Of a stretch of DNA of 51,429 bases, positions 1 through 51,429 are shown in pieces. The notes beneath the pieces are model-generated. The model worked only from the letters and a program-made list of their open reading frames with translations. It had not been told where the DNA came from and ran no database searches. Position 1 is the stretch's first letter; each line of letters opens with the position of its first letter. Origin of the DNA: Nitrososphaerales archaeon (GTDB lineage: Archaea > Thermoproteota > Nitrososphaeria > Nitrososphaerales > JACPRH01); NCBI GenBank assembly GCA_030745655.1, contig JASLOE010000004.1:1-51429 (forward strand), read 5' to 3'. The position numbers and the translations under genes were made by a program.

Positions 1-927
1 CCCCATATTATTGCAAAAGTTAAGAAGCCCGTTGAAAAGATTCTAACCAGAAATGGATTCAAGTTTTATTGGTCAGTGATTAATATTGCCGATATGAATA
101 CGATTCAAAAAATCGTTAAATCGATTGGTCAAAAGGTCGATATCATGAGTGGACTTGGGGGAGGAAAGACGGTTGATGCTGCAAAACTTGTCGCATTTAA
201 CAAAACTCTGCCTTACATTAGTATCCCTACAAGTGCATCTCACGATGGTATATCAAGTCCTTTTGCATCAATAAAGGGGTCAGGCCGTCCTTACTCGATT
301 GTGACCAATCCTCCACTAGGAATAATTGCTGATCTTGACATCATTGGTGGCGCACCAATTAGACTTCTGGCAAGTGGATGTGGAGATTTGATTGGTAAGA
401 TTACAGCTGTTAAGGATTGGGAAATAGAACGAACTGATAAAGGGTCATACTATGGAAAATATGCTGCAAGTCTCGCACATCTTAGTGCTGATATAGTAAT
501 TGAAGAAGCAAAGAATATAGGACTTGGAAAGAAGGATAGTATTCGAGATGTTGTTGAAGCTCTTTTAAGTGCTGGAGTAGCTGCTGGTATCGCAGGCAGT
601 AGTAGACCATGTAGTGGCTCTGAACATCTGTTTGCCCATGCCGTGGATATTCAAGGAGATAATAATGGGTTGCATGGTGAAAAGGTAGGGTTAGGAACTA
701 TACTTATGGCCAAGCTTCAAGGGATTAATTGGGAAAAAATAGTGAAAGCCCTTGAAGATATTAATGCTCCTACTAATGGACAAGATATCGGACTTGATGA
801 TAAAAGAATAGTGAAAGCAATACTACAAGCGAAAAAAATTAGGCCAGATCGTTACACCATTCTTGAACGGATAAATTTAGATGAACGGTCAGCTATTAGT
901 CTAGCACGGTCAACAAATGTGATATGA
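1..927 (+). CDS. egsA: sn-glycerol-1-phosphate dehydrogenase (5'-truncated by window edge)
   Basis: Frame open from base 1; motifs GGGKTVD, PTSASHDG, SRPCSGSEH, LHGEKVG. Confidence 0.95.
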   Translation, partial: PHIIAKVKKPVEKILTRNGFKFYWSVINIADMNTIQKIVKSIGQKVDIMSGLGGGKTVDAAKLVAFNKTLPYISIPTSASHDGISSPFASIKGSGRPYSIVTNPPLGIIADLDIIGGAPIRLLASGCGDLIGKITAVKDWEIERTDKGSYYGKYAASLAHLSADIVIEEAKNIGLGKKDSIRDVVEALLSAGVAAGIAGSSRPCSGSEHLFAHAVDIQGDNNGLHGEKVGLGTILMAKLQGINWEKIVKALEDINAPTNGQDIGLDDKRIVKAILQAKKIRPDRYTILERINLDERSAISLARSTNVI

Positions 928-1364
928 CCTACAAATCAATATACACAACACTCAATGAATCCCTCGCTAAACCCGGATATGCTTTTCAATTTCTCGGTGA
1001 AGCTGAAACATGCAGATCTTGTCCTTCACTTAAACCATGTCTCGGACGACTTGAAATAGGAGAATTTTACTTCGTAACTAACGTTAGGAAAAATAAGCTG
1101 GAATGTAAATTATTAGAAGAAAGAGCGGTTGTGGTTCAAGTAAAGCCACAACTAAGAAATTTAGCAGTGAGCAGCAGCTCCGCAGTTGTAGGTACTACAA
1201 TAAGTGTTCAAGGGGTTGACGGTATCCCGTGTCGAGATAATTGTCTCTGTCTCCCAAACAATGTTAAGATAGATAAGCATTACATTGTGAAGAGAGTGAT
1301 TAAGAAGACTTGCGATTGCCCTGTTTACGCTTCTCGGTCTTTGGTAGAGGTTGAGCCTTCTTAG
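924..1364 (+). CDS. UPF0179-family Cys-rich protein
   Basis: F-x-F-x-G...CxxCxxxxxC motif and later Cys pairs; ATGA overlap with egsA, the usual archaeal neighbourhood. Confidence 0.75.
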   Translation: MTYKSIYTTLNESLAKPGYAFQFLGEAETCRSCPSLKPCLGRLEIGEFYFVTNVRKNKLECKLLEERAVVVQVKPQLRNLAVSSSSAVVGTTISVQGVDGIPCRDNCLCLPNNVKIDKHYIVKRVIKKTCDCPVYASRSLVEVEPS

Positions 1365-2091
1365 ATTTCACTTTCTTCTTTGTGGTTATCTTAGTTTTTT
1401 TAGCTTTCTTAGGCTTTTGTGATTCATATATTTCTAAATATGTTACTTTGTTTATATTATCAACATACTTGAATATGTCCGTAGAAGCCGCCTTTTTTAT
1501 TATTTGAAGTCCTTCAGTAAGGTAAGCTTCTTGAGGAATGCTAATGGTTACTTCGTCATTCTTAATTTTGAGAGAAATCTTCTCTTCTTCAACTGGTAAT
1601 CTTCTACGTAGTAGTGATATAGCCTTTTCATATGTAGTTGTTAGCTCCTTAGATATCTTGAAATCATAAGTTAATATTTTACCTGCATATCTATGGTTGA
1701 AATCTATCTGAGCTCTTCCTGACCCTATGAACCTAATGAGACCTATCCTATTATCTATCTCAACTTCGTCACCAACTCTGAGCTCTGCGGCCTTCTCACC
1801 AAGCTTCCTCAAAGGTATTCGTCTAACCTTATTGGGGTCTCTTGCACCAAAGGCTTTTTCTGGATGTATGTCAAGAACGATCCTCTTGTTGAGCTTTGCA
1901 GAAATTATTGCTTCGTCTAAACCTTTCAGAACCCATTCTTCACCAACTGATACTAATCTTGGTTCATATTTCTTGGACTCGTCAAAAACTCCGAACTTCT
2001 TGGCATCTGCCTCTACGGTGGTTTCTATAATCTCGCCTGTATCTTTGACTCTTCCAGATAAATCAATAAGTATCAATGTACCTTTCTCCAA
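1300..2091 (-). CDS. Long-type archaeal FKBP peptidyl-prolyl isomerase (SlyD-like)
   Basis: PEKAFGARDP, IDFNHRYAGK motifs; Lys-rich C-terminal tail. Confidence 0.92.
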   Translation of the reverse strand: MEKGTLILIDLSGRVKDTGEIIETTVEADAKKFGVFDESKKYEPRLVSVGEEWVLKGLDEAIISAKLNKRIVLDIHPEKAFGARDPNKVRRIPLRKLGEKAAELRVGDEVEIDNRIGLIRFIGSGRAQIDFNHRYAGKILTYDFKISKELTTTYEKAISLLRRRLPVEEEKISLKIKNDEVTISIPQEAYLTEGLQIIKKAASTDIFKYVDNINKVTYLEIYESQKPKKAKKTKITTKKKVKSKKAQPLPKTEKRKQGNRKSS

Positions 2092-2189
2092 TTATAATTC
2101 CTCCAATTCATCAACACTGAATTCGAAGCCCGTAAAAACCTTGTGTCTATCCAAAGATTCCCGCAATTCCAAGAATCTAATTACTCTGC

Positions 2190-3338
2190 CTATAGATCTC
2201 TTAACTTTGCTCTTGCAATTTCAACAGGATCCTCGCTTCTAACCTTATCCATCAAGGACCTAAGTGTATTATTTACAGCCGAAACCGTTGTAACTACATG
2301 GTATCTGTGCACTTCACCCAATGAACCTATCCTGAATAATTTACCTTTGTAATGTCCAAACCCTCCTGCAATCACCACCCTATACTCTTTATCTAACATA
2401 CCCCTGAACTGTTTATCATCTACACCTTCAGGATAGTTAACAGATATGATCGTATTAGATCTTACATCTTCAACCGCGAAGAGTTTAAGCCCCATGGCCG
2501 TAAATGAAGAATAGAATGCATCGGCACATAATTTATGCCTTTGTATCCTTTGCGTCAATCCCTCTTCTAAAGCCATATTCAGCGCTTCATCCAATGCATA
2601 GTATAGTGAAAGTGCCGGTGTAAACGGTGTCTGGCCTATTTCAGCATACTTTAGATGCCTAGCGATGTTAAAGTAAAGGTGTGAAGGTGGATTATCAATA
2701 ATATACTTCTTCGCCTTTTTGCTGACTGATACCATCGCAAGACCCGGCGGGGCTGCAAGGCTTTTCTGGCTTCCTGTAGCAACAATGTCGGCACCTATCT
2801 TATCCACTGGAATATCATCTGCTGTAAGATTAGAAACCGAATCCAATATCAGAAAGCTTCCATACTTTGCTGCAAGATCACCTGCTTCCTTTAACCATTT
2901 AAACATGGTTCCGGTTGACGTTTCATTTGTAATAATGATAAGTGCCTTTACATCCTTATTTTTTTCAAACGCCTCTTCCAATTGATCTATCCTAGGAACA
3001 TCTCCAAATGGGGCTTCAACCTTTATTGCCACTCCACCAGAGCTCTCGACAAGGAGCGCCGCCCTTTCACCAAACTCACCAAAAACAGTTACGATTGTTT
3101 TGTCACCTTTTCTTACAATGTTGGTGATTGCAGCCTCTACAGCACCAGTACCTGATGATGAGAAAACGATTACGTCACCAGATGTCTGGTAAACCTGTTT
3201 TGATTTTTCAACTATGTTTTTCATGAGAAAAGCAAAATCTGGAGTTCTATGACCCATTAATGGAGCCAGCATTGCGTTCATAATCCGCTCAGGTACATTT
3301 GTAGGACCTGGAAGCATAAGCAGTTTTTTTGGATTCAT
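2190..3338 (-). CDS. Class V PLP aminotransferase (alanine-glyoxylate/serine-pyruvate family)
   Basis: LLMLPGPT, SGTGAVEA, NETSTG, GSQKSLAAPPG (PLP lysine), FRIG. Confidence 0.92.
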   Translation of the reverse strand: MNPKKLLMLPGPTNVPERIMNAMLAPLMGHRTPDFAFLMKNIVEKSKQVYQTSGDVIVFSSSGTGAVEAAITNIVRKGDKTIVTVFGEFGERAALLVESSGGVAIKVEAPFGDVPRIDQLEEAFEKNKDVKALIIITNETSTGTMFKWLKEAGDLAAKYGSFLILDSVSNLTADDIPVDKIGADIVATGSQKSLAAPPGLAMVSVSKKAKKYIIDNPPSHLYFNIARHLKYAEIGQTPFTPALSLYYALDEALNMALEEGLTQRIQRHKLCADAFYSSFTAMGLKLFAVEDVRSNTIISVNYPEGVDDKQFRGMLDKEYRVVIAGGFGHYKGKLFRIGSLGEVHRYHVVTTVSAVNNTLRSLMDKVRSEDPVEIARAKLRDL

Positions 3339-3468
3339 TATCTTACATACTCCTAAAGAAGAGTATTGTAAACTTTGCTAATAGTTGAAATTTTAACAAT
3401 GATATCTGCCTATTCCGTAAAACATTTCAAGTCGTGTTACAAACTGAGGTTCTTAGGAAGATGAAGAA

Positions 3469-4002
3469 TTGCTGAATAGAGGATTATTCGTTGGACGGTT
3501 CCAGCCTTTTCATAATGGGCATCTTAACGCTATTAAGTATGTTTTGGAGCATGTGGAAGAGCTTATTTTGGTTGTTGGAAGTGCACAACATAGTCATGAC
3601 TCTATTAATCCATTCACTGCAGGTGAGAGAATCTATATGATGCGGCTTGCATTGAAAGAAGCTCAAATAGATCCTGCCAGACATATTATAGTGCCCGTTT
3701 CTGATGTAACTTTGCATTCTACATGGTTTTCTCACCTCCAATCATGTGTTCCTCGGTTCGAAGTTGTTTATTCCAATGAACCCCTAACTTGTCGTCTTGC
3801 AAAAGAAGCTGGATACAGAGTTGAATATGTTCCTCTCTTTAAGCGCGATAGATATTGGGCTACAGAAATCAGGAAGAGAATGTTATCTGGAGGTAATTGG
3901 AAAGAACTGGTCCCAAAAAGTGTAGCTGAATTCATAAAGCTTCAAGATGGAGTTCAAAGAATCAAAGATTTGGTACAGACAGATGTTACGACTGACGACT
4001 AG
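3469..4002 (+). CDS. nadM: Nicotinamide-nucleotide adenylyltransferase
   Basis: GRFQPFHNGH, NPFTAGER, ATEIRKRM motifs. Confidence 0.95.
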   Translation: MLNRGLFVGRFQPFHNGHLNAIKYVLEHVEELILVVGSAQHSHDSINPFTAGERIYMMRLALKEAQIDPARHIIVPVSDVTLHSTWFSHLQSCVPRFEVVYSNEPLTCRLAKEAGYRVEYVPLFKRDRYWATEIRKRMLSGGNWKELVPKSVAEFIKLQDGVQRIKDLVQTDVTTDD

Positions 4003-4055
4003 CACAATCATTTAATTCATCATTTGGAACGCAAAGTTTTCTAGGAATGATTTAG

Positions 4056-5117
4056 TTGAACGATCCTCAATTCTTTGAGATAGATGGATCGTTCGGAGAG
4101 GGGGGAGGCCAGATTCTTCGTACGTCAATTACTCTCTCATTAATCCTGAATAAGCCTATTAAGATTAAGAATATAAGAGCCAAACGAAATATTCCCGGGT
4201 TAAAACCTCAACATATCACCGCAGTAAAGCTTCTTGCAGATATGTGTGATGCTGAAGTTCAGAACCTTCAGTTAGGCGCAAGTTGGGTGACTTTTAAACC
4301 CGGAAAGAAACCACAATCATCACTTAAATTCGATGTAGGAACCGCTGGCAGTGTCTCACTCATCTTGATTGCTGCTGTACCAGCTGCTAGTCTAAATGGA
4401 GTTGGCTGCGAACTTGAACTCAAAGGAGGTACCGATGTTAAGTGGAGTCCAACCATTGACTACTTTAGATATGTAGTATTACCTGCTTTCAAGCTCTTGG
4501 GTATGAATTGTACAATAGATGTAGTTAAAAGAGGATATTTCCCTCGAGGAGGAGGAATAGTGAAAGCATACATCAAACCTTTAAAGAAACTTAAACCTCA
4601 ACAAATAGTTTCTAGAAGTACTTCTCCAATATCTGGAATAAGCATCTGCTCAAATCTTCCTAAAGATGTCGCTGAGAGACAGATGAGAACAGCCCTAGAC
4701 AGATTATATTCACAAAATATGAGTTGGGGCAATATTATGATAGATGTAACGGATGCCATTTCACCCGGTTCGTCTATTACTCTCTTCTCTGTTTCTAAAG
4801 GGTCTTTCTTGGGTGCAGATAATGTAGGTGAGCAAGGGAAACCTGCTGGGAAGGTGGGGAAACAGGTTGCTCATCTCTTCTTGAAGGAGTATTTCTCAGA
4901 AGCTCCGATTGACAGATATATGGGAGATATACTTGTCACACCTCTGTTTCTTACCGCTGGAGAATCAAAGTTCAAAGTATCAACATTAACTCCGCACATA
5001 CGTACTAACCTTCATGTTGCAAGTCTTCTAACTGGACGTAAGTACTACTTCGAAATGCACAAAAATGAAACTACCACCATAACCATAGAACCTGATTCAA
5101 TTAAGTCGATGGAATAA
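4056..5117 (+). CDS. rtcA: RNA 3'-terminal phosphate cyclase
   Basis: IDGSFGEGGGQILR, GGTDVKWSP, RGYFPRGGG, catalytic His in TPHIRTN. Confidence 0.95.
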   Translation: MNDPQFFEIDGSFGEGGGQILRTSITLSLILNKPIKIKNIRAKRNIPGLKPQHITAVKLLADMCDAEVQNLQLGASWVTFKPGKKPQSSLKFDVGTAGSVSLILIAAVPAASLNGVGCELELKGGTDVKWSPTIDYFRYVVLPAFKLLGMNCTIDVVKRGYFPRGGGIVKAYIKPLKKLKPQQIVSRSTSPISGISICSNLPKDVAERQMRTALDRLYSQNMSWGNIMIDVTDAISPGSSITLFSVSKGSFLGADNVGEQGKPAGKVGKQVAHLFLKEYFSEAPIDRYMGDILVTPLFLTAGESKFKVSTLTPHIRTNLHVASLLTGRKYYFEMHKNETTTITIEPDSIKSME

Positions 5118-5132
5118 AGTTATTATTACTTG

Positions 5133-5173
5133 AACATGCTGCTCCTCTAATCGCAGAAAAGGAGCAGCATGTT
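5133..5173. terminator. Perfect 14-bp inverted repeat between convergent rtcA and glnK (terminator or 3' stabilising hairpin)
   Basis: AACATGCTGCTCCT (5133-5146) / AGGAGCAGCATGTT (5160-5173), 13-nt loop. Confidence 0.55.
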
Positions 5174-5214
5174 AAAGGAAATGCTTTTCGTTTCTAATGT
5201 GTTATCTATTTTTC

Positions 5215-5553
5215 CTAGATAGCGTAATCGCCACTTTCGCCTGTTCTTATTTTGATTAGATCATCCATTGGAAGAATCATTATCTTACCGTCTCCAACAT
5301 TCCCTGTATGAGCAGTCTCTTTAATTAATTCTACAACTTTTTCGGAATTTTTGTCACTAACCATCAATTCAATTTTTGTCTTGGGCAGAAGATCAACATT
5401 GTATGGTCTTCCTCTAAACTGAAGCTCCAAACCTTTCTGATTCCCCTTTCCTCGAACTTCGTACACAGTTATACCAGGAATATCTGCTTCGAGAAGAGCT
5501 TTCCTGACCTCATTCAGCTTTTCTCCTCGGATAATGGCTTCAATTTTCTTCAT
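5215..5553 (-). CDS. glnK: P-II nitrogen regulatory protein
   Basis: MKKIEAIIR, T-loop FRGRPY, LLPKTKIE, B-loop TGNVGDGKI, IRTGE; downstream of amt. Confidence 0.95.
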   Translation of the reverse strand: MKKIEAIIRGEKLNEVRKALLEADIPGITVYEVRGKGNQKGLELQFRGRPYNVDLLPKTKIELMVSDKNSEKVVELIKETAHTGNVGDGKIMILPMDDLIKIRTGESGDYAI

Positions 5554-5907
5554 TCAAACCACTTCTTCAGTTCTCCTCACGAGAACTTCAACTCTTTCTT
5601 CCATTATTTTATTCATTGTAATCTCATCAACTTCCGTTATATAGATCATGTTTTCATCATCTTTAGATGCATTCTTAATAATATTGATAACCCTACTTAT
5701 ATCATTATTCTCTACAATTACCTTCATTTGTATGATACGTTCATAGATTTCTCTATATTCCTGTCCACGCCACATCTTCTTTTCACCTTTTTGATGACTT
5801 CTACCTTTACCCTCGAAATACGTAAGATTGGAGAAACCTGCTTTGGTTAATGCATTCAAAACTGAATTAAGACTGTTTGGAGAAACCGTTGCTTCAACCT
5901 TCTTCAT
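5554..5907 (-). CDS. Divergent P-II family protein
   Basis: MKKVEATV, GKGR..KG, T-loop WRGQEY; B-loop GDGK and C-terminal RxR absent. Confidence 0.8.
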   Translation of the reverse strand: MKKVEATVSPNSLNSVLNALTKAGFSNLTYFEGKGRSHQKGEKKMWRGQEYREIYERIIQMKVIVENNDISRVINIIKNASKDDENMIYITEVDEITMNKIMEERVEVLVRRTEEVV

Positions 5908-5911
5908 TTGT

Positions 5912-7339
5912 TCACTTCATCTCCTGTTTTTTTGGTTCATAATTTTCAAGTTTTTTGCTTTCTTCTAGTGGTGCGGTAAAATCTGGGTAGCATATTGCTC
6001 CATGTTCAGTTTTGTCTAATCCTTCTTCTTCCTCCTCTTTTGAGACTCTCAACCCTATCGTTTTCTTCAATGTCCAGAAGATAACATACGTTGTACCAAA
6101 AACCCACGCGAAGTTTGCAATAACACCAATCACCTGCGCCACCAATTGTCCAGTACCCCCTCCGTAGAGAAGACCAGTAACAAAGGGACCTTCAGTCGTA
6201 TACAGTCCATAAGTTCCATCGGCAAAGATACCGACACTTATCAGTCCCCAGATTCCAGCGATAAGGTGACACGATACGGCTCCAATAGGGTCGTCTATGC
6301 CTTTCCTCTCGAAGAAGAGGACACTTTCAACCATGATCAAACCTGCTGCAAGCCCAATAACAACAGCAGCCCATGCTTCCACCCAAGCACAAGGTGCTGT
6401 GATAGCAACAAGACCAGCAATCACTCCGTTGCCAGCCATAGTAACATCTGGATGTCCAAACTTTTTCCATGTATATAGTGTTGCTATAAATCCTCCTGCT
6501 GAACCTGCAAGAAGTGTAGTAACTGCTATTATGGATATTCTTAGCTCTGTTGCAGCAAGGGTACTACCGGGATTAAATCCAAACCAACCAAACCAAAGTA
6601 TGAAAACACCCAGCACTGCCATTGAGATACTGTGTCCAGGTATTGCCCTAGGTTTACCTTCATTATCATATTTTCCAATTCTAGCTCCAAGCAGCATAGC
6701 ACCAGCTAAACCAGCTCCGCCTCCAACCATATGAACTACTCCAGAGCCAGCAAAATCTACATGACCTAATCCTAACCCATACCATTCTCCCAACATTGAT
6801 AGCCAACCTCCTCCCCAAACCCAATGCCCATATATCGGATAAATGAGGGCGGTTATTAGGAAGCTAATTATGTAATATGTTCTGAATTTTGTCCGCTCAG
6901 CCATAGCACCAGAAGCAATAGTTGCAGCAGTACCTGCAAAAACCATTTGAAATATCCAAAGCAGATAAGTACTTACGTCATAAGCTTCTCCAAGGAGAAA
7001 CCAGCTACCTACGCCATATATTCCTGCTACGCTTGTACCAAACATTAGTGGAAATCCTATTGCCCAATAACCTAAACTGCCTATCGTAAAATCAGCGAGA
7101 TTCTTCATCATTATATTACTTGTATTCTTTGCTCTTACAAGACCACCTTCAAGCATTGCGAAGCCGCCCTGCATCAAAAACACAAGGAATGCAGCCATCA
7201 ATGTCCAAGTGAAGTTTACAGCTGCAGTAGAATCTTCAGCCAAGGTGATATCTCCCGCTGGATCAGCTGCCAATACGATTGGAGCTACCATTATTGATAG
7301 AGTCAAAACTAAAATTAATTGGGATATAATCTTCATCAT
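5912..7339 (-). CDS. amt: Ammonium transporter (with signal peptide)
   Basis: MQGGFAMLEGG, GAMAER, DFAGSGVVH, GWFGFNPG, DDPIGAVSCH; ATG at 7339 preferred over TTG at 7357. Confidence 0.97.
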   Translation of the reverse strand: MMKIISQLILVLTLSIMVAPIVLAADPAGDITLAEDSTAAVNFTWTLMAAFLVFLMQGGFAMLEGGLVRAKNTSNIMMKNLADFTIGSLGYWAIGFPLMFGTSVAGIYGVGSWFLLGEAYDVSTYLLWIFQMVFAGTAATIASGAMAERTKFRTYYIISFLITALIYPIYGHWVWGGGWLSMLGEWYGLGLGHVDFAGSGVVHMVGGGAGLAGAMLLGARIGKYDNEGKPRAIPGHSISMAVLGVFILWFGWFGFNPGSTLAATELRISIIAVTTLLAGSAGGFIATLYTWKKFGHPDVTMAGNGVIAGLVAITAPCAWVEAWAAVVIGLAAGLIMVESVLFFERKGIDDPIGAVSCHLIAGIWGLISVGIFADGTYGLYTTEGPFVTGLLYGGGTGQLVAQVIGVIANFAWVFGTTYVIFWTLKKTIGLRVSKEEEEEGLDKTEHGAICYPDFTAPLEESKKLENYEPKKQEMK

Positions 7340-7341
7340 TA

Positions 7342-7467
7342 TCACTTCTTGAAACAAAGATTCTCTGGTTGTAACAGAGCTAAGTAGTAACTGTTTATGT
7401 TTTCATTCATAGACTTTGTTATTCTAGGCGATTTAGTGATTTCAGTATCCCCATTCTTGATTTTCAT
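7342..7467 (-). CDS. Possible 41-aa small ORF immediately upstream of amt
   Basis: ATG about 24 nt downstream of TTTATATA (7498-7491); stop 2 nt before the amt ATG. Confidence 0.3.
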   Translation of the reverse strand: MKIKNGDTEITKSPRITKSMNENINSYYLALLQPENLCFKK

Positions 7468-7691
7468 GGAATCCAGCTGTAAACCATTGATATATAAACT
7501 TTGCCAGATTATTGAATAGTATAACATAAATAAGACAAATATATTGTTATAAGTATACATATATATCACTTTACTCGATAATAAGAACATATTATTATTT
7601 TTATTTTCATAATATCCGTTTGGATAAGGTTATTAAGTGATAGAATTGTTTTGTGAAGTGGTACACTGTATCAGAAGAAAAGTTGATTGAA

Positions 7692-8291
7692 ATGTCGGGT
7701 CAAAGTTATATGCCTGGAGCTACCGCTGTAGGAATAGCCTATAATGGTGGTGTAATTATTGCTGCTGAGAAAAGAATCTCATATGGTACCTATGTAGTTA
7801 GTAAAACAGGCAGAAAAGTTTTCAGGATAGCTGATAAAGTTGGTGCAGCATGTGCAGGTTTAGTTGGGGATATGCAGGTACTTATGCGCGAAATAACCTC
7901 ATATGTTAAGATTCGAGAGATAGATACGAGAAGATCTCTTCCTCCTAACTCTGTGGCTAAACTCTTGTCTGTGATAATGTTTGAGAGAAGATTCGCACCG
8001 TTCATTACTCAGATCATTATTGGTGGTGTAGCTGAAAAACCATCAGTATATGTACTTGATCCACTTGGTTCTGTAATCCCAGATAAGTATGCTTCAGTAG
8101 GGTCTGGCGCCGAGTTAGCCATAGGTGTTATTGAATCAGAATATTCAGATGAGATGGATGAGGAATCTGCGAAGAAATTGGCAATTAAATCCATAAAATC
8201 TGCTATACAACGTGATTCAGCGAGTGGTGATGGTGTAGACATCATGGTTATTAATAAAGATGGTATTAAAGAAGAGACCACCAATTTTTAG
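7692..8291 (+). CDS. psmB: Proteasome beta subunit (Ala in place of catalytic Thr1)
   Basis: PGATAVGI, AAEKR, GSGAELAIG, RDSASGDG. Confidence 0.95.
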   Translation: MSGQSYMPGATAVGIAYNGGVIIAAEKRISYGTYVVSKTGRKVFRIADKVGAACAGLVGDMQVLMREITSYVKIREIDTRRSLPPNSVAKLLSVIMFERRFAPFITQIIIGGVAEKPSVYVLDPLGSVIPDKYASVGSGAELAIGVIESEYSDEMDEESAKKLAIKSIKSAIQRDSASGDGVDIMVINKDGIKEETTNF

Positions 8292-8303
8292 ACTAGATTA
8301 ACC

Positions 8304-9269
8304 GTGGAATACGAAGAAACACTATATCCCACAAAACTTCGCGATCTTCTCAAGAAGCAAAGATACCACTGGGTAGGTAATCATTCAGCTGTAAAAAAGT
8401 GTAATTGGCTACATGAAAGTTTAGTTCATAATCGTGTTTGTTACAAAGAAAAATTCTATGACATAAAATCCCATAGATGCCTTCAGATGTCTCCAGCGGT
8501 GCTAAACTGCCTCACTTATTGTATTCATTGTTGGCGAGCTTTACCTGAAGATATTGGTTTATCTTGGGAAAGCGTGTTCCATGGAGATTGGGATGATCCT
8601 GAACTAATTGCTGACGGTCTTTTTTATGAGCATAATCGAATTCTATCTGGATATAAATCTCAAGTTCTTAATGGAATTATTGAAGAAAGGAAATATAAAG
8701 AATCTTTGAACCCAAATCAAATAGCGATAAGCCTATCCGGTGAACCTACACTATATTCACATTTAACTGATTTAATACAGATTTTTAAAAACCGCGGTTG
8801 TACTGTCTTCCTTGTAACAAGTGGGGTTCTTCCTGTAGCACTTGAATCATTAATGGAAAAAGAATCTGAGCCAACTAAATTGTATATTTCACTTTCTTCT
8901 CCAGATCAAGAATCGTATATAAAATTGAATCGACCGATACAGCAAAATTTGTGGTTTTCTCTAATGAAAAGCCTTGATATTTTGGAGAAATTTAAGTGCT
9001 CAACTGTTGCACGAATAACTGCAATAAAGGGATTGAATATGAACGATAATGATGTAGATGGTTTTGTAAGGCTTATTGAAAGATCTGGCTGTTCTGAGGT
9101 TGAGGTAAAGGGGTATATACATGTGGGATTCTCTACTAATAGACTTTCTGAAGAAAATATGCCAAGTTTTAACGAGGTGAAAGAGTTTTCAGAAAAGGTT
9201 GCTGATATCCTTGGATATACAATAAAAAATGAAGTAGCAGACAGTAGAGTTATTCTTCTTTCAAAATAA
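8304..9269 (+). CDS. taw1: 4-demethylwyosine synthase Tyw1/Taw1 (radical SAM)
   Basis: HSAVKKCNW, CYKEKFY, SHRCLQMSP, CLTYCIHCWR, AISLSGEPT. Confidence 0.93.
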   Translation: MEYEETLYPTKLRDLLKKQRYHWVGNHSAVKKCNWLHESLVHNRVCYKEKFYDIKSHRCLQMSPAVLNCLTYCIHCWRALPEDIGLSWESVFHGDWDDPELIADGLFYEHNRILSGYKSQVLNGIIEERKYKESLNPNQIAISLSGEPTLYSHLTDLIQIFKNRGCTVFLVTSGVLPVALESLMEKESEPTKLYISLSSPDQESYIKLNRPIQQNLWFSLMKSLDILEKFKCSTVARITAIKGLNMNDNDVDGFVRLIERSGCSEVEVKGYIHVGFSTNRLSEENMPSFNEVKEFSEKVADILGYTIKNEVADSRVILLSK

Positions 9270-9493
9270 TCTTTAAATTTTTTAATAAAATATTTTTCAT
9301 ATATTAACCCTAGATCAGAGTTTAAGAAGGTTAGTTATGAAAAAATCTCGAATTTCAAGAACTAAACTGAAAACAATATGGAAAATGTTCTGAAAACGCC
9401 ATTATCACATTAAATGTCTAAGGTTGATATTCTTAAGAATTTATATTCAACCAAACCATTTATTATAGTATAATCTAAATCGACTAGTTGTGT

Positions 9494-10498
9494 ATGGTGT
9501 ATCTAACATATGTCGGAAGTTTTCCACTAAAAAATACGATTGAAAATATTACAAAAGCCACCAAGGATCTTCTTTCAATTCCAATAGATTATCCTAACTA
9601 TGTGCAGCTCGAAGATATGGTGCACCAATTCCTTCAACCAATATCAGTGAAATATACATCCGGAACTACCAATTATTGGGATACCGAAGAAGGAGAAAGA
9701 TACAGTCTATTTGAAAATCTGAAAACATTCAAGAATTCAATATCAAATGATGCTTTCAAGATACTTCTTAAGTTCAGTAAAAATAATGAGTTCAAGAAGG
9801 ACTTGAAAGGTATTAAAGCTTGTGTAACAGGACCCTTCACTCTTTCAAGTAGAATAATGCTTAACAATCGTAATCCAGGTCCATTTGGTGAAACTGCTTT
9901 ATCCAATCCTTCAGTGGTGAAAAAAATTACTGATGTAGTTTCCAAGATTGCGGGAGATTATTACAAGATGGGAGCTGACTATGTGACAATAGATGAACCG
10001 ATGCTTTCCGTTCTAGTGGGAAAGAATCTGTTGTTGAATCAATATCCTGATGTAGAAATTGTCGAAATTATCAATAAATGCTCTAGTGAAATGAAAAGTC
10101 TTAGTGGTATACATGTATGTGGAAGAATATCAAGGCGACTTGCAGAAATACTATTACAGTCTAATATTAGTGTTATAGACCATGAGTTCAAAGACACTGA
10201 ATCGAACTTCGGTGTCTACAGTAAATCAGATTTTGAGAGTCATGATAAAAAGCTAGGTTTTGCTGTAACATCATCAAAAATAATGAGGATTGAATCTGTG
10301 GCCGAAATTGAGTTAATGTTAACCAAAGGACTCAAAACTTTTGGAAAAGAAAATATTTTGATGGTTAAACCAGACTGCGGATTTAGGGGTTTGGATCCAA
10401 AAGGACATTTGGATGATACTGCTTATACTTCTTCAATATCAAAGCTGAAAAATATCCGGTTGGCAATTAATTCATTGCAACGAAAAAAAATTCTTTAG
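9494..10498 (+). CDS. Single-domain MetE-like methionine synthase (methylcobamide:homocysteine methyltransferase type)
   Basis: VGSFP, VTGPFTL, IDEP, Zn ligands HVC / E / KPDCG. Confidence 0.82.
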   Translation: MVYLTYVGSFPLKNTIENITKATKDLLSIPIDYPNYVQLEDMVHQFLQPISVKYTSGTTNYWDTEEGERYSLFENLKTFKNSISNDAFKILLKFSKNNEFKKDLKGIKACVTGPFTLSSRIMLNNRNPGPFGETALSNPSVVKKITDVVSKIAGDYYKMGADYVTIDEPMLSVLVGKNLLLNQYPDVEIVEIINKCSSEMKSLSGIHVCGRISRRLAEILLQSNISVIDHEFKDTESNFGVYSKSDFESHDKKLGFAVTSSKIMRIESVAEIELMLTKGLKTFGKENILMVKPDCGFRGLDPKGHLDDTAYTSSISKLKNIRLAINSLQRKKIL

Positions 10499-10576
10499 TT
10501 TACCCAACTTACATTCATTACTTTATTATTATTTACAACCAGTCTTATAGAATTTTGAACCTTTTTTTACATTGAG

Positions 10577-11617
10577 TTGCTATCGAATCCATCAGAAATT
10601 GTAATGCTAACTATGGTTGCAATAGCTGCTGTAATTGCTACAAGGATAATTAGAGATGTAACATCTTCTGCTCGAAAGAGAAGATATACGCGTCCAGTAA
10701 AGTATGTATTAATCCTCTCATTGAGTTTAGGTTTCGTTTTTTCATTTTTTGAGACCGCCGCTCTTCTAGCTGCTGAAATTATGGCTTTAGCTATATTGCT
10801 CCTATCATTATACTTCTATCTAGTAGGAGGTTGGTTGACTTCTCACCAAAATCTACGAAGTTTCTGGATTCCTAGTAAAACAATCAAGGATTGGTTCTTT
10901 TATTTATCTCTTTATAATGGTGTAATTGGTGTAGTTTCTGGTGTTCTTTCTGTTATTCTTCCATACTTTACTTCTTTTGAAGTTCCAGCAACTATTGGGA
11001 CTGTGTATTCCGGAGTATCAGTGCTTGCGGCTTTAATGGAGTTTACAATACTTTTGCCAGATAAGAGTACAATATGTGGGTTAGTTTATGCTTTCTGTTT
11101 CGTTACTCGAAGATTCAATAACAGCAAAGAATTTTATGTTGAAGATATTGATTTTGAAAAGATGATAACTAACACAATTCATTCAGAGGTTGATGTAAGA
11201 GAATCCTTGGAATCCCTTGTGAAACAAGGTTTTGCAGTAAAGCAGTCACCTACCCCGATGGGACGGGTCCGTTTTAAGATTAATGTGTATGGTGCAAAGT
11301 ATTTAGAGGTTTACTGGACAGAGACGCTGATCAGAATATCTAGACAAAAAGAAAGGATTGAGAAAGTCCTTACTTATGTTGAGCATAGGTCAAATAACGT
11401 AAATCCAAATGATACTAAAATAATCGTAAAAGCACTGGAAGAACTCTGTTTGCAGAAGAGTAAACTTAACCTTCTTCGCGAAGAATATGGACTTGCTGTT
11501 GGAGACTCCTGGTATCATAACGCAAAGAAAAGAATTGACTGGCTAGAATCTAGGTTCCAAGGTTTGAAGGGAGTTCATCCACAAGTAGAGGCTCAAAGTA
11601 ATTCAAGTGGAGTCTAG
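10577..11617 (+). CDS. Hypothetical multi-pass membrane protein with C-terminal winged-helix-like and helical domains
   Basis: About 5 hydrophobic segments, then VRESLESLVKQGFAV...RFKINVYGAKYL, which resembles a wHTH. Confidence 0.65.
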   Translation: MLSNPSEIVMLTMVAIAAVIATRIIRDVTSSARKRRYTRPVKYVLILSLSLGFVFSFFETAALLAAEIMALAILLLSLYFYLVGGWLTSHQNLRSFWIPSKTIKDWFFYLSLYNGVIGVVSGVLSVILPYFTSFEVPATIGTVYSGVSVLAALMEFTILLPDKSTICGLVYAFCFVTRRFNNSKEFYVEDIDFEKMITNTIHSEVDVRESLESLVKQGFAVKQSPTPMGRVRFKINVYGAKYLEVYWTETLIRISRQKERIEKVLTYVEHRSNNVNPNDTKIIVKALEELCLQKSKLNLLREEYGLAVGDSWYHNAKKRIDWLESRFQGLKGVHPQVEAQSNSSGV

Positions 11618-11870
11618 TACTCTAAAGTAATTATTAATGTGAAAAAGAAATAAGAATCCCTAAAGTATCTGATGAAATAAGTGAATTATTAGGTAATGTA
11701 GTTTTTTCATTGTATTCTTGATCTTCCTTTTCCCAACTTCTCATCAATAAATCAGATTCAGACAAAGTCAATTTAAAACTACGAAAATATTCTTTGCCAA
11801 CCTTTGTTTGGTCACTTGTCTATTCTTATTAGCTTTTGAATGTAATAAATCTTCAGTAGTTTGAAATGGT

Positions 11871-12515
11871 ATGACTGATTTTGTAAAACAGTGGGATAAA
11901 AAAGAACCGGCACGATTTTCCAAGCTTAAAGATAAGATGACACCATCTGATCCATTTAGGCCTAAAATTGCGATTGCTGAAAAAAAGATCAAGATTCAGA
12001 TGAATAAGATGGAAATTGCTTTGTCAAGAATATCTGATAGAGATGCCTTCATCTTTCGGAAGGTAGTCTTAGCACTTCAGCGACAGGATCGTCAGCGAGC
12101 TTCAATTTATGCAAATGAACTTTCAGAAGTTAGGCAATTAGGAATACTTGTAACTCAAGCTAAACTGGCTTTACACCAGGTAGTTTTGAGACTAAACACA
12201 GTTCGAGACCTCGGGGATGCAGTTACAGTCATTTCTCCGATTTTGTCTGTTGTAAAAAATGTTGGATCCAATCTTTCTTATATCGTTCCAGAGGCTCAAG
12301 GAGAGATTGGTGAAATAAGCAATCTTTTGAGTGATATCTTGGTAGATGCAGGAGGAATCAGTGGCAATACTCATATTAATACAACAACTACAAATGAAGA
12401 GGCAGATAAAATCCTAGCAGAAGCTTCTACATTGGCTGAAAAGCGGATGAATGAACTTTTTCCTGCTGTTTCCACTCATCAATTACAGCAAGAGAAAAAA
12501 CAGGTAGAAATTTAG
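11871..12515 (+). CDS. cdvB: ESCRT-III (Snf7) / CdvB-family paralog
   Basis: RASIYANELSEVR, ALHQVVLRLNTV..LGD, EEADKILAEA, MIM2-like LFPAV; no C-terminal wH domain, so a CdvB1/2/3-type paralog. Confidence 0.9.
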   Translation: MTDFVKQWDKKEPARFSKLKDKMTPSDPFRPKIAIAEKKIKIQMNKMEIALSRISDRDAFIFRKVVLALQRQDRQRASIYANELSEVRQLGILVTQAKLALHQVVLRLNTVRDLGDAVTVISPILSVVKNVGSNLSYIVPEAQGEIGEISNLLSDILVDAGGISGNTHINTTTTNEEADKILAEASTLAEKRMNELFPAVSTHQLQQEKKQVEI

Positions 12516-12714
12516 AGTCAATTAATCTAAAAATACATATTCAAAAATCACGTATATGCTGTAGTTAAACTACTTTCATCATCCTTTCTCTAAGGATTCA
12601 ATAGATATTATTTGATTTTGATCATAATCTGATCTTATCTCTTAGATAACTGAATAACAGGTTGATAAAAACTTGGCATTTTACTTGGATAAAGTTATTG
12701 ACCCTAATTTTATT

Positions 12715-14322
12715 CTAATGTTTGAATGCCCTTGATCCACTATAAACTATTGCTATCTTATAATTATCAGCTACATTGATTATAATATCGTCTCTAATAG
12801 ATCCACGTGGTTGAATAATTGCCTTTATACCGGATTCTGCCAGAAGGTCAACACTATCGGGGAAAGGGAAGAACCCATCAGAGGCTGCAATTGCACCCTT
12901 GGCTCGTTCACCTGCATTATCTAATGCTATTTTTGTGGCGCCATTTCTCTTTCTGAAACTACCAACTCCTAATGACCAGAAATGTGTTAAGAGTCCATCT
13001 TCGCACAACCCATCTGCAATTAGTATACCATTGGACTGAATTTTTCTAACAACTTCCCACGCAGCTAAGAGTTTTGCTGTTGTGTCCAAATCAGGCTTAA
13101 TCTTTGTAGGGTAGGAGAGGCTCTCTATATTCAGTTTTTCGTGATAGTTTACCGGAGTCTGAACCATTAATGTGCTTTGAATAAATTTTAGATCAAATGG
13201 GTAATTTGAAGTTTTATTCGCTTTTATTAATCTCATCTTTTTCTTCTGTTTTGCCTTTAGAATCTCTAAAGCGTCCTTATCATAATCTGGAGCGACAACG
13301 ATCTCTGTGTAGACAGAATTATCATCTACACCTGCATTTCTTCCAATGAGATGAGCACTATCAATATTAACCGGCTTATTAATGACAGTTATTCCTCCAT
13401 AATCAGCTTGAGGGTCACAGGCATGTGCTAACTTGTATGCTTCTGCGATAGTGGGCGCAAAAGCGAATCCACTAATATTTCCATGTTTCACTGTTACTAC
13501 AGCTTCAACATCATCAAACCCTTCAAGAATTTCAAATGCATGCCCAATATCTAGATGATTATTGAATGATCTATTATCTCCATACAGCTGTTCCCAATCA
13601 AGCATACCGTTGAATTGATCTATTTTATAAACAGCAGCTTTTTGATCCGGGTTTTCTCCATATTTTGTATCTTCAAACTTGGTTGATGAAATAAAAAACT
13701 TATCAGAATATCCTGGTTTCTTACTAAATCTTTGAATACCATTGTATATAGCTATATCGTAAGCTGAAACCATACCAAAGGCTGCTTCGGCAAGTCGGAA
13801 TCTAGTCTCTGTTGATAGTTTTCCTTTATTTTGTGACATGACATCTAATATGAAACTATATTGTTCAGGATTGGTAATTACTGCTACCGATTCATGATTC
13901 TTAGCAGCTGCCCTGACCATTGAAGGTCCACCTATGTCAATATTCTCGATTACTTCTTCATAGTTAGCGTTATTCTTGGAAATAACCTCCTCAAACGGAT
14001 AGAAGTTGCAAACTACCATATCGATGGGCTCTATATTAAATCGGTTGAGTTGCTGCATATGGTCTTCTCCTCGTTTTGCAAGTAAACCTGCGAATATTTC
14101 TGGTTGAAGAGTTTTCACTCTTCCATCTAACATTTCCGGAAACTTTGCCACTTCTTCAAGTTTTTTAACTGATATGCCTGTATCTTCTATTGCTTTCCTT
14201 GTACCACCTGTTGCAATAATCTTAACATTATACTGTTGTAATTGTGAAACAAAATCTACTAAACCTTGTTTAGAGTAAACGCTTATGAGTGCAGTCGAAA
14301 TTTTCTTGAACCCTTTGTTCAA
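12715..14322 (-). CDS. purH: Bifunctional IMP cyclohydrolase / AICAR transformylase
   Basis: ALISV, PEMLDGRVKTL, ENIDIGGP, KYGENP, VKH, ASDGFFPFPD, C-terminal FKH. Confidence 0.9.
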   Translation of the reverse strand: MNKGFKKISTALISVYSKQGLVDFVSQLQQYNVKIIATGGTRKAIEDTGISVKKLEEVAKFPEMLDGRVKTLQPEIFAGLLAKRGEDHMQQLNRFNIEPIDMVVCNFYPFEEVISKNNANYEEVIENIDIGGPSMVRAAAKNHESVAVITNPEQYSFILDVMSQNKGKLSTETRFRLAEAAFGMVSAYDIAIYNGIQRFSKKPGYSDKFFISSTKFEDTKYGENPDQKAAVYKIDQFNGMLDWEQLYGDNRSFNNHLDIGHAFEILEGFDDVEAVVTVKHGNISGFAFAPTIAEAYKLAHACDPQADYGGITVINKPVNIDSAHLIGRNAGVDDNSVYTEIVVAPDYDKDALEILKAKQKKKMRLIKANKTSNYPFDLKFIQSTLMVQTPVNYHEKLNIESLSYPTKIKPDLDTTAKLLAAWEVVRKIQSNGILIADGLCEDGLLTHFWSLGVGSFRKRNGATKIALDNAGERAKGAIAASDGFFPFPDSVDLLAESGIKAIIQPRGSIRDDIIINVADNYKIAIVYSGSRAFKH

Positions 14323-14386
14323 ATTTTTCAGTCGTTTTCACTCTCATTTGATTGTATTTAACAGATTTGTTCTCTAATGAATTGAC

Positions 14387-16066
14387 CTATCTTTCTAATG
14401 TATTATGGATATTCTCTACTTTTTCCATTAATCTGTCTTTGGCCTTATCAAATCTTTTTTGATGCATTTTTCTTAATTTATCAAATGTATCTTTCCGAAT
14501 CTTCCCAGCATGATATTGCTCATAGAGTTTAATAATATCTGACACAGCACGATTATAATCTTTATCAAACTTTGAAAGTTCTTCCAAGTTATTCTTTATA
14601 TGTGGTTCCAAGCTGTTTATTTTTACTCGGACCTCACCCATTTTACCCGCACTTTTTCCTTTCATGGATTCAAAATATCTTTTTGTCTCAGCAAAATTTC
14701 CTCTAGATATACCACCTCTCTTTTTGCTTCTGTAAGATTGAATGATGTTTTCGATAGATCCAGTTTTTTCCTCAAATAAGATTACAAGTTCTTCAATTCT
14801 TGGAATCTGCTTCTTTGAACCATCAGATTTTCGGAACTGAATTTTGGTGGAAACAAGAGCGACAAGACTGATGATAAAAAAGAAAGTAGCAACTGGTAAA
14901 ATGTTGCTTGACGCCCAAGCTATTTTCAAACCTATACTAAAATTATACATTTCTTTCGAATATGGTGTAGCACCCAAAATAGTGTAAGATTCCCCTCCCG
15001 AAATATCAACACCTGGCATAGGCTTCACCTTAATTGTAAAACGTTCAACGATTCCCTCAATAGGTGGTTTTGCAGGCAAGTCAAAAAATATTTTCCCATC
15101 CAATGATTCAGAATACCCTGAAGAAATAGGATACTCTATTACAAATAACATCTCTTCATCTTGACTCAACGATGCACGATAGATTTCTTGAAGATTAAAT
15201 ATTTCATTATTAAGATCTACTGTAAATCTGTTGATAAGAGGAGGATTTCCAACTGGAATAACATCTATACTAGCTCCGTTATTATCAAGTCGAAGAAGCC
15301 TTATGATGTTTGTTTTTATCTCACCTCTATTAACCACTCGTATCTCATCCCGTACTAAAACAGATCCATCTGGTGACGGGATAAAAGTCCTGTCTACAGT
15401 TGGAAATTCTAATATCCCAAAATTATTAGAGAATTCCTGACTATATTCAATAATTTGAGTATTCGTATCGTTACTTCTGATGTTTTTAAAAGAACCTGCA
15501 ATCATTACAGAAACATCATCCACTAGAAAGAATCCTCTAGGCATATGGATTATTGTGCTTCCAGGAGGAAGATATACATTAGTCTTAATCTCATCTATAT
15601 TTCTATTCATGGATGGAACGAGTGGCAACTTAACCGAATAATTAATTCTGTCAGTAACATTTACTTGATTTGAAACAAAGAATTGAAGACCTATTGTAAT
15701 ATTATCACCACTATTAACTCTATAATCTTCAATTGGGCTAATTGTAATTATAGTATCATTATCGATGCTACTCTTCTTAATGCTAAAATCTATTGGTCCT
15801 TGAGTGGTTATTGATGAAATTGAATCAATCGAAATAGAAGCATATGTAATATCAAACTGTTGTAACGTTACGACAGAAGATTCAGTATTAACAAAATCTA
15901 CTAGCTCTTCTACCGAAAGAAAACCATTTTCTGTTACACTAACAGAATGATGCAATGTATACTTTCCCTGAGAACTATCTTGTGAATAAATTGGAATCGA
16001 GAGATTTAGCAACAATATAGCTAAGGTTATTCCCACAATACTTTTCTTGACAATGGTTCTATTCAT
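14387..16066 (-). CDS. Ribophorin-I-like type I membrane glycoprotein
   Basis: Signal peptide, two repeated beta modules (SVSVTENGFLSVEELVDFVN; RTFIPSPDGSVLVRDEIRVVNRG), one TM helix, cytosolic helical tail. Confidence 0.6.
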   Translation of the reverse strand: MNRTIVKKSIVGITLAILLLNLSIPIYSQDSSQGKYTLHHSVSVTENGFLSVEELVDFVNTESSVVTLQQFDITYASISIDSISSITTQGPIDFSIKKSSIDNDTIITISPIEDYRVNSGDNITIGLQFFVSNQVNVTDRINYSVKLPLVPSMNRNIDEIKTNVYLPPGSTIIHMPRGFFLVDDVSVMIAGSFKNIRSNDTNTQIIEYSQEFSNNFGILEFPTVDRTFIPSPDGSVLVRDEIRVVNRGEIKTNIIRLLRLDNNGASIDVIPVGNPPLINRFTVDLNNEIFNLQEIYRASLSQDEEMLFVIEYPISSGYSESLDGKIFFDLPAKPPIEGIVERFTIKVKPMPGVDISGGESYTILGATPYSKEMYNFSIGLKIAWASSNILPVATFFFIISLVALVSTKIQFRKSDGSKKQIPRIEELVILFEEKTGSIENIIQSYRSKKRGGISRGNFAETKRYFESMKGKSAGKMGEVRVKINSLEPHIKNNLEELSKFDKDYNRAVSDIIKLYEQYHAGKIRKDTFDKLRKMHQKRFDKAKDRLMEKVENIHNTLER

Positions 16067-16392
16067 TGAAATCTCCGCAGAAGCATCTAATGGTCTGCTT
16101 ATAATCTGTTTCCACTATTAATAGAACATAATCCATAACATAATTACGTATCAAACAATATTTACGCTGTAGTCTACAAGGCACAACTTATCTAGTCAGA
16201 ACTCAATTTTCTGAATCAGATTGGAACACGGATAATACATTAGAACATAGGGAACAGCTAGAATATTCTAGGAGCTAATTATATTATCAATTTTATTGAT
16301 GCATTTTTTCTGATAATGCTAACAGTTTTAATAACAGATTATTATGGAATTAGTTGATTCTTAATGTTCAAAATATGGAGAAATATTATGCA

Positions 16393-16677
16393 ATGAAAGT
16401 TAATGTAAAATACTTTGCGATGATTCGGGATATAGTTGGTCATAAAGATGATGTTTTAGATTTTTTTGAAGAAACATCAACAAAAAGATTGTTGTCTATG
16501 TTATGTGATATGCATGGAAAAGATTTCAAAAGAGTTGTTTGCTCAGACGATGAATCTTTAAGAAAAGGGTTAATTTTCTTACTGAATGGTGAGGCTATAA
16601 GTAATGATGACTTGGCATCAAAAATACTTATGGATGGTGATGTAGTTGCAATCATGCCTCCTGTGGGAGGGGGTTGA
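16393..16677 (+). CDS. MoaD/ThiS/SAMP ubiquitin-like protein
   Basis: MKVNVKYFA, LNGE, DGDVVAIMPPVGGG C-terminus. Confidence 0.92.
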   Translation: MKVNVKYFAMIRDIVGHKDDVLDFFEETSTKRLLSMLCDMHGKDFKRVVCSDDESLRKGLIFLLNGEAISNDDLASKILMDGDVVAIMPPVGGG

Positions 16678-16689
16678 AAGTCAATACAC

Positions 16690-17967
16690 ATGAGTAACCA
16701 GAAATACTATTTGGAGACATTCGGGTGTAGTGCAAGTATAGCAGATGGAGAAATGATATCTGGGCTGCTTAATAAAAACTCCTTTAGACCTGTAGGTGAA
16801 CCCAGAAAAGCTGATGTAAACATAGTTGTTACATGTACTGTGAAGAGTGTTACATCACATAAAATGATGCATAGAATTAAGATCTTATCCTCCTTGAACA
16901 TTCCATTAGTTGTAGCTGGTTGCATGCCAAAAACTGAGAGAAGTTTGATAGAGAATTTAAATCCGAAAGCTAGCCTTCTAGGACCTGAAGATCTTATTAG
17001 GACAGTTGAAACCGTTGAAACTACAATAAAAGGTGAACGAAGCATTCATCTTGAAGGATCTACTCTACCAAAGCTTCTTCTTCCAAGGATGAGACGTAAC
17101 AAAATTATAGGAATTGTTGAGATCTCTTCAGGTTGTCTCGGTGATTGTACTTTTTGTCAAGTAAAGATAGCAAAAGGAGAATTAACAAGCTACAACCCAA
17201 TATCAATAAAGAGTGAAGTGAAAGATGCTCTTAAAGATGGATGCAAAGAGATATGGTTGACTTCGCAAGATAACGGTTGTTATGGAAAAGATATTGGAAC
17301 TAATTTATCTTCCTTAGCAGATTCTATCCTCGACTTAAAAGGGGATTTCAAGATAAGATTTGGTATGATGAATCCGGAGCATGTTCAAAAGATGATTGAT
17401 AAACTGATATCTGTTATGGGAAATGAAAAGATATTCAAATTTCTTCATATGCCCGTTCAAAGTGGAAGTAATCAAGTATTAAAGGCGATGAGAAGATTTT
17501 ATTCAATCGAGAATTTCATTAATTTAGCCAAGAGATTTAGATATGAGTTCCCTCTTTCAACATTATCAACAGATATAATTGTAGGTTATCCAACAGAAGC
17601 AGAAGTAGATTTTCAGAAGACTATCCGTTTGATTAAAGAAGTGAAACCTGATATTGTAAATATATCAAAGTATGGGTCTAGACCTGGGACACAATCTGAA
17701 AGGATGATACAATTGGATCCACAAATTATGAAAACTAGAAGTAAGAAGCTGCATATGATTGTTAGGGATATTGCACTCCAGAATAATAGTCGATGGATAG
17801 GGTGGTGTGGTAAAGTTCTAATTGATGAAGAAGTGCGAGGGGCGATTGTAGGACGAAATTTTGCTTATAAACCAATAATAATAAAGAAACAAATTCCTAC
17901 CGGTAGTGTATTAAATATAAAAGTGGTTAACGCTACCTATGCTTGCCTAGTAGGTGAACCTACTTGA
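16690..17967 (+). CDS. mtaB: tRNA t6A37 methylthiotransferase (archaeal MtaB/CDKAL1-like, radical SAM + TRAM)
   Basis: TFGC, TCTVK, VAGC, GCLGDCTFC, GMMNP, HMPVQSGS. Confidence 0.9.
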   Translation: MSNQKYYLETFGCSASIADGEMISGLLNKNSFRPVGEPRKADVNIVVTCTVKSVTSHKMMHRIKILSSLNIPLVVAGCMPKTERSLIENLNPKASLLGPEDLIRTVETVETTIKGERSIHLEGSTLPKLLLPRMRRNKIIGIVEISSGCLGDCTFCQVKIAKGELTSYNPISIKSEVKDALKDGCKEIWLTSQDNGCYGKDIGTNLSSLADSILDLKGDFKIRFGMMNPEHVQKMIDKLISVMGNEKIFKFLHMPVQSGSNQVLKAMRRFYSIENFINLAKRFRYEFPLSTLSTDIIVGYPTEAEVDFQKTIRLIKEVKPDIVNISKYGSRPGTQSERMIQLDPQIMKTRSKKLHMIVRDIALQNNSRWIGWCGKVLIDEEVRGAIVGRNFAYKPIIIKKQIPTGSVLNIKVVNATYACLVGEPT

Positions 17968-18069
17968 TATTCTTCACCAGTATTGTTGTCAATTTTTTAT
18001 TAACAACAAGTATACTTTTTATGTTCTAAGTATGTTAAAAATAAATCTTGTAGTAATATTTCTTACATC

Positions 18070-19125
18070 TTGAGTTGCAACTGTTCAGAGGATATAATGC
18101 AGTTTCTGCCACCTCCAAATGCGGATAAAGTTTTGGCCTTAGGCTTTGGTACAGCAGGATGCAGAATACTTTCTCACCTTGAAAGAACCAATTTGGGAAT
18201 TGACAATCACGTGTATATGAGTTGTGAAAAGAAAGATCTGGATTATGCTTCAATAAGTAAAAAGGTCTTTATGGATATTGGTTTTACTGGGAATAGAACA
18301 CCAAGTCATGTAAGAGGTATGGCACAAAGGTATATGAGGGAAATACGAGAAATTCTCTGTGATGCAAAACTGGTTTTTCTTATATCTGGTTTAGGTGGGT
18401 GTACAGGTTCTGGATTGGCCCCTCTAATTTCTAAGATGGCTAAAGAAGAAGGAATCTTCACTATCAGTGTAGTTATCACCCCATTTGGTTTTGAGAAAAG
18501 TAAGCATTTTCGTGCTGGAGTTGCATTAAGGAAAGTTAAGGAGAACTCTGACGCTGTTATAATAGCAGATAACGATACGATATCCTCAGATAAGTCACAA
18601 ATGGCAATACCTGAATTCTATTCAATTATCAATAAAAGAATTTCAATCGCGCTTTCAGGAATAGTTGAGTCATCTGGAGAATTGAATGTAGGAATGAACC
18701 GACTTTTAGATACCATAACTAACCGTGGGTATTCAGTATTAAGCATTGGTACATCTTCATCAATAAATAAAGCAGAAGAAGCAACAGTTAAGGCTGTAGA
18801 ATCGGTCTATAGTGTTGCGGAACCAGATGATGCAAATAGTGCAATTCTTCACCTAATAGGTGATAAGAAAGTTACTGCAAATGAATTGGAGACATCTACC
18901 AGTAGACTTAACACAATGCTTGGAAAAGGTTCACTTGAAGTCTATCAAGGATTTAATACAAATGGTGGAGACACTATGACAGCAGTACTTCTAACTTCTG
19001 GATTTAAAAGCACTAAATTTGATAACTATGATCCACTTGAAAAAATACTTTCAAATAATCAGATGGATTCAGATATGGATTGTGGAATAAACACTGAATT
19101 ATCTTCACTTGTTCAGATTGAATAA
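18070..19125 (+). CDS. ftsZ: Divergent FtsZ/tubulin-family protein
   Basis: GLGGCTGSG signature variant, VITPFGFE, IIADND; start may be ATG at 18097. Confidence 0.85.
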   Translation: MSCNCSEDIMQFLPPPNADKVLALGFGTAGCRILSHLERTNLGIDNHVYMSCEKKDLDYASISKKVFMDIGFTGNRTPSHVRGMAQRYMREIREILCDAKLVFLISGLGGCTGSGLAPLISKMAKEEGIFTISVVITPFGFEKSKHFRAGVALRKVKENSDAVIIADNDTISSDKSQMAIPEFYSIINKRISIALSGIVESSGELNVGMNRLLDTITNRGYSVLSIGTSSSINKAEEATVKAVESVYSVAEPDDANSAILHLIGDKKVTANELETSTSRLNTMLGKGSLEVYQGFNTNGGDTMTAVLLTSGFKSTKFDNYDPLEKILSNNQMDSDMDCGINTELSSLVQIE

Positions 19126-19173
19126 GTGATTACTGCTATTTACTGAAATACTGGTTAAAAGATCTATCTGAGC

Positions 19174-19467
19174 TTATTCATTAGTAGGGGGTTTATCTTC
19201 AATTGCTGGTGAGACTATTACTAATCCAGTTTCATCTCTTTCCATCTTCACAATTACTCTCTTAGGTGGATTTCTTATTCCTTTTTCCCACAAAATCAAA
19301 TTCAAATCTGGTGATATATGTATTTCACTACTTTTCATATGTTTGGCTGCAAACTCTTTTATCAATGTAACAGCCCTTTTAGCTCTTTTATGTCTTGGAG
19401 ATATCATCATCCGGCTTAAAGGAATTGTATATGTTCGAATTAGTTTTTCAACCTTCTCTTCTGACAT
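19174..19467 (-). CDS. rpl31e: 50S ribosomal protein L31e
   Basis: RTYTIPL, KRAKRA, WEKGIRNPP. Confidence 0.96.
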   Translation of the reverse strand: MSEEKVEKLIRTYTIPLSRMMISPRHKRAKRAVTLIKEFAAKHMKSSEIHISPDLNLILWEKGIRNPPKRVIVKMERDETGLVIVSPAIEDKPPTNE

Positions 19468-19475
19468 TCATGTTT

Positions 19476-19634
19476 CTACCTTACCTTCAACTTGGTTCTT
19501 CTCCACGATCTCTGCTTAACGGACCTTCTTACCTTTCTATTTGTTCTGACAACTACCCAGGTAGGAACAGAGAAACTCCTTCTAACTTTTTTATATAGAC
19601 GTTTTTTTATGCCTGAAGTCTTATTTCTACCCAT
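19476..19634 (-). CDS. rpl39e: 50S ribosomal protein L39e (absent from ORF track)
   Basis: Hand translation MGRNKTSGIKKRLYKKVRRSFSVPTWVVVRTNRKVRRSVKQRSWRRTKLKVR; canonical position between PDCD5 and L31e. Confidence 0.95.
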   Translation of the reverse strand: MGRNKTSGIKKRLYKKVRRSFSVPTWVVVRTNRKVRRSVKQRSWRRTKLKVR

Positions 19635-19637
19635 TAT

Positions 19638-19919
19638 CTAAACACGTCTAATTTTAAATTCTCTCTTTGGTTTTTGAATCGATAATAATAGCTGCTTAAT
19701 ATGTTCATCAGTAATTGGAGGACTTAACTTTCCTGTAGATGCCAGTCTAATAATATTATCTTCAATAATCTTAGAAACATCTGGTTTGACCATTCTGATA
19801 TTAGTTAATCTTTCACGTGCTTCAGAAGTTAAAAGCATTCTTAGCATTCCATCACGCATAGTCCTTTGATTCTCTTCTTCATCACGTGCTAATCGTTCTG
19901 TTTTTTCTTTTCCAGACAT
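19638..19919 (-). CDS. PDCD5-like DNA-binding protein
   Basis: LLTSEARERLTNIRMVKP, ITDEHIKQLL. Confidence 0.93.
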   Translation of the reverse strand: MSGKEKTERLARDEEENQRTMRDGMLRMLLTSEARERLTNIRMVKPDVSKIIEDNIIRLASTGKLSPPITDEHIKQLLLSIQKPKREFKIRRV

Positions 19920-19930
19920 AATTAATCACC

Positions 19931-20389
19931 TTATCGGATATATCTCTCTAAAGAGGGGTTGGCCTTAATAAGCTCTTTAAAAATTTCAGTACTAATACGA
20001 TCAAGTAAACTTCTGCCTTTACTAGACACAAATCTACCTTGACCATGTTTTTTAGATACAAGCCCGGTTGCTTCGAGTTGCATCAATGCTTTTCTTACAG
20101 CTGAACCTCCTGCTGCTTTATGATGTACTGCTGCAGAACCAACTTGAGTACCACCACCATAAGTTGACCTTAGATCAGTTAAACCGATTGGTCCTTTGAT
20201 GTACACCTTTCTTAAAAGTGATGCACATCTTGTATACCACCAATCTTTATTCTGGGGAGGTCTTTCAGTATGAGCCCCAGTTTTTACGAACAAGGTCCAC
20301 GATGGAGGGGATATTTGAGGTAATTTACGTAAATGATCACTTAATCGTTCGATTAATATATCTGAGGGGACATCGTATACAGTAGTCAT
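19931..20389 (-). CDS. rps19e: 30S ribosomal protein S19e
   Basis: TVYDVP, VKTGAHTERPP, WWYTRCASLLRK. Confidence 0.97.
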   Translation of the reverse strand: MTTVYDVPSDILIERLSDHLRKLPQISPPSWTLFVKTGAHTERPPQNKDWWYTRCASLLRKVYIKGPIGLTDLRSTYGGGTQVGSAAVHHKAAGGSAVRKALMQLEATGLVSKKHGQGRFVSSKGRSLLDRISTEIFKELIKANPSLERYIR

Positions 20390-20455
20390 TTATGTATCAA
20401 CCAGTATCCTTTAACCCAACGATGACATCTATTTAGGCTTATTCTCTGAAGATTA

Positions 20456-20782
20456 CTATTTGCTTTTTTTGTTCTTGTTTTTATACAGCTTTCTATACGT
20501 GTGACCACATTCTAAACAAGTTATTCTAATTGCTTTTGGACTGTGACCTATCCTTACACGTGATGTAACACCAGGTACAATAAATTTCTTACACTTTCTA
20601 CAGAAGAGCTGTTTTTCTCCATACAATAATCTAAGATTATATTTTAGGCATATTTGTCTAGATAATCTTGCCTGTCTTTTTGCTAGGTTCAAATCTTCCT
20701 TGGCTGTTTCAATAGACTTTGCCAAAAGAATATCAACTCGAGATCTTGCCAATAACTTCAAGTTAGCACGAGTAATTCTCAA
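20456..20782 (-). CDS. rnp4: Ribonuclease P subunit Rpp21
   Basis: FCRKC...PG..RVR...TCLECG zinc ribbon; upstream of S19e. Confidence 0.93.
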   Translation of the reverse strand: MRITRANLKLLARSRVDILLAKSIETAKEDLNLAKRQARLSRQICLKYNLRLLYGEKQLFCRKCKKFIVPGVTSRVRIGHSPKAIRITCLECGHTYRKLYKNKNKKSK

Positions 20783-20838
20783 TTAGCTTTTGATGAATCC
20801 GTGATAGATAAAAAGCTTGGTCTTTTGATACATTTGAC

Positions 20839-21513
20839 TTGTTAACTTTGATAATCGCTGAAGCTGCTCTCGAGATGATTCCGAAATCTCTTTGGAGGTT
20901 TCCTTCAATCATTAAGCAGTCAAAATCTAGGGGTAAACAACCAGGAGATATGTTGCTTGACAGGAGTTACCATCATTTCGAAATGTTAAAAATGGAAGAT
21001 CATACAAAACGAGGTCGACCAGATCTAATTCACTTTGCTCTCTTAGAGGTTACTTCGACTCCTTTATTCATGCAAAATCATCTAAATGTATGTATACACA
21101 CATATGATGATAAAGTGATCTTTCTTGGCAAATCAGTCAGACTTCCAAAGTCTTACTTTAGGTTTGAAGGATTAATGGAACATCTCTTCAAGGATAGTAA
21201 AATTGTTTCAAATGATCAATGTCTACTTGAGATTCTAAATATGAATTTTAAAGAACTTTTGAATAAAATCAAAGCATCATATGTAATCGGATTGTCAAGA
21301 TGTGGTTTATCAAGCAGCATTGCAAGTATCGTAAATGAATTAAAAAATAAAGATAGACCAGTTTTAGTAGTTGGAGGTTTTCCTCATGGTCATTTCTCTG
21401 AGAATATAAGTGGATGCTTTAAAAAAACCTATTCTATTAACAATCAAGGATTAGCTTCAAATGTCGTTATAGCACGAATTATCTATGAATATGAAAAGAT
21501 GATGGAAAAATAA
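20839..21513 (+). CDS. nep1: 16S rRNA pseudouridine N1-methyltransferase Nep1/Emg1
   Basis: LLDRSYHH, KRGRPDLIH, RLPKSYFRF, VGGFPHG. Confidence 0.94.
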   Translation: MLTLIIAEAALEMIPKSLWRFPSIIKQSKSRGKQPGDMLLDRSYHHFEMLKMEDHTKRGRPDLIHFALLEVTSTPLFMQNHLNVCIHTYDDKVIFLGKSVRLPKSYFRFEGLMEHLFKDSKIVSNDQCLLEILNMNFKELLNKIKASYVIGLSRCGLSSSIASIVNELKNKDRPVLVVGGFPHGHFSENISGCFKKTYSINNQGLASNVVIARIIYEYEKMMEK

Positions 21514-21545
21514 CTTTATGACTAACTGTGATTCTGGTCTAGTCG

Positions 21546-21619
21546 GCGGTCGTCGTCCAGTCTGGTTAGGACATCAGCCCTCCAAGCTGATAACACGGGT
21601 TCAAATCCCGTCGACCGCA
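21546..21619 (+). tRNA. tRNA-Gly(TCC), intronless
   Basis: GCGGTCG/CGACCGC acceptor stem, TCAGC/GCTGA anticodon stem, loop CC-TCC-AA, TTCAAAT T-loop. Confidence 0.93.
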
Positions 21620-21676
21620 TTGATTTATATTAACAAAAAGAATTAGAATAAGAAATTATATTATACTGGTTTATGC

Positions 21677-22048
21677 TTATACACCTTCAGTAGATTTCTT
21701 TAGCATAAATGCGCCATCCTTCATTATTAAATCATAAACATCATTCACTTCAAAACGAATTCCAAGGAGATCATATTCGGTTTCGGTTAAGAATAGAGTT
21801 AGTTTAGGTAGAGTAAGATCTCTAACTTGTGGGAATACACCAACAGATTTGAATTGATTTAAAATATTCTTAACTAATCTTGTTTCATCTCCACCTACCC
21901 CTGATGCTCCTGTAAAAGATGAAGAGTTTCTCTGTCTTGCTTCAACCAACTCAATCTGTTTTCCCAGTTTACCAGATTCAGGGTCTGTTATACTACTTAT
22001 CCTGAGAACCTTAACTAAAACCAATTGAGTTCGTTTTTGCTCCTTCAA
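21677..22048 (-). CDS. Arcadin-1-like protein
   Basis: ITDPESG..KQIELVE...PKLTLFLTETEYDLLG..EVNDVYDL..KDG matches the arcadin-1 pattern; start uncertain (TTG at 22048 assumed). Confidence 0.7.
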   Translation of the reverse strand: MKEQKRTQLVLVKVLRISSITDPESGKLGKQIELVEARQRNSSSFTGASGVGGDETRLVKNILNQFKSVGVFPQVRDLTLPKLTLFLTETEYDLLGIRFEVNDVYDLIMKDGAFMLKKSTEGV

Positions 22049-22262
22049 GTCTAGCCGCTTTTCTACCTGATTTAAATGTTGAGATATCAAAAGGAAGGTC
22101 ATATTTCCAATCAATGAAGGTATAATCGAATTGAATTTGGATTTACATATATTTTAAATTAATTTTTAATGCAATATCTCCATTTTTGTGTATGAAAATA
22201 AATATTATACCATATTGATATTCTTAGATACGACATCGAACCCTGCGAGCAAGCCTTTGAAT

Positions 22263-22775
22263 CTAGACATCATCTGCTGTTTGAAGGGTACCTTCTAACC
22301 CAGGAATTTCGGATGTTATTGGATCTGATATATTTTCGTCAAGTAATTCACTTTCATCTGCTTGAAGAAATGATGGTTCTTCATTCTTTTCCGCAGTAAT
22401 CTGTACAAGTTCTTCTGCGTACTCTTTGGTAATCACATCTGATTCAAGAAGATTTACTAGGGAATTAGCTGATGCTTCACCAGTAGCTTTTCCATTTATT
22501 CCTCGAATTTGGCGCCATTTCAGAATAGTATTTCCGCTTTTCGATGTATAAAGTATACCTAGAACATCTCTCACATTTAGGAATGATATCATCCTAATTT
22601 TCTTTAGAGTTACCTTGTCTGCAGCCTCAATGTATATTGAACCTGATTCTCCTTCTTTTTCTGGGAATACCTCTGTATCCCTAAGATAAATTTCAGGTAT
22701 GAATGTTAAGCATGTACTTGTGATGAGAAATCTTCTGAACGATTCAAGTGAACATGTTGTTTCTATGTTTACCAT
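22263..22775 (-). CDS. Conserved hypothetical protein with acidic tail
   Basis: Clean ORF; globular N-terminal part and acidic disordered C-terminus; ATG at 22775 assumed. Confidence 0.75.
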   Translation of the reverse strand: MVNIETTCSLESFRRFLITSTCLTFIPEIYLRDTEVFPEKEGESGSIYIEAADKVTLKKIRMISFLNVRDVLGILYTSKSGNTILKWRQIRGINGKATGEASANSLVNLLESDVITKEYAEELVQITAEKNEEPSFLQADESELLDENISDPITSEIPGLEGTLQTADDV

Positions 22776-22839
22776 TAAGATGCCCCCATCCCAATGTTTC
22801 ACAGTATCTCTTATTTACACTTTAAGTGATTGCATTACC

Positions 22840-22905
22840 TGCGAGCTGTGAAGAGGTTAGCCCTTGTGATTTAAGGTGAGCAAGATCTTGAGTTCTGAGC
22901 TCGCA
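22840..22905 (+). ncRNA. Box C/D methylation-guide sRNA
   Basis: Terminal stem TGCGAGC/GCTCGCA; C box GTGAAGA 22848-54; D' GTGA 22866-69; C' GTGAGCA 22876-82; D CTGA 22895-98; guides of 11 and 12 nt. Confidence 0.8.
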
Positions 22906-22939
22906 TTTAGTAAATACAATTAATTATTATATCTTGGAA

Positions 22940-23572
22940 TCACAATCTATATATGACAGCAAGAATCAGGACAAATAATATAACATTCAATGATTGAAAT
23001 AAACCTATTCTCCTAATTTTCTTAACTTTGGAATCGGTATTTAATTTATTCAGATGAGTTCTTTTAAGGTAAATCCACATCGAGATAAGAGGTGTAATTG
23101 ATAAAATGATAGCTGGATTCATCAATCTAAATATTATTATCACTATGAATTCAACACTAAATACTCCAACGCCTAAAAATATAATGTGTGAAATAGGATT
23201 CTTTTTTACCTGTAATATTCCTTGAACCTCTTTCTGAACAAGAGTGACAGAAATGAAGGTGAAAGTAAATAAGAGGAACCAGACACTGAGATTTTTTGTG
23301 GATACAGTTTCAAACATAATATAATATCCAAGAATTGTAATGGAAGTTAAAAGACTTGTAATGATAGGCAGGATAAACCCGTTAAATTGCATTTGGGTTA
23401 TTATTAATTTGAATCTAGTTATCTGAGCAATGAGAATTAGGATTGCAAAAGAAACAAAGAGAAAAAAAAGGATGTTGAGAATAGATGGATATGTTGACAT
23501 AGTTAGAAATGTTGTAAGGATTGATGCGAACCAGATTATAGTTGCACCATGTTCTCTGGGGAAGGTCTTCAC
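22940..23572 (-). CDS. YwiC-like membrane protein
   Basis: N-terminal PREHGA motif, about 7 TM segments, C-terminal RRIGLFQ. Confidence 0.65.
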   Translation of the reverse strand: MKTFPREHGATIIWFASILTTFLTMSTYPSILNILFFLFVSFAILILIAQITRFKLIITQMQFNGFILPIITSLLTSITILGYYIMFETVSTKNLSVWFLLFTFTFISVTLVQKEVQGILQVKKNPISHIIFLGVGVFSVEFIVIIIFRLMNPAIILSITPLISMWIYLKRTHLNKLNTDSKVKKIRRIGLFQSLNVILFVLILAVIYRL

Positions 23573-23808
23573 TCTTTAACTGATTAAATCTCTAGATTTA
23601 AAAATCTTCCAGATTTAGCATTATGAAATATGTATATTAAAAGAATCAAATTCTGTTCTCACTTGGTGCTTGACTTAACTTTTTAATTGCATATGACACA
23701 TTTTTTTCAGTATTACCAAATGATTAATGGTATAATATTATAATTATTCTTATTCAAATAAGTTTAATAATGATGTTTTCACTATTAAAAAATGGAGTAT
23801 GAAATAAG

Positions 23809-24042
23809 TTGCCTCTTTCGTTTGTTCTTATTAACGCCGATTTAGGAGCTGAAGATGACCTTCTAAAAGATCTAAGGGAAATAGAATTTGTAACAGAAGT
23901 CTTCATAGTCTATGGTGTATACGACATAGTTGTAAAAATAGAAGCTGATACTCTAGAAAAAGTAAAGGAAACAATAACATGGAAAATTAGGCGCTTAGAG
24001 AAAGTAAGATCAACTCTTACAATGATTGTGGTCGACAACTAA
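23809..24042 (+). CDS. Stand-alone Lrp/AsnC ligand-binding (RAM) domain protein
   Basis: FVLIN, VYGVYDIVVKIE, KIRRLEKVRSTLT. Confidence 0.92.
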   Translation: MPLSFVLINADLGAEDDLLKDLREIEFVTEVFIVYGVYDIVVKIEADTLEKVKETITWKIRRLEKVRSTLTMIVVDN

Positions 24043-24088
24043 TTTCTTGATTGTGCTCAAAGACAGTCCATCAAATCCTGAAACTAGG

Positions 24089-25414
24089 ATGGATAATAAA
24101 ACTCTTGTAGTGATTGCTATCGATGATACAGATTCAAAAAACGGTATGTGTACAACATATATCGCCTATTTACTTGTAGAACAGTTCTTAAGGAAAGGAG
24201 TATCATTTGAAGATTATCCAACTTTAATACGGCTTAATCCCAATATCCCATGGAAAACTAGAGGAAACGGTGCTGTATCTTTAAAGTTCCGTACTGAAGA
24301 TCCAGAAAAAGTATACGAAGATGCTTGTATGCTAGTATCAAAATATTCTGAGTTAGGGAATCAGGCAAATCCAGGTGTAGTGATGTCCACTATTAATCCA
24401 CCAAATATAGAGATCACAAATTTCGCAGAAACAGCCCTTTCTGAAGTAGTGAGCAGACGTGAAGCGATATCTCTAATGAAGAGACATAATATTCAATATC
24501 GTGGGTGGGGAAAACAAAGAGGATTAATAGGTGCTCTTGCTGCAATTGGAAATTTACTTCACAATGATGCCACATTTGAACTTCTTGCATTTAGATCTAA
24601 GGAGAATTGGGGTCATCAACGTGCAGTTGATAATGAATCAGTCAAAAAGATGAGTCGAGAAGTATATCCTGACACTTTTAATTGTTATGATGAAGAAAAA
24701 AAGAGAGTTCTGATAACTCCAAGAGGCCCAGACCCAGTTCTTTTAGGTGTTCGAGGTGAATATCCAGAAAAGGTGCTCCAAGCATATAAAATGATAAAGA
24801 TTGATGAAGCTGTAAAAGGATATTTGATATTCAAAACTAATCAAGGTACAGGTGCTCATCTTAAATCAAAGCTTGACCTTAGTGATTTGAAAGCATACAG
24901 AACAGGTCACTTTGAATGTACAGTTATCGATCCTCCAAAAACAGGGATTGGAGGACATGTTTACCTTAAAGTCAAGAATGAAGAAGGATATGCAGATTGT
25001 GCTGCCTATGAACCAACTGGAAGATTCCGAAAGTCTGTTCTATCTCTTATCCCAGGAGATTTAGTAGAAATTGCTGGTAGTGTTAGAAGGCGAACAAGTA
25101 AACATCCTGCCACCATAAATATGGAGTCTCTCTTGATTAAAAAAATTGTTGATGATATTAGCCTCATTAATCCAGACTGCAATATCTGTGGTAAACGTAT
25201 GAGTTCAAAAGGACAAAGTCAAGGATTCTATTGTGACTTCTGCAATAAAATTGATAGAAAAGCTGAAAAAGTGAAATTTAAAAATCCGAGAACAATTCAA
25301 ATTGGTATATATATTCCTCCCCCAAGAGCTCAAAGACATCTTACAAAACCAAAACAGCGTTATCTATTACAACATAAAACATATTCATCACTGATAGAAC
25401 ATTGGTTCAATTAA
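24089..25414 (+). CDS. tiaS: tRNA(Ile2) agmatidine synthetase
   Basis: IDDTDS..GMCTT, RLNPNIPWKTRGN, PRGPDPVL, TNQGT, AYEPTG, zinc ribbon, RHLTKP. Confidence 0.96.
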   Translation: MDNKTLVVIAIDDTDSKNGMCTTYIAYLLVEQFLRKGVSFEDYPTLIRLNPNIPWKTRGNGAVSLKFRTEDPEKVYEDACMLVSKYSELGNQANPGVVMSTINPPNIEITNFAETALSEVVSRREAISLMKRHNIQYRGWGKQRGLIGALAAIGNLLHNDATFELLAFRSKENWGHQRAVDNESVKKMSREVYPDTFNCYDEEKKRVLITPRGPDPVLLGVRGEYPEKVLQAYKMIKIDEAVKGYLIFKTNQGTGAHLKSKLDLSDLKAYRTGHFECTVIDPPKTGIGGHVYLKVKNEEGYADCAAYEPTGRFRKSVLSLIPGDLVEIAGSVRRRTSKHPATINMESLLIKKIVDDISLINPDCNICGKRMSSKGQSQGFYCDFCNKIDRKAEKVKFKNPRTIQIGIYIPPPRAQRHLTKPKQRYLLQHKTYSSLIEHWFN

Positions 25415-25477
25415 GATAACTGCAAAATAATAGTTAAAATTTAAGAAATAAATATATTTAGACAATAGTGCTTAACC

Positions 25478-25984
25478 TTGGGAAAAATAGCAAGAATATT
25501 ACGAAGATTATTTAGTAGAATACTGAGGAAACCTTGGAATTTCAGCTGGGTGATAAACGGAAAATTGGCTGGGTGTAGCCGTCCTGAATCAAAAAATGAT
25601 CTAATTTGGCTAAAGAATCAAGGTGTAGAATCAATTGTCAACCTTACAGAATATCCTATACCTAATGAATGGATAAAGAAGGCGGAATTAGGATATATGC
25701 ATGAATCTATCAATGACCACATGGCTCCATCTGTTGAACAAATCGACAAAATTATTTCGTTTATCCATGATGAAATCTCGAAAAAAAGACCTGTAACTGT
25801 CCATTGTGCTGCTGGACAGGGTCGAACTGGAACCATATTGGCTAGCTATATATTAAAACATCTAAGTTTCAATGCGAAAGAATCTATTGCGAAGATCCGA
25901 AAATTGAGGCCGCCATCGATAGAGGATTCACAAGAAAAATCTCTATATCTTTATGAAAATTATCTCCAGAAAACAAAAGGATGA
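25478..25984 (+). CDS. Dual-specificity protein phosphatase
   Basis: HCAAGQGRTG active-site loop, NFSWVI, IRKLRP. Confidence 0.93.
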   Translation: MGKIARILRRLFSRILRKPWNFSWVINGKLAGCSRPESKNDLIWLKNQGVESIVNLTEYPIPNEWIKKAELGYMHESINDHMAPSVEQIDKIISFIHDEISKKRPVTVHCAAGQGRTGTILASYILKHLSFNAKESIAKIRKLRPPSIEDSQEKSLYLYENYLQKTKG

Positions 25985-25990
25985 TAAGAG

Positions 25991-26135
25991 TAGCGAGGGG
26001 TGGATTTTCCCGGGATTTTTAACCCGTTTTGAACCACCGATTTCCGCGTGAATTTAGAATGATTCACTCTGCGGGTTTCTCACTCCAAACAGAAGTTATG
26101 AGCCCGCCGGGATAACCTGGCTTCCCCACCTCGCT
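25991..26135 (-). tRNA. Initiator tRNA-Met(CAT) with three introns (37/38, 45/46, 59/60)
   Basis: A1-U72, GGG/CCC anticodon stem; removing 26096-26077, 26068-26042 and 26027-26005 gives a 75-nt cloverleaf; each intron has a BHB-like motif. Confidence 0.9.
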
Positions 26136-26215
26136 GCTCAAGGAGAACTGACCATAAAGGGCGCTTAAATCTTTTTGTTGTCAAACAATATTATTGAAAA
26201 GATACTTTTCTTAGT

Positions 26216-26731
26216 TTATGATGGATTGTTAATCTCATCTATTATTTGTTGAACCTTCCATATGAATGCCTCTTTGATATGGCTGTTGTTTATTAACTTT
26301 AGAGTTTTTGTGCATTCAGGACATTTGAAAAACACTTCTATTGCTTCTTCAAAAGTTAGCTTCTTACATTCAGGTTTTCCACATGAATAGAATTCATGTG
26401 TTTCTTCAAATTCAAGTCTTTTCTGTAGACGATCTAACGCCTTCTTCTTTTGACCATTTATGAAACCGTCAACTTGGTCTCTTTGAGCTCTCCATCGATA
26501 AACAAACCATCCTCTCTTTAGGTCCCTGACTCTCACACCAGTAATTAGAGATTTTCCAAAGAGGTCATATAACGTTTTTCGTACAGTATTTATCTTTAGA
26601 CCTGTTGCACTTGCGATTTCTTCATCTGTCGCATTTTCACTATTAAGCAGAGCTCTTGCCACTCGAATATATTCTTCTCCGCCTAAAAGCCCTGCTATCT
26701 TTACAAATGGATCTTCATATTCTATCTTCAA
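26216..26731 (-). CDS. tfe: Transcription factor E alpha
   Basis: TDEEIA..G.KINTVRKTLY wHTH, GWFVYRW, C..C / FKCPEC zinc ribbon. Confidence 0.95.
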   Translation of the reverse strand: MKIEYEDPFVKIAGLLGGEEYIRVARALLNSENATDEEIASATGLKINTVRKTLYDLFGKSLITGVRVRDLKRGWFVYRWRAQRDQVDGFINGQKKKALDRLQKRLEFEETHEFYSCGKPECKKLTFEEAIEVFFKCPECTKTLKLINNSHIKEAFIWKVQQIIDEINNPS

Positions 26732-27255
26732 ATTAGCTTCTCCAAGTGTTTTCCTTTTTTACTAGAAACAACCTTGTATTTTGCATGGTTAAACTCACGT
26801 TTAAATTCTTCGCCTTTAAAAAGTCTATCAAGAAATACAGCCAAAGCAGCGACTTCAGAGTGTGGTTGATTACCTATTGCAATGTTAAAATCACTCTCTT
26901 TGTATAACTCCACTGGAACCTTTTTAGATCCAATAATCACTAAAACATCTCCTGAACTTTTGTGTATTTCATCCATAACTTCATTTAAATTCAAGCCGTA
27001 CATTGTAAGATGAACAATAATGCCTTCTCTCTTTTTCCATTCTGATAAAATACGTTTCCAATTATCAATTATATTCACTTCAAAATTTCCTCCCCATCTT
27101 TGATTAACCTTGCTTATAGTTTCTTTGACTTTTGGTTCACCATTAAATATGTAGATCTTTTCCACTCCAAATGCTCTGGCAACTAGACAGACATGGGTGG
27201 TCGCTCGGTCATCTCTAACAAGTCTATGCCCTATTCTGAGAACATGTACTACCAT
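26728..27255 (-). CDS. trm56: tRNA (cytidine56-2'-O)-methyltransferase
   Basis: LRIGHR..RDDR.TTHV.LVARAFG, HLTMYG, NQPHSEVAAL. Confidence 0.96.
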   Translation of the reverse strand: MVVHVLRIGHRLVRDDRATTHVCLVARAFGVEKIYIFNGEPKVKETISKVNQRWGGNFEVNIIDNWKRILSEWKKREGIIVHLTMYGLNLNEVMDEIHKSSGDVLVIIGSKKVPVELYKESDFNIAIGNQPHSEVAALAVFLDRLFKGEEFKREFNHAKYKVVSSKKGKHLEKLI

Positions 27256-27262
27256 CTTATTG

Positions 27263-28522
27263 TCACTCTTCTTTCTCACGAATTTCTTTAACAGCTTTAG
27301 AAAACCTATCTAGAACCCATGATTTAGTAGAAAGATTTAACATTAAATTACCACCATTTTGTTTTGTTATTTCTACTTTGCCTTGAGACTTCAACCAGTC
27401 AATTAAAGTTGAAAGGGATGCAATTTCATGTTTCTTTATCAATATGCTATCTTTTGTAGATTCGGATATATCGTTCTTTATTCTTTTTAATAATTCCTCG
27501 ATTCCAAAACCTGTCTTTGCGGAGATAAAAACTGAACTTTGAGTATTAACACCTGGGAATGATAATTTGGATTTCAGCTCTACTTCATCCACCATATCAG
27601 ATTTGTTAAAGACAAGAAAAACCTTATCTGGAGATACTCCTAAATCGATTAAAACATCTATGCAACTATTAAATCTCTTAGATATATCTTCAATTGGTTG
27701 AGATACATCTAAAATAAGGAGAAGTTGGTTAGCATAAGTTAATTCTTCAAGAGTTGATTTGAATGCTTCTATCATATAATTAGGGAGTTTACTTATGAAT
27801 CCAACTGTATCTGATAAGAGTATTTTGAAGCCATTATGATTCACTAATCTTGTGGAGGTTGTCAAAGTTGTAAAGTGGCTTTCTCCAATTTCTTTCTCAT
27901 CACCTGTGAGCTTATTGAAAAGTGTTGTCTTCCCTACCCCTGTATAGCCGGCAAGTGAGATTATTGGTATCTGCATTTTTTGCCTATGTATTCTATGTAA
28001 TTCTCTCATTTTTCTAGTGTGTTTCAGTTTCATTCTAATTTTAGATATTCTTCGTTTCAGATGTTGATTGTAGACATCTATTTCATATTTTCCTAATCCA
28101 AAAAATCCAGGTTGTTCTGCAATCCTAGCTAATCTAACCTTTTCTTTTGCTCTGGGTTTTTCATAAGTTAATTCAGCAAGTTCTACTTGGAGCTTTGCTT
28201 CTGTTGTAGTTGCTCGTTTAGAGAATATTTCCAATATCAATCTTTCTCGATCTATTATTTCACATCCAGTAAGTTTGGCTAAATTGTAAATCTGAGTTGA
28301 TCGAAGCTTCTCATCAAATATCACAATGTTTGCTCCAGTTTCTTCTGTTGTATCTCTCAGTTTCTCGGCTTTACCTTCACTTATCCCATATTTGGCCTTT
28401 GATAAAAATCTCTGCGTAATCGTTGATAAAATGATGTATTCTGCAGCTTCAGCTAGGCCTTTCGCTTCATTAACGCAAAATTGGTCTGGATAAGTTACTA
28501 ATACAGATTGCCTTTCCTGCAA
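27263..28522 (-). CDS. hflX: GTPase HflX
   Basis: LILEIF..RA.T.EAKLQVELA, GYTGVGKT, DTVGFI, NKSD, SAKTG. Confidence 0.95.
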   Translation of the reverse strand: MQERQSVLVTYPDQFCVNEAKGLAEAAEYIILSTITQRFLSKAKYGISEGKAEKLRDTTEETGANIVIFDEKLRSTQIYNLAKLTGCEIIDRERLILEIFSKRATTTEAKLQVELAELTYEKPRAKEKVRLARIAEQPGFFGLGKYEIDVYNQHLKRRISKIRMKLKHTRKMRELHRIHRQKMQIPIISLAGYTGVGKTTLFNKLTGDEKEIGESHFTTLTTSTRLVNHNGFKILLSDTVGFISKLPNYMIEAFKSTLEELTYANQLLLILDVSQPIEDISKRFNSCIDVLIDLGVSPDKVFLVFNKSDMVDEVELKSKLSFPGVNTQSSVFISAKTGFGIEELLKRIKNDISESTKDSILIKKHEIASLSTLIDWLKSQGKVEITKQNGGNLMLNLSTKSWVLDRFSKAVKEIREKEE

Positions 28523-28551
28523 TGATATATTCGTTGATTCTAAATGCGATA

Positions 28552-28962
28552 TTATTCTTCACCTTCTTCAGGTAGTAAAAGCTGTATCTTTAGGAAACGT
28601 TCAAGCTTTCTTGAGAGCATATCATTTGGTTTCAGTGTTCCTGTTTCAAGATGTCTAATTACTGAAATCTTTTCATTTATTCGTTTTCCCATTTCATCTT
28701 GGGATATCCCCTTTTTTTCTCTTGCAGACTTAATTGTTTTATTAAAGTCAATTCTGAGCTCTACATCGCTATCTTCATATGTTCTATTAATCGGTTTAGA
28801 TTTAGAAATAAAATGCCTTGGAGATTGGTTTTTTTGTGGTAGCTTTACAGATTTCCCTAGTTTAGAGCATGTAGAACAGACTTTGAATAATCCTCCATCT
28901 ACCTCAATTGTATCTGTTGGTCCTCTAATAGTGTTACCACAGATTTCACATCTTTCTACCAT
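28552..28962 (-). CDS. mbf1: Archaeal multiprotein bridging factor 1
   Basis: CEICG...VCSTC zinc ribbon plus Cro-type HTH (AREKKGISQ). Confidence 0.93.
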   Translation of the reverse strand: MVERCEICGNTIRGPTDTIEVDGGLFKVCSTCSKLGKSVKLPQKNQSPRHFISKSKPINRTYEDSDVELRIDFNKTIKSAREKKGISQDEMGKRINEKISVIRHLETGTLKPNDMLSRKLERFLKIQLLLPEEGEE

Positions 28963-29025
28963 AGATAGGTCACATCTGAAAGTGTAACATTAATATCTTT
29001 TCTTCTTTCGATAATGGACAAGTAA

Positions 29026-29508
29026 TTGGATTTCAAAGATAAGTTTGCTATGAGTATGAATTATACATTCGGGATAGGAGTTAACAGTTTCTTGCCTTTT
29101 GATAATCTTCAGTTTTCTTTTTCCAAGCGAACTGGTAGAATAAAATCAGTTATGCTAAACGGTAAGTTACTTGCTACTCTTCGTTCTGATGGCAGTATTG
29201 CTATTACGGTATATTGTGCATCTCTTTTAATCAAATATCCATTATTTTTGGAGAACTGTGTAGTGGTAGAGAATGGAGCTGATGATTTTATATCTGTAGG
29301 CAGATCGGTTTTTGCAAAGCATGTTGTAAGTTGTGGTGATAGAGTGAAACCTTCTTCAGATGTTGCAATTCTGGATGAACAAGGTAATGTTATTGGAGTA
29401 GGTAAGGCAATCTTATCTGCAAAGATGATGAGGGCCTTCAATAGAGGAGTTGCTGTGAAAGTCAGGGAATCCATAAACAAGGTAACTGAGAATAAGGTAA
29501 ATGCTTAA
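29026..29508 (+). CDS. Pre-PUA/PUA RNA-binding domain protein (archaeosine TGT C-terminal-like)
   Basis: SKRTGRIK, GRSVFAKHV, GVAVKVRE. Confidence 0.88.
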   Translation: MDFKDKFAMSMNYTFGIGVNSFLPFDNLQFSFSKRTGRIKSVMLNGKLLATLRSDGSIAITVYCASLLIKYPLFLENCVVVENGADDFISVGRSVFAKHVVSCGDRVKPSSDVAILDEQGNVIGVGKAILSAKMMRAFNRGVAVKVRESINKVTENKVNA

Positions 29509-29561
29509 GGGAATGGATATATTATCTCCCAGCGATAATAAAAGGAAACGATGAGAAAAAT

Positions 29562-29897
29562 TTGGAGTTAGGTGGCAGAAAAAATAGGCGCATGCTTGAG
29601 CGAATGGGGTTGGATATGAACCAAATTCCTGATGTAAAGGAAGTTATAATTCGAACTTCAACTAAAGATTTGGTGGTACGGGAAGCAAATGTTTCAGAAA
29701 TAAATGCGAAGGGTATGCGAGTTTTCCAAGTTATGGGTAACGAAGTAGAGGAAATTGAGCATGAAAAACCTAAGTTCACTGAGGAAGATGTTCTACTTGT
29801 AGCTCAACAAGCAGGAGTATCAAAAGAGAGAGCGAGTGCAGCTTTGGAAGAGAGTAATGGAGATCTTGCGCAAGCTATTCTTCAACTTTCATCATAA
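29562..29897 (+). CDS. nac: Nascent polypeptide-associated complex protein
   Basis: RRMLERMGLDM, EVII, C-terminal UBA (LVAQQAGVS...GDLAQAI). Confidence 0.94.
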   Translation: MELGGRKNRRMLERMGLDMNQIPDVKEVIIRTSTKDLVVREANVSEINAKGMRVFQVMGNEVEEIEHEKPKFTEEDVLLVAQQAGVSKERASAALEESNGDLAQAILQLSS

Positions 29898-29939
29898 TCC
29901 AGTAATACTTTAATTGCATCTGAAAGCAGGGATGTGTGA

Positions 29940-30281
29940 GTGCTTTTGTCTGATAATGCTAGCATAGAAATAGAAAAAATAATGAATATTCTCTTGAGTG
30001 TTGAGAAGAAGCTTGACAGTATTAAATTAGAAATGGATCAAAGAAAACAGGAATTACTAGATGCTGCAAAAGAAGCTGCGGAGAAGGCGAAAGAAGAAGT
30101 AATAATTGATATTGAAAAGAGTAAAAAGAAGGCTCTTGATGAAATCCAAAATAATGCTGAAAAGGACGCAAGTAAAATAATGCAGAAGAACGAAAAAAAC
30201 ATTAAGATCCTTCAGAAGAGAATAAATGAAAAATATCAAGATGCTCTAGAAATAGTTTCGCTCAGAGTACTTGGTGAATAA
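29940..30281 (+). CDS. atpH: A/V-type ATP synthase peripheral stalk subunit H (G-like)
   Basis: Charged coiled-coil protein overlapping atpC. Confidence 0.7.
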   Translation: MLLSDNASIEIEKIMNILLSVEKKLDSIKLEMDQRKQELLDAAKEAAEKAKEEVIIDIEKSKKKALDEIQNNAEKDASKIMQKNEKNIKILQKRINEKYQDALEIVSLRVLGE

Positions 30282-31341
30282 AATACATTCAAAAAACCAC
30301 TTCACTGACCAAACCTTTAGTATGGTCAAATCATTTGCATCTCGTGGTAATCTTCTTGATTCTTCAACGATTGAAGGTTTAGCGGAATCAAAAAATCTAG
30401 ATGATATGTTAGTAAAGCTGAGAGGAACTGTTTATGTGGATGTTGTTTCTTCAATAGAACCACCTCTTACAAGCAACAAATTTGAAATGAGCTTTCATAG
30501 GCATCTTTCACAAATACACCACAAACTGATGAATGTAACTCCTAAAAATGAGATACTTACTGCATACTATTTGAAATATATTGCAAGTAATTTGAAAATT
30601 CTATTAAAAGGGAGGGCACAGAATAAGTCGGATGAAGAAATATCTAAGCACTTAGATATGTACGCAGAGGAACTAATAGGTAGACGTGACCTGATTGTGA
30701 AGGCTTTATCGGCAGAGAATATTGAACAAACAATAACTCTTTTAAAGAAAAGTGAATTTGGAGAGAACGTTATTTCTGCCTTAGATATATATAAGAAAAC
30801 AAGTGAATTTCAAATATTCGATATATTTATCGATAAAGCCTACTTTGATTATATTTTATCAGCCTACAAATTAAAGAATAAAGATGATAATCGCATTAGA
30901 GATATTGTTTCCGTTGATATTGATGCATATAACGGTTTAGCGGTATTAAGGGGAAAACTCTGGAATCTTGGTTCATCAGAAATAAAGAAATTTCTTATTT
31001 CACCTTTCTTTGATTTAACTGAACGGAATTTAAAGGCTATGATAGATGCAGAATCTGTTGCTGAATCTATTGAAATTCTTAAAGGAACAGTATATCACAA
31101 GATAATCTTGACAAAAGAAAATGTTGCTGAATCTATTTTGGGCATTGAAGATGGATTTCAATTAATGGGTTATCGCCGGGCGTTTAATCCGTTTCTTTGG
31201 GATATTGATGGGACAAGTATCGCACTTGGTGCAATTAAGCTTACTGAACTTGAGATGAGGAATCTTTCCATAATAGCTTTTGGGGTTGAGCATCATTTAG
31301 GTGTAAAAGATATTATGTCAAAAATTATTTTTTTAAAATAA
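30271..31341 (+). CDS. atpC: A/V-type ATP synthase subunit C
   Basis: NLKILLKG, DIDAYN..LRGK, ELEMRNL.IIA.G. Confidence 0.9.
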   Translation: MVNKIHSKNHFTDQTFSMVKSFASRGNLLDSSTIEGLAESKNLDDMLVKLRGTVYVDVVSSIEPPLTSNKFEMSFHRHLSQIHHKLMNVTPKNEILTAYYLKYIASNLKILLKGRAQNKSDEEISKHLDMYAEELIGRRDLIVKALSAENIEQTITLLKKSEFGENVISALDIYKKTSEFQIFDIFIDKAYFDYILSAYKLKNKDDNRIRDIVSVDIDAYNGLAVLRGKLWNLGSSEIKKFLISPFFDLTERNLKAMIDAESVAESIEILKGTVYHKIILTKENVAESILGIEDGFQLMGYRRAFNPFLWDIDGTSIALGAIKLTELEMRNLSIIAFGVEHHLGVKDIMSKIIFLK

Positions 31342-31347
31342 TTAAAT

Positions 31348-33405
31348 TTATTTTTCTTCCCACTCTAAATCGAAATATGTTGGTTCTGGCTTCATTTTTT
31401 GGAAAATAAATCCTGTACCTTCATAGAATTTTGTAAACCATTCGTATAAATGTAACCTAATATCTTGAATATACACAATCAAACCTTCTAACATCATTAC
31501 TAAAACGTTAAAAATAATCAACATTGGGATAGCTACAAATATCGGAAGAGAAACTGCTCGGTTTAAAACCATAAGTAATGCAGCATGAACTAAAAGTAGA
31601 ACCCCAAGTCTAGCATAACTCATAGTATTTGCAAGAAACTCAACTATTCTAATTATGAATTCAACTAACCCCATAATGAGAGACATTGCTAAACTCTCTT
31701 TAGGCGCCTTTTTGAGAATAATTGCTACTGGCTTTCCAAATATCAAAATGATTGTAGCTATAACAAAGATTGGTAATGATATTAATGTGGCCTGAGCTAC
31801 AGGAATACCAAGTAATGGAATCGGATTTTGCATCGTTAAAAGACCATCAAAATTGTTTCCAGCACCAAGAAATGCCAATGCAAAAATTACTCCAAATATA
31901 TACATAATGAAGGTTGGAATTTTATCTACAAAAGCTTCAACATACTCTTTTTCTCTTATGGTTTTGTAAACATCTAATCCAAAACCTAATGTAAGATGAA
32001 ATATTCCTAAAATTATCGATATTTGCAGAATTGTTGTTACTGCTTCCTTGTTGAAACTCGTTACTCCATGATGACGTTCTACAATTTCTAGAAGTGGATG
32101 TTGAAGACTGGGTATAATATCCCCTATAGCGAAACCAAAAACCTCACCAATACTAAATCCAACAATAGATGCTGTGATGCCTGAAACTGTAAGCATAACT
32201 CCCCATTTTTTCGTAGGATTGTTACCTCGGATATACAACAAGATACCAAAAAGCGAAAGTATCATTCCATGTCCTAAATCACCAAACATAATTCCGTAAA
32301 AGACAGGAAAAGTAAGCATAATAAGTGGGGTAGGGTCTACATCACTATACTTAGGTGGACCTTTATTCAAAGTAATTGGTTCGAATGCTCTAATGAATGG
32401 GAAGTTCTTCATTAAAGTTGGTTCATTAGATGAGTTCTCTTCCTTTTCTTCTTCATGTTTAACATCTTCTATCAAGGTGATCCATTTGGAAAATTTTTTC
32501 TTGAAGTCAATAATATTTTTTTTAGGAAAGTAACCGCTGACAACTGCAAAATGCTGCAAATCGCCTGCTTTCTTCACACCAGTGAAAACTTCATGAACTG
32601 TTTGTGCCCCTTCTCTAATAGAATGCATCTTCTGTGTAGACTTCTCAACCTTAGTACTGATCGTGCTGGTTATTTCATTCAACCTAATTATTTGTCTATC
32701 CAGATCTTGGTTTACAACGTTTTGTGCTTCAATCAAATTTTGTGGTAATCTTTCTGGTATTTCAAAGGGTTTTATCTCGAAGCTTCTTAGAATTTTCTCT
32801 ACTCTATCATATTCAGTAACAGATATCGCAATGAATAAAGCACTTCTTTCTGGAGTTAGTTTTACTGAAATGAATATGTCATCAGACAAACTATTCCTCA
32901 CTTCTATTAGGTCCTTTGTTGAGAAAACTGAAAAGAATACATGAAATTGCTTAAGACTCCGTAATATATCCAAATCTACTGAAAGATCTGCAAGCATTGA
33001 GAAAGCTTTCTTTAGAGATTTATTCTCTACTATCTGATTCTGTAGGTTCCTTTTTTCCGATAGTAATGATTGTAAATCATTAATTAGTGGGTTAGCATCT
33101 GCCTCGAGTTTTTCAATAAAATCCTTCCAATCTTTTGCTTTAAACTTCTCTTTTTCAACTTTATTTCCTTTAGTTAAAGTATCGATTAGTCCTATTTCTT
33201 TAATTCCTAATTCCTTATGAATTTCTTCCATATTGATAAGAATTTTAAAAGCACGAAGAGCTAAATCATTTAGATTAGGATCTGATTGAGAATTTCCTTC
33301 CCTAATGACATGAAACATATCAAATCTTGAAAGTTCAGTTGTAATTTGTGAAAGTTCGTTTCGTGGACTCACAAGAGTGGCCTTCATCAACTTCTGAACT
33401 ACCAA
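31348..33405 (-). CDS. atpI: A/V-type ATP synthase subunit I (a)
   Basis: DPTP, FYGIMFGDLGHG, NTMSYARL (essential Arg), RLHLYEWFTKFY. Confidence 0.96.
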   Translation of the reverse strand: MVVQKLMKATLVSPRNELSQITTELSRFDMFHVIREGNSQSDPNLNDLALRAFKILINMEEIHKELGIKEIGLIDTLTKGNKVEKEKFKAKDWKDFIEKLEADANPLINDLQSLLSEKRNLQNQIVENKSLKKAFSMLADLSVDLDILRSLKQFHVFFSVFSTKDLIEVRNSLSDDIFISVKLTPERSALFIAISVTEYDRVEKILRSFEIKPFEIPERLPQNLIEAQNVVNQDLDRQIIRLNEITSTISTKVEKSTQKMHSIREGAQTVHEVFTGVKKAGDLQHFAVVSGYFPKKNIIDFKKKFSKWITLIEDVKHEEEKEENSSNEPTLMKNFPFIRAFEPITLNKGPPKYSDVDPTPLIMLTFPVFYGIMFGDLGHGMILSLFGILLYIRGNNPTKKWGVMLTVSGITASIVGFSIGEVFGFAIGDIIPSLQHPLLEIVERHHGVTSFNKEAVTTILQISIILGIFHLTLGFGLDVYKTIREKEYVEAFVDKIPTFIMYIFGVIFALAFLGAGNNFDGLLTMQNPIPLLGIPVAQATLISLPIFVIATIILIFGKPVAIILKKAPKESLAMSLIMGLVEFIIRIVEFLANTMSYARLGVLLLVHAALLMVLNRAVSLPIFVAIPMLIIFNVLVMMLEGLIVYIQDIRLHLYEWFTKFYEGTGFIFQKMKPEPTYFDLEWEEK

Positions 33406-33670
33406 GTTTCTTCCTTGCTCCTATGCCTAACTACAATGCGCATTCAGAATGTCTTCTAATAACCTTTTGGTACAACTTATCATAACGTTTTACATCTGGA
33501 TATTATCTTAATCTCTTCTATCTATAACATCCACATCTTATCAAATAATGTATTTCGAAAAGGTTTCTTTGTGTTTGTATTGTGATCTTCATTCCTAACT
33601 CTATCTTTAGTATAAATATTGAATTCAAGAGGAAGTTTTATAAATTCTCCATTATGCAACCATCGTTGAT

Positions 33671-33970
33671 ATGAAGATAGTTGCAATTGGAGGCCGACCT
33701 TTTGTTACCGGTCTTCAACTTGCAGGTGTAGACGGTAAAGAGGTTTCAACACCAGAAGAAGCATTAGCCAACGTAAAAGACCTAATGGCAACTCCGGATA
33801 TAGGTTTGATAATATTGAGTGATGATCTTGAGAAAAATATTAGAACCGAGGTATCAGAAATTCGATTAAATCAACCTGTGCCAATAATTTATGCTGTTCC
33901 AGCTCCAGGAGGTAAACAAGAAAAGGTACAATATCGTGAGATTGTCAAACAAATGTTAAAGATAGGATAA
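33671..33970 (+). CDS. atpF: A/V-type ATP synthase subunit F
   Basis: MKIVAIG..FVTGLQLAGV, DIGLIIL. Confidence 0.93.
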   Translation: MKIVAIGGRPFVTGLQLAGVDGKEVSTPEEALANVKDLMATPDIGLIILSDDLEKNIRTEVSEIRLNQPVPIIYAVPAPGGKQEKVQYREIVKQMLKIG

Positions 33971-34034
33971 TGGGATAAGTATTTGAATAACTTAAAAATC
34001 AAATTTCAAATAACAATTGTTTTGGTGAGTAACA

Positions 34035-34643
34035 TTGAATAATCGAGAAGCATTTGAAAATGTAGTTAGCAAAGTAGTAAATGATATAACGAAAGAAATC
34101 ATGTCAAGTTTAGAAAATTCTCATAATGATGCCTTAAAGATCATCGAGAACGCGGAACAAGAATCAGATATTAACGCTGCAGAAATACTTCAATCTGTAG
34201 ATAAGGAAGGAGATACATTACGTCGTAGGATAATAGGCAATACTGAACTTAAAGCCCGAAATAAATCTCTTCAACTCATCGAAGAGACAGTAAATAAAAT
34301 ATTTGCAGAATCATTAAAAGGACTAAATGATATTTCATCAAACAAAAATTATGATAAATCTATAAAACGACATCTAGAGGAAGGTTTGGATGCGATAGGT
34401 GGAGAAAAATTTACTGTCTCTTGTGACACAAAAGATGTAGATCTATTGAATAAAATTTCCAAAGAAGTCCAAGAAACAAGGGGTGTAAAGATCAAGTTAT
34501 CCTCAAAAAGCATATCCTGCAATGGTGGTGTTAAAATCATGAATCATGATGGATCAGTAATATTCAATAATACTGTAGAGGCACGGTTGGAAAGATTCAA
34601 ACCACTTTTAAGAAAGCAGATTTCGGATATGCTTACAAAGTGA
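34035..34643 (+). CDS. atpE: A/V-type ATP synthase subunit E
   Basis: N-terminal coiled coil; GGVKI...DGS..FNNTVEARL. Confidence 0.92.
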   Translation: MNNREAFENVVSKVVNDITKEIMSSLENSHNDALKIIENAEQESDINAAEILQSVDKEGDTLRRRIIGNTELKARNKSLQLIEETVNKIFAESLKGLNDISSNKNYDKSIKRHLEEGLDAIGGEKFTVSCDTKDVDLLNKISKEVQETRGVKIKLSSKSISCNGGVKIMNHDGSVIFNNTVEARLERFKPLLRKQISDMLTK

Positions 34644-34655
34644 AGTGAGAATTAA

Positions 34656-36446
34656 TTGATTGCTAAAGGTAAAATTGTCTGGATTAGTGGACCCGCAGTA
34701 AAGGCTTCAGGTATGTCTGAAGCCAAGATGTATGAAACAGTAGAGGTAGGTGAAGATCGTTTAGTCGGTGAAATTATTCGACTAACAGGTGACGTGGCAT
34801 TCATACAGGTATATGAAAGCACTAGTGGTCTAAAACCTGGTGAACCTGTTATTGGAACAGGACAACCACTTTCAGTATCATTAGGACCTGGCATGATGGG
34901 CAAGATTTATGATGGATTGCAGCGACCACTTGATGAACTCGCAAAGGTAGCAGGGTCTTTCATTGAAAGAGGTATATCGGTACCCCCCATATCACATGAT
35001 AAGGAATGGCATTTCAAACCAACAGTTAAGAAAGGGGATATAGTTGAAGCTGGAAGTGTAATTGGGGTAGTAGATGAAACTCCTCTGATAGAACATAAGG
35101 TAATGGTTCCTCCTGAACATTCTGGTGGAAAAATTCTAGAAGTTATCAAAGAAGGGAATTACAATATAGATGAAATAATTGCAACAATTCAAAAAAATGG
35201 GCCTAAACAAGATCTCAAGATGTATCATCGATGGCCGGTTAGAAGAGGACGTCCATATACTAAACGATTTGGTTCTGACCTTCCACTTGTAACTGGACAA
35301 CGAATAATCGATACATTTTTTCCACTGGTAAAAGGTGGGACTGCAGCTATTCCCGGAGGATTTGGAACCGGAAAGACTGTTACACTTCATCAGGTTGCTG
35401 CTTGGGCAAATGCTAAGGTTGTATTTCATGTTGGTTGTGGAGAAAGAGGAAATGAAATGACTGAGGTTCTGATTAAGTTTCCAGAACTTAAAGACCCTGC
35501 TACAGGTTTATCATTAATGGAAAGAACAGTTTTGGTAGCAAATACAAGTAATATGCCCGTTGCTGCAAGAGAGGCTAGTATCTATACTGGAGTAACAATG
35601 GCAGAGTATTATAGAGATATGGGATATGATGTTGTACTTGTAGCAGATTCTACAAGCCGGTGGGCTGAAGCCCTTAGAGAAATAAGCGGTCGTCTTGAAG
35701 AGATGCCTGCGGAGGAAGGGTATCCCTCGTATCTAGCTTCACGTCTTGCAGAATTCTATGAACGTGCAGGGAGGATGCAGAGTCTCGGGAGCCCTGAGAG
35801 GATAGGGTCAGTTACATTAATTGGAGCTGTTTCCCCTTCAGGAGCTGATTTCACTGAACCAGTTACAACACATACATCTAGATTCATTAAGACATTTTGG
35901 GGACTTGATACAAAATTAGCGTATTCACGGCATTACCCTTCAATTAACTGGATAACAAGCTATACTGGTTATGTAGATGATGTATCAGATTGGTGGTCAA
36001 AAAATGTATATCAAAATTGGAGGCAGCTGAGGTTAGAAGCTTTCGAAATTCTTCAACGAGAGGATGTTCTGAAGGAGATAGTGAGATTATTGGGGCCAGA
36101 AGCCCTTCCTAATGAAGAGAAGCTCCTTTTGGATGTTGCTAGAATGGTCAAGGAAGGCTTCCTTCAACAGAGTGCTTTTGATGATATTGATACATATTGC
36201 AGTCCAGAGAAACAGGTAAAGCAACTTAATATTTTGGTAGAATTCTATCATTTAGCTCTCTCTGCCCTAGGCTCAGGAGTTCCTTTGGAAGATATCCGGG
36301 CTATGCCAATCATAACGAGCATCATTAGATCTAAATATGAAATTCCTAATACAGAATTAGATAAACTTGATAAACTGCTTGGAAAAATGAAGGACTCATT
36401 CAAAGAGATTCGTAAAGTTAAGGAGACAGAAACAATTGTCAAGTAA
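34656..36446 (+). CDS. atpA: A/V-type ATP synthase subunit A
   Basis: [28 protein letters not shown]. Confidence 0.98.
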
Positions 36447-37821
36447 ATCTGTTAGCGGGATAGAGTATACCAAAGTTGCTGAAATAAAAGGGCCACTCCT
36501 TATTTTAGACGGTGTCACAAGATCTGCATTCGATGAATTAGTGGAAATCACGCCTCAAGAAGGAGCAACACGACTTGGCAAAGTATTAGAAGTTGGAGGT
36601 GGGAAGGCTGTAGTACAAGTCTTTGAGGGGACAACTGGTCTGTCTGTAGCCAGAACTAAATCACGTTTTCTTGGTAAAACAATGGAGATGCCTGTTTCTG
36701 AAGAAGTTTTAGGAAGAATATTTGATGGCCTAGGAAGGCCTATAGATGGATTACCTGAACCTATTGGAGAACTTTTTAAGGATGTAAACGGTCAACCAAT
36801 GAATCCTGAACGAAGAGATTATCCAACAGATTTTATACAAACTGGAATTTCTGTTATCGATGGAATGAATACACTTGTACGAGGTCAGAAGCTTCCGATA
36901 TTTTCTGGAGCAGGATTACCACACAATAAATTGGCTGCACAAATAGCTAGACAAGCAACTGTAGCTGGAAGTGGAGATGAATTTGCAGTAGTATTTGCTG
37001 CTATAGGTGTTCAACATTCAGAAGCAGCATTCTTCAGAAAATCTCTGGAGGAAAGTGGAGCAATAAAGAGAAGTGCATTATTTCTTAATCTTGCTGATGA
37101 TCCTGCAATAGAACGTATTATTACCCCTAGAGTAGCGTTAACTGTAGCAGAGTACCTTGCTTTTAATCTAGATATGCATGTATTGGTAATTATTACAGAT
37201 ATGACCAATTATTCAGAAGCACTTCGTGAAATAAGCGCGGCACGAGAGGAAGTACCTGGCCGTAAAGGGTATCCGGGTTATTTGTATACCGATTTAGCTT
37301 CACTTTATGAACGTGCAGGGCGTATTAAAGGACATAAAGGAAGTATAACTCAGATGCCTATTCTTTCTATGCCGAGTGATGACATCACACATCCTATTCC
37401 GGACTTAACTGGTTATATTACTGAGGGCCAAATCGTTCTTGGGAGAGATCTCTATCGTAAAGATATTTTTCCACCAGTAAATGTTCTCTCTTGTCTAAGT
37501 AGACTTATGAAGGATGGAATAGGTGAAGGGAGAACAAGGGAAGACCACCAGAATGTAAGCGATCAGCTCTATGCTGGATATGCACGTGCTCAAGAGTTAA
37601 GAGCTCTTGCTGAAATTGTCGGTAAAGCAGGTTTAGCTGAAACTGATATGAAATATCTTGACTTTGGTGAAGCCTTTGAAAAGAAATTTTTGAAACAAGA
37701 TTATGATGAGAATCGAACTATTAAAGAAACTCTCTTAATCGCTTGGAAGTTATTCTCAGAGTTACCAGATAAAGAATTAACTAAGATTAAGCAGCAGTAT
37801 ATTGATAAGTATGCTGAATAA
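36436..37821 (+). CDS. atpB: A/V-type ATP synthase subunit B
   Basis: [34 protein letters not shown]. Confidence 0.98.
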
Positions 37822-37840
37822 ATTGAGTTGAAGAGCTAGA

Positions 37841-38485
37841 ATGTCTGTTGCTTCTGGTAGAAGACCATTACCAACGAAGATAGAACTTATTCGGATAAAG
37901 AAGAGTCTACAAGTTGCGAATTCTGTGCATAAGATACTTGAAGATAAAAGGGATGTTCTTCTACGAAAGCTTGACGAAATAATTGAAGAAGCCACTATTT
38001 CGCGTGATAAGATGTGGGAACCATTATCAACAGCATATCGCTTTCTATTTAATACATATCTTAAGGTTGGATCCATTACTCTTGAATCTATTGCACTAAC
38101 AACACCTAGTCAAGTCGATGTTATTGCTGATGTTAAACCGATCGTGGACATTCTGGTCCCCACATTAAAATTATCAGAAAAAAAGTCTGAATTAACCTAT
38201 GGATTTGCCGATACTAGTTCTTCACTTGACACCACTACTCAGATGATGAGATTAGTTTTACCACATATATGTTCAGCTGCTGAATCTGAAAATACTATCT
38301 TTCGACTTGCAAAAGAGCTGGAAAAAACTCAGAGACTCATAAACGCTTTAGAATATGTGATTATTCCAAGTTATAAAGATTCAATAAAGTTTATAGCTTC
38401 TACTCTAGAGGAACGCGAAAGAGAGGACTTTGTAAAGCTTAAGCACGTCAAAGCGACAATGGAGAAACGAAAGGAGGTTACATAA
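37841..38485 (+). CDS. atpD: A/V-type ATP synthase subunit D
   Basis: PTKIEL, LEDKRD, KTQRLINALE, LEERERE. Confidence 0.96.
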   Translation: MSVASGRRPLPTKIELIRIKKSLQVANSVHKILEDKRDVLLRKLDEIIEEATISRDKMWEPLSTAYRFLFNTYLKVGSITLESIALTTPSQVDVIADVKPIVDILVPTLKLSEKKSELTYGFADTSSSLDTTTQMMRLVLPHICSAAESENTIFRLAKELEKTQRLINALEYVIIPSYKDSIKFIASTLEEREREDFVKLKHVKATMEKRKEVT

Positions 38486-38487
38486 TA

Positions 38488-38631
38488 ATGGTGAAAAATG
38501 AAACAACAAAAAAGAAGTTTTCTCAAGCTCGTAAATCAATAGATAAAAAACATATTGACCTACAAAAAGAAGTTAAAGACAAGCTAAATGATTTACTGGA
38601 GAAGACTTATAAACACTTTGAAAAAACCTAG
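38488..38631 (+). CDS. 47-aa basic coiled-coil small protein (absent from ORF track)
   Basis: MVKNETTKKKFSQARKSIDKKHIDLQKEVKDKLNDLLEKTYKHFEKT; strong SD AAGGAGGT at 38471-38478; fills the atpD-atpK gap. Confidence 0.65.
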   Translation: MVKNETTKKKFSQARKSIDKKHIDLQKEVKDKLNDLLEKTYKHFEKT

Positions 38632-38656
38632 AGTGATAATTTAAGGAGAAATATAG

Positions 38657-38977
38657 ATGAATTATAAAACAATTCTAATGGTCGGACTTGTATTAAGTCT
38701 TTTCAGTATTATACCAGCTTTCGCACAAGAAGAGGAAACACCTGTAGCCGAAGAAACCCTTGATATAGCTGGTGCTAGTAAATTTCTTTCCGCAGCTCTT
38801 GCATTTAGTGCTGCAGCAATTGGTGCAGGATTAGCTGTTGGTAAAGCTGGTTCGGCTGGTTTGGCAGCGTCTGCAGAAAAACTTGAGTTGAAAACTACCG
38901 CCATAATTATTACTGCTCTTGGTGAAGCTATAGCTATTTATGGTATTGTAGTAGCAATATTGATTCTTGGAAATTAA
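38657..38977 (+). CDS. atpK: A/V-type ATP synthase proteolipid subunit K (c) with N-terminal signal-like extension
   Basis: Gly/Ala-rich hairpin; ALGEAIAIYG with the ion-binding Glu. Confidence 0.94.
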   Translation: MNYKTILMVGLVLSLFSIIPAFAQEEETPVAEETLDIAGASKFLSAALAFSAAAIGAGLAVGKAGSAGLAASAEKLELKTTAIIITALGEAIAIYGIVVAILILGN

Positions 38978-39083
38978 TAGTGAAAATTAATCTTTATTTT
39001 TATTATTAGTTATCTGAGATATTCAAATATTAAAGATAATAATTCTATGGACTTGCCCATAAAGAATATATCCTAAAAAACAA

Positions 39084-39329
39084 ATGTTAACTAATGTGAT
39101 GCCAAAAAAGCAGACACACGAAGTGGAATTCAGTAGATATAATTTTTCTTCGTTCAATTTTATAATGAAAACCATTCTTCTTGCCATTATTCTAACTGTA
39201 CCTCAAATTATCATTCTACTGGTTATCTTGGAGTTACAGATTGTAACACCAATTAACATGATAGGCTGGGTTATTTTTGCATTAATTTGGACTTTTTATG
39301 TTCTCTTAAAGTTATCAAAAATCTATTAA
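39084..39329 (+). CDS. Small two-TM hypothetical protein
   Basis: Two hydrophobic helices; start uncertain. Confidence 0.5.
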   Translation: MLTNVMPKKQTHEVEFSRYNFSSFNFIMKTILLAIILTVPQIIILLVILELQIVTPINMIGWVIFALIWTFYVLLKLSKIY

Positions 39330-39494
39330 TTACATATATTGCCATTAGCCTTATGCTAACATTTGTTATTGTAGATTTTGATGAATCTCAAGATAGAATT
39401 TCTCTTAATCTTTTTACCATATTAATGCAAGTATTTTTTATGCCTTATTAATATAATCGTTATGGAGTCAAAAATATCTAGGATTCATTAAAGA

Positions 39495-39707
39495 TCATAT
39501 TTTGGAAATTAATATCGAAATAACTATCGAGATCCCAAAACCTAGGGTGGCAAAAATAAGAGGCCACATTATCGAGTCAGAAACTCCACCTATATCTGAT
39601 AATTGAAATCCAATATAAGTTCCTCCTACAATTAACGCGATAAAGATAATCGGCAGAATAAGTAAATATTTTTGGATTTTCTTTTGCTTAGAATCTATCT
39701 TCATCAT
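39495..39707 (-). CDS. Small two-TM protein, AtpZ/AtpI-like pattern
   Basis: Basic N-terminus; GGTYIGFQLS...WPLIFATLG hairpin. Confidence 0.55.
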   Translation of the reverse strand: MMKIDSKQKKIQKYLLILPIIFIALIVGGTYIGFQLSDIGGVSDSIMWPLIFATLGFGISIVISILISKI

Positions 39708-39799
39708 TTTATTAACATTTCATATAATGCGTCTAAATTTTAACATCTTGATTACATGTGTTCATTGATTAAAGGTTTAGCATTACATAATCCAACAAT

Positions 39800-40255
39800 T
39801 TATAGTAATTCCTCAGGATTTGATATCTTCATGCAATATTTACACTGTAATTTAGGTGGATTCCTATTAATTACCTTTAAAATAGGTTTCAATGGTTCAT
39901 CCGAATTTGATATACAAGTTGGGTTTGGGCAGCTAAAAACATCTTCAAGAGCATCTGGAAGGTGTACTTTTCTCTTTTCTATTACTTTAAAATTCTTAAT
40001 TATGTTTACTGTGGCATTGGGTGCAATTAATGCTATCTTATTAGTCTCATTAGCGAAGAGAAACCGATTTTCTACTTTTATTACATCCTTTCTATTTAAT
40101 TTACTTGATGAAACATTCATCGCAATCGTTACTAGATTACCATCATGCCCTGTAACTTTAAGTGCTGAAAGTACTCTTAAAGCTTCTCCATGGTCAATAT
40201 GATCAATAACTGTTCCATCTTTTATCCGTCTAACCGCTAGATGTTCCTCAGACAA
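39800..40255 (-). CDS. pyrI: Aspartate carbamoyltransferase regulatory subunit
   Basis: IKDGTVIDHI, KDVIKVE, CPNPTCIS...CKYC. Confidence 0.97.
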   Translation of the reverse strand: MSEEHLAVRRIKDGTVIDHIDHGEALRVLSALKVTGHDGNLVTIAMNVSSSKLNRKDVIKVENRFLFANETNKIALIAPNATVNIIKNFKVIEKRKVHLPDALEDVFSCPNPTCISNSDEPLKPILKVINRNPPKLQCKYCMKISNPEELL

Positions 40256-40347
40256 ATTTGCCCGACCATAACCTGTGTAATGGTTGAATAACTACATTGC
40301 GCCTCAAATTTTTATATGTATCTGAATTGGTAGGTGAGTGGAATGTA

Positions 40348-41277
40348 ATGATCAACCCCTTCTATGGTAGGGACATTATATCGATAAGAGATTTTTCAAA
40401 ATTAGATCTTGAATATCTATTTAAGATGTCTGATAATATTCAGAAATTATCTCCTATGAAGTTGAAAGAATTGGCTTCAGGCAAACTCTTAGGCACATTG
40501 TTTTTCGAACCTAGTACAAGAACACGTTTAAGTTTCGAAGCAGCAATGCAATCAATTGGTGGTGGAACTGTATCGATAATTGAAGCTCGAACATCTTCAA
40601 TCGAGAAAGGAGAAAATCTTAATGATACGATTAGAACAGTAGAGTCATATGTAGATATTTTGGTTCTCAGACATCATATGGAAGGTGCCGCACGATTTGC
40701 AGCACAGATTGCAGAGAAACCTGTAATCAACGGAGGGAGTGGAATTGAAGAGCATCCTACTCAGGCAATGTTGGATATTTACACTATATTGAAAGAGAGA
40801 GGTCGAATAACAAATTTGAAAATCGCTGTCATAGGTGATCTAAAATATGGAAGAACTGTTTATTCTCTCCTATATGGTTTAGCACACTTCAACCCAAAAA
40901 TCTTTCTAGTCTCACCTCCTGATTTAAAGGTGAGAGATGAAGCGCTGATTGACCTTGAAGAAAAAGTTAAATTTTCTTTGCACGAAAATATTGAAGAAAT
41001 AATTGAGGAGGTTGATGCGATTTACGTAACCAGAATACAGAAAGAGAGACTTCCAGACCCTTTAGAATATGAAAAAGTGAAGGGGTCTTATGTGATCGAT
41101 AACAAATTACTTTCTAAGGGGCGGGATGACTTGATAATTCTTCATCCGTTGCCTCGTACAACCGAAATAAGACCTGAAGTAGATAAAACTCCAAATGCAA
41201 AATACTTTATTCAGGCACATTACGGGAAGATTGTACGAGCAGCTCTGATTAGTTTAATGTTGAATGAAAAGAATTAA
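40348..41277 (+). CDS. pyrB: Aspartate carbamoyltransferase catalytic subunit
   Basis: FFEPSTRT, HPTQ, GDLKYGRTV, RIQKER, HPLPR. Confidence 0.97.
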   Translation: MINPFYGRDIISIRDFSKLDLEYLFKMSDNIQKLSPMKLKELASGKLLGTLFFEPSTRTRLSFEAAMQSIGGGTVSIIEARTSSIEKGENLNDTIRTVESYVDILVLRHHMEGAARFAAQIAEKPVINGGSGIEEHPTQAMLDIYTILKERGRITNLKIAVIGDLKYGRTVYSLLYGLAHFNPKIFLVSPPDLKVRDEALIDLEEKVKFSLHENIEEIIEEVDAIYVTRIQKERLPDPLEYEKVKGSYVIDNKLLSKGRDDLIILHPLPRTTEIRPEVDKTPNAKYFIQAHYGKIVRAALISLMLNEKN

Positions 41278-43859
41278 GCGCAGAAACCCCAACCGCAATC
41301 AGGGCAGGTTGCACATCCTTCTAAAAAGAAGATCTGAGAATCACAGATCGGACAAACATCTCCTTTTTCTGTCTGGTCCCTATATTCCATTACATATGTC
41401 TGATCAGTTACATTTGATATACCAACAGTTCGCAGATTGTTATTATCTTTTGATTTTACAGATGGGTCTTCCAGATGTATAGACCCAATTGATTTAGTAG
41501 GTTTGTCGGTTCTTTTTCTCTTATTAGCTACTAATACTTGGTCCTTTATTGAGGAATCCCTAAAAACAGTGATATCCTTACAACCTAACTTATATGCTAG
41601 CAAATAACTTTCACGCATAGATTCAGTTGTTGCATCTGCTGGAAAATTATTTGTTTTAGAAATAGATGAATCAACCCATTTTTGAAGTGAAGCTAGTGCC
41701 TTTATATGATCTTCAGGAGTTATATCAAGTGAAGTTACAAATACGTCTTTTAACTTAGGTGAAATATATGCTATTTTCTGTACACTTCCATTTCTTTCGC
41801 TTACTTCACGAATCAAATCACTATCATACAGTCCTTCTGCATTCATGACTCTCTCAAAAACTGGATCAACATAGTGAAATTTACCTATTTTCACATTCTT
41901 TTCATATACCAAACTATATACCGGCTCAATACCACTACTACAACCCGCTATCATTGATATGCTCCCAGTTGGTGCTATGACTGTGGTATACGAATTTCTC
42001 AAGCCAACATCCTTAACTTTCGTGGCAATCTCATTCCAATCAAAGAAACATTTCTCATTGTTCTCGTATCCACTGAATGGAAGTTTGCCTTCATTAAAGA
42101 AACTCTTTTCAAAATATGGGAAGCTCCTACGACTTCTTGCTAATTCAATTGATGCAACTTTGGAATAATAGTTTACAAATTCCATTAATCTCTCCATAAA
42201 ATTTCTTCCATCTTCACTATCATAAGATATTCCTAAATCAAATAGGAGATCGCCCAACCCCATAATCCCCAGACCTATCTTGCGTGTTGATAAAGTCATA
42301 TCTTCAATTTCTTGTAATGGGAAGATGTTAATGTCAATTACATTATCAAGAAACTTAACAGCAGAAATAATGGTCTCTTTCAAACCGTCCCAATCAAAGA
42401 ATCGTTCTCCTCTATCATCTATTCTACAGAATGACCAGACATTTATGCTCCCTAAATTACAAGACTCATTAGGATATAGCAGTACTTCACCACAAGGATT
42501 AGTGCATTCTATTGGACCTAAAGAATCCATAAATGGGTTATGCTTATTCACATGATCTGAAAAAATTAAACCTGGTTCCGCACTTTCCCATGCTTGATAT
42601 ACTATCATGTCAAAAAGCATTCTTGGGTTAACTTCACGTATAACTTCACCGTTACGAGGATTTACGAGTGGATATGGCTCATTCTTCTCATAATAATCCC
42701 AGAAATCTGGAGATACTAAAACAGATATGTTGAAGTTTCTCAGAGCGATGTTACCTTTCTTGGCAGTTATGAACTTCTCAATATCTGGATGATTTATATT
42801 CATAATTCCCATGTTTGCGCCTCGTCTAATACCGCCTTGTTTGATTACCTCAGTCATCATGTCAAAGAGTCGCATAAAGCTAAGAGGTCCAGAAGCTATA
42901 CCTGAAGTTGAACTAACAATATCCCCTTCTGGTCTAATATTTGAGAAGTTGTAACCCATCCCACCACCAGACTTGAATATTATGGCCGCCTTCTTCAGAG
43001 TATCCATTATACTTTCTATAGAATCTTCCACTTTAATGACAAAACAAGCAGAACCCATTCCCAAAGGATTTCCAAAATTGGCTAAAACTGGGGTGTTCGG
43101 CATAAAGTGTTTATTTATCATTAAGTTATAGAATTCATCTGCTGTCTTCTCATATTTATCAAATTCAGAGTTTTGAAGTAACATAAGGAACCTACTCCAG
43201 TTCACTTTCATGAATCCATTAAGATTCATTCTGTCATATAGATGCTTCAACGATTCTAAATGATACCTATTTAACCGATATTTTCCAATGCTAAACTTAT
43301 CTTCATATTTTCCAAAATCGAAGTCCTCATCCTTATGTGTTGCAAGTCCACCGTCTTGATTGTATATTCTTTCATCAAATATTAAGTCCGTTAAAACAAC
43401 ATTAATCGTAACTCGCATAAATAATTGCTTAGGTGTTTCGATTAGTCGAGACCCATCTTTTCTAAGATATCTCGCCTTCATAACACGTAATGCATTGAGA
43501 TCAAAATGTTTGTCAACTTCATCTATGTCATCTTTTTCCAGAATTGTCTTTTTCTCTTCTCTTATCTCTGCTCTCTTCTGACGATAAAGGATGAATGCTT
43601 TTGCTGCTTTAGATTGTCCCTGCTCCATCAACACCTTTTCAACCATATCTTGAATATCTTCTACAGTAGGCATAGTGGATGGTGAAAACTTCATGTTCAC
43701 CAGCTCAACCAATCTATCTGAAAATCGTATTGCTAAACTTTTATCCTTACCACCTACAGATTGGATGGCTTTCCATAAAGCTATAGCAATCTTCTCTTGA
43801 TTAAATTCGAGAACCCGCCCATTACGTTTCTTGATCTTTGTGATTTTATTGGTTTCCAC
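41274..43859 (-). CDS. nrdJ: Class II (adenosylcobalamin-dependent) ribonucleotide reductase with ATP cone and C-terminal Cys cluster
   Basis: IKKRNG ATP cone, SACFV, RRGANM, TNPCGE, ESCNLGS, APTGSIS, CPIC...GCATCPDCG; no NrdB nearby. Confidence 0.92.
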   Translation of the reverse strand: METNKITKIKKRNGRVLEFNQEKIAIALWKAIQSVGGKDKSLAIRFSDRLVELVNMKFSPSTMPTVEDIQDMVEKVLMEQGQSKAAKAFILYRQKRAEIREEKKTILEKDDIDEVDKHFDLNALRVMKARYLRKDGSRLIETPKQLFMRVTINVVLTDLIFDERIYNQDGGLATHKDEDFDFGKYEDKFSIGKYRLNRYHLESLKHLYDRMNLNGFMKVNWSRFLMLLQNSEFDKYEKTADEFYNLMINKHFMPNTPVLANFGNPLGMGSACFVIKVEDSIESIMDTLKKAAIIFKSGGGMGYNFSNIRPEGDIVSSTSGIASGPLSFMRLFDMMTEVIKQGGIRRGANMGIMNINHPDIEKFITAKKGNIALRNFNISVLVSPDFWDYYEKNEPYPLVNPRNGEVIREVNPRMLFDMIVYQAWESAEPGLIFSDHVNKHNPFMDSLGPIECTNPCGEVLLYPNESCNLGSINVWSFCRIDDRGERFFDWDGLKETIISAVKFLDNVIDINIFPLQEIEDMTLSTRKIGLGIMGLGDLLFDLGISYDSEDGRNFMERLMEFVNYYSKVASIELARSRRSFPYFEKSFFNEGKLPFSGYENNEKCFFDWNEIATKVKDVGLRNSYTTVIAPTGSISMIAGCSSGIEPVYSLVYEKNVKIGKFHYVDPVFERVMNAEGLYDSDLIREVSERNGSVQKIAYISPKLKDVFVTSLDITPEDHIKALASLQKWVDSSISKTNNFPADATTESMRESYLLAYKLGCKDITVFRDSSIKDQVLVANKRKRTDKPTKSIGSIHLEDPSVKSKDNNNLRTVGISNVTDQTYVMEYRDQTEKGDVCPICDSQIFFLEGCATCPDCGWGFCA

Positions 43860-43925
43860 AATTATTCACCAAATCTTACTGAACAAATATGATGGGGAAT
43901 TGTTGTGATGGCTTTCTTGTTATCG

Positions 43926-43941
43926 GTGAAACAGTCTTGAC
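43926..43941. promoter_or_regulatory. Candidate operator, one-mismatch copy (GTGAA-N6-TTGAC), upstream of nrdJ
   Basis: GTGAAACAGTCTTGAC, 9/10 match to the palindrome at 44002 and 46360. Confidence 0.4.
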
Positions 43942-44001
43942 GCTTATTAATGCTCATAGCCACAACAACTTCAAAAAAAAGAGTTAATGAGACGCTTTTG
44001 G

Positions 44002-44017
44002 GTCAATAGCATTTGAC
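44002..44017. promoter_or_regulatory. Candidate operator GTCAA-N6-TTGAC upstream of nrdJ
   Basis: GGTCAATAGCATTTGACTTGA; arms and flanks shared with 46359-46379. Confidence 0.6.
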
Positions 44018-44188
44018 TTGAATAATGCAATGAAAACGCTCTCATTGCCTTGAATAATTGGATGTTGTTCATTATAGTCTCTAACACTTTGAGACCTGAT
44101 TTATTATAAAAATATTAGTGTACCAACTAAATAAAAGTGTAATTAGTTTGACATATAAAAAAAGTTTTTTTTAGATATGAATTTTTTT

Positions 44189-46288
44189 CTAAATAGTTGA
44201 GTATAGTTTCATAGAAGTTGATTTGCAAGAGTCACATTTCTCTGTTCCTTCAGGAAACTTGTCACCACATGCACGGCATACCGCCATTTTATGCCAAAGA
44301 TGATAAAATCCTGTATTTTTTTGTGCTTTGCCAATTATTTCTGATAACATCTCAATAGATCCACCAGTTGGTATCTCGATCTCAATTGTGGAACCTCCAG
44401 ATAATGATTCATATGATTTATGTAAATTTCGCAAATAATCTATCTTGGAAAGTTCTGAATGAGTAACTATGGGGGTCTGACTATATCTACTCTTACCGGA
44501 TGGAATAGATATTAACGATCTACCATATTTCTCAATGTCCATTGATGCAAAGCGCTCTCCAGAATCCCCTTGTATTATTGCAACAAATGCATTCTCATTA
44601 AGTTTCACACTAATGTCAGCAGCACTCTTAGAAGATGTCTCTAGTATTTTTTCCAATAAAGAACGTTTATCCGACATCGTTGCCCTTTCTCCTAACAATT
44701 TGATAATGGCTTCATTAAGGCCAGTTAGATTTACAATAAGCGGAACATATTCTTCTTCCACCATCGTTGTTCCATTAGTTAATGCCGGTAAAAGATTCTT
44801 TCGTGAAAGATTGCTTATTATCTTTTTTCGAGTATGTAGGGCACTTATTGACGTTTGTATAGCCATAGTGAGTTTGGCTCTAAAATACGTTTCATCTCTA
44901 TTCGATTCATAGGAAAGTCTTGGTAAATTAATTGCGAGAGAATGTAGTATTTTTACATTGTCTGCAGGAAACCTTTTTTCTCTATCTCTGCGCAATCCTG
45001 AATAAGCAATAGCACCATTCATATTATTGGATATTCCAATTTTTCCACCTGAATATATTGCAGATGATAACATACTTTTTAGCTTTGGTTCTATTTCTGA
45101 ATCAGTTGTGAATACTAAGTTTACCATAGGTTCAGAAACGCTCTTGACATATTCTTCGTATGCCAAAAATGTAGCTTCTAAAACTCTTTTTATCAAAGCT
45201 TCATCAAATTTTGATGAACTATTATCTTTACCCACTTGTAATGAAATAATTGGGATACCATGCCCTCCGATTGTAATAGCCGGTAAAAGCATTAAAGCTC
45301 TTTTTACCGTTTCTTTAAGTTCATGCTTAGTTTTCTCCTGAGCGAATTCAGCTAAATAGGATGTGAAGTTCTCTAATGATATTTCTGAGGAAACTTCTTT
45401 GCTAAGAATAGCGGTAATATTAACTAAAGTACTCAGAGCCTCATCAAGTTTTGTTGGGGGTTCTACCTTTGGAATTGCAGAAAGTTTACCCTTAAGATTA
45501 ATTCCATTGATTCTTAATGCCTCAAGATCAAAAAACACAGTATCAGGCATAAGTCCCCAGCTTCCACCATTTGAAATATGAATCTCACCTGCTAGATGTG
45601 CATCGGTGACATCTCTTGGTAGTTGCGAGAGCATCAAATATTCTGAAAAAACAGCATTCGCTGTCTTGGATAAAACGGTTCCAACATCCCCTTCACCAAA
45701 ACCTGTATTGTTTATCATTTCTGAAATATCATAAATAGGTAGGCCGAGTCGTGTTAGTTTATGTCTATACTCTTCAAATCCATGCTCTACAAGTAATGCA
45801 TTAACCATCTCTCTTATGAGTGGTGCTGTCAAGTAAATAGTCTGAAATTTATAGAGCCTGGCCTCGGTTTCGCTAGTGATTCGCTGTGCTAATTCTACTG
45901 GCATTCCTGCTTCTCTAACTAAAGATTGAAGGATTTTATCAGAGTTGAACTCCTCCATTGTCTGTCTTGAAGTTCTAACATAGAGCTTTCCGCTCTCAAC
46001 AACAGATTGTTCTTCTATCTGTCTTGTGACATTTAATACAAGCCTTCCCAGACTTGTAACTGTGTATTTTCGTTCTTGTCTATTTAGAGATATAAGCATT
46101 TGTCTTACAAGCTTGCGAAGATGGTATGCAAATTTACCTGATTCTTTTTTTGATTTAAACCCAGCTAATGTTTTAAGCTCAGAATAGCTTAATGGCCCTT
46201 TTGTGTTAAGGATGCGAAGAATCTCCAGTCTATTTGAAGATGCTATAACTGAATAGATCGTTCTAACTCTTCTGGAAACAGGTTGCAT
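44189..46288 (-). CDS. Winged-HTH + ATP-cone + inactivated class III RNR (NrdD-like) fusion; probable transcription regulator
   Basis: ArsR-like HTH (NRLEILRIL...SYSEL...FAYHLRKL), ATP cone (VRTS..EEFNSDKI...LIREMVN), NrdD motifs (DAHLAGEIHI, AINLPRL, CRAC...CDSC); catalytic Cys and glycyl-radical loop missing. Confidence 0.85.
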   Translation of the reverse strand: MQPVSRRVRTIYSVIASSNRLEILRILNTKGPLSYSELKTLAGFKSKKESGKFAYHLRKLVRQMLISLNRQERKYTVTSLGRLVLNVTRQIEEQSVVESGKLYVRTSRQTMEEFNSDKILQSLVREAGMPVELAQRITSETEARLYKFQTIYLTAPLIREMVNALLVEHGFEEYRHKLTRLGLPIYDISEMINNTGFGEGDVGTVLSKTANAVFSEYLMLSQLPRDVTDAHLAGEIHISNGGSWGLMPDTVFFDLEALRINGINLKGKLSAIPKVEPPTKLDEALSTLVNITAILSKEVSSEISLENFTSYLAEFAQEKTKHELKETVKRALMLLPAITIGGHGIPIISLQVGKDNSSSKFDEALIKRVLEATFLAYEEYVKSVSEPMVNLVFTTDSEIEPKLKSMLSSAIYSGGKIGISNNMNGAIAYSGLRRDREKRFPADNVKILHSLAINLPRLSYESNRDETYFRAKLTMAIQTSISALHTRKKIISNLSRKNLLPALTNGTTMVEEEYVPLIVNLTGLNEAIIKLLGERATMSDKRSLLEKILETSSKSAADISVKLNENAFVAIIQGDSGERFASMDIEKYGRSLISIPSGKSRYSQTPIVTHSELSKIDYLRNLHKSYESLSGGSTIEIEIPTGGSIEMLSEIIGKAQKNTGFYHLWHKMAVCRACGDKFPEGTEKCDSCKSTSMKLYSTI

Positions 46289-46359
46289 AGACTTAACCTC
46301 TCTATGTGAAGGTATTTTAATTTAATTAGAAATTTTCAACCTAACTATCTATGCTTGTG

Positions 46360-46375
46360 GTCAAGGCTTATTGAC
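46360..46375. promoter_or_regulatory. Candidate operator GTCAA-N6-TTGAC upstream of the HTH-NrdD gene
   Basis: GGTCAAGGCTTATTGACTTGA. Confidence 0.6.
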
Positions 46376-46520
46376 TTGAGTGAAATCAATCTTAAAATTA
46401 ATTTAAGAATAATGAATTCTGTTTTATTGATAATATTTTCTTAATAATTATTATCTTCTGATAGATACTCTTAACTAATTCCTTATTTTATGTTATCATC
46501 TATCTTTGGATTGAAGTTGA

Positions 46521-48125
46521 ATGTCTGCAGCTGAGGGAATACTCTTTCTGGGTCTCCTAATAATTGGAGGTAAAGTCTTCGAAGAGCTATTTGTAAAAGT
46601 TAAATTGCCAGGACTTTTGGGTAATGTTTTAGCGGGGTTAATTCTTGGCCCAAGTTTTCTTTCTATTGTAAAACCTACAACTGAAATTGAATTATTCACA
46701 AGTCTAGGAATATTCTTTCTCTTTTTCTTGGTTGGTGTAGAAGAGATTGATCTTCCCGGTTTGTTATCTTCGCTTAGGCGAAGGGTCTTTTATACAGCTG
46801 CAGTGAGTTTCTTAGTTCCTTTTCTATTATCTTTTTACATGTCTCAAAGTATTGGAATAAATAATATTTCAAGTCTTGCTCTAGCCGGAGTAATTGGGTT
46901 ATCTAGCCTTGGTGTAGTTGCTAAGACTCTCTCTGATTTGGACCACCTTAGGGACCCTGTTGGATTAGAAATATTTAGTATTACTGCAATACTTGAATTT
47001 GTTGGTCTAATTACAATTAGTCTTATTCTGCAGTTATCAGCAGAACCATTATCATCTGCACCATTTCAATTACTGGTTACTCTTGGTAGAATGACACTTT
47101 TTTTCATCGTGGCATCATTATTCAGCCTCAAAGTACTTCCAATTCTTCTTAGATTTATTAGGCGCCATACAGAAGTTAAAGGAGTTTTCTTCGGAGTTTT
47201 GATAGGAATTGTCCTATTATTCGTCTATATCGGTGAGATCAACGGTGTTCATGGTGCAATAACATCTCTATTAATTGGGCTTGCACTTTCACAAATGCCT
47301 AAAAAAGATTATCATCAGAGCATCAGTGGATTACGAAGTATAGCAAATGGAATATTCGTTCCAATATTTTTTGCAGGTGTGGGTCTTCAGATAACATTCA
47401 AATTTTTAGAGCTTGATTTATCATTGATAATAGGTTTCATTTTAGTGGTTGTGGTGGGAAAATTTTCTGGAGCTTTTCTAGGTGCCCTTGTAGGACGAAT
47501 GAAATATCCTCTTTGGATAAGCTCAGGAGTTATGGCGAAAGGATCAATAGATTTAGCATTGATGCTTACTTTATTTAACCTGAATTTGATCGATCAAAAA
47601 ATATTCTCCCTTGGTACCTTTTCAATTCTTCTTCTACTGGTAATATCCCCACTGTCAATGCGTCTATTATTAAAGAAAGGAGATGAAGATACGGAAAAAA
47701 TCGGTGAAGATCTGATTCCAACATATACAGAACTTGCCTGTGAGGGTGTGAACGTCAAAGACGTTATGTCTAATAATACATTAACAGTGAGAGATAAAAT
47801 AACTATCGATGAATTTCTTAAACATCTTGAGAAAGGAGAACGTTTCTATAATGTCGTTGATAAAGAAGATAAACTAATTGGACATGTCTCTGCAAAAGCC
47901 CTTAAGAAAAGTCGACGCCGATATTGGAAGACAAAAAGTGTAGGATCGGTTATGAGAAAACGAAGGGTTAGAGCGTTCGAAGATGATGATATATCCTCTA
48001 TTGTTGAGAAAATGTCGCGTAGCGGTGTTGATCCAATACCTGTAGTCGATTCATCAGATACTTCTAAGATAATCGGAACTATTTCAAGAGAAAATATTAC
48101 TTCATTTTTATTTCCAAAAAAATAA
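46521..48125 (+). CDS. CPA2 cation:proton antiporter with C-terminal CBS pair
   Basis: GLILGPS, FVPIFFAGVG, GKFSGA, about 12 TM; VKDVM / VGSVM CBS domains. Confidence 0.92.
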   Translation: MSAAEGILFLGLLIIGGKVFEELFVKVKLPGLLGNVLAGLILGPSFLSIVKPTTEIELFTSLGIFFLFFLVGVEEIDLPGLLSSLRRRVFYTAAVSFLVPFLLSFYMSQSIGINNISSLALAGVIGLSSLGVVAKTLSDLDHLRDPVGLEIFSITAILEFVGLITISLILQLSAEPLSSAPFQLLVTLGRMTLFFIVASLFSLKVLPILLRFIRRHTEVKGVFFGVLIGIVLLFVYIGEINGVHGAITSLLIGLALSQMPKKDYHQSISGLRSIANGIFVPIFFAGVGLQITFKFLELDLSLIIGFILVVVVGKFSGAFLGALVGRMKYPLWISSGVMAKGSIDLALMLTLFNLNLIDQKIFSLGTFSILLLLVISPLSMRLLLKKGDEDTEKIGEDLIPTYTELACEGVNVKDVMSNNTLTVRDKITIDEFLKHLEKGERFYNVVDKEDKLIGHVSAKALKKSRRRYWKTKSVGSVMRKRRVRAFEDDDISSIVEKMSRSGVDPIPVVDSSDTSKIIGTISRENITSFLFPKK

Positions 48126-48168
48126 ATTTTCAGAATGATGATTAGAATTAGTCTTCTTTTTTAGTATA

Positions 48169-48292
48169 TGGTGGGGTCGGTGGGATTTGAACCCACGACC
48201 ACATGGAGTTTCGGGAACAGTTCCTCCCAAACCACGTATCTTAGACCAAGCTATCCGCATCTTTCCTTATTGATGCCCTAGACCACGACCCC
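48169..48292 (-). tRNA. tRNA-Pro(TGG) with two introns (15/16, 37/38); CCA encoded
   Basis: GGGGTCG/CGACCCC stem; removing 48277-48251 and 48225-48208 restores the cloverleaf; BHB motifs at both. Confidence 0.9.
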
Positions 48293-48478
48293 AACAGACG
48301 ATGACTTCCGCTTTATTTTAAAGATTAATTGCATGCCTTTCTTTACCTCTTTCTTATCAATTGATTTTTTCACTAAATTCATAAATCAATTTTCGCTAAT
48401 CATTTTAAAATAAAAATAATCAAGTATCTAACATAAAATTCCTAATAGAAAGAATTAGTTAGTTATAATTAAATAGAA

Positions 48479-48976
48479 TTAAAAAACTGAAAAAACCAAT
48501 ATTAATCCAAGAAGAGTGATAAATACTCCAACAAATAATAGATTATTTGCCATCTCTGGGTCATCATCTTTCGTAATAACGTAATCTAATATTCCTCCAA
48601 TTAGTCCTAATAAGATTGCAACTATATACCATAAAAAAGCAGTCATTGCTGAGGGTTTCTTTTTAGATTCTGTGTTCACTGGTTTTTTTACTTTAATGAC
48701 TGCTTTTAATTCCTCAATTGACATTTCAGATGCTGGTTTTGATTCTCCTAGTGGTTCCTCAATTAATTCTTTTTCTGTACATATTAGATTTTTCATCAAT
48801 CCCACGGTCACATTCTGCAAAAGAGGATCCCCTAATTCAAATTTGTAATTGCTATGGCAATTAGGACATTCTGAGTATTTATGCCCCTGAAATTCCGTAA
48901 ATCTACTGTTTTCCGTTATTGTAAAATCTGCATTGCAATCCTTACAAGTTACTTTAACAGATTCTTCATCAACTAT
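48479..48976 (-). CDS. Zinc-ribbon (CKDC...CPNC) protein with C-terminal two-TM hairpin; apparent ATA start
   Basis: Frame open 52 codons upstream of the tracked TTG (48820) and contains the CxxC pairs; no ATG/GTG/TTG before the in-frame TAG. Confidence 0.6.
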   Translation of the reverse strand: MVDEESVKVTCKDCNADFTITENSRFTEFQGHKYSECPNCHSNYKFELGDPLLQNVTVGLMKNLICTEKELIEEPLGESKPASEMSIEELKAVIKVKKPVNTESKKKPSAMTAFLWYIVAILLGLIGGILDYVITKDDDPEMANNLLFVGVFITLLGLILVFSVF

Positions 48977-49074
48977 ATTTCTCTAAAGTTTGATTATCTG
49001 AGTTCCATTTATTCTTTTTTATTAATTCAAAATAGATCATCCTAAATATATTTTCATGTGTGTTTTTGATGTGT

Positions 49075-49842
49075 TTACAGTAAATTAACTCCCTGTAACC
49101 TTGGGTCATTTGTACTGAGCCACACCGGATTCCCAATTTCACGTCTATTCTTAGCAAGGTTCACAACGTTTTGTGTTCGATGAAAATTTTCTTCGTATAC
49201 ATGGAAACTTTCAGCCGTATCAACATATTGACCTACCTTAACCCCAATTCTTTCAGCAATAATTTTCTGCAAATTGGTTAAAGCCCACATATTCATAGGA
49301 GCTGCTGCATATGCATCCCTACTTCTCCAGTATGTATGTAATTCTAATTGTTCATCAATAACTTTACACCAAATTATTTGGAGACAGGGTGGTCCAACCT
49401 CTGGGTGTTCATCGTTCCAAACCATCCATGTAACTGCTTGAGCTCTATTTGAGTATGGTGAATTTTTCAGTTTCTCAACAATATACTCTATTTGATCAAT
49501 AATGCCTTTGGTTGCTGGCTTATATTGAAATAATCTGTCATGGTATGTGTAATCATAAGCCTTTCCAATCAGATGATTTTTTTTCCCAAGGATTACATCA
49601 TCTGAATAATCATCAAAATCTTTTACTCTTCCCCATTCAAGATGGAAACGAGGTTCTTTCAAAGGTTGTCTAATCACCATCCTTATTGAACACTCCTTTA
49701 TCCTGTCTTTCTTTGTCTCAAATTTGTAAGATTCCTTAAACGAGGTAATCCCTTTATTCCAAAGTATCTCCAAACTTTTTTCCCATACTTCGGGTAAAAC
49801 CTCTCCCTCTACAAGAAATTGTGGAAGGTATCTTTTTGCCAT
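49075..49842 (-). CDS. thyA: Archaeal-type thymidylate synthase
   Basis: YTYHDRL, DQIEYI, SNRA, PPCLQ, RSRD..AAPMN, SFHVYE. Confidence 0.88.
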   Translation of the reverse strand: MAKRYLPQFLVEGEVLPEVWEKSLEILWNKGITSFKESYKFETKKDRIKECSIRMVIRQPLKEPRFHLEWGRVKDFDDYSDDVILGKKNHLIGKAYDYTYHDRLFQYKPATKGIIDQIEYIVEKLKNSPYSNRAQAVTWMVWNDEHPEVGPPCLQIIWCKVIDEQLELHTYWRSRDAYAAAPMNMWALTNLQKIIAERIGVKVGQYVDTAESFHVYEENFHRTQNVVNLAKNRREIGNPVWLSTNDPRLQGVNLL

Positions 49843-49964
49843 ACTATGACCTTAATTATCCGAAAGTTATTTCATTATCGGTTTATTAATCCTAATATAT
49901 TGTCTCAGAAAAAATGATTATTTTCAGATATTATATATTCTATGTTCAAATAAAAAAAATTTCT

Positions 49965-50110
49965 TGGTGCGGGGGGTGGGATTCGAACCCACGAACTCCT
50001 GAGAGACGGGATATCTATTCGGCCAACTTTATACCTCAGTTGAGGCGATCTTAAGTCCCGCGCTTCCACGGTTACCAGTGCCCTCTTTGGCCAGACTCGG
50101 CTACCCCCGC
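49965..50110 (-). tRNA. tRNA-Leu(TAA) with two introns (~23/24, 37/38); CCA encoded
   Basis: GCGGGGG/CCCCCGC stem, long variable arm; introns 50084-50064 and 50049-50013 with relaxed BHB motifs. Confidence 0.88.
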
Positions 50111-50156
50111 TCAAACCTTCAAATAACTAGAGGATATATAACCATTAGAGACGGAG

Positions 50157-50705
50157 TTAAAATTTTATTTTTTGGTTAACATCGAATATTAGGACGGATT
50201 GTGGGAGTTCTATTCGCATGGTCTCAGGTCGGGGTGGAATAAATGAGAGGACATGCAATAAAACGGATTTACTTTTGTTTTTTTCTCTTAATGTGATTGG
50301 CTTAATTTTTTTTGTTTCAAGCTTTATTTCAGGGTTGAGTAGAACATCGAAGTTATACGAATATGTTTCTCCCCAGATGTCAAAAGAATATTCTACTTTG
50401 AAATATGGTATAGGTAGTGTTATCATTCTGGAATATCTTGCGGAGTGCACTTTATAGTCCTCTGGATAAAATCGTTTGTGAAATTCATCATAAAATGGTT
50501 TGATTGAGTAGACATTTGTTCGTTGATTTAATCTGCGCATAATGGGACTATATTTATTGAATTCACTATCTGGAATTCTTGATATGTTATGCTTAGTGTC
50601 TGCGTAAAGTTTAATGGATCTCTTAACGATAATCTTAAAGTTTGTATCAATTACCTTCCTTAAGTTCTCAATGAACTGATTTTCATTGCAATCATAAATG
50701 GGCAT
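50157..50705 (-). CDS. Hypothetical protein
   Basis: 182-aa ATG ORF with normal composition; family not recognised. Confidence 0.75.
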   Translation of the reverse strand: MPIYDCNENQFIENLRKVIDTNFKIIVKRSIKLYADTKHNISRIPDSEFNKYSPIMRRLNQRTNVYSIKPFYDEFHKRFYPEDYKVHSARYSRMITLPIPYFKVEYSFDIWGETYSYNFDVLLNPEIKLETKKIKPITLREKNKSKSVLLHVLSFIPPRPETMRIELPQSVLIFDVNQKIKF

Positions 50706-50712
50706 ACTTTCA

Positions 50713-50994
50713 CTACTCCATTTTTTTCAATGCTTTTACAGTTTTCTGATTTCCACATATTGTTACAATAGGATCTCTTAGATAATCTGCATCTCCTATT
50801 TCATCAGAAACTGAAATGTATTCCTGGTTCTTCTTGAATACTTTTTTTATCCAAAACTTAGCATCTGTGATTACAGTTGCTGATGCAATTTCAGTGAATC
50901 CCAATTCCGTAATTTCTTTTACCACAGTTTCAACAGGTATGTATAACGATAAACTCTTTATTTCCTGTTTACCTGATTTCTTTATCATAACCAT
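50713..50994 (-). CDS. Hypothetical protein
   Basis: 93-aa ORF 7 bp upstream of the previous gene, same strand. Confidence 0.6.
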   Translation of the reverse strand: MVMIKKSGKQEIKSLSLYIPVETVVKEITELGFTEIASATVITDAKFWIKKVFKKNQEYISVSDEIGDADYLRDPIVTICGNQKTVKALKKME

Positions 50995-51107
50995 TTACTA
51001 TTTTGTCTTACTATCTAATATCTGTTGCAGTTCTCGCATTAATTTGATAAATAAATATTATTGTATCCATAAAACTTAATCAATATCTTCTGGAGTCTAA
51101 ATATAGT

Positions 51108-51240
51108 GGGCTCGTAGCGCAGCATGGATAGCGCGGCAGTTAGTTTATTGGCCGAACCTCCTATGCATGCCGGCGACAGCTGTAGAAGATCATTATTGAT
51201 CTTTGGCTAAAGGTCGAGGGTTCAAATCCCTCCGAGCCCG
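51108..51240 (+). tRNA. tRNA-Arg(CCT) with three introns (30/31, 37/38, 43/44)
   Basis: GGGCTCG/CGAGCCC stem; removing 51140-51156, 51164-51177 and 51184-51210 gives a 75-nt cloverleaf with GCAGC/GCTGT anticodon stem. Confidence 0.88.
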
Positions 51241-51429
51241 CTTTAAGATATCTTTGATTATAATCTGACACTTCATCTTTTATTTGATAATTTAAGGTAA
51301 TATATGTGAGAATAAAGAAAAACGACTATTATGGACATATGATTAATATTTACTCATCAATTTAGATATTTATCACATAATAACTTCATAAAATAAACAC
51401 AGCATTAATATAGCTATTACTAATGTATG

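Follow-up and report, generated by a model that had tools for sequence, protein, structure and literature searches.

A rare palindrome at two nrd promoters of a Nitrososphaerales archaeon is a probable operator of the adjacent winged-helix pseudo-NrdD protein

Results

An NrdD-like protein lacking catalytic residues is encoded beside nrdJ

The window analysed here, a 51,429-nt stretch of DNA, comes from a marine archaeon of the Nitrososphaerales, an order made up of ammonia-oxidising archaea and their heterotrophic kin. Its minus strand carries, at positions 41274–43859, an nrdJ-type class II RNR gene whose product has an N-terminal ATP-cone (Ribonuc_red_lgC 509 bits, ATP-cone and Ribonuc_red_lgN matches) and which is the presumed target of the regulation discussed below. 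The second gene, at 44189–46288 on the same strand, encodes a protein of 699 aa with a winged helix-turn-helix (wHTH, residues ~1–95), an ATP-cone (~100–185) and an NrdD-like core that includes a Zn ribbon. Pfam matches of this protein were NRDD with 112.8 bits, DUF7347 with 41.2 bits and ATP-cone PF03477 with 33.8 bits (cut-off 25.8), and HTH_20 scored 26.0 bits, under its cut-off of 27. When the wHTH was compared with the PDB by profile search, MarR, ArsR and SmtB chains were returned at E-values of 0.056–0.85, which are not significant. The predicted structure matched solved NrdDs in Foldseek with E-values from 8e-22 (9dca) to 2e-15, including 4coj, 8p2s and 1h79, at 13–16% identity.

The residues needed for catalysis are missing from this fold. 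In T4 NrdD, the thiyl-radical cysteine on the finger loop is Cys290; in a profile alignment it falls on a non-Cys column of the protein studied here, and none of 24 orthologues has a cysteine there. The four Zn-ribbon cysteines are the only conserved Cys columns (24/24). The glycyl-radical motif of NrdD is C-terminal and of the R-V-x-G-Y type. It was absent from all 24 orthologues, whose tails end 11–27 residues past the last CxxC, and distant homologues carry RVAY, RFAY or RVSY where it would stand. No NrdG activase over the cut-off was found in the genome, which is 88.75% complete (TIGR02491 0 matches; TIGR02495 best 58.4 bits vs 131.15). The initial annotation had described an HTH-NrdD gene; the HTH and the NrdD fold hold, but the NrdD is a dead one, with neither the catalytic Cys nor a glycyl-radical tail, and not an enzyme. 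On these sequence features, the protein appears to be a pseudo-enzyme regulator and an analogue of NrdR.

The HTH stretch GFKSKKESGKFAYHLRKL was invariant in 22 of 22 orthologues, with overall identity to the window protein reaching down to 42%, and it was invariant wherever the motif described below was found. The ATP-cone region was also nearly invariant among orthologues. Measured against the canonical motif, the ATP-cone is missing the K-R pair that usually opens it; nucleotide binding by the regulator is thus only putative, which is a point against the operator reading. Regulator candidates were present in 38 of 41 relatives, in 194 of 301 genomes of the phylum and in at least 4,205 protein clusters, under database labels that are inconsistent (anaerobic reductase, HTH protein or ArsR regulator). 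Of 30 loci, 21 have nrdJ following the regulator gene. In metatranscriptome contigs from four runs, parts of the regulator coding region were covered and neither of the two nrd intergenic regions was.

Four palindrome-like sites occupy the two nrd intergenic regions

An exact palindrome, GTCAA-GGCTTA-TTGAC (site O_A), lies at 46360–46375. It precedes the regulator ATG at 46288 by 72–87 nt and is presumed to be autoregulatory. Upstream of nrdJ, a second exact copy, GTCAA-TAGCAT-TTGAC (site S2), is located at 44002–44017, 143–158 nt before the nrdJ start (43859). At both exact sites the centres of the half-sites GTCAA and TTGAC are 11 bp apart, about one helical turn. These are the two copies that the initial annotation had reported with their flanks (GGTCAATAGCATTTGACTTGA at 44001–44021 and GGTCAAGGCTTATTGACTTGA at 46359–46379), and they are present as described, as is the one-mismatch copy GTGAAACAGTCTTGAC at 43926–43941. 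The latter (site S3, minus strand, GTCAAGACTGTTTCAC) lies 67–82 nt before the nrdJ start, a distance similar to that between O_A and the regulator gene. A fourth site that had been missed, S1 (GTCAAACTAATTACAC, two mismatches), was found on the minus strand at 44137–44152, 37 nt past the regulator stop codon, immediately behind a T-rich run. The nrdJ-side sites are spaced 76 and 135 bp apart. The flanks of the two exact copies (G...TTGA) are indeed identical, but this is partly coincidence, since the regulator-side flank varies among relatives; among the relatives compared, TCAAGTCAA was conserved solely at the nrdJ-side site and not at the regulator-side site.

A TATA-like sequence, TTAAAATA, is found at 46313–46320 on the minus strand, 25–32 nt before the regulator ATG, in a conserved island; we label it TATA from general knowledge of archaeal promoters. 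It is contained in a weak half-site-like stretch, ATTAA-N6-TTCAC (46306–46321), 54 bp from O_A. Elsewhere in the order, other families have the site adjoining or overlapping a TATA-like box. The nrdJ intergenic region contains small ORFs whose reading frame was not conserved when loci L001 and L003 were compared by eye with L004.

The palindrome is rare and its placement, not its number, is unusual

Exact GTCAA-N6-TTGAC occurred twice in the window, compared with 0.05 ± 0.22 over 100 dinucleotide shuffles; two was never reached. In the whole genome (65 contigs, 902,772 bases) there were again only these two copies, both in the nrd promoters. Base composition (35.8% GC) leads one to expect about one exact copy per genome. 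The copy number is therefore unremarkable, and the placement is remarkable because both copies fall within the two nrd intergenic regions, 562 bp in all. When one mismatch was tolerated, the window held four matches vs 2.04 expected, a number reached by 21 of 100 shuffles; the copy at 43926 is thus not significant on its own and is supported by its conservation in relatives. The looser pattern GTCAA-N6-TNNAC had 14 distinct genomic sites, 4 of them within the same 562 bp. Summed over 41 genomes, GTYAA-N6-TTRAC gave 186 sites vs 315 for the reversed control. Hence, the motif is rare and not over-represented genome-wide, and solely its placement is special.

The motif is conserved with the gene pair among relatives

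Every one of 11,264 five-base palindromes was counted blindly in the flanking DNA of 29 relatives, a set that excludes the window's genome. GTCAA-N6-TTGAC, within one mismatch, ranked first, being present in 19 of the 29 loci; the next best pattern reached 11. The same motif was found in 0/29 coding stretches of the same length, and across 60 dinucleotide shuffles its mean was 0.70 and its maximum 3, with 12 for the best of any pattern. A matrix built from the sites of the 29 relatives placed 46360 (score 20.9) and 44002 (20.5) at genome-wide ranks 1 and 2, the third score being 14.4; hits 3–7 were inside ORFs, and S3 was rank 15 with a score of 11.3. The initial annotation had named background frequency and lack of conservation upstream of orthologues as outcomes that would speak against the motif. 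At the nrd promoters the motif departs from background: the only two exact copies in the genome lie there and are the top two matrix hits.

On the regulator side, the exact palindrome stood at the matching distance in all six same-family loci. Aligning the DNA upstream of the regulator from the six genomes showed two conserved islands and no more, the palindrome and the TATA-like block. The spacer of the palindrome varied (TAAGCC, CAAGCC, GAAGCC, TAAGCA). On the nrdJ side, conservation in family kin was restricted to the GTCAA half. At S2, TCAAGTCAA was invariant in 5/6 family loci, and the right arm read TTAAC, CTGAG, CTAAG or CTAAC; it was degenerate in all five family relatives, so that the perfect nrdJ-side palindrome is peculiar to the window's genome, a point against the operator reading. 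At S3, CGTCAA or AGTCAA with a T-n-n-A-C partner was present in all six family loci. At S1, TGTCAA-N6-T-n-n-A-C was found at the matching place in 5/6, and L002 has ATCAA. A 74-nt block around S2, searched with nhmmer across 59 loci, was strong in the six family loci and duplicate copies alone (elsewhere E ≥ 0.017).

The immediate surroundings of S2 raise an alternative, namely that the inverted repeats form an RNA structure (an attenuator, terminator or riboswitch-like element) in a long nrdJ leader or at the regulator 3' end, S2 then forming the apex of a larger hairpin that an outer repeat closes. An outer inverted repeat of 14 nt, AATGAGAC(G)...(C)GTCTCATT (43986–44046; arms 43986–43999 and 44033–44046), encloses S2; its core ATGAGA / TCTCAT is invariant in 6/6 family loci, and a conserved T-run comes after it. 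An 81-nt stretch here folds at z = -2.3 on the gene strand, and in the outer helix 2 of 14 pairs are changed on both sides (covariation 0.042 vs 0.023, with 27 of 500 shuffles attaining the observed score). The GTCAA/TTGAC helix itself, however, shows no compensatory pairs: three of its five pairs are broken in relatives and the C-G pair is kept in 2/6. S1 and S3 keep one arm only, and no Rfam family was found at threshold (best 22.5 bits vs 45). The regulator-side region gives z = -0.2 against shuffles, with a minimum-energy fold that does not include the palindrome, and O_A is probably not transcribed with the regulator gene because it lies upstream of the TATA-like box. We consider an RNA structure improbable as the identity of these repeats.

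The palindrome follows the regulator gene and not its upstream neighbour

The initial annotation had left room for the divergent antiporter gene as the owner of the 46360 site. L003 and L004 instead have a co-directional ORF of 207/208 aa upstream, and the palindrome is still found 72–73 nt before the regulator ATG. As the palindrome stands before the regulator whatever the upstream gene, ownership of the site by the antiporter is unsupported.

Enrichment of the motif at other nucleotide-metabolism genes, an expectation raised together with the operator proposal, was not found either. The sole other GTYAA-N6-TTRAC site in the window's genome (C33:74091) precedes a 255-aa ORF without a Pfam family. 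Relatives held 15 further exact palindromes, 7 of them within ORFs; none of 14 flanking ORFs scanned belonged to a nucleotide-metabolism family and 11 had no family. Thus, no regulon beyond the regulator gene and nrdJ was found in the window's genome and the relatives scanned.

This narrow distribution bears on the question of which protein reads the palindrome. It could be a true operator whose reader is a different, unlinked factor, in which case the HTH-pseudo-NrdD protein would have another function, for instance at other DNA or purely as an allosteric partner to NrdJ. What ties the protein to the motif is wholly associative evidence, and in 10 of the 29 relatives nothing matches within one mismatch, the motif being missing or altered there despite an identical HTH, which counts against the operator reading. 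In the large family f13, the N6 palindrome was found in 0/20 loci and no site was seen upstream of the regulator gene; GT[CTA]AA-N5-TTGA[CAG] occurred at a fixed place before nrdJ in 14/20, among close kin in which unrelated patterns reach 16/20. A spacer 1 bp shorter despite an unchanged HTH needs explaining, and it too is a point against the operator reading. An unlinked reader is nevertheless difficult to reconcile with a motif that precedes the regulator's own gene in 6/6 family genomes, tracks that gene when neighbours change and is essentially confined to the regulator-nrdJ locus genome-wide. The motif is also absent where the regulator is absent or unlinked: G010 (99% complete) yielded no match to the regulator, and in ~1.5 kb upstream of its nrdJ there is no site within two mismatches; in G026, the palindrome is absent at a second nrdJ copy that is unlinked to the regulator. 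No palindrome within one mismatch was present anywhere in 5–6.3 kb for eight homologues of other orders, whose HTH sequence differs. Taken together, an unlinked reader seems unlikely to us, though less so than an RNA structure.

A canonical NrdR, encoded on contig C1, is a further conceivable reader, in which case the sites would be variant NrdR boxes. The window's genome does encode NrdR (170 bits vs a cut-off of 124.65), and NrdR boxes are also 16-bp partial palindromes according to PMC13584703. The same source describes them as paired, with C4, A6, A8, T9, T11 and G13 and a linker of 15–16 bp. GTCAA-N6-TTGAC does not have C4/A6/A8/T9/T11/G13, and the best double-box in the two nrd intergenic regions matched 8 of 12 conserved positions, vs 11 of 12 at C1:9976 and C1:10008; we rejected NrdR boxes as the identity of the sites on this comparison. 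Moreover, the palindrome is kept in relatives without NrdR, which was over the cut-off in only 1 of 41 genomes, the window's own. The true NrdR system of this genome sits elsewhere, on contig C1, and TIGR00244 matches that gene alone. The chance that NrdR reads the palindromes is negligible in our judgement.

Discussion

The motif GTCAA-N6-TTGAC is real, rare, placed at these two promoters alone in the window's genome and conserved with the gene pair across the order, and the adjacent gene encodes an NrdD fold without the residues for catalysis. We put the probability at roughly 0.7 that the palindrome is the operator of this wHTH, ATP-cone and pseudo-NrdD protein, through which it would control its own gene and nrdJ. 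The initial annotation had already proposed an operator of a dimeric wHTH regulator serving a target gene and autoregulation, and placement and conservation agree with that proposal. We infer by association that the motif is bound by the pseudo-NrdD protein rather than by another; its dimeric state, its ligand and the sign of its regulation are put forward below in the same conditional sense.

Under the operator reading, the protein would control its own gene via 46360–46375 and nrdJ via an array at 44137, 44002 and 43926, in which each site has a conserved GTCAA half. It would dimerise through the NrdD-like core, as real NrdD enzymes do, so that two invariant winged-helix heads could read the two half-sites. 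The balance of ATP and dATP may be sensed by the ATP-cone, perhaps together with a retained allosteric dNTP site in the dead core, and may alter DNA affinity or oligomeric state. RNR synthesis would then track the demand for dNTPs, which is NrdR's job in bacteria.

As to the sign of regulation, we lean slightly towards repression over activation, because elsewhere in the order the TATA-like box is adjoined or overlapped by the site and a weak half-site-like stretch overlies it here. The strong sites lie ~46–51 bp upstream of TATA-like boxes, a position that is not classic for archaeal repressors, which is a point against the operator reading, and at which archaeal activators also bind. At even odds in our estimate, RNR control in Nitrososphaerales is carried out by a radical-less class III RNR that has kept an ATP-cone, gained a wHTH head and switches its oligomeric state across spaced sites. 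Such a dead RNR would read GTCAA-N6-TTGAC at its own promoter and the array of GTCAA half-sites before nrdJ, and nucleotide-driven oligomer changes, as in NrdD and NrdR, would bridge sites 54, 76 and 135 bp apart.

The transcriptional control of RNR in archaea is largely unknown, and NrdR is rare there according to PMC9110341. Neither an archaeal HTH/ATP-cone/NrdD-like regulator nor its operator was found in the openly accessible full-text literature, or in PMC11226230 and PMC9531940. If RNR control by such a dead RNR is true, the regulator is unlike any described and would stand beside NrdR as a convergent counterpart derived from an enzyme. A defined 16-bp operator makes what was a guess from domain architecture testable and offers a handle on archaeal control of DNA precursors. 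It would help, too, to put right a frequent mis-annotation, one implying anaerobic dNTP synthesis in aerobic ammonia oxidisers.

Comparison with known systems

The closest functional parallel is NrdR as described in PMC9110341: an ATP-cone-bearing DNA-binding protein encoded beside an RNR gene, with 16-bp palindromes before RNR genes and its own gene, promoters that carry more than one site, and a presumed ATP/dATP read-out. In contrast to the Zn ribbon of NrdR, the DNA-binding head here is a winged HTH, and the regulator is a 699-aa protein with a whole dead NrdD core. The box sequences are unrelated, and the sites are spaced 76 and 135 bp apart rather than separated by the 15–16 bp NrdR linker.

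With class III NrdD, the regulator shares its fold, the N-terminal ATP-cone and the C-terminal four-Cys Zn ribbon. It differs in having neither the thiyl-radical Cys nor the glycyl-radical motif, in the activase that was not found over the cut-off in the genome, and in the extra N-terminal wHTH. Regulators of the ArsR/SmtB and MarR types resemble it in the wHTH matches, the inverted repeat with half-sites one turn apart and the site before the regulator's own gene. The sequence likeness to them is marginal, and their sensor is a metal or small-ligand site within the HTH domain, whereas here it would be a 500-residue pseudo-enzyme with an ATP-cone. TrmBL1 and SurR are archaeal regulators with position-dependent effects, whose palindromes lie upstream of the BRE/TATA or over them. 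The position of the site relative to the TATA-like box likewise differs across families here, although the proteins and motifs are unrelated.

Placement of the palindrome in the nrd locus and the genome

The window is one contig (C44) of a genome of 902,772 bases in 65 contigs, with 35.8% GC. It carries nrdJ, the gene for a class II ribonucleotide reductase (41274-43859, minus strand; ATP-cone, Ribonuc_red_lgN and Ribonuc_red_lgC, 509 bits), and directly upstream on the same strand the gene for a 699-aa regulator (44189-46288; DUF7347/HTH_20 winged helix, ATP-cone, and NRDD at 112.8 bits), from which a gene for a Na+/H+ exchanger with CBS domains diverges (start 46521). Where four relatives (L002-L005) have the nrdJ ATG, the window has ATA (43859-43865), and the start in the window is likely the GTG at 43859, two codons downstream of that position.

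Both 21-nt strings that the initial annotation had quoted around the GTCAA-N6-TTGAC cores at 44002-44017 and 46360-46375 were present, as was its one-mismatch copy at 43926. The two exact copies in the window compare with 0.05 ± 0.22 in shuffled sequence, where 0 of 100 shuffles reached two, and the rest of the genome held no further exact copy. Since base composition alone predicts about one copy per genome (arithmetic estimate), the signal is the placement of the palindromes, not their number. At up to one mismatch, the 4 matches in the window against 2.04 expected were unremarkable (21 of 100 shuffles had as many). Summed over 41 related genomes, GTYAA-N6-TTRAC occurred at 186 sites vs 315 for the reversed control, and is thus a rare word without overall enrichment. 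The looser GTCAA-N6-TNNAC has 14 distinct sites genome-wide, 4 of them inside the 562 bp of the two nrd intergenic regions, a count that is descriptive only because the pattern was defined after the sites were seen. When a palindromic matrix built from the sites of 29 relatives was run over the whole genome, 46360 ranked first (20.9) and 44002 second (20.5), so the genome-wide scan proposed in the initial annotation returned the two nrd sites both as the only exact copies and as the top two matches. The third match scored 14.4, matches three to seven lay inside ORFs, and 43926 ranked fifteenth (11.3). A thymidylate-synthase-like gene (49075-49842; PF00303, 73.7 bits) is found 3 kb from the regulator; neither a one-mismatch scan of the window nor the matrix scan gave a GTCAA-type site near it.

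Conservation in relatives

The regulator protein was matched in 38 of 41 relatives, and nrdJ directly follows its gene in 21 of 30 fetched loci. The palindrome was expected to be conserved upstream of orthologues, and it is exact and at the same distance from the regulator gene in all six loci of the family, counting the one in the window, with TAAGCC, CAAGCC, GAAGCC or TAAGCA as spacer. The six-genome alignment of this region has only two conserved islands, the palindrome and, 54 bp downstream and 25-32 nt before the regulator ATG, an AT-rich block (TTAAAATA) that we infer to be a TATA box. The initial annotation allowed that the site at 46360 might serve the divergent antiporter instead; in two loci (L003 and L004), however, a co-directional ORF of 207/208 aa takes the upstream position and ends 29-31 nt before a retained palindrome, so the site is assigned to the regulator gene and not to the antiporter.

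So that no motif was chosen by eye, all 5-mer/N0-10/reverse complement forms (11,264 patterns, one mismatch allowed) were counted in the flanks of the regulator gene (250 nt on the upstream and 350 nt on the downstream side) in 29 relatives, the window's genome being excluded. GTCAA-N6-TTGAC ranked first, in 19/29 loci, followed by GTTAA-N6-TTAAC and an A/T-only pattern (11 each); the other ten relatives had no match at ≤1 mismatch. It occurred in 0/29 loci in equal lengths of coding region, and in 60 dinucleotide shuffles its count averaged 0.70 and never exceeded 3, the best of any pattern being 12.

The N6 form was absent (0/20), and no site was seen before the regulator gene, in another family of the order (f13; 20 loci, L085-L104, mostly from complete genomes). 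Its nrdJ-side site, ~95-130 nt after the regulator stop, has a 5-bp spacer: GT[CTA]AA-N5-TTGA[CAG] lies ~108-129 nt after the stop in 14/20 loci, which are close kin in which unrelated patterns reach 16/20. One locus (L093) has a perfect GTGTCAA-N5-TTGACAC, and a conserved palindrome, ATGAA-N-TTCAT, precedes the N5 site in 16/20. A genome that is 99% complete (G010) gave no regulator match, and its nrdJ, which adjoins a tRNA gene, had no match at ≤2 mismatches in ~1.5 kb upstream; a second nrdJ copy in G026, unlinked to the regulator, had a single two-mismatch match, at -314. In genus g9, a second nrdJ paralogue stands beside a tRNA gene and has neither regulator nor palindrome (G026:C54, locus L052; G010:C5, locus L059), and in G010 it is the only nrdJ copy.

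The nrdJ-side array and the nature of the site

In the six-genome alignment, the regulator-nrdJ spacer contains three conserved sites, S1 (44137-44152), S2 (44002-44017) and S3 (43926-43941); in each, GTCAA on the gene strand is followed six bases on by a looser partner, T-n-n-A-C. Centre distances are 135 bp for S1-S2 and 76 bp for S2-S3, and S3 is 67-82 nt upstream of the nrdJ start, a distance similar to that of the regulator-side site from its gene (72-87 nt). The left half of S2, TCAAGTCAA, is retained in the family loci except L006 (GTCAT). Its right arm is TTGAC in the window only, relatives having TTAAC, TTAAC, CTGAG, CTAAG and CTAAC; on this alignment, the perfect palindrome at the nrdJ side is local to the window's genome.

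The palindrome might be read as an RNA or DNA stem rather than a protein site, but one fixed arm beside a drifting one is unlike a stem and resembles a strong half-site joined to a weak one. The GTCAA/TTGAC helix at S2 had no compensatory changes and 3/5 pairs broken in relatives (six-sequence alignment), the regulator-side region folded no better than shuffles (z = -0.2) with the palindrome unused in the predicted fold, and an Rfam search matched no family. The comparative evidence supports the original interpretation of an operator for the adjacent winged-helix regulator: at a probability of about 0.9, the palindrome is a cis element conserved with the regulator-nrdJ pair and bound by a protein, and the adjacent pseudo-NrdD protein probably reads it. 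S2 also lies within an outer inverted repeat, AATGAGAC...GTCTCATT (arms 43986-43999 and 44033-44046), which is centred on the GTCAA half-site and not on the palindrome, has a core (ATGAGA/TCTCAT) invariant in the six family genomes and is followed by a T-run at ~43968-43978. Its possible roles include a hairpin acting as terminator or attenuator and a binding site for a second protein.

The site before the regulator gene overlaps a TATA-like box in L007 and L015, abuts it in L012 (two mismatches) and L024, and lies ~50 bp upstream of it in the same-family loci and L013; the same-family loci have a weak ATTAA-N6-TTCAC stretch over the box. From these positions across families we lean towards auto-repression, perhaps by cooperative binding to the strong distal and the weak proximal site, with activation from the upstream site as a possible alternative. 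Metatranscriptome contigs from 4 runs covered parts of the regulator coding region and neither intergenic region, and so gave no transcript ends. A literature search found no description of the regulator or its operator.

Comparison with NrdR and NrdD

The same genome, unexpectedly, has a canonical NrdR as well (170 bits; C1:10034-10468, in locus L050, C1:5000-15000), in the gene order thyX, unknown ORF, NrdR, 930-aa class II RNR with a TSCPD domain, and small Cys-rich protein. The genome thus holds two RNR modules, this one being bacterial in style, with NrdR-type boxes at three positions (C1:9976, 10008 and 10040) separated by 16-bp linkers. Scored by the box definition in PMC13584703, the boxes at the nrdR start reach 11/12 conserved positions vs a best score of 8/12 in the two nrd intergenic regions of the window, and the palindrome was rejected as an NrdR box. 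NrdR scored over the cut-off in this genome alone among 41 (0/40 relatives). Contig C1 has 36.6% GC, in line with the genome, and the module may stem from horizontal transfer, a mobile element or a binning error.

In an alignment of 24 regulator sequences, the first 185 residues (winged helix and ATP-cone) were nearly invariant and the core far less conserved; the stretch GFKSKKESGKFAYHLRKL was identical in 22/22. The alignment profile matched solved NrdDs (4coi, 4e-12; 1h78, 2e-10), as did the AlphaFold model (pLDDT 79.3; E 8e-22 to 2e-15, identity 13-16%). Cys290 of T4 NrdD aligned to a column with cysteine in 0/24, the only conserved cysteines being the four of the Zn ribbon, and the glycyl-radical motif was absent in 24/24, the proteins ending 11-27 residues past the last CxxC. 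No NrdG scored over the cut-off in the window's genome. Because an NrdD-like fold is combined with loss of both catalytic features, the regulator is, as judged from alignment and model, a dead NrdD carrying a putative DNA-binding head.

The regulator belongs to a large, inconsistently named family that occurs in 194 of 301 genomes of the phylum. The HTH sequence differs in each of eight homologues examined in other orders, none of which has GTCAA-N6-TTGAC at ≤1 mismatch in 5-6.3 kb; on the evidence of these eight loci, motif and recognition helix covary. Four of the eight (L075, L076, L077 and L080) keep a longer tail of 40-50 residues past the Zn ribbon. At the position of the radical glycine motif, three of them read RVAY, RFAY or RVSY and L077 reads GGY, which suggests that the glycyl-radical domain decayed step by step before it was lost in Nitrososphaerales.
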